DNA of 42,757 nt from an uncultured bacterium (lineage in GTDB: Bacteria; Patescibacteriota; Minisyncoccia; Moranbacterales; UBA2206). How positions within the stretch are numbered: position 1 is the stretch's first letter; every line of letters begins with the position of its first letter. A program made the translations under genes and the position numbers. The stretch lies in the NCBI GenBank assembly GCA_903841185.1, contig CAIMIV010000040.1, positions 1 through 42,757 on the forward strand. The letters are read 5' to 3'. Positions 1 to 42,757 of the stretch are shown here, piece after piece. The notes below the pieces were generated by a model that saw only the letters and a list, made by a program, of their open reading frames with translations, made no database searches and was not told where the DNA came from.

Positions 1-483
1 CACGAAATGGAATTGAAAAATCTCACCTCCGGCGCCACCTACTCGCTCAAAATCAGGGTGCGCGATGAAGCCGGCAACGAAACTGAAGAAACCTTCCCCA
101 GCTTCCAAACCAGCAAAGACGAAACCGCTCCCAAAATTGATCAGATCAAAACTAGCTCGGCTCTCTCCCAAACGGACAAAGTTCAATCCATCATCTCTTG
201 GTTGACAGATGAAGGCGCCACTAGTACTTTGGCCTACCGAGAAGGCAGGGATGGGAAGGACACCACAGTCAACGCCAGTGACAAACTGGCTACCAATCAC
301 ATCTCCGTCATCACCAGTTTCAAACCCGGTACCGTCTATTATTTCCGGGTCAAAGCTCGTGACGAAGCCGGCAACGAATCCACTTCCACCGAGTATGCCA
401 TTTTGACACCAAGGCGAAAAGAAAACATTGTCCAGATTATCCTGGCCAACTTCCAAGATATTTTCAAGTGGGCGCAGAAATAG
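1..483 (+). CDS. Fibronectin type III domain surface protein, 3' part (5' end probably lies before the window)
   Basis: Frame is open from base 1. Two FN3-like strand motifs: LTSGATYSLKIRVRDEAGN and FKPGTVYYFRVKARDEAGN. Confidence 0.75.
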   Translation, partial: HEMELKNLTSGATYSLKIRVRDEAGNETEETFPSFQTSKDETAPKIDQIKTSSALSQTDKVQSIISWLTDEGATSTLAYREGRDGKDTTVNASDKLATNHISVITSFKPGTVYYFRVKARDEAGNESTSTEYAILTPRRKENIVQIILANFQDIFKWAQK

Positions 484-613
484 AACCTTTTGTCCAAAAG
501 GCATCTTTGGTATATAATAGAAATAATTCAGACAACAAACATACAACCAATTCAATTTAATTTTTTTAAAAAGCTTATTTTTTGCGGGAGTCAAAAAATA
601 GGCGGAAATAATT

Positions 614-1303
614 ATGAACGGAGTACAAACTTGGGGAGAGGCGATTACCATGTCTTTGCTAGGGGTGTGGAGTTCTTGCATAACTTTTGTGCCCGTCTTC
701 ATTGGTGCGCTGCTAGTTTTCGTAGTGGGGTGGGTAATGGCGGCGACTCTGGGAAAGATCGTGGAAAAAATTGTGAAGACTCTCAAGGTGGATGACGCTT
801 TCCAGCATATTGGCTGGGGAAATTGGTTGGATGACATCGGGATTAAGTTTAGCGTGGCAGTTTTTATCGGGGGGATAGTAAAATGGTTTTTGGTGCTGGT
901 TTTTTTGATGGCGGCGACCGACATCTTGCAGTTGAAGCAAGTCACGGCTTTTCTTAATAGCATTTTGCTCTATATTCCGAATGTGATCGTGGCGGTGATT
1001 ATCTTGGCTATTGTTTTCTTACTGGGTAATTTTGTCTATCACCTGGTGAAAGGCAGCACTCGAGCGGCCGGTGTGATGTCGGCGGCCATCCTGGCGACTA
1101 TTTCCAAGTGGGCGATTATAATTTTTGGCGTGCTGGCAGCGCTCTTACAGTTGGGCATTGCGGCGTCCCTGGTGAACACTATTTTTATCGGCATTGTGGC
1201 CATGCTGTCACTGGCCGGCGGGCTGGCGTTTGGTCTAGGCGGCCGTGATGAAGCAGCACTACTTCTGCACAAATTACGGGAGGAATTGAGTGAGAAAAAA
1301 TAG
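614..1303 (+). CDS. TM-helix repeat membrane protein, CmpX / small mechanosensitive-channel-like
   Basis: Multiple TM segments. Repeated FVPVFIGALLVFVVGW and YIPNVIVAVIILAI motifs. C-terminal GLAFGLGGRD motif is typical of this family. Confidence 0.75.
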   Translation: MNGVQTWGEAITMSLLGVWSSCITFVPVFIGALLVFVVGWVMAATLGKIVEKIVKTLKVDDAFQHIGWGNWLDDIGIKFSVAVFIGGIVKWFLVLVFLMAATDILQLKQVTAFLNSILLYIPNVIVAVIILAIVFLLGNFVYHLVKGSTRAAGVMSAAILATISKWAIIIFGVLAALLQLGIAASLVNTIFIGIVAMLSLAGGLAFGLGGRDEAALLLHKLREELSEKK

Positions 1304-1323
1304 CCCTTTAACGAGCAACGAAT

Positions 1324-1360
1324 AAAAATACGGCTGAATGAGAAAAAGCCGTATTTTTTT
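1324..1360 (+). terminator. Intrinsic terminator
   Basis: AAAAATACGGCT...AGCCGTATTTTTTT inverted repeat with a T tail after the ORF. Confidence 0.65.
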
Positions 1361-1480
1361 ACATTGAAAGGCAATCAATAATTGGGGAGTTTACTTAGTT
1401 TCTGTAATGCATACAATCCTTTAATTACTGGGCTTTATGAATATTTCAGCCAGTTGTCAATAAGAAAAAAGACAGAGGGG

Positions 1481-1509
1481 TTGACAGGTTTTTCTATCCT
1501 TGCTAAGAT
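1481..1509 (+). promoter_or_regulatory. Sigma70-type promoter for the 23S-5S unit
   Basis: TTGACA (1481-1486), 17-bp spacer, TG-C-TAAGAT extended -10 (hexamer 1504-1509). Confidence 0.7.
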
Positions 1510-1602
1510 GTATTTACGTGCTGAAAAAGAAACTGAAAAACAATCTGGTGAGTAGTTAATAGTTTGCCAAATAAATCTGGCAATTTATTATTTCCGCATC
1601 AG

Positions 1603-1670
1603 CCCCGCACTAACTTTGCATCGGCCTTTGGCCAAATTCACCTTCGGTGAAATGCAAAGTTAGTGCGGGG
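1603..1670. repeat. CCCGCACTAACTTT-family foldback element, copy 1
   Basis: Perfect 19-bp inverted repeat CCCCGCACTAACTTTGCAT / ATGCAAAGTTAGTGCGGGG enclosing two small hairpins. Confidence 0.8.
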
Positions 1671-2443
1671 TCATTGGAACTTTCCCAACTGAATAGATGG
1701 TCTATTACACAACCCTGGTCTTGAGGCAGCGGAAATGAGGTCGCGGGAGTCGTAATTAGTTAATTACAATGTGCTTGCAACGCATGTTGTAATACAGTAG
1801 GTTTATTTTTCTAAATCTTACGCAAGTAAAATTTGGGAAGGTAGAAAAACCCGTAAACTCCGGTTAGCGGAATTACGGGATAAAATTGCAATAGTATAAA
1901 AGTAGTTAGTAAATTAGAAATTGCTAACTGCTAACCAATATAAATTTAAGAGCGGTAATACTAATGCATATGGCGGATGCCTTGACATTAAAAAGCGATG
2001 AAGGACGTAGCTGGCTGCGATAAGCTTCGGGGAAGTGCTAAGCAACTTTTGATCCGGAGATTTCCGAATGGGACAACCCCCTCTTATAGAGGATTCATAA
2101 CTGAATACATAGGTTATGAAAGCGAACCCTGGGAACTGAAACATCTTAGTACCAGGAGGAATATAAATCAATTGAGATTCCGCAAGTAGTGGCGAGCGAA
2201 AACGGAAGAGTCTAAACCGAGTCCTTCGGGATTCGGGGTTGCGAGGTAATTTTACTCGTTTAATCGGGGTTTTTAAATTATTTCCTTAGCAGAACACTCT
2301 GGGAAGTGTGACCATAGCAGGTGATAGTCCTGTATGCGAAAAGGAAATGTTAGAATGTAATTATTCTCAAGTAGGGCGGGACCGGAGAAATCCCGTTTGA
2401 ATCAGGGGCCACTATAGCTCCAAGACTAAATATTTTTAATGAT

Positions 2444-2482
<39 letters not shown>

Positions 2483-3911
2483 TCCCGATGAGGGAGATGA
2501 AATAGAATCTGAAACCATATGCTAACAAAGAGTCAGAGTCGTAGCAATACGATGATGGCGTGCTTTTTGTAGAACGAACCAACGAGTTAATTCTGTATTG
2601 TTTGACTAAGCTACGTTCGTAGTGGAGTCATAGTGAAAGCGAGCCTGAAAGGGCGACATAATAGTACGGATTAGACCCGAAGCCAGGTGAGCTATTTATG
2701 AGCAGGGTGAATTTGGAGTAAAATCCAAAGGAGGCCCGAACCCACGAGCCGTGCAACACTCGGGGATGACTTGTGAATAGAGGAGAAATTCCAATCGAAC
2801 TTGGCGATAGCTGGTTCTTCCCGAAATAGCTTGAGGGCTAGCGTCCATTAAATGAGCACAAGAGGTAGAGATACTGAATGAGAATCCGCGGTTCGCCGTA
2901 GGCTTCTCAACCAAACTCCGAATTCTTGTGTTTCTTATCTGGGCAGTCAGAACTCCGGGGCTAAGCTCGGAGCTCAAAACGGAAACAGCCGAGATCGCAA
3001 TCTAAGGTCCCTAAATTCATATTAAGTGGTAAAGGAGGTGAAGTTTCTTATACACCTAGAAGGTTGGCTTAGAAGCAGCCATCCTTTAAAGAGTGCGTAA
3101 CAGCTCACTAGTCTAGAGACTTCGCGCCGAAAATTCAACGGGGCTAAATATGATACCGAAGATGCGGGTTCAGTACTGCGCTTGCGCAGTATTGTCCGGT
3201 AGGGAAGTGTTCTATGCGTGATGAAGCGGCAGGCGTGAGCCACCGTGGAGTGCATAGAAGTAAGAATGTTGGTATTAGTAACCGCAATGTGGGTGAGATC
3301 CCCACACACCGAAAGTCTAAGGTTTCCTGGGCAATGTTGATCATCCCAGGGTCAGTCGGTCCTAAGGCGAGGTCGAAAGACGTAGTCGATGGACACAAGG
3401 TTAATATTCCTTGACTATTTAACGTCACGGTATGGGAGGACGCAATCTTGTACATTTTGCATCTTATTGGATTGATGTAGACATATTGAGGGTGCTTTCA
3501 TGGTAAATCCGGAAGGTATAGCCCAAGATATGGCTGGAGGTTTCTCTTCGGAGAGACCAACAAAATGGAGCAGGTTGTCTAGAAAAGTCTCTAAACTTAT
3601 CGTTAAATATCCGTACTAAAACCGACACAGGTAGACTGGGCGAGTAGCCTAAGGTGAACGAGTGATCCTCCGTTAAGGAACTCGGCAAAAAAGCTAGACG
3701 TAAGTTCGCAAGATGTCTTCCCTAATAGCAATATTAGGGCGCAGCGAAAGTTTTTCAAGCAACTGTTTACCAAAAACACAGGTCTCTGCAAACCCGTAAG
3801 GGGAAGTATAGGGGCTGACGCCTGACCAGTGCTGGAACGTTAACGGGAGAGGTGCAAGCCAATCCCCGAAGCGCCAGTGAACGTCGGCGATAACTATAAT
3901 CGTCCTAAGGT

Positions 3912-4680
3912 TCTGATCCTGCTTAGGCGGGGTTAGAAAGGACTAGGACGATTATCAGTAGGTAAATATGTTACAAAGCGAAATAAATTACGAAGGGAAA
4001 AGTAGGCGCCTATCCCGAGCAATCGGGATGTAAATCAGCTATATGCTGGAAAGTCTGGAGAATCTGTGGCTACTATGGTACAATTATTCCATATAAATTA
4101 ATGGAAAAAATATGCCAAGTAAAAATGCTTACAGTGCAGATAATCAGCAGGAAAGACTAAAGAATGTTGGTTGGATAGTCGGTTATGTTGATGGAGAAGG
4201 ATGTTTTTCAGTCAGTCTTTTTAGAAATAAGACTACAAAATTCGGGTGGCAAGTGTTTCCAGAATTTGTAGTTACGCAAGGCGAAAAAAGTAAAGAATCC
4301 TTAAAGATTCTTGAAGATTTTTTTCGATGTGGCAAGGTATATGTCAATAGACGATACGATAACCACACGGAAAATATTTATCGCTACTGTGTAAGATCTA
4401 AAAAAGAATTGACCGAAATAATAATTCCTTTTTTCCAAGAACAGCAACTGAGAACAGCCAAAAAAGAAGATTTTAAAATCTTTGCAAAAATTGTTGACAT
4501 GATGAATCGGAATATTCATAGTAGTATGTCAGGCATGGAAAAAATTGCAAAGTTGATTGAAAAAATGAATCATAAAAAATCTTCAAAATTTTTAGAATCC
4601 TCAGAGACTATACGCTGATGCTTTGTTTATCAAAGTAAGATATAGTCCGTTCTCTATGGCGACATAGAGCTAACATAAAG
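3912..4680 (+). mobile_element. Group I intron (IB-like core) at LSU position 1931, E. coli numbering
   Basis: Exons rejoin as CCTAAGGT|AGCGAAATTCC. Terminal G at 4680. Core elements: P ATGCTGGAAA (4043), Q AATCAGCAGG (4142), R TCAGAGACTA (4601), S AAGATATAGTC (4637). P3 ATCAGC/GCTGAT, P7 GACTA/TAGTC, and P8 and P9 hairpins are visible. Confidence 0.93.
4112..4618 (+). CDS. Intron-encoded single-motif LAGLIDADG homing endonuclease
   Basis: WIVGYVDGEGCF motif followed by F-x-V-T-Q, 168 aa, located inside the group I intron. Confidence 0.93.
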   Translation: MPSKNAYSADNQQERLKNVGWIVGYVDGEGCFSVSLFRNKTTKFGWQVFPEFVVTQGEKSKESLKILEDFFRCGKVYVNRRYDNHTENIYRYCVRSKKELTEIIIPFFQEQQLRTAKKEDFKIFAKIVDMMNRNIHSSMSGMEKIAKLIEKMNHKKSSKFLESSETIR

Positions 4681-4958
4681 AGCGAAATTCCTTGTCAGGT
4701 AAGTTCTGACCCGCATCAATGGCGTAATGACTTGAAAACTGTCTCAACGGAGAGCTCGGTGAAATTGCAATGACGGTAAAGATGCCGTCGACCTGCAGCA
4801 AGACGAAAAGACCCCATGGAGCTTTACTACAACTTGGCATTGATTTAGAATTTTAGTTGTCGAGCTTAGGTGGGAGACTATGATATTCCGACGCTAGTCG
4901 GGATGGAGTCACCAGTGGAATACCACCCTGCTGAAGTTTTAAGTCTAACCCTGGACTG

Positions 4959-5125
4959 TTATGAGGAACAAAATTCTTTATACATTCGAACCAGAGGAGA
5001 CAAAAACTAAACGCATAAGTTGTAAAGAAGATATTGACGCTCTTGAGCGAGTGTTAATGTTGATTATTTAGTATTGTCTTTTATGGTTCACAAAAAAAAT
5101 GTATATCGTTTTTAGTTATTCATAC
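4959..5125 (+). other. Intervening sequence / expansion segment in 23S helix 79
   Basis: 167 AT-rich nt inserted between GGACTG and CAGTCC, where E. coli has a short hairpin. Folds as a long irregular stem: TATACATT/AATGTATA, GAACCA/TGGTTC, AGACAA/TTGTCT. Confidence 0.85.
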
Positions 5126-5144
5126 CAGTCCGGGAACAGTGCCT

Positions 5145-5180
<36 letters not shown>

Positions 5181-5400
5181 GGCAACGGAGGCGTTTACAA
5201 AGGTTGGTTAGGTCCGGATGGAAATCGGATTGATAGTGCAAAAGCATAAACCAGCTTTACTGAGAGACCCATCAGTCGATCAGTTACGAAAGTAGAATTT
5301 AGTGAACCGACTATCGCTTATAGGAGCGTAGAAGATCATCAGATAAAAGTTACCCTGGGGATAACAGGCTGATCCCTTCCAAGAGTCCACATCGACGAAG

Positions 5401-5442
<42 letters not shown>

Positions 5443-5446
5443 GAGA

Positions 5447-5487
<41 letters not shown>

Positions 5488-5938
5488 TGAGCTGGGTTCA
5501 AACCGTCGTGAGACAGGTTGGTCTCCTATCTGCTGTGGGCGTCGTTGCTTGAGAAGAGTCTTTCCTAGTACGAGAGGACCGGAAAGAACAAACCTCTGGT
5601 GTACGAGCTGTTCCGCCAGGAGCACTGCTCGGTAGCTACGTTTGGAAAGGATAACCGCTGAAAGCATATAAGCGGGAAGCCTCCTTCAAGATAAGGCAAC
5701 TTTTTCGATTTATTTCGAAATACAATTTCCTAGAAGATGACTAGGTTGATAGGTCTCAGATGCAAGTGCAGTAATGCATTAAGTCGAGAGATACTAATAA
5801 ATTGAAATTACACTCTTAAATTTATTTTTTAGTGACATATAATGTGCAACATTCAACAATTTATTGTCGGGTGTCTCATGTTACTTGTTGCTAAATAGGT
5901 TAGCGGTTAATAGTTTCTAATAATGCCACTGGATCAAT

Positions 5939-5967
5939 TTGATTTGGTGGGGTGATTATGATACTAT
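5939..5967 (+). promoter_or_regulatory. Putative internal promoter in the 23S-5S spacer
   Basis: TTGATT (5939-5944), 17 bp, TG-A-TACTAT (hexamer 5962-5967), 21 nt before ATG 5989. Confidence 0.45.
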
Positions 5968-5988
5968 GTTTACAAGTAAATAAACATT

Positions 5989-6108
5989 ATGAAAGTATTT
6001 TTTACGAAATACGGAGAAAGTCTGAAATTCACTTTTCTAATTTTTTCTGTAATTGCCATTGCAATTTTTTCATTTTTGTTTTTTGCGCCAGTGATTAATG
6101 CATTTTAG
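5989..6108 (+). CDS. Small putative single-pass membrane protein, 39 aa (MKVFFTKYGESLKFTFLIFSVIAIAIFSFLFFAPVINAF)
   Basis: Hand translation from ATG 5989 to TAG 6108. Basic N-terminus followed by a ~20-residue hydrophobic run. Below the ORF-track cutoff. Confidence 0.5.
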   Translation: MKVFFTKYGESLKFTFLIFSVIAIAIFSFLFFAPVINAF

Positions 6109-6180
6109 TCGGTCTGACAGTTAAAAATCAGACTGCGCCTATCGAAAACTAGCAGACCTGTAAAATTAAAAAGAACATCG

Positions 6181-6296
6181 TTTTGGTGGTTCTAGCGAAG
6201 TGGCAACACCCGATCCCATTCCGAACTCGGCAGTTAAGCACTTCAGCACCGATGATATCTAGGCTTTAGTCTAGGAAAAGTAGGACGCCGCCAAAA
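6181..6296 (+). rRNA. rrf: 5S rRNA
   Basis: 116 nt with CACCCGATCCCATTCCGAACTCGG and AAAGTAGG motifs. Terminal stem TTTTGGTGG/CCGCCAAAA is extended by a flanking processing stem. Confidence 0.95.
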
Positions 6297-6359
6297 CAAT
6301 GTTCTTTTTTTGTGGAATTTTTCCACAAAAAAGCCTTATTAAAGTCAAAAACTATCACG

Positions 6360-6393
6360 ACCGTTTGACAAAACGGTTTTTTAGGCGTATAAT
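6360..6393 (+). promoter_or_regulatory. Consensus sigma70 promoter with an operator-like inverted repeat over the -35 box
   Basis: TTGACA (6365-6370), 17 bp, TATAAT (6388-6393). ACCGTTT-GACA-AAACGGT dyad at 6360-6377. Confidence 0.8.
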
Positions 6394-6477
6394 AGACAAT
6401 CACGGTCAAGGGGCTGTGTGGCACAGAGCAACGGGCTCTTTGAAAACTTTAAAACACATACATTACGGAGGTGTGAG

Positions 6478-7080
6478 ATGCAGCTCGGAACCTTAGTTGG
6501 AATCGTAGGGCTGTTGGCAGTCGCAGGTCAAGTATTTTTTGCTAACAGGGATAGTTTTCTCACTGCCTCGCAAATGCAGGCAAGGGGATTCCCAAAAGGG
6601 CTTCCGCTTCTCTACCACGCTGGTATCTGGGGTGATTTGGTTATTTTTACGCCACTTCTGGCAATCATAGTCAGTCTATACAGTGATCGTTGGAGTGCAG
6701 ATGATATTTTCACTTCAGTCGGAATAGGCGTGGTCAGTCTGTGTGTTATGGGATTTATTTGGGTTAAAGCCGCTGAACATGGCTTGCCTGAGGCTCATAC
6801 TTATGGAGGGTCAATGACGACGGCGGGATTGATTCATGGCATGTATTTTGCGGCAGCAGTCGCGATTATCGTGCTCTTCTTTTTTCATTCAGGCATCACT
6901 CAGAAGGCAGCAGTAATTGTGGCTGTTATTTTAGCAGTCCATTTGATTTATGGGACGCACATCGTTCTTGGTCTTTTTGCTCCGAGTTGGTATCCCGATC
7001 GTCCGCATAAGCAAATATTAACCTGGGTAATCGTATTAGTTTGTTGGAGTGCCTTGGTGTGGAGGTGTCTCGCTTTATAA
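6478..7080 (+). CDS. Hypothetical multi-pass membrane protein
   Basis: About six hydrophobic segments and several His residues. Start moved to ATG 6478 because GGAGGT lies 5 nt upstream. Confidence 0.75.
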   Translation: MQLGTLVGIVGLLAVAGQVFFANRDSFLTASQMQARGFPKGLPLLYHAGIWGDLVIFTPLLAIIVSLYSDRWSADDIFTSVGIGVVSLCVMGFIWVKAAEHGLPEAHTYGGSMTTAGLIHGMYFAAAVAIIVLFFFHSGITQKAAVIVAVILAVHLIYGTHIVLGLFAPSWYPDRPHKQILTWVIVLVCWSALVWRCLAL

Positions 7081-7118
7081 ATTCAATTGACTGTAATGTA
7101 ATATATAAGCAGTCAAAA

Positions 7119-7156
7119 TAGGCCTTTGAGGATTTCCTCAGAGGCTTATTTTATTT
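7119..7156 (+). terminator. Intrinsic terminator
   Basis: AGGCCTTTGAGG-ATTT-CCTCAGAGGCTT followed by a T-rich tail. Confidence 0.65.
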
Positions 7157-7184
7157 AAATGGTGAAATGTGCTAGAATGTATTT

Positions 7185-8042
7185 ATGGGAATAATCAACA
7201 ATTTTTTACAAGATAAATACCAAGTAAGGCGAACGAAGATCGTGGCAGTTTTTGCGGCTATTTTTTTGGCCTTGGCCTTTTTCATTTATTTCATGACTAG
7301 GCCGGCACCCAGTTGCTCGGATGGCAAACAGAATCAGAATGAGCAGGGCGTGGATTGTGGCGGGGTTTGCGCAGAAAAATGCGATAAGCCGATTATCATT
7401 GATTTGTCTGTGGCGGAAAAAGGCTTCTTACCTAGTGGAGCCGTGGATGAATTTGATTTCTATGGGAACGTGAGAAATCCCAACAACACTTTTGGCGGGG
7501 GGAAATTTAAATATGAATTTATCCTCAAAGATGCCCAGGGAAATGTTTTGACTACTAAAGAGGGTTATAATTTCATTCTTCCCGGCGAGAGTAAATATCT
7601 AGTGGAAAATAATGTGGCGGTGAAAGGTGTTCCGGCTACTATTGAACTGAAAGTGACTGATGCGCAGTGGGTGGAATTTCAGGAACACTATGAAAAACCC
7701 CAATTGAAAGTGGTCAACAAGAGCTATGGCGAGATTCATTCGGGTGTGGGTTTTAGCGAGGCGTTGGGGCTCTTGAAAAATGAAAGCCCGTTTGACTTTT
7801 CTTTGATTAAATTGGTAATTGTCCTAAAGGATGCTAGCGATAAAATAGTGGCGGTGAATGGCACAGAAATGCGCACTGTGCGTAACGGCGAGAACAGAGA
7901 TTTCCGAGCCTTGTGGTTCAATCGCTTCCCGGGAGAGGTGATTAATGTGGAGGTGCAGGCGGATGCTAATGTCTTTGATTCGGAAACATTTGCCGAGAGG
8001 AATTTTGCTCCTAAATATGTGCAAAAACCCGATTATCGCTAG
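7185..8042 (+). CDS. Membrane-anchored hypothetical protein with a Cys-rich motif and beta-rich extracellular domains
   Basis: N-terminal TM helix, then CSDGKQNQNEQGVDCGGVC, then two similar beta-rich halves. Confidence 0.75.
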   Translation: MGIINNFLQDKYQVRRTKIVAVFAAIFLALAFFIYFMTRPAPSCSDGKQNQNEQGVDCGGVCAEKCDKPIIIDLSVAEKGFLPSGAVDEFDFYGNVRNPNNTFGGGKFKYEFILKDAQGNVLTTKEGYNFILPGESKYLVENNVAVKGVPATIELKVTDAQWVEFQEHYEKPQLKVVNKSYGEIHSGVGFSEALGLLKNESPFDFSLIKLVIVLKDASDKIVAVNGTEMRTVRNGENRDFRALWFNRFPGEVINVEVQADANVFDSETFAERNFAPKYVQKPDYR

Positions 8043-8054
8043 GAGATATTGACT

Positions 8055-9140
8055 ATGAAATTTTTTTTAAAACTGGATTGGATCCTTATGATAGCCGTGT
8101 TGCTCTTACTAGGTGTGGGACTAGTGACTCTATATAGCGTGTCTTCTTTTGACGGTGCTGCGGGACTGAATTATTTTCAAAAACAACTGACTTCTATTGG
8201 CGTCGGTCTCTTGTTATTATTATTTTTTTCCTTTCTGGATTACCGGGTGTTGAATGCCTATAGTACAAAATTATATTTTGTCATCATCGGCAGTTTGGCA
8301 CTGCTTCTCGTTTGGGGGACCACTATTCGCGGGACAACGGGCTGGATTGGTTTTGGTCCTTTTCATATCCAGCCGGTGGAGATGACTAAATTGATCATGA
8401 TTATTTTTTTGGCCAGTTTTCTTTCCAAGAAAAAAACGTATTTGAGTGTGGCGGTGCGAACTGTTGCTTCAATTGTTTTGGTACTTATTCCGGTGCTGCT
8501 TATTTTGAAGCAGCCTGACTTTGGGTCAGCCGCTGTTATTATGGGGATATGGATAGGGATGTTGTTTGCCTCCGGCCTGAATAAGCAAGTGATTTTTAGT
8601 TTGATGTTTGTGGGCGTCATTGGAGCCACTACCGGGTGGTTTGTACTAAAGGACTATCAAAAAGAGCGGTTGGTGAACTTTGTCAATCCAGAGCGGGATC
8701 CCAAAGGCACAGGGTATAATGTGATTCAATCGATTGTGGCTGTTGGTTCGGGCGGAATCTGGGGCAAGGGCTTGGGACATGGCTCGCAGTCGCAACTGAA
8801 TTTCTTGCCGGAAAAACACACGGATTTTATTTTCGCAGTTTTTTCTGAGGAGCTGGGTCTTTTTGGTTCGGGGGTGATTCTCGGTCTTTTTGGACTGCTC
8901 ATTTATCGTATCAAGGAAGCGGCGCGCTTGGCGCGAGACAACTTTGGCTATCTTATCGCTATCGGTGTCATTATGATGCTTTTCTTGCAAGTGCTGGTGA
9001 ATGTGGGGATGAACATCGGGGTGGCGCCGGTGGCGGGCGTGCCTTTGCCGCTTCTGAGTTATGGCGGCAGTTCCATAATTTCCGTGCTGGCTTCCATTGG
9101 CATTATTCAGAGTATTTATTTGCGAAGGATTAAAGCATAA
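8055..9140 (+). CDS. rodA: Rod shape-determining protein RodA (SEDS family)
   Basis: IQPVEMTK, KQPDFGSA, GSGGIWGKG, LPEKHTDFIF and PLLSYGGSS motifs. Confidence 0.9.
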   Translation: MKFFLKLDWILMIAVLLLLGVGLVTLYSVSSFDGAAGLNYFQKQLTSIGVGLLLLLFFSFLDYRVLNAYSTKLYFVIIGSLALLLVWGTTIRGTTGWIGFGPFHIQPVEMTKLIMIIFLASFLSKKKTYLSVAVRTVASIVLVLIPVLLILKQPDFGSAAVIMGIWIGMLFASGLNKQVIFSLMFVGVIGATTGWFVLKDYQKERLVNFVNPERDPKGTGYNVIQSIVAVGSGGIWGKGLGHGSQSQLNFLPEKHTDFIFAVFSEELGLFGSGVILGLFGLLIYRIKEAARLARDNFGYLIAIGVIMMLFLQVLVNVGMNIGVAPVAGVPLPLLSYGGSSIISVLASIGIIQSIYLRRIKA

Positions 9141-9182
9141 AGAGCAGATTGGGGATTTGAATTCGGGACTCATTTTTTAGAG

Positions 9183-9211
9183 TTGACTATTCATGGAGTT
9201 GATGATACACT
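9183..9211 (+). promoter_or_regulatory. Sigma70-type promoter
   Basis: TTGACT, 17 bp, TG-A-TACACT upstream of ORF 9228. Confidence 0.6.
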
Positions 9212-9227
9212 GTCATAGTATAAAAAT

Positions 9228-17861: not shown

Positions 17862-18863
17862 ATGAATTTTTTTAAAAAAAAACTGAATAATTTGTCGGGG
17901 TTGAAAAAGAATCGCGTGGTGCGGGAATTGCCCAAGTCGTATGCTGGCAGGAGTGTTATCGTCAGTAAGAAAAAAGTTAACAACGTTAGCAAGGTCAATT
18001 CTTTTTACGTTAGGCTGGTCACATGGCTATTGGGCTTGATTTTTTTTGGGACTACAATTTATAGTCTTTTCTTTTCCCAGCTGCTGGCGGTAACCGCCAT
18101 AGATATTCGAGGAGCGCACAATTTATCGGCAAAAGAGTTGTCTGACACCGTGACCGCTGAACTAGCGGGCAAAATAAGCAGTGTCATCCGGAGCGATAAT
18201 TTGCTGATGGTAGATGCATCACAAATAGAGACCGTTTTACGCGACAAATATAAGATAATTAAGCAGGTGCAAATTACGAAACAATTTCCGGACAAATTAA
18301 TTGTCACCTTGCAAGAGCGAAAATCCCAATTAGTGTATTGCGTGGGCGGAGGATGTTTTGTGATTGATGAAGAAGGTCGGGCGTATGCGCCGGCTGATTT
18401 TGAGCAGGGTCAGTTGGGAGAAAAAGATTTACTGACGTTGCGGGATGACAGTGGTAAAGAAATTGTGCTGGATGATTTTTGGATGGATTTAGGATTTATG
18501 CAATTTGTGTTGGACGTCGAAAGCCAATTGCAGATGGAAGATATTCCCATCAAAAAAGAGTTTTCCACGCCGATCCTCATTTCGGGGGATGTGCGCGTAG
18601 AAACAGTGGCGGGTTGGAAAATATATTTTAACAAAAATTTAGGAGTGAAAGCTGGCATGGAGATGCTAAAAACGGTTTTGAAAAACAGCATTCCGGAGGG
18701 GCAAATTAAAGACTTGGAATATATCGATGTGCGTTTGGCAGATAAGGTATATTATAAACTGAAGACCAATAATGCAGTTGAAAACAGTGGTGCAATTGTC
18801 CCAGTGCCAGTAGAAAACATCCCCACAAATACAGTAAAGAAAGATGATAAAAAGAAAAAATAG
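17862..18863 (+). CDS. FtsQ/DivIB-like POTRA-domain cell division protein
   Basis: Basic cytoplasmic N-terminus, one TM helix, KQFPDKLIVTLQER (end of POTRA) and LEYIDVR...KVYYK. Confidence 0.8.
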   Translation: MNFFKKKLNNLSGLKKNRVVRELPKSYAGRSVIVSKKKVNNVSKVNSFYVRLVTWLLGLIFFGTTIYSLFFSQLLAVTAIDIRGAHNLSAKELSDTVTAELAGKISSVIRSDNLLMVDASQIETVLRDKYKIIKQVQITKQFPDKLIVTLQERKSQLVYCVGGGCFVIDEEGRAYAPADFEQGQLGEKDLLTLRDDSGKEIVLDDFWMDLGFMQFVLDVESQLQMEDIPIKKEFSTPILISGDVRVETVAGWKIYFNKNLGVKAGMEMLKTVLKNSIPEGQIKDLEYIDVRLADKVYYKLKTNNAVENSGAIVPVPVENIPTNTVKKDDKKKK

Positions 18864-18875
18864 TTCGATGAAAAT

Positions 18876-18910
18876 AAAAAAATCATCCCATGTAACGGGA
18901 TGATTTTTTT
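18876..18910. terminator. Bidirectional intrinsic terminator
   Basis: AAAAAAATCATCCC-ATGTAAC-GGGATGATTTTTTT between convergent genes. Confidence 0.75.
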
Positions 18911-18917
18911 AGTGTGG

Positions 18918-20723
18918 CTAATTTATTTCACTAGGCGTCAAATGATAGATGAGAATGGAAGTGCCCACTTGATAGAGAGGATCTTTGTCACGCAGCCAGC
19001 GATAGGACTCGGCGTCGCTTTTTCTTTGGTCATAGATGCCTTCCTGCAAAAACAACGTGGAGATGGCATACCAGCCTGGTTCAATGGGACGTTTGGCGGC
19101 CCACCACCTTTCATAACGGCCGCCGATATAATAATCTAGGTCCGCCATGCCAAAATAATCTACTTTAATTTTAGCTATTTCCGGATGGGCAGTCAAAAAT
19201 AGTTGTAATCTTTTCAGATCTTGACCCCAATCCGCGTTGGAATCGGTAGCGAAGTGGTAGCCTTGCATCGGTCCGCCAGCCAGGCTGTTGAAATAGGAAG
19301 TGTAGCTAGGATAAGCCATGATGGTTTGAAAAATAAGAATGCCCAAGAGGATAGAAAGGGCAAGGTAGCTGAGGCGTTTAGCGTGATGGTGCCTTTTGCG
19401 GATGAAACGAAAGAGACCCACACTGAGCAAAATATACATAAAAGGAAAAATCGGCAACAGGTGACGCAGGCCGATATTGAGCCGGCCGGTGATGCTGGTG
19501 AAGGCGTAGAGAGCGATGAAAGTGAGCATAGAGAATTCAATCACGCGGGTGCGCAGATAATGTGCCAGGTGATGGCCGATTTTTTTCGGCTCGCTAATGA
19601 CAGATTTCGCCATGGCCAGAAGAGTGATAGCCAAAGAAAAAAACAGGAGAAAAATAGTGGGCAAAGGTTCTTTGATGAGGAAAATAATGGGAAAATAAGA
19701 GAGAAAGCCTTGGACGCTGATTTCGCCCAGGAAATAGGTAATATTGCCGCCACCGACTCTTTGAAAAACGCGGGCGACACCGAAAACATAATCCGCCATC
19801 GGCATGAGTGCGGGATAGTGGTTGATGCTCAAAATGACTGCGCGGGTGTAGATGGTCAGAGCGCGAGTATCACCAGGTTTCATATAATGATCCAGTATTT
19901 CCGGTAATTTTGTTTGGGGCTGATCATAGGTGTTGAGATAATAGGCAACATAAACAACAACGAAGGAAATTAGAAAAACTGCGGCGCCTTTCCAGAGGTA
20001 TTCACCTAAAATTTTTAGTTTGCTTTTTTTATGGCCAAGTTTGATGAGCGGGTAGAGAATAATAAGCAGTCCAAAGACAGGAAAGGTGAGGACGGCGGAA
20101 AATTTGGCCAGTTGCACGAGTCCGAGGAAGAGTCCGGCGAGCAGCATATTTTTGCGGGTGGGTTCTTTGATGAAGCGCAGAAAATAGTAGAAGGCGAAAG
20201 TAATAAAGGCGGCGATGCCCACGTCAGTGGTGACAAAGTGATTGTGACCCAAGATGTTGGGATCAAAAGCATAGAGAACGAGGGCAAAAAGTCCGGCACC
20301 GAGACCGGCCAGTTCGCGCGTCCATTTGAAAATAAACAGCCCAAGGAGAAGAGAAAGTAGGATGATCGGCAGGCGCGACCAAAAAATGATTTGATCGGGA
20401 TTGTTGCCGGAAGCAAAGAGAAAATTCTTCCCCGCGTTCCACTGGCTAGCATCGGCATCATCCTTGGTCCAAAAATCAGCCTCGGCGTCAAACTTGGGGT
20501 GCAAGAAAAGCAGAGGAAAAGCGGCCAGGTCTTTGAGGAGCGGCGGATGCTCCGGATTGAGGCGCATATCATGTTGCGTCAAATAGGAATAGCCGGCGGG
20601 AATGTGCGCCGCCTCGTCATAAATCAAGGAATCATTCTTAGCGTTCAATAGCGACACGCTCAACATAAAAATTAGAATGAGGAGGATGAGGCTGCGATAA
20701 TTTTTTTCGAGAAATTTTTGCAT
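18918..20723 (-). CDS. GT-C fold membrane glycosyltransferase (ArnT/PMT-like, GT39/83)
   Basis: YDEAAHIPAG, NPEHPPLLK and DSNADWGQDL motifs with many TM helices. The track's GTG start at 20741 lies within a repeat arm, so ATG 20723 is preferred. Confidence 0.85.
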   Translation of the reverse strand: MQKFLEKNYRSLILLILIFMLSVSLLNAKNDSLIYDEAAHIPAGYSYLTQHDMRLNPEHPPLLKDLAAFPLLFLHPKFDAEADFWTKDDADASQWNAGKNFLFASGNNPDQIIFWSRLPIILLSLLLGLFIFKWTRELAGLGAGLFALVLYAFDPNILGHNHFVTTDVGIAAFITFAFYYFLRFIKEPTRKNMLLAGLFLGLVQLAKFSAVLTFPVFGLLIILYPLIKLGHKKSKLKILGEYLWKGAAVFLISFVVVYVAYYLNTYDQPQTKLPEILDHYMKPGDTRALTIYTRAVILSINHYPALMPMADYVFGVARVFQRVGGGNITYFLGEISVQGFLSYFPIIFLIKEPLPTIFLLFFSLAITLLAMAKSVISEPKKIGHHLAHYLRTRVIEFSMLTFIALYAFTSITGRLNIGLRHLLPIFPFMYILLSVGLFRFIRKRHHHAKRLSYLALSILLGILIFQTIMAYPSYTSYFNSLAGGPMQGYHFATDSNADWGQDLKRLQLFLTAHPEIAKIKVDYFGMADLDYYIGGRYERWWAAKRPIEPGWYAISTLFLQEGIYDQRKSDAESYRWLRDKDPLYQVGTSILIYHLTPSEIN

Positions 20724-20732
20724 AATTTTTTT

Positions 20733-20863
20733 ATCCCGCACTAACTTTTCACAGGCGCTGGCGCCATAGTAATCAGTTTTTGTGCATAGAGTTTAATGTA
20801 TTAAAATTTAATGCTGTTAATTTGCAAATTTGCGTATGTAAAGGTGAAAAGTTAGTGCGGGAT
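20733..20863. repeat. CCCGCACTAACTTT-family foldback element, copy 2
   Basis: Perfect 20-bp terminal IR ATCCCGCACTAACTTTTCAC / GTGAAAAGTTAGTGCGGGAT. Fills the intergenic gap. Confidence 0.85.
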
Positions 20864-22423
20864 TTATTTTAAAACATAATAAACACTGCCCAAGGTACCA
20901 GTGACTTCGGTGAGGGTTAGGTTGGGAAATCTTTGCTGGAGTTCATTCATGGCGTCGCGATTATTTTCCGTAAAGAAAATCATGAAATCAGTGGTAGTGG
21001 GTTGTAATTTTTGCAGTTCATTGGGATAGAAAAAGGACGCTGTGTGCGCGTGAGTGAGGACATCAACGGGTGCCTTTTCAATGGTGTTATAGCTCGTGAT
21101 AACAAATTTTTCCTGTTCTCTGGGAAGAGTGTTGATGTATTTAGCCATGTCCGTGATGTTTTTGTTGAAAGAGAGACCGACCTTTTCTTTCTGAGCCCAA
21201 AAATAGTTGTATTTAATGGCATTGAAGATGCCACTGGAAAGAAGCATAGTTATGACAATGCTAAGGACGATTTTTTGATAGAACTTAGAACTTTCCTTGG
21301 ATTTTTCTAGTAAATAACCGAAAACTAAAGAGGCAATAATCATAACTGCCGGCAAAGTGCCGATGGAACGCAGGGCGTGGGGCAGGCTTTCAGCAGTCAT
21401 GAACTCCGGAATAAGCATGACGAAAAACCAAGCCATCAGAAGCGCATGAATATTGAGATCCGTATCACGCTCTTTATTTTTTAGCCGATGAATAAATAAA
21501 GAAACTAGTTTGGTCAGGGAATAGAAAAAGCCGAAAATAAAACCGATGCCTACCAGCGGGTCAAGCACGGGATAGGGCGGATAGTTGTGGCGCCAGTTTT
21601 GGTCGCCATAAAAATTATATTTAATCAAACTTAGGGAAAAGCTTCGGAAAAAGGTTTCCACGAGATGGCCTTGGTTGACAGTGGGCGATAGAATGGAAAT
21701 GGAATCGGAGCGCGATTCAAAATATTCCGGATGAGCATAGAAGGTGTAGAGCATTGGTGCGGCGGCAAGAAACATAGTGGCCACAAAAACCAAAATATGT
21801 TTCCAATAATCTCTAAGAAAATATTTTTTAGAGAGAATAAGAGAACCAAGTAGAATGATGAGGATGAGCGGAGCAATACGAAAAGCGATATAGGTGTGTA
21901 TTCCCGCTCCAAAAATAAAACCTCCCCAGGCAAAGTCACGGAACTTTTTTGTTCGGATAGCGCGGAACATAAAATAGAAAGTAAACACCAAAATACAGGG
22001 CAAGAGATTGGCGCGAAAAGCGATGCGGCTGAAGTTGATCGCCCAAAAAGAAGTGGCATAGAGAAAACTGGCAATGAGAGCTAGGTTTTCTTTTTGAAAA
22101 AGTTCTTTGGTCAGGAGATAGGTGCCAAAGATAGTCAGAGTGCCAAAAATAATAGCGGGCAGTTTAAGCGTGAGAACGCTGATACCAAGAAATTTGAAGG
22201 AGAGAGCGATAAGATTCATGAAGAGTCCCTCGCGGCCTTGATTAGCCGGATAAAACCATTGATAAGCGCCGGTCTCGTTGGCGCGAATAGCATCTTGGCC
22301 ATTGACCGCTTCGTCAGGATAGACGCCGGGCGGGGTGTTATCAATATTATAAAAACGGAGGAAAAATCCTAGTGCAAGAATGAGGAAGAGCGTAGAATAG
22401 GCGATGATTTTTTTATTTTTCAT
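20864..22423 (-). CDS. GT-C fold membrane glycosyltransferase (ArnT/PMT-like)
   Basis: LRFYNI...PPGVYPDEA, NQGREGLF, INFSRIAFR and PHALRSIG motifs with many TM helices. Confidence 0.85.
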   Translation of the reverse strand: MKNKKIIAYSTLFLILALGFFLRFYNIDNTPPGVYPDEAVNGQDAIRANETGAYQWFYPANQGREGLFMNLIALSFKFLGISVLTLKLPAIIFGTLTIFGTYLLTKELFQKENLALIASFLYATSFWAINFSRIAFRANLLPCILVFTFYFMFRAIRTKKFRDFAWGGFIFGAGIHTYIAFRIAPLILIILLGSLILSKKYFLRDYWKHILVFVATMFLAAAPMLYTFYAHPEYFESRSDSISILSPTVNQGHLVETFFRSFSLSLIKYNFYGDQNWRHNYPPYPVLDPLVGIGFIFGFFYSLTKLVSLFIHRLKNKERDTDLNIHALLMAWFFVMLIPEFMTAESLPHALRSIGTLPAVMIIASLVFGYLLEKSKESSKFYQKIVLSIVITMLLSSGIFNAIKYNYFWAQKEKVGLSFNKNITDMAKYINTLPREQEKFVITSYNTIEKAPVDVLTHAHTASFFYPNELQKLQPTTTDFMIFFTENNRDAMNELQQRFPNLTLTEVTGTLGSVYYVLK

Positions 22424-22501
22424 ATTTATTTAGTGGAATTTATTTTTCCTTAGTAATGTAATTGAATAATAGCATATTTATGACACATGAAAAAGATGGC
22501 A

Positions 22502-22546
22502 AAAGTTATCCACAGTCTTTTGATAAACGCGGGAGTGTGGTATAGT
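22502..22546 (+). promoter_or_regulatory. DnaA box followed by an extended -10 promoter
   Basis: TTATCCACA (22506-22514) and TGTGG-TATAGT (hexamer 22541-22546). Confidence 0.55.
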
Positions 22547-22572
22547 TGAGAAGGTAAATAAAGTCAATTCAT

Positions 22573-25362
22573 ATGTCATTAGAAAATACAATATCTAAAA
22601 CTCTGGCAGAAAAAAATGCTGAAGAAATGGCTACATACTTCGGTAAGGATGAATACGGTGTCAAATATTATAATAAGGAGGATAAGGAAATTAGCGATGA
22701 TCCCAAAACGCTTACAGAAAAAAATGCGGAAGGGATAAAAAAATATTTTGCTGAAGGAGAATATGGCGTAAAGCATTATGATAAAGATGACAAGGAAATT
22801 GTGGATAAGATTGAAGTGGAAAGTGATGAAGATATGAATGCCAGAGAATTGGATAATCTCAAGCGAGAAGTGGCGGAGGCGAGAAAAAAATATGCCACAG
22901 TGGATTATGAGGAGGATAAGAAAATGGGCATGCTGAGGCGTATTTTAGGATTAAAGGGGAAAAATCTGGATACGGACACGCGTAGAAATGCCCATAATGA
23001 CTATAGAATACGACTAACGGAACTTTCTGATTATGAGGTGAACAAATTAAGAGAGAGTGGCATGAAGGATGAGGAATTGACGGCTGAGATGGAAGGATTG
23101 GTGAAATATTTCGACACGGATGAAAAAACTAATCTCTATGAAGCGCGCACTAACGCCAGGACGAAAGCTTGGGAGGGAAAAATGGGTGGCAAGGTGATGG
23201 AAAAAGCGGGTGATTTTGTGAATTGGTATCGCAAGCAAAATGTGTGGGCCAAGGGAGCAGTGGGTATGGCTTTGACTGCCAGTGGACTGGGTGTGGCGGC
23301 TCTGGGGATGCGGGCGGTGGGCGGAGCGGCTACGGGTGTGGGAATTGCGGCTTCCTTGGAGGCCAGACATCGCATGCAGGAAAAAAATAAAACAGAAGCG
23401 CAAAGAAAGGAATTTACCGCTCAACTAAAAGGAAAGGAATCGGAAGCTAAACTGAATGTCTTGATGGGAAAATTGACCGCGGAGATCGACTCCTATAAAG
23501 GAAGCTTACAAAATGAAAAGAAACAAGCGCTGAAAAGAAAAATGATTGGGGCAGGCGTGGGTATTTTTATTGGCTCCGGGGCAATGGGAAAACTATTGGG
23601 CGGAGGCTTGCATATGATTGCGGAAACAGATACTTTTAAAGAAGTTTCTCAATATGTGGCCAGTTCAGAAATTGTGAAAACCACCGCTTCTTTTTGGAAA
23701 GAAAAATTAGGTAGCATGTTTGCATCTGGCGGAATACATCATGCGGCAACTTTGAATAATATGCCAGGTGGCGAAGCGGTGCATGCGACAAATTTTGATA
23801 ATCTTTCAAATAGTGAGGCAGCCCACACGGCAACTTTGAATAATCTTCCTGCTGATGATTTTGCCGCAGCGCTAAAAGCAGAATCCGCCGCCGCTCATTT
23901 TGATGCGGATCCTATCATGAAAACTGTCGAGAATCATGAGGTCGGAGCGGGGAAAATTTTGGATATGCACATGGATGATAGCACCGGACATTTGGGTGTG
24001 AGTCCAAATGGTATGCAGGAAATGGCTGAAAATAAAGCGACTGGAAGCACTTTCGATGATCCGGTTTGGCGAAATGCCACCTATGCCCATCCGGCCGCTG
24101 AAAGTGGAAACATCCTGGATATGCATATGAATAGCGAAGGACATCTAGATATTAAGCCGGATGATATAGCGGGTATTGGCAACGTTGATCTAGAGGTGAC
24201 TAAAGGTAGTAGTTTAGAAGGCACACTGATTAAGCATTTCAAAGATGCCGGCATGGATGTGCAGGAAGCTGGGGCTAAGGCTCATCAAGTGGCACTAGCT
24301 TATGCCAAGGAGAATCAATTGGACGGTGGTCCGCAAAGCCTGATTCATCCAGGGGCGCATATTGAGGTGAATGCGGAAGGAAAAATTTTGAGTATTAGTG
24401 GCGATAATAAATTAGGCTATCTACACCCTCATCAAGTTGAGGTGCCGCCTGCATCGCCTGTCGAAGTCGTTCCAGAACCTGTGGCCGCTATGCCCGATGC
24501 TCCAGCGAATCCAATAGAGGCTCCAGCGCAAGCAGTTCCTGTGACGCCGGAGACTCCAATAGCAGCAACACCTTCAGAAGCTCCAGTCAGCTCTATGGGA
24601 TATGATCATGACAGTGGCTTGAATGAGGATCATGGTCAAGCAGTGGCTTCGGGAGCAGCGGAGATTCATAATGCAGCAGTGCATGAAACTGCAACAGGCT
24701 CTATGGGGCATGATTATGATAGTGGTTTGAATGATGCGCCCAAGGCAGCTTCGATAACGCCTGAGGCTCCAGGAGTGGTGCCTCATGAGGCGCCTGTGGC
24801 AGAACATGTCATCGCACCGCATGAAGCAGTGGCGCCTGTTGAAAGCCCATATGGCTATGAAAACTTTTCGCAAGATTTGGACAGATCCGCACAAGAATTG
24901 GCGCAATCCAAGGCGGCTATTTTTTCTCAATACTCAGGAGAGATAGTGAATGAGAAAGATATTTATGATCGGATTAACCAATTGCAGGAAAAAATAACCC
25001 AAATGAATGCTGGCGGTAATGGGGGTATTCTTGAGATTTCTCCCTTAACGATGGCGGAACAACAGCAGTTGGATATGTTAAATAACTACAAGGAGGGGTT
25101 TCACAAAACCTATGTGAAGATGATGGGAGCATTTCTAGATATAAAGGATGGTTCCAATATTGATAGTTTGCGTTCGAATGCCAATCAATATTTAGCTGAA
25201 CATCAATCGGAGCGGGCGGCCAAAATTTTTGAAAATTTGAAGAAGATAATCAGTCCCGAGCAAATGCAACAATACAATCTCGATCCGCAACCCAGCGATA
25301 GCGTACTTGATTGGTCCGCTCGCGTGGCTAAGTTTATGTTGAAAAATAAGCTGGAAAAATAG
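22573..25362 (+). CDS. Large membrane-associated protein: charged helical N-terminus, Gly-rich hydrophobic segments, internal repeats, divergent LysM-like domain, Pro/Ala/Glu-rich linker
   Basis: 929 aa. EKNAE..YF...EYGVK.Y.K.DKEI x2, ATLNN-like x3, G.ILDMHM x2, SMG.D.DSGLN x2. VTKGSSLEG...N.L.G..SLIHPGAHIEV resembles LysM. Confidence 0.75.
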   Translation: MSLENTISKTLAEKNAEEMATYFGKDEYGVKYYNKEDKEISDDPKTLTEKNAEGIKKYFAEGEYGVKHYDKDDKEIVDKIEVESDEDMNARELDNLKREVAEARKKYATVDYEEDKKMGMLRRILGLKGKNLDTDTRRNAHNDYRIRLTELSDYEVNKLRESGMKDEELTAEMEGLVKYFDTDEKTNLYEARTNARTKAWEGKMGGKVMEKAGDFVNWYRKQNVWAKGAVGMALTASGLGVAALGMRAVGGAATGVGIAASLEARHRMQEKNKTEAQRKEFTAQLKGKESEAKLNVLMGKLTAEIDSYKGSLQNEKKQALKRKMIGAGVGIFIGSGAMGKLLGGGLHMIAETDTFKEVSQYVASSEIVKTTASFWKEKLGSMFASGGIHHAATLNNMPGGEAVHATNFDNLSNSEAAHTATLNNLPADDFAAALKAESAAAHFDADPIMKTVENHEVGAGKILDMHMDDSTGHLGVSPNGMQEMAENKATGSTFDDPVWRNATYAHPAAESGNILDMHMNSEGHLDIKPDDIAGIGNVDLEVTKGSSLEGTLIKHFKDAGMDVQEAGAKAHQVALAYAKENQLDGGPQSLIHPGAHIEVNAEGKILSISGDNKLGYLHPHQVEVPPASPVEVVPEPVAAMPDAPANPIEAPAQAVPVTPETPIAATPSEAPVSSMGYDHDSGLNEDHGQAVASGAAEIHNAAVHETATGSMGHDYDSGLNDAPKAASITPEAPGVVPHEAPVAEHVIAPHEAVAPVESPYGYENFSQDLDRSAQELAQSKAAIFSQYSGEIVNEKDIYDRINQLQEKITQMNAGGNGGILEISPLTMAEQQQLDMLNNYKEGFHKTYVKMMGAFLDIKDGSNIDSLRSNANQYLAEHQSERAAKIFENLKKIISPEQMQQYNLDPQPSDSVLDWSARVAKFMLKNKLEK

Positions 25363-25386
25363 CACTAAGCAATAATAAAAAACTAT

Positions 25387-25692
25387 ATGGAAATGCAAAA
25401 TAATAATGAATTGAGAGTCCAGCTGATTTCCGACTTGGGATTGGAAAATCTGCCCATGGAAAAACAAGAGGCTTTGCTAATGCGAATGATGGAAGTGGTG
25501 TTGAAGCGAATTTTTGTGGAAACCATGGCTAAATTAAATGAGCGGGAAAAGGAGGAATATACGGCGATGATTGAAAAGAATATGACGCCGGAGGAAGTAG
25601 AATCTTATGTTCGAGAAAAAATTCCTAAGTATGAGGAAATGGTGCTGGAAATAACCAAGCAATTTCGAGAAGAAATGATAGGCGCAGAATAA
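25387..25692 (+). CDS. Small acidic helical hypothetical protein (DUF5663-like from memory)
   Basis: 101 aa, LGLENLP.EKQE...VLKRI...IPKYEEMV pattern, co-oriented in the operon. Confidence 0.7.
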   Translation: MEMQNNNELRVQLISDLGLENLPMEKQEALLMRMMEVVLKRIFVETMAKLNEREKEEYTAMIEKNMTPEEVESYVREKIPKYEEMVLEITKQFREEMIGAE

Positions 25693-25711
25693 TTAGTTAA
25701 ACAACAAGCAT

Positions 25712-26149
25712 ATGCCACTAGAACCCATAGAAGAAAAGGATCTTAATTTGGAAAATAAGTTTATTGAAAAAAAAGCAACGGATGCTCCTCCGGTAAAAGA
25801 AAGTCTCTTGGAAGGTGTTCCGGTTCCAGAGGGCGTTGTTGAGAGAAAAGAGGGTGCTGTGGAAAAGGATGACGCGTATGCCAAGATTGTTTCCAAGATA
25901 CAATCTCCCTCTCCGCAAACGACCGCGGCGGACGTGACTCAGGATGCGGATCAAGCCGGAAAATTGATGGATGCTCAATCACGCATCAACAATCTGGTGG
26001 ATGTGGCCATGCAAAAAGGAGTGTTGCATGCTGTGAAGGTCGCGAAACATCTGGATGACAACTATATTCTGGATGAATTTCATGATCGATTGGTGGCAGA
26101 TGAGTTGCATGATGCTCTAATGGAAAAAGGCCTAATCAAGGATATGTAG
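25712..26149 (+). CDS. Hypothetical protein upstream of the coupling-protein-like ATPase
   Basis: 145 aa. Disordered acidic N-terminus and a C-terminal KGVLHAVKVA...YILDEFHD motif. Confidence 0.75.
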   Translation: MPLEPIEEKDLNLENKFIEKKATDAPPVKESLLEGVPVPEGVVERKEGAVEKDDAYAKIVSKIQSPSPQTTAADVTQDADQAGKLMDAQSRINNLVDVAMQKGVLHAVKVAKHLDDNYILDEFHDRLVADELHDALMEKGLIKDM

Positions 26150-26179
26150 TAGCTGTTATTAATATAAACAAAAAAAGCC

Positions 26180-28651
26180 ATGGAATTGGATGCAATATTT
26201 TATTTACTAATAATTCTTCTTAGTCTGTTGAGCGCCGTGAGTGGTGCTTGGGTAGTGGCGCGCAGTTTCTTGAATTTTAGAACGCAATTGAACCGTTCCA
26301 TGAACATGGATCTGGAGGTGATTCGCGTTTCCAAAGTGGTGAAGCAAAGAGAAGAAAAGGAACGGGAGGATGCTTGGCATGAGGAAATTGGGGCGATGGA
26401 ACAACTCCTCACTTCCATTTCCACTATGAAGGATGGGAAAGGGGTGTTCTATCATTTTCTATTTGGTTCGCCGCATATTTCCTTTGAAATAGCTAACTCG
26501 TCTAAGAATGATGATATTGTTTTTTTTATCGCTATGCCGAAAAAATTCAGAGAAGGTATTGAGAAGGCGATTCACAGTTCTTTCCCCCATGCTTCGCTGG
26601 AAAAGGCGCCTGACTATTCTATTTTCTCTCCTAATAGCTTCACGGCTTCCGCTATCTTGCAACTAAAAAATAATTATATCTTGCCGATAAAAACTTATGA
26701 AAGTCTGGGGGTGGATCCTCTGAATGCCATTGTGAATGCGCTGAGTAAATTAGACACCAATGAAGAAGGCGCGTCGATTCAGTTGGTGATGACGCCAGCC
26801 CATCATTCTTGGCGGGCGGCTGGACGAACAGTGGCGCACAAGATGCAACAAGGCAAACGTTTGCACGAAGTGCATCATGATTCTTTTGCGCAGAAGATAG
26901 GGAGTTCTTTGCTCAGCACGGTGAATGACACGATTTTTTCCAGCAAGAGTGATCCGAATAGTCCGCGCAAGGAGACCTATCAACTTACGCCGGAAGAGCA
27001 GGAATTAGTGAAGGGGATTGATCAAAAATCCAGTAAAGCCGGTTTTTATGTGAACATTCGTTTAGTGGCCTCCGCTGCTTCCCTGGAGCGAGCACAACAA
27101 CTTCTGTCTCATCTGGAAAATGCTTTTGCTCAATTTGAAAATTCCGACATTAATCATTTTAAGATCGAGAATAGAGGAAACAATAAGAAAGTGGCTTATG
27201 ATTTTATTTTTCGCAATTTTGATGCTGAGAGTGCGATGTTGCTTAATACCGAGGAAATCGCCAGTATTTTTCACTTGCCCATTTCGGTGACGGATGCTCC
27301 GAGGATAAAATGGCTAAAGTCTAATTCCGCACCGCCACCGACCGACATCTCACGCGAAGGCATAGAATTAGGCTATAATGAATATCGGGGCATGAAAACT
27401 CCTATTCGCATCTCGCCCGTCGATAGGCGCAGACATCTCTACACTGTTGGACAAACTGGCGTGGGAAAATCTAATTTTTTGCAGGAAATGGCCAAGCAAG
27501 ATGCCAGAAACGGCAATGGCTTTTGTTTTATCGATCCACATGGCGATGCTATTGAAGATATTTTGACGGCCATTCCCAAGGAACGGGCGGAAGACGTGAT
27601 TGTTTTTGATCCGTCGGACGTGGAGCGGCCTTTCGGCATCAATATGATGGAATATGATGAAGCGCATCCCGAGCAAAAAACTTTTGTCATCAACGAGATG
27701 ATTGGTATCTTTGACCAGCTCTATGATTTGAAGGCCACCGGCGGACCGATGTTTGAACAATATATGCGTAACGCTATGCTCTTGGTGATGGATGATCCGG
27801 AAACCGGGTCTACTTTAATGGAAATTCCTAAGGTGTTGTCGGATGAAGGTTTTCGGCGTCTCAAGTTGTCTAAATGTAAGAACCATATGGTGGTGGATTT
27901 TTGGACCAAGGAGGCGGAAAAAGCCGGTGGAGAAGCGGCACTGGCTAATATGGTGCCGTACATCACTTCCAAACTGACCACTTTCTTATCTAATGATATG
28001 ATGCGGCCTATCATTTCTCAGCAACATAGCACCATCAATATGCGCGATATTATGGACAATAAAAAGATTCTGCTGATCAATCTTTCTAAAGGAAAAATAG
28101 GAGAAATTAACGCGCGCTTGTTGGGCATGGTGATGGTAGGAAAGATTTTGATGGCGGGACTTTCGCGCGCTAACATTCCTGAGAACGACCGGGTAGATTT
28201 CTATTTGTATTTGGATGAATTCCAAAATGTCACGACCAATTCCATTTCGCAGATTCTTTCCGAGGCCAGAAAATATCGCTTAGTGTTGATTTTGGCCCAT
28301 CAATTCATTGCGCAGCTCAAAGAAGAAATTTCCAAAGCGGTGTTCGGTAACGTGGGTTCGATGGTGTCCTTTCGTGTAGGGGCGGAAGATGCGGAATTTT
28401 TGCAAAAACAATTTGAGCCGACTTTTTCTTCCAATGATTTGATTAATGTGGACAATTACAATTGCTTTGCCAAAATTTTGGTGAATAATATTTTGACTAA
28501 ACCGTTTAATATGAAAACTAATATTCCCACTACGGGCAGTCAAGAGGTGGCTAACGCGCTCAAGGAATTGTCGCGTTTGAAATATGGCCGAGACAAGGAT
28601 TTGGTCAACCGTGAAATTCTGGAGCGCTCGCGCTTGGGAAGCGGAATGTAG
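26180..28651 (+). CDS. VirD4/TraD-like type IV coupling protein (HerA/FtsK superfamily ATPase)
   Basis: N-terminal TM helix, DRRRHLY, Walker A GQTGVGKS, IDPHGD, Walker B YLDEFQN, SEARKY.L.LILAHQ and FRVGAEDAE. Confidence 0.88.
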   Translation: MELDAIFYLLIILLSLLSAVSGAWVVARSFLNFRTQLNRSMNMDLEVIRVSKVVKQREEKEREDAWHEEIGAMEQLLTSISTMKDGKGVFYHFLFGSPHISFEIANSSKNDDIVFFIAMPKKFREGIEKAIHSSFPHASLEKAPDYSIFSPNSFTASAILQLKNNYILPIKTYESLGVDPLNAIVNALSKLDTNEEGASIQLVMTPAHHSWRAAGRTVAHKMQQGKRLHEVHHDSFAQKIGSSLLSTVNDTIFSSKSDPNSPRKETYQLTPEEQELVKGIDQKSSKAGFYVNIRLVASAASLERAQQLLSHLENAFAQFENSDINHFKIENRGNNKKVAYDFIFRNFDAESAMLLNTEEIASIFHLPISVTDAPRIKWLKSNSAPPPTDISREGIELGYNEYRGMKTPIRISPVDRRRHLYTVGQTGVGKSNFLQEMAKQDARNGNGFCFIDPHGDAIEDILTAIPKERAEDVIVFDPSDVERPFGINMMEYDEAHPEQKTFVINEMIGIFDQLYDLKATGGPMFEQYMRNAMLLVMDDPETGSTLMEIPKVLSDEGFRRLKLSKCKNHMVVDFWTKEAEKAGGEAALANMVPYITSKLTTFLSNDMMRPIISQQHSTINMRDIMDNKKILLINLSKGKIGEINARLLGMVMVGKILMAGLSRANIPENDRVDFYLYLDEFQNVTTNSISQILSEARKYRLVLILAHQFIAQLKEEISKAVFGNVGSMVSFRVGAEDAEFLQKQFEPTFSSNDLINVDNYNCFAKILVNNILTKPFNMKTNIPTTGSQEVANALKELSRLKYGRDKDLVNREILERSRLGSGM

Positions 28652-28674
28652 AAAATATTTATAGCAAGCCGATA

Positions 28675-28710
28675 AAAAACGACTTCTGCGTGACACGGAG
28701 TCGTTTTTTT
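28675..28710 (+). terminator. Intrinsic terminator
   Basis: AAAAAACGACTTC...GGAGTCGTTTTTTT. Confidence 0.7.
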
Positions 28711-28765
28711 ATGTGGAAGCGGGCTAGATTAGGGAGGAACTTTTTTAATAACCATAAATTGGTCA

Positions 28766-28861
28766 TTGAAAATTTCCAAACATGGTACGGGTGGAAAAAT
28801 TGTGGTAGACTATTATTCCTCAGAGGAATTGAATAATATTTTATCCAAGGCGCATGTGTGA
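28766..28861 (+). pseudogene. Fragment resembling the C-terminal dimerisation domain of ParB/Spo0J
   Basis: Hand translation LKISKHGTGGKIVVDYYSSEELNNILSKAHV*. In-frame TAG at 28730 upstream, so there is no full gene here. Confidence 0.6.
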
Positions 28862-28893
28862 TTTAAGATGGAATATAAAAAAAGTGAGTGAAC

Positions 28894-28926
28894 AAAAAAC
28901 GGAGAAAGCAAAGCTCCGTTTTTTTT
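28894..28926 (+). terminator. Intrinsic terminator after the ParB-like fragment
   Basis: AAAAAACGGAG-AAAGCAAAG-CTCCGTTTTTTTT. Confidence 0.7.
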
Positions 28927-28943
28927 GTGGCTAAATTTTTTAG

Positions 28944-28990
28944 CTGTGGATAACTTTGTTGACATGCAGTGCCGGGGGGGGGGGTATTAT
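28944..28990 (+). promoter_or_regulatory. DnaA box plus sigma70 promoter with a G11 homopolymer in a 20-bp spacer
   Basis: TGTGGATAA (28945-28953), TTGACA (28959-28964), G11 (28974-28984), TATTAT (28985-28990). Confidence 0.75.
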
Positions 28991-29021
28991 GAAGATAGTA
29001 TAAAAAAATATTTTCAAAAAA

Positions 29022-29423
29022 ATGCAAAATAAAAAAGTTGGTGTGATAATGGCGTTGTTGGCTATTGTACTATTTATTGAAGCAGCAATGTTTTTTATTC
29101 AATCCAAATCAAATCAAGCAATGGACGCCTCGCAACAACAAGATGTGCAAAATAAAGAAGTGCATATTCCTTCTGAAGAAGAAGTGGCTGCTAATATTGC
29201 TGATCATAAAATTTATGCTCAGGCTATTGAAAAAAAGGATGCATCATTATGTCAAAATATAAAAAGATCGGAGTTTAAGAAAAGCTGTGCGCAAAATGTT
29301 TCTGATTTTGCCGCCTATGCCGATGCTGTGACTAGTGGTAATCAGTCATTGTGTGAAAAAATTCAAGATGAAACACAAAAAAATACCTGCGTGAGTTTTT
29401 TTAAGAATATAACACAGAAATAA
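29022..29423 (+). CDS. Membrane-anchored protein with two C-x2-I-x8-C repeats
   Basis: N-terminal TM helix, then KDASLCQNIKRSEFKKSC and GNQSLCEKIQDETQKNTC. Confidence 0.75.
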   Translation: MQNKKVGVIMALLAIVLFIEAAMFFIQSKSNQAMDASQQQDVQNKEVHIPSEEEVAANIADHKIYAQAIEKKDASLCQNIKRSEFKKSCAQNVSDFAAYADAVTSGNQSLCEKIQDETQKNTCVSFFKNITQK

Positions 29424-29456
29424 TAATGCCAATTAATATCAATATGATAAAAAAAT

Positions 29457-32015
29457 ATGAATAAAATGAAGCGTACATTGCATTTCATTATGGTAGCACT
29501 TGTTATTTATGGGGGCTGGGCAAATAGCGCTTTAGCCGTAGGAGATCCGGTTTCTGATGGTAATTATGATGGGTGCACTATTACAAGTACTTGGCATTGT
29601 TCCGAGACTAATATTAGCGCGAATCCACAGGAAAAAGATTGTTCAGCGACTTTTTATCAAACAGCAGGTGACAACAATGATTTGAGCGATTATGTTAGAA
29701 ATGGCGGTTCTACATTTAGTGAACGATGCGCTATTGGATGTCCCAATCCAGTTGCTTGTGGGAAGTGTGAATGTCGGTGTGATGGATCAACCTTGAAATG
29801 CGCGGATCGTTGGATTGACAATGGTTATGCAGTAGCTCGAGTTTGCGACTCTTCATCTTTTCCAAATAGTGGTTTATGCGCAAACGCAGCTTGCGGAGCG
29901 CGTAACGGACATGTCTACGCATATACGGATAAAAACTGGGATGATGTTACCTATCCACCGTGTGCAAAAGGGAGTGAACTGATTGCGGCTGATGCAGGAA
30001 CTTGGACTTTTCTTGCGCCTGGCACAACAAAAACTTGGCAATGTATGTCAAAAACAAATGAAAAAAATACTGTGAGTTGTAGTGCTAGCAGGGAAGCTGC
30101 TCCAATAATTCCATCCTGTACGATTGATTTCAGTCCCAAATCTGGAACAGCTCCGATTGATTATCCATTAACTGTTGGAATGTCCAAAGATGCAGATAAC
30201 CAGGCATATTGTCAATGCACGGGATCACTTGTCCCCAAGGACTCAAAAGGTCAATATTTATCAGCAACAACATATTCACAGCACACGGATGTGGCTGGCG
30301 ACAAATCATGCACATGCACCGTGCAAAGCTCCACGGGAAACACGGCGACATGCACTGATAGCGTTAATTTTGCAGCTGCATGTGTCTCGGATACTTGTGC
30401 TGCCAATACTTGTACCGGACAAACATGTTGGAATGGTTGTGCTACAGTCAATGGCACAAAGAACTGTCCATCAGCTCCCACCTGCAACCTCTATTTCGAA
30501 CCTGGCAACCTCACCGCCGCCGGAGATGCAAAACTAACCGTGAAAACAACAAATGCGACTAGTAATTCCATTTTCTGCACCGGTCCAGGCACCTCCGGCA
30601 AAACAATCAGTCTTGATGATGGCACATACTCGCAACATTTTGATATCAGTCAAACTGGTACAAAAAATTGCGATATGACTGTCTCGGGGCCGGGTGGTAG
30701 CAGCATTTGTAATGGTTGGATTAGTGTAGCTGCACCACCAGGGGGAGGCGCCACTTGCGGACCGAATGCAAAAAATTATGCATCCACAGATACCACTTGG
30801 CCAACGATAGTGGCGGGAAGTTTTTGCGCTACGGGGGATGGGGTGGGTACTGCCGGTCAACCGACTTTTCCGAGTGCGAACAACTCAGTGAGCTGGACTT
30901 GCTTGGGCTCAAGCGGCGGAGCAAATACAACCTGTACGGCTATGCGAGCGGCTGTTGGATGCACCGCTGATTGCTCTTGTGCTGCCAATACTTGTTCAGG
31001 AGAAACTTGCGGTGATGGATGTGGCGGATTTTGCAACGGGGCGAGAGGCTGCAGTAAGACCGGCTGCGGATCGGCTAATGGGCAAACATTTGATCGCGAA
31101 GTGACGTATGATGATGCTTTGTGTAGCCGTCCGGAATATGCGTCACACTTAACACCGGATTGGGAAACATCATGGTATTATGATACTCCTCCAAATGGTC
31201 ATGGCTGGCATTGGTATTGTATGGCCAATGGTAGCGATTGGTCAGGATGTACGGCGCGTTCTAGTATAATAAATGACTTTTTTCCAGTTTGTGGTGAGGA
31301 TGTAGGAACATGTAAGAAAGGAACCCCAATCCCAGCCACTGTGTATTATTGTGATCCGGCTGATTATGCCACAATGAAAAGCGACCTTGATAGGGAATTT
31401 GCAGCGTATAATCAAAAAAATGCCGATGAATGTTATGAAAAAATGATTGATACATATGGGGATAGTAGTTGTTATCGTTGGTGGGGCTATGGAGGATCTT
31501 CAACTTATATTTGTGAACCGAAATATATTTATGATAATTGTGTTAGCCAAGGCGGAACAACTGATAAACAACGTCCAAAAAGTATCTACGAGAGACTTGA
31601 AGCTAAGTATGGATCTTGGGATGCTTGTGGTTTTTTGAGTAGTACTACTCCGAGCGTGCCATTCAGTGATTGGAGGTGTGTAAATAAATGGGGTCAATAT
31701 AGTAATAGGTGTACGATAGCTGCTGCTGAGGTTAATTGTGGAAGTGCAGCTGACACCCCAACACCATCAAAACCGTTATATAATTTATGTTCCAGTGGTT
31801 CTGAAGTTTGGACAGATCCAAATGCAACAAGTGGTAAATATGAATGGACTTGTGGCACTAAGTCTTGCTCTGCAACCAAACAGACTTGCACTTGCATTGC
31901 TGATCCAAAAACTACCTGTATAGGATCTATGTATAATAATACTTGCTCGCAGAAGGTGTGTCCTGGCACCAAAGACTGTCGCGACTTGAATTGGCGCGAG
32001 GTGGCACCGAATTAG
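29457..32015 (+). CDS. Large secreted Cys/Thr/Gly-rich repeat protein (adhesin-like)
   Basis: Signal peptide (ANSALA). Repeated CG-x-A...C-x2-G...W-x-C...C-x-A modules, CAANTC.G.TC..GC repeats, and C-terminus NWREVAPN. Confidence 0.8.
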   Translation: MNKMKRTLHFIMVALVIYGGWANSALAVGDPVSDGNYDGCTITSTWHCSETNISANPQEKDCSATFYQTAGDNNDLSDYVRNGGSTFSERCAIGCPNPVACGKCECRCDGSTLKCADRWIDNGYAVARVCDSSSFPNSGLCANAACGARNGHVYAYTDKNWDDVTYPPCAKGSELIAADAGTWTFLAPGTTKTWQCMSKTNEKNTVSCSASREAAPIIPSCTIDFSPKSGTAPIDYPLTVGMSKDADNQAYCQCTGSLVPKDSKGQYLSATTYSQHTDVAGDKSCTCTVQSSTGNTATCTDSVNFAAACVSDTCAANTCTGQTCWNGCATVNGTKNCPSAPTCNLYFEPGNLTAAGDAKLTVKTTNATSNSIFCTGPGTSGKTISLDDGTYSQHFDISQTGTKNCDMTVSGPGGSSICNGWISVAAPPGGGATCGPNAKNYASTDTTWPTIVAGSFCATGDGVGTAGQPTFPSANNSVSWTCLGSSGGANTTCTAMRAAVGCTADCSCAANTCSGETCGDGCGGFCNGARGCSKTGCGSANGQTFDREVTYDDALCSRPEYASHLTPDWETSWYYDTPPNGHGWHWYCMANGSDWSGCTARSSIINDFFPVCGEDVGTCKKGTPIPATVYYCDPADYATMKSDLDREFAAYNQKNADECYEKMIDTYGDSSCYRWWGYGGSSTYICEPKYIYDNCVSQGGTTDKQRPKSIYERLEAKYGSWDACGFLSSTTPSVPFSDWRCVNKWGQYSNRCTIAAAEVNCGSAADTPTPSKPLYNLCSSGSEVWTDPNATSGKYEWTCGTKSCSATKQTCTCIADPKTTCIGSMYNNTCSQKVCPGTKDCRDLNWREVAPN

Positions 32016-32035
32016 AAAAGATCTTTAGCTTAAAT

Positions 32036-32077
32036 AATCAAAAAGAATATCCGCCACTGCGGATATTCTTTTGATTT
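32036..32077. terminator. Bidirectional intrinsic terminator
   Basis: AATCAAAAAGAATATCCGC-CACT-GCGGATATTCTTTTGATT between convergent genes. Confidence 0.75.
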
Positions 32078-32107
32078 TAGTAAGGTCTTTTAAATGTCAA
32101 AAACATT

Positions 32108-35100
32108 TTAAATAATTTCTAGTGTCGCCGCGGGAAGGATGATTTGCAGATTGTTGCTTAAATTTTCAGTCAGGGCAATGCAGTAGGGTGTTTCCAGGCG
32201 AGAATTATTGATAGACAAATAGACCTTGGCAGTGCCCGCTTCACAGCGATCAAAATATTGGGAAAGTTTCTTGAGCGCCTCTTGATTAGCGGAGCTAGGT
32301 AAAGTGATGATAATTTTTTTGGCTGCGCCGTCTTTTCCGGCGATGGCTGCTTCGGCGGCCGGGTCTTTTTTAGAGACAATGGTATTGCCGTTTGCTTTTT
32401 GGGTGGCGAGGACTCGACGGAAACTTTCAATTTCCTGAGGATTGATGGCTTTCACCGATTCACACATGATTTTGAAAGTGCCGTCTTTATCAGAAATCTT
32501 GCCGTTCACCAGTACCACCTTGTCTTCCTCCCAAATCGCACCCGTAACGTCCAGGATTTTGGGGAAAACGAGGATTTCCATCCCGCCTTCCATGTCTTCG
32601 ATCGTGACAAAGAGCATGGTTTTTTGAGTTTTCAAATAGATTTTATGAATTTTGGAAATTACGCCGCCAACATTGATAACTTTTCCGACGTGACTGGCAT
32701 TGATGTCTTTAATGGCCACCCCCATATGGGCGAAATAGTCTTTATATTCTCGGGCGGGATGATCGCTGATGTATAGTCCCATCAGCTCCTTTTCCCAACT
32801 GAGGCGTTGTTTTTTGGTAGCCGGCTCACATTCCACCAGAGAAATTTCCGGCATGGCAATTTCGGAAGCGCCAAATAAACTGAACTGTTGAGAGTTTTGA
32901 TTCTTTTGAAATGTTTTGGAGTGGGCAATAATATTTTCTACTGAAGCAATGATTTGATTGCGCTCTCCCAAGCCTTCCAGGGCGCCTACTTTGGCCAGTG
33001 CATCAATGGATTTTTTATTAAGATCTTTGGTTTGCACTCTTTCTACTAAATCCGTAATGCTCTTGAATACCCCATTTTTTCTGCGTTCCTCGGCAATTTC
33101 ATGAGCAACATTATGACCCACGTTTTTGATGGCATTCAGTCCAAAACGGATGCGTTCTTTTTTGGTTTTTTCATCCACGATCACGGCAAATTCTTCAAAA
33201 CTTTCATTGATGTGCGGAGCCATCACTTCAATGCCCATATCGCGACATTCAGAAACCTCAATAGCAATGCGGTCGATATTGTCTTGATCGGAGGTGAGAA
33301 GAGAGGCCATAAAAGCCGCCGGAAAATGAGCTTTCAGGTAAGCGGTTTGGTAGCCGATGAGTCCATAGCAAGCGGCATGGCTGCGATTGAAGCCATAGCC
33401 GGCAAAGGGTTCAATATATTCAAAAACTTTCGCTCCAATCTTGCTGCCTACGCCTTGCGTCTCACAACCTTCAATAAATTTTATTTTCTGCTCTTGAATG
33501 AGGGCAAAGATTTTTTTCCCCATGGCTTTGCGCAAGACATCCGCTTCGCCCAGAGAAAACCCCGCCAGGTCGCGGGCAATTTGCATGACTTGTTCCTGAT
33601 AGACGGCTACACCGTAGGTTTTTTTCAGGATCGGTTCCAAAAGAGGATGCAGATAGGACATTTTTTTATGTCCATGTTTGCGAGCAATGAAATCCGGAAT
33701 CCAATCCATCGGCCCTGGACGATAGAGCGCCACCATGGCAATGATATCTTCCAATTCAGTGGGTTTTAACAGTTTCAAATATCTTTTCATGCCGGAACTT
33801 TCCAATTGGAAAACACCGGTAGTTTCGGCTCGCTGCAGGAGTTCATAAGCCTTGATATCATCCAGCGGAATGGTGTCGATATCAATTTCCAGTCCTTCCA
33901 TTTCCTTGACGATGCGCAAAGTATTTTGGATAATGGTCAGATTTTTTAGCCCCAAAAAGTCCATCTTGAGCAAGCCAATTTTTTCTACAAAACTGGATTT
34001 AGTGGAAGAAGAATATTGGGTCACAGTCCCGCCATTTTCTCCACCACGAATAATGTTTTGCAAAGGAGTATATTCCGTCACGGGATCTTTAGTGATCACC
34101 ACACCACAAGCGTGCATGGAAGCGTGGCGCACCACTCCCTCCAGACGTTTGGCGCTATCAATCAGTTTTTTGGCACTAGGATCCATTCCATAAAAATCTT
34201 TGAATTCCTTGGATTCTTCCAAAGCTTCGGCGATGGTAGAGAATTGGGGAATAAGTTTGGCTGTCTGGTCACAAAAAGCATAAGGGATGCCCAGGGCTCT
34301 GCCGGCATCGCGAATGGCTGCGCGAGCGGCCATAGTTCCGAAGGTGATAATTTGCGCCACGTGATCATTGCCATATTTTCTTCGAACATATTGCAAGACA
34401 TCATCTCTTCTATTGTCAGCAAAGTCCATGTCCACATCCGGCATGGAAACCCGTTCGGGATTCAAAAATCTTTCAAAAAGCAAATCATATTTGATTGGGT
34501 CAATATTAGTGATGCCGGTCAAATAGGAAACAAAACTGCCCGCGGCACTTCCTCTGCCGGGACCAACTACGATGCCTTGTTCTCGCGCCCAGTTAACAAA
34601 ATCTTGCACGATGAGAAAGTAGGAAGCGTAGCCGGTTTTTTCAATAACCCCCATTTCGTAATCCATTCTTTGCCGGTGAACAGCTGTGATATCGGTGCCG
34701 AATCTTTTCACCAGGCCGTCTTCACATAGTTTTTCCAGATAGGTTTGGGCAGTATAACCCGCGGGAAAATCAAAATGGGGGAGCTGGGTTTCGCCGAGCT
34801 TGATTTCCAGGTTGCATTTTTCCACCACTTCTTGCGTGTTGGCCAGGGCCTCAGGGATATAGGAAAAATGCGCAGCCATTTCTTCCGGACTTTTGAGATA
34901 TAGTTCGAAATCCATGAGATTCATGCGGTCTTTTTCGTCCACTTTGCGATTGGTTTGAATGCATAACAAGATGTCCTGGATTTCATTGTCTTCTTGGCGG
35001 ACATAATGAATATCATTAGTAGCCACGAGCTTGATGTCCAGTTTTTTGGAAAGGGAAATCAGTCCTTGATTGGCAATTTCTTGATTGGGATATTTGGGGT

Positions 35101-35632
35101 GGCATTGAATTTCGAAATAGAAATCGCCTTTGCCAAAAATATCCTGGTATTCCAAGGCTAACTCTTCCGCGCGTTGCATGTCGCCCGCAATGACATGCGC
35201 AGGCACTTCACCCTGTGCACAAGCAGACAGTCCAATGAGTCCTTCTGAATATTTACGTAGAGTTTGACGATCAATGCGAGGTTTATAATAAAAACCCTCT
35301 AAATGAGCGATGGTAATAAGACGCATCAAGTTCTTGTAGCCCGTCTCATTTTTAGCGAGTAATATCAAATGGTATCTTTTTTTATCTTCGGCAGTGGGAT
35401 TCTTGCTGTGCAAATCGTTAGCGGTCACATACATCTCGCAACCGATAATCGGTTTGATGCCGCGCTCTTTGGCTTTGATGTAGAATTCAATGGCGCCATA
35501 GAGCACGCCGTGATCCGTGATGGCCAACGAATCCATGCCCAATTCTTTGGCACGGTCAAGAATAGCGTCGACTTTGGCCAAGCCATCGAGCAAGGAATAA
35601 TGCGTGTGGACGTGGAGGTGGGTGAACTTCAT
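32108..35632 (-). CDS. dnaE: DNA polymerase III alpha subunit
   Basis: PHP domain HLHVHTHYSLLDG, AITDHG, GPGRGSAAGS, FERFLNPERVSMPDVDMDF, KMDFLGL and YGFNRSHA. Confidence 0.97.
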   Translation of the reverse strand: MKFTHLHVHTHYSLLDGLAKVDAILDRAKELGMDSLAITDHGVLYGAIEFYIKAKERGIKPIIGCEMYVTANDLHSKNPTAEDKKRYHLILLAKNETGYKNLMRLITIAHLEGFYYKPRIDRQTLRKYSEGLIGLSACAQGEVPAHVIAGDMQRAEELALEYQDIFGKGDFYFEIQCHPKYPNQEIANQGLISLSKKLDIKLVATNDIHYVRQEDNEIQDILLCIQTNRKVDEKDRMNLMDFELYLKSPEEMAAHFSYIPEALANTQEVVEKCNLEIKLGETQLPHFDFPAGYTAQTYLEKLCEDGLVKRFGTDITAVHRQRMDYEMGVIEKTGYASYFLIVQDFVNWAREQGIVVGPGRGSAAGSFVSYLTGITNIDPIKYDLLFERFLNPERVSMPDVDMDFADNRRDDVLQYVRRKYGNDHVAQIITFGTMAARAAIRDAGRALGIPYAFCDQTAKLIPQFSTIAEALEESKEFKDFYGMDPSAKKLIDSAKRLEGVVRHASMHACGVVITKDPVTEYTPLQNIIRGGENGGTVTQYSSSTKSSFVEKIGLLKMDFLGLKNLTIIQNTLRIVKEMEGLEIDIDTIPLDDIKAYELLQRAETTGVFQLESSGMKRYLKLLKPTELEDIIAMVALYRPGPMDWIPDFIARKHGHKKMSYLHPLLEPILKKTYGVAVYQEQVMQIARDLAGFSLGEADVLRKAMGKKIFALIQEQKIKFIEGCETQGVGSKIGAKVFEYIEPFAGYGFNRSHAACYGLIGYQTAYLKAHFPAAFMASLLTSDQDNIDRIAIEVSECRDMGIEVMAPHINESFEEFAVIVDEKTKKERIRFGLNAIKNVGHNVAHEIAEERRKNGVFKSITDLVERVQTKDLNKKSIDALAKVGALEGLGERNQIIASVENIIAHSKTFQKNQNSQQFSLFGASEIAMPEISLVECEPATKKQRLSWEKELMGLYISDHPAREYKDYFAHMGVAIKDINASHVGKVINVGGVISKIHKIYLKTQKTMLFVTIEDMEGGMEILVFPKILDVTGAIWEEDKVVLVNGKISDKDGTFKIMCESVKAINPQEIESFRRVLATQKANGNTIVSKKDPAAEAAIAGKDGAAKKIIITLPSSANQEALKKLSQYFDRCEAGTAKVYLSINNSRLETPYCIALTENLSNNLQIILPAATLEII

Positions 35633-35635
35633 AAT

Positions 35636-42757: not shown

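Follow-up and report, generated by a model that had tools for sequence, protein, structure and literature searches.

The window, a 42,757-nt stretch of DNA that forms contig C40 of genome G000 (1.34 Mb, 71 contigs, 96% complete) from an uncultured CPR bacterium, carries a run of 11 G residues in the spacer of a sigma-70-type promoter, between its −35 and −10 hexamers. This tract is probably a real, functional slippage switch or dial. The explanation that we favor, with a probability of roughly 0.65, is a slipped-strand promoter-spacer switch or dial of the porA and tp0126 kind, which would control a terminator-bracketed operon of two orphan exported proteins. A slippage-prone homopolymer, found as G10 or G11, would make up the −10-proximal half of the spacer in a TTGACA-N9-Gn-TATTAT promoter, and the operon under its control would encode a small protein anchored in the membrane and a large, Cys-rich one that is secreted. 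G residues would be gained or lost in replication and, as neither MutS nor MutL was found, such changes would probably go unrepaired. Each change in length would shift the distance and the angle between −35 and −10 and would thereby alter promoter strength, so that the population would hold cells with different levels of operon expression.

The poly-G promoter and its operon

The two hexamers are separated by a 20-nt spacer (28965-28984), which consists of the 9-nt sequence TGCAGTGCC followed by 11 nt that are all G (table 1). A preliminary description of the locus had reported a perfect TTGACA and a TATTAT 20 bp apart, 11 of these positions being G, and had seen no other G/C homopolymer of such length in the window. 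Both observations are confirmed. A homopolymer of at least ~8 nt thus lies between the −35 and −10 of a sigma-70-type promoter (TTGACA-N9-G11-TATTAT), and it is the sole G/C run longer than 6 nt in the window, which otherwise contains five G6 runs and no C run of 6 nt or more. Dinucleotide-preserving shuffles yielded on average 0.35 G9 matches per shuffle, and three of 100 shuffles reached the three overlapping matches observed; as a control for the rarity of the G run in the window, they are only moderate. Transcription may start at about position 28997, a candidate site placed from the sequence.

Table 1. Features of the poly-G promoter and of the transcription unit predicted downstream of it (positions in the window).
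Feature	Position	Strand	Basis and remarks
Terminator-like hairpin CGGAG...CTCCG between an A run and T8	28893..28928	+	Read in sequence; last hairpin in the fold
−35 hexamer TTGACA, perfect consensus	28959..28964	+	Sequence reading; same hexamer 9-10 nt 5' of the G tract at 8/8 family sites
Non-repeat part of the spacer, 9 nt, TGCAGTGCC	28965..28973	+	N = 9 or 10 at 8/8 family sites, 4-14 permitted
G11 homopolymer, variable part of the spacer	28974..28984	+	G10 in contigs of three other runs (one G absent at 28974)
−10 hexamer TATTAT	28985..28990	+	TAnnnT-like hexamer directly adjoins the tract at all 9 family/order sites listed
Gene, 133-aa orphan protein	29022..29423	+	ORF; N-terminal hydrophobic anchor, then helical domain with two C-x11-C pairs
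Gene, 852-aa orphan secreted protein	29457..32015	+	ORF; signal-peptide-like N-terminus ending ALA|VG; 68 Cys
Bidirectional terminator-like hairpin, 14 pairs	32041..32072	.	Terminator scan; ends the operon and the convergent dnaE-like gene

The upstream terminator-like hairpin, which the consensus terminator scan omitted because its loop is 9 nt long, ends at position 28928, 30 nt before the −35 hexamer, and would shut out transcription arriving from further 5'. Downstream, the 852-aa ORF begins 33 nt past the 133-aa ORF. As terminators bracket the unit and leave only these 30 nt before the −35, the poly-G promoter is the only plausible promoter of the two-gene operon.

Neither of the two proteins belongs to a Pfam family or to a meaningful NCBIfam family. 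Among 5.8 billion proteins, the 133-aa protein matches itself only. The matches of the 852-aa protein with a good E value are restricted to itself and to one paralogue, encoded in contig C26 of the same genome, whose upstream region differs and is devoid of a tract. No close orthologue of the 852-aa protein was found in 60 relatives. The AF2 model of the 133-aa protein (pLDDT 79) is all-helical, with an N-terminal helix at residues 5-30, and has no match in the PDB at E ≤0.001; the Atlas structure search with the 852-aa protein gave no usable match. Read by eye, the N-termini predict that both genes encode surface or exported products. Both had been described as Cys-rich, which holds for the 852-aa protein (68 Cys, 8.0%) and not for the 133-aa protein (4 Cys).

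Tract length, spacer optimum, and known systems

Variation of the tract was compared on the assembled contigs of four lake-water runs from one study, one of which (X1) is possibly the source of the window. Over 2 kb (28400-30400), the only departures from the window are a C>T shared by the four runs and the length of the tract. The tract is G11 in X1, whose two contigs stop or start inside or beside it, none bridging it. It is G10 in X2, X3, and X4, with depths of 13.2 (a single contig of 2530 nt), 2.3, and 4.2, respectively; two of these three G10 contigs have a depth <5, and the low-depth contigs of X3 and X4 terminate just past the tract. In the contigs of the four runs, no indel was reported in the A/T runs of the same 2-kb stretch, and no 17-nt (G8) allele of the locus was seen. 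At the contig level, the length of the tract thus varies (G11 vs. G10) among otherwise identical DNA. Short of read-level proof, this difference appears to mark a hypermutable site in a population that is otherwise clonal, and the break between the X1 contigs hints at length heterogeneity within that sample. An exact-flank pattern searched in metagenome contigs retrieved 0 stretches and thus no further alleles of the locus. The preliminary description had proposed that the population switches expression of the operon: the G10 and G11 tracts of samples identical over 2 kb uphold the variation that this supposes, so that the proposal is supported in part.

The other promoters of the genome provide a reference for spacer length. 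Genome-wide, TTGACA-Nx-TAnnnT occurs at 35 sites for x = 16, 110 for x = 17, 18 for x = 18, 15 for x = 19, and 18 for x = 20, with 9-31 sites at other spacings. The excess of 110 sites at 17 nt over a background of 9-31 indicates that canonical sigma-70-type promoters, with a sharp optimum at 17 nt, are in use in this genome. The 17-bp spacers previously noted for other promoters in the window therefore hold genome-wide, and spacers of 19-20 nt fall outside the normal promoter range of this genome. By arithmetic, a G8 tract restores a 17-nt spacer, as had been pointed out.

Long G/C runs are themselves unusual in this genome. Over the whole 1.34 Mb, runs of 5, 6, 7, 8, 9, 10, and 11 nt number 758, 115, 11, 4, 0, 1, and 3, respectively. 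Runs of 7-9 nt thus show a strong depletion, while those of 10-11 nt persist, with four tracts. Because the counts decay to 0 at 9 nt and reappear at 10-11 nt, the long tracts form a distinct class. In this 96%-complete genome, we found no match for MutS (TIGR01070) and none above the cut-off for MutL (TIGR00585), so that slippage errors at long homopolymers should persist.

In Neisseria meningitidis porA, a poly-G tract lies between −35 and −10 and its slippage sets transcription (van der Ende et al. 1995, as cited in PMC7864442). In Treponema pallidum tp0126, which encodes an OmpW homologue, E. coli reporter assays showed transcription to be optimal at a total spacer of 17 nt (Giacani et al. 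2015, as cited in PMC7864442). For both genes, the account given in PMC7864442 is that poly-G spacing sets transcription, with an optimum of 17 nt. The promoter of the window resembles that of porA by its G homopolymer of ~9-11 nt in a sigma-70-type spacer and by the exported- or surface-protein gene downstream; it differs in that porA reaches 17 nt at its common tract lengths, whereas the alleles observed here give 19 and 20 nt and G8 would be needed (PMC7864442). The hosts also differ, the present one being an uncultured, free-living or epibiotic CPR bacterium and not a pathogen. With tp0126, the locus shares a poly-G tract between −35 and −10 and a small genome; unlike in tp0126, where the length dependence was measured, it is deduced here, and the two proteins are unrelated orphans (PMC7864442). 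A further parallel is offered by T. pallidum tprE/G/J and tprL, where 8 G's or fewer are permissive and longer tracts reduce transcription (PMC7864442). They also carry a G tract near the promoter, and their behavior would match a default-low state at G10/G11; the tprL tract, however, overlaps the −10 and leaves the −35/−10 spacing unchanged, whereas here the tract is strictly between the hexamers (PMC7864442). By analogy with porA and tp0126, and from the preference of this genome for 17 nt, we infer that tract length sets the transcription rate, in which case G8 would be the optimal length and G10 and G11 would be low or OFF states.

The mechanism is a classical, textbook one, and the lineage is little studied. 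A full-text literature search found no relevant paper on phase variation in CPR/Patescibacteria, in line with the preliminary description, whose author was aware of none. The prevailing view is that CPR/Patescibacteria live attached to other microbial cells; to our knowledge, hardly anything has been described about the ways in which they vary their surface. If the switch proposed here works, minimal CPR cells would share a bet-hedging trick of host-adapted pathogens, which would fit the apparent lack of MutS and MutL.

Recurrence of the layout in relatives and across phyla

A search of related genomes for TTGACA-N-polyG-TA..AT had been suggested, and the layout was found at 8 family sites (6/71 genomes) and 13 order sites (9/319 genomes). 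Long tracts are also present among relatives: G/C runs of at least 10 nt occur in 24 of 61 related genomes (G000 counted) and in half of those of the same family (18/36). N is 9 or 10 at each of the 8 distinct family sites, which were retrieved with the pattern TTGACA-N{4,14}-G9+. As a control, the pattern was reversed and then had no match in the same 71 genomes. Directly 3' of the tract, these sites carry −10-like hexamers (TATTAT at five of them, and TACAAT, TATGCT, and CATACT), and one further order-level site carries TAAAAT. These nine listed sites comprise eight from the family, with the window included, and one from a different family in the order; at each, the distance from the end of the tract to an ORF start is 37-170 nt. 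Exported proteins are encoded downstream at only three of the nine. Judging from the sequences, the poly-G promoters of the family appear to drive varied genes, mostly encoding proteins without export signals; cytoplasmic-looking and radical-SAM proteins are among them. In a sister genus, two loci (L046 and L047, in G083:C13 and G085:C12) have orthologous N10+G9 promoters before genes for secreted M23 peptidases with an InlB B-repeat, which are candidate cell-wall hydrolases.

At the order level, the pattern TTGACA-N{8,16}-G6-TAWWAT had 36 matches in 32 of 319 genomes. Thirteen sites, in nine genomes, have a tract of G9 or longer; the other 23 matches correspond to 19 copies of a palindromic element with a 14-15-nt spacer and to four G6-8 sites with spacers of 15-17 nt. 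In almost all order-level cases, the tract starts 9-10 nt after the −35. The palindromic element, present in 19 genomes that belong mostly to one family, f2 (e.g., G145:C1:615097-615122), has the conserved sequence TTGACA(A)TACCC..GGGGGG(G)TATTAT. Its C run and G run form an internal palindrome, and the 14-15 nt between its hexamers are too short for a normal promoter; it might be an operator or another conserved site. In a phylum sample of 401 genomes, we found six sites in four genomes. One of these, G384, has three paralogous signal-peptide genes with the same promoter and tracts of G11, G9, and G11. Altogether, the layout TTGACA-N9/10-G9-12-TAnnnT recurs at 20 other CPR sites, and was never found reversed or with poly-C.

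The poly-C version of the layout was absent from all 319 genomes of the order, against 13 poly-G sites in nine of them, which shows the design to be strand-specific. The same absence, together with the poly-G tract and the perfect TTGACA of the window, separates the locus from the C-stretches of the Bordetella fim type. In fim, a poly-C tract lies between the activator-binding site and the −10, no consensus −35 is known to be present, and the promoter-region homopolymer tunes the expression of surface proteins. In fim and Neisseria opc the tract is sense-strand poly-C and lies at the activator site or the −35 region, whereas here it is poly-G and follows a perfect TTGACA. The poly-C promoter tract of opc likewise tunes surface-protein expression, according to PMC7864442.

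The layout is not confined to CPR bacteria. A wide scan for TTGACA-N{9,11}-G9-TAWWAT, with one genome per species, matched at least 120 stretches; among those listed, record titles include Bacillota, Saccharibacteria, Treponema, Mollicutes, Streptobacillus, and others. We parsed 126 sites among the matches listed. Still among the matches listed, a crude hydrophobicity rule assigns a signal-peptide-like N-terminus to 63 of 106 first downstream ORFs and to 138 of 663 control ORFs taken from elsewhere in these loci, some of the latter being spurious. This difference points to a widespread promoter design that favors exported proteins, as expected for contingency loci. The motif TTGACA-N9-G(9 or more)-TAnnAT, which is cross-phylum, export-enriched, and strand-specific and has a 19-nt mode, therefore provides a simple rule to search MAGs for candidate phase-variable genes.

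The distribution of spacer lengths at these sites bears on which length is ON. Comparator CPR sites with a tract of at least G9 number 20, and their spacer is of 17 nt once, 18 nt twice, 19 nt eleven times, 20 nt five times, and 21 nt once, the modal 19-nt spacer arising from either N9+G10 or N10+G9. The patterns applied to the 319 order and 401 phylum-sample genomes would also have matched N9+G8, and no such allele was found there. In the wide scan, restricted to 18-20 nt, spacers of 18, 19, and 20 nt number 38, 59, and 29 among the matches listed. As the comparators are modal at 19 nt and include no G8 allele, either natural populations are mostly caught in the OFF or low state or G-tract spacers work best near 19 nt. 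Moreover, the absence of a poly-C version indicates that spacer length alone is not the whole story, and the comparative data raise the question of how G tracts affect spacer geometry.

These distributions are what would be expected of a fixed class of G-tract promoters with a spacer of ~19 nt and G residues in its −10-proximal half, in which the tract is static and the G10/G11 difference represents neutral drift or noise. G-tract geometry or sigma contacts upstream of the −10, for example, would compensate for the long spacer. The 19-nt mode at 11 of the 20 comparator sites and in the wide scan, the missing N9+G8 allele, the strand specificity, and the cytoplasmic-looking and radical-SAM proteins encoded downstream all agree with such a class. 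Nevertheless, tract lengths differ between the lake samples and between the identically flanked paralogous promoters of G384, and spacers from 17 to 21 nt all occur. In addition, the poly-G spacers that have been tested, those of porA and tp0126, have their optimum at 17 nt (PMC7864442), and the other promoters of this genome avoid 19-20 nt. We therefore regard a fixed class as an unlikely explanation.

Strand specificity would also fit recognition of the G strand itself, the tract being the binding site of a regulator or, as a G run in a transcribed leader, pairing with an RNA or forming a structure, with the real promoter elsewhere. The −35 and TAnnnT-like −10 hexamers that flank the tract, here and at the comparator sites, argue against this view, as do the 30 nt from the terminator-like hairpin to the −35, which leave no space for another promoter, and the Rfam search, which finds no RNA family near the tract. 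Action of the tract at another level is thus quite improbable. Finally, although long G runs are error-prone in sequencing, the X1 contigs break at the tract, and the low-depth X3 and X4 contigs end just after it, a homopolymer error in the length of the run or in the run itself is scarcely credible, as the run lies inside unique sequence, is present in the contigs of all four runs and in the assembled genome, and has the same architecture in many independent assemblies.

Other long tracts of the genome and neighboring loci

Three other tracts of the genome are located at three DGRs: G000:C52:1159-1169 (G11), C66:5652-5662 (C11), and C32:19976-19983 (C8). Each of these DGRs has an RVT_1 RT and a local TR/VR pair, and for C66 and C32 the presence of a bAvd-like gene was confirmed. 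The remaining long tract, a G10 at C30:3575, is intergenic. Further G/C runs of at least 8 nt are located at C1:11781, C31:2617, and C59:93248. The Cys-rich 852-aa protein was considered as a possible DGR target and rejected: the TR/VR pairs are confined to the DGR contigs, and none of them involves the operon of the window.

In this and related genomes, eight avd-RT loci are arranged head to head, with the tract just upstream of the RT start; in the sense of avd, an upstream ATG precedes the tract and the conserved N-terminus of Avd follows it. Of these eight loci, four are in +1, three in +2, and only one, the C8 copy, in frame. In a second RT class, +1 applies to four loci out of six. The class-B DGR loci share the motif N0-2-TTAAAAG after the tract. 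The related DGR loci considered are L025, L026, L029, L031, L035, L039, L033, L015, L014, L013, and L030. These arrangements are hints that the DGR machinery might itself be phase-variable or dependent on slippage or frameshifting.

A broader reading, which we put forward tentatively and at well below even odds, would join these loci with the promoter of the window. The tract would belong to a genome-wide set of contingency loci built on G/C tracts, each with a default state one or two slips from ON; through these loci, the population would randomly switch an exported-protein operon and also its own machinery of targeted hypermutation. The strand-specific, N9-anchored poly-G rule found across many phyla would then reflect a promoter constraint beyond spacing. 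In keeping with this joint reading, the avd/RT genes of two of the three DGRs of the genome, and the elements of its relatives, carry out-of-frame tracts. The spacer of the surface-protein promoter, 19-20 nt compared with the usual 17 nt of the genome, and the apparent absence of mismatch repair are in its favor as well.

Other features of the window deserve mention. The gene just upstream of the operon (26180-28651) encodes an 823-aa TraD/VirD4-like coupling-type ATPase with TrwB_AAD_bind and TraG-D_C domains. It is preceded by the genes of a 929-aa protein without family and of a DUF5663 protein, and these genes may belong to a set for type IV secretion or DNA uptake. Between two terminator-like hairpins, the stretch 28713-28930 has no + strand ORF longer than 26 aa, as judged by eye. 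Its segment 28815-28930 folds into three hairpins (−24.4 kcal/mol, z −1.96), and the stretch is a weak small-RNA candidate. At 1950-5817, a 23S rRNA match spans 3868 nt for a model of 2925 positions. It contains, at 4112-4618, the ORF of a 168-aa LAGLIDADG endonuclease (Pfam E 2.3e-22); the insertion is an rRNA intron that carries a homing endonuclease.
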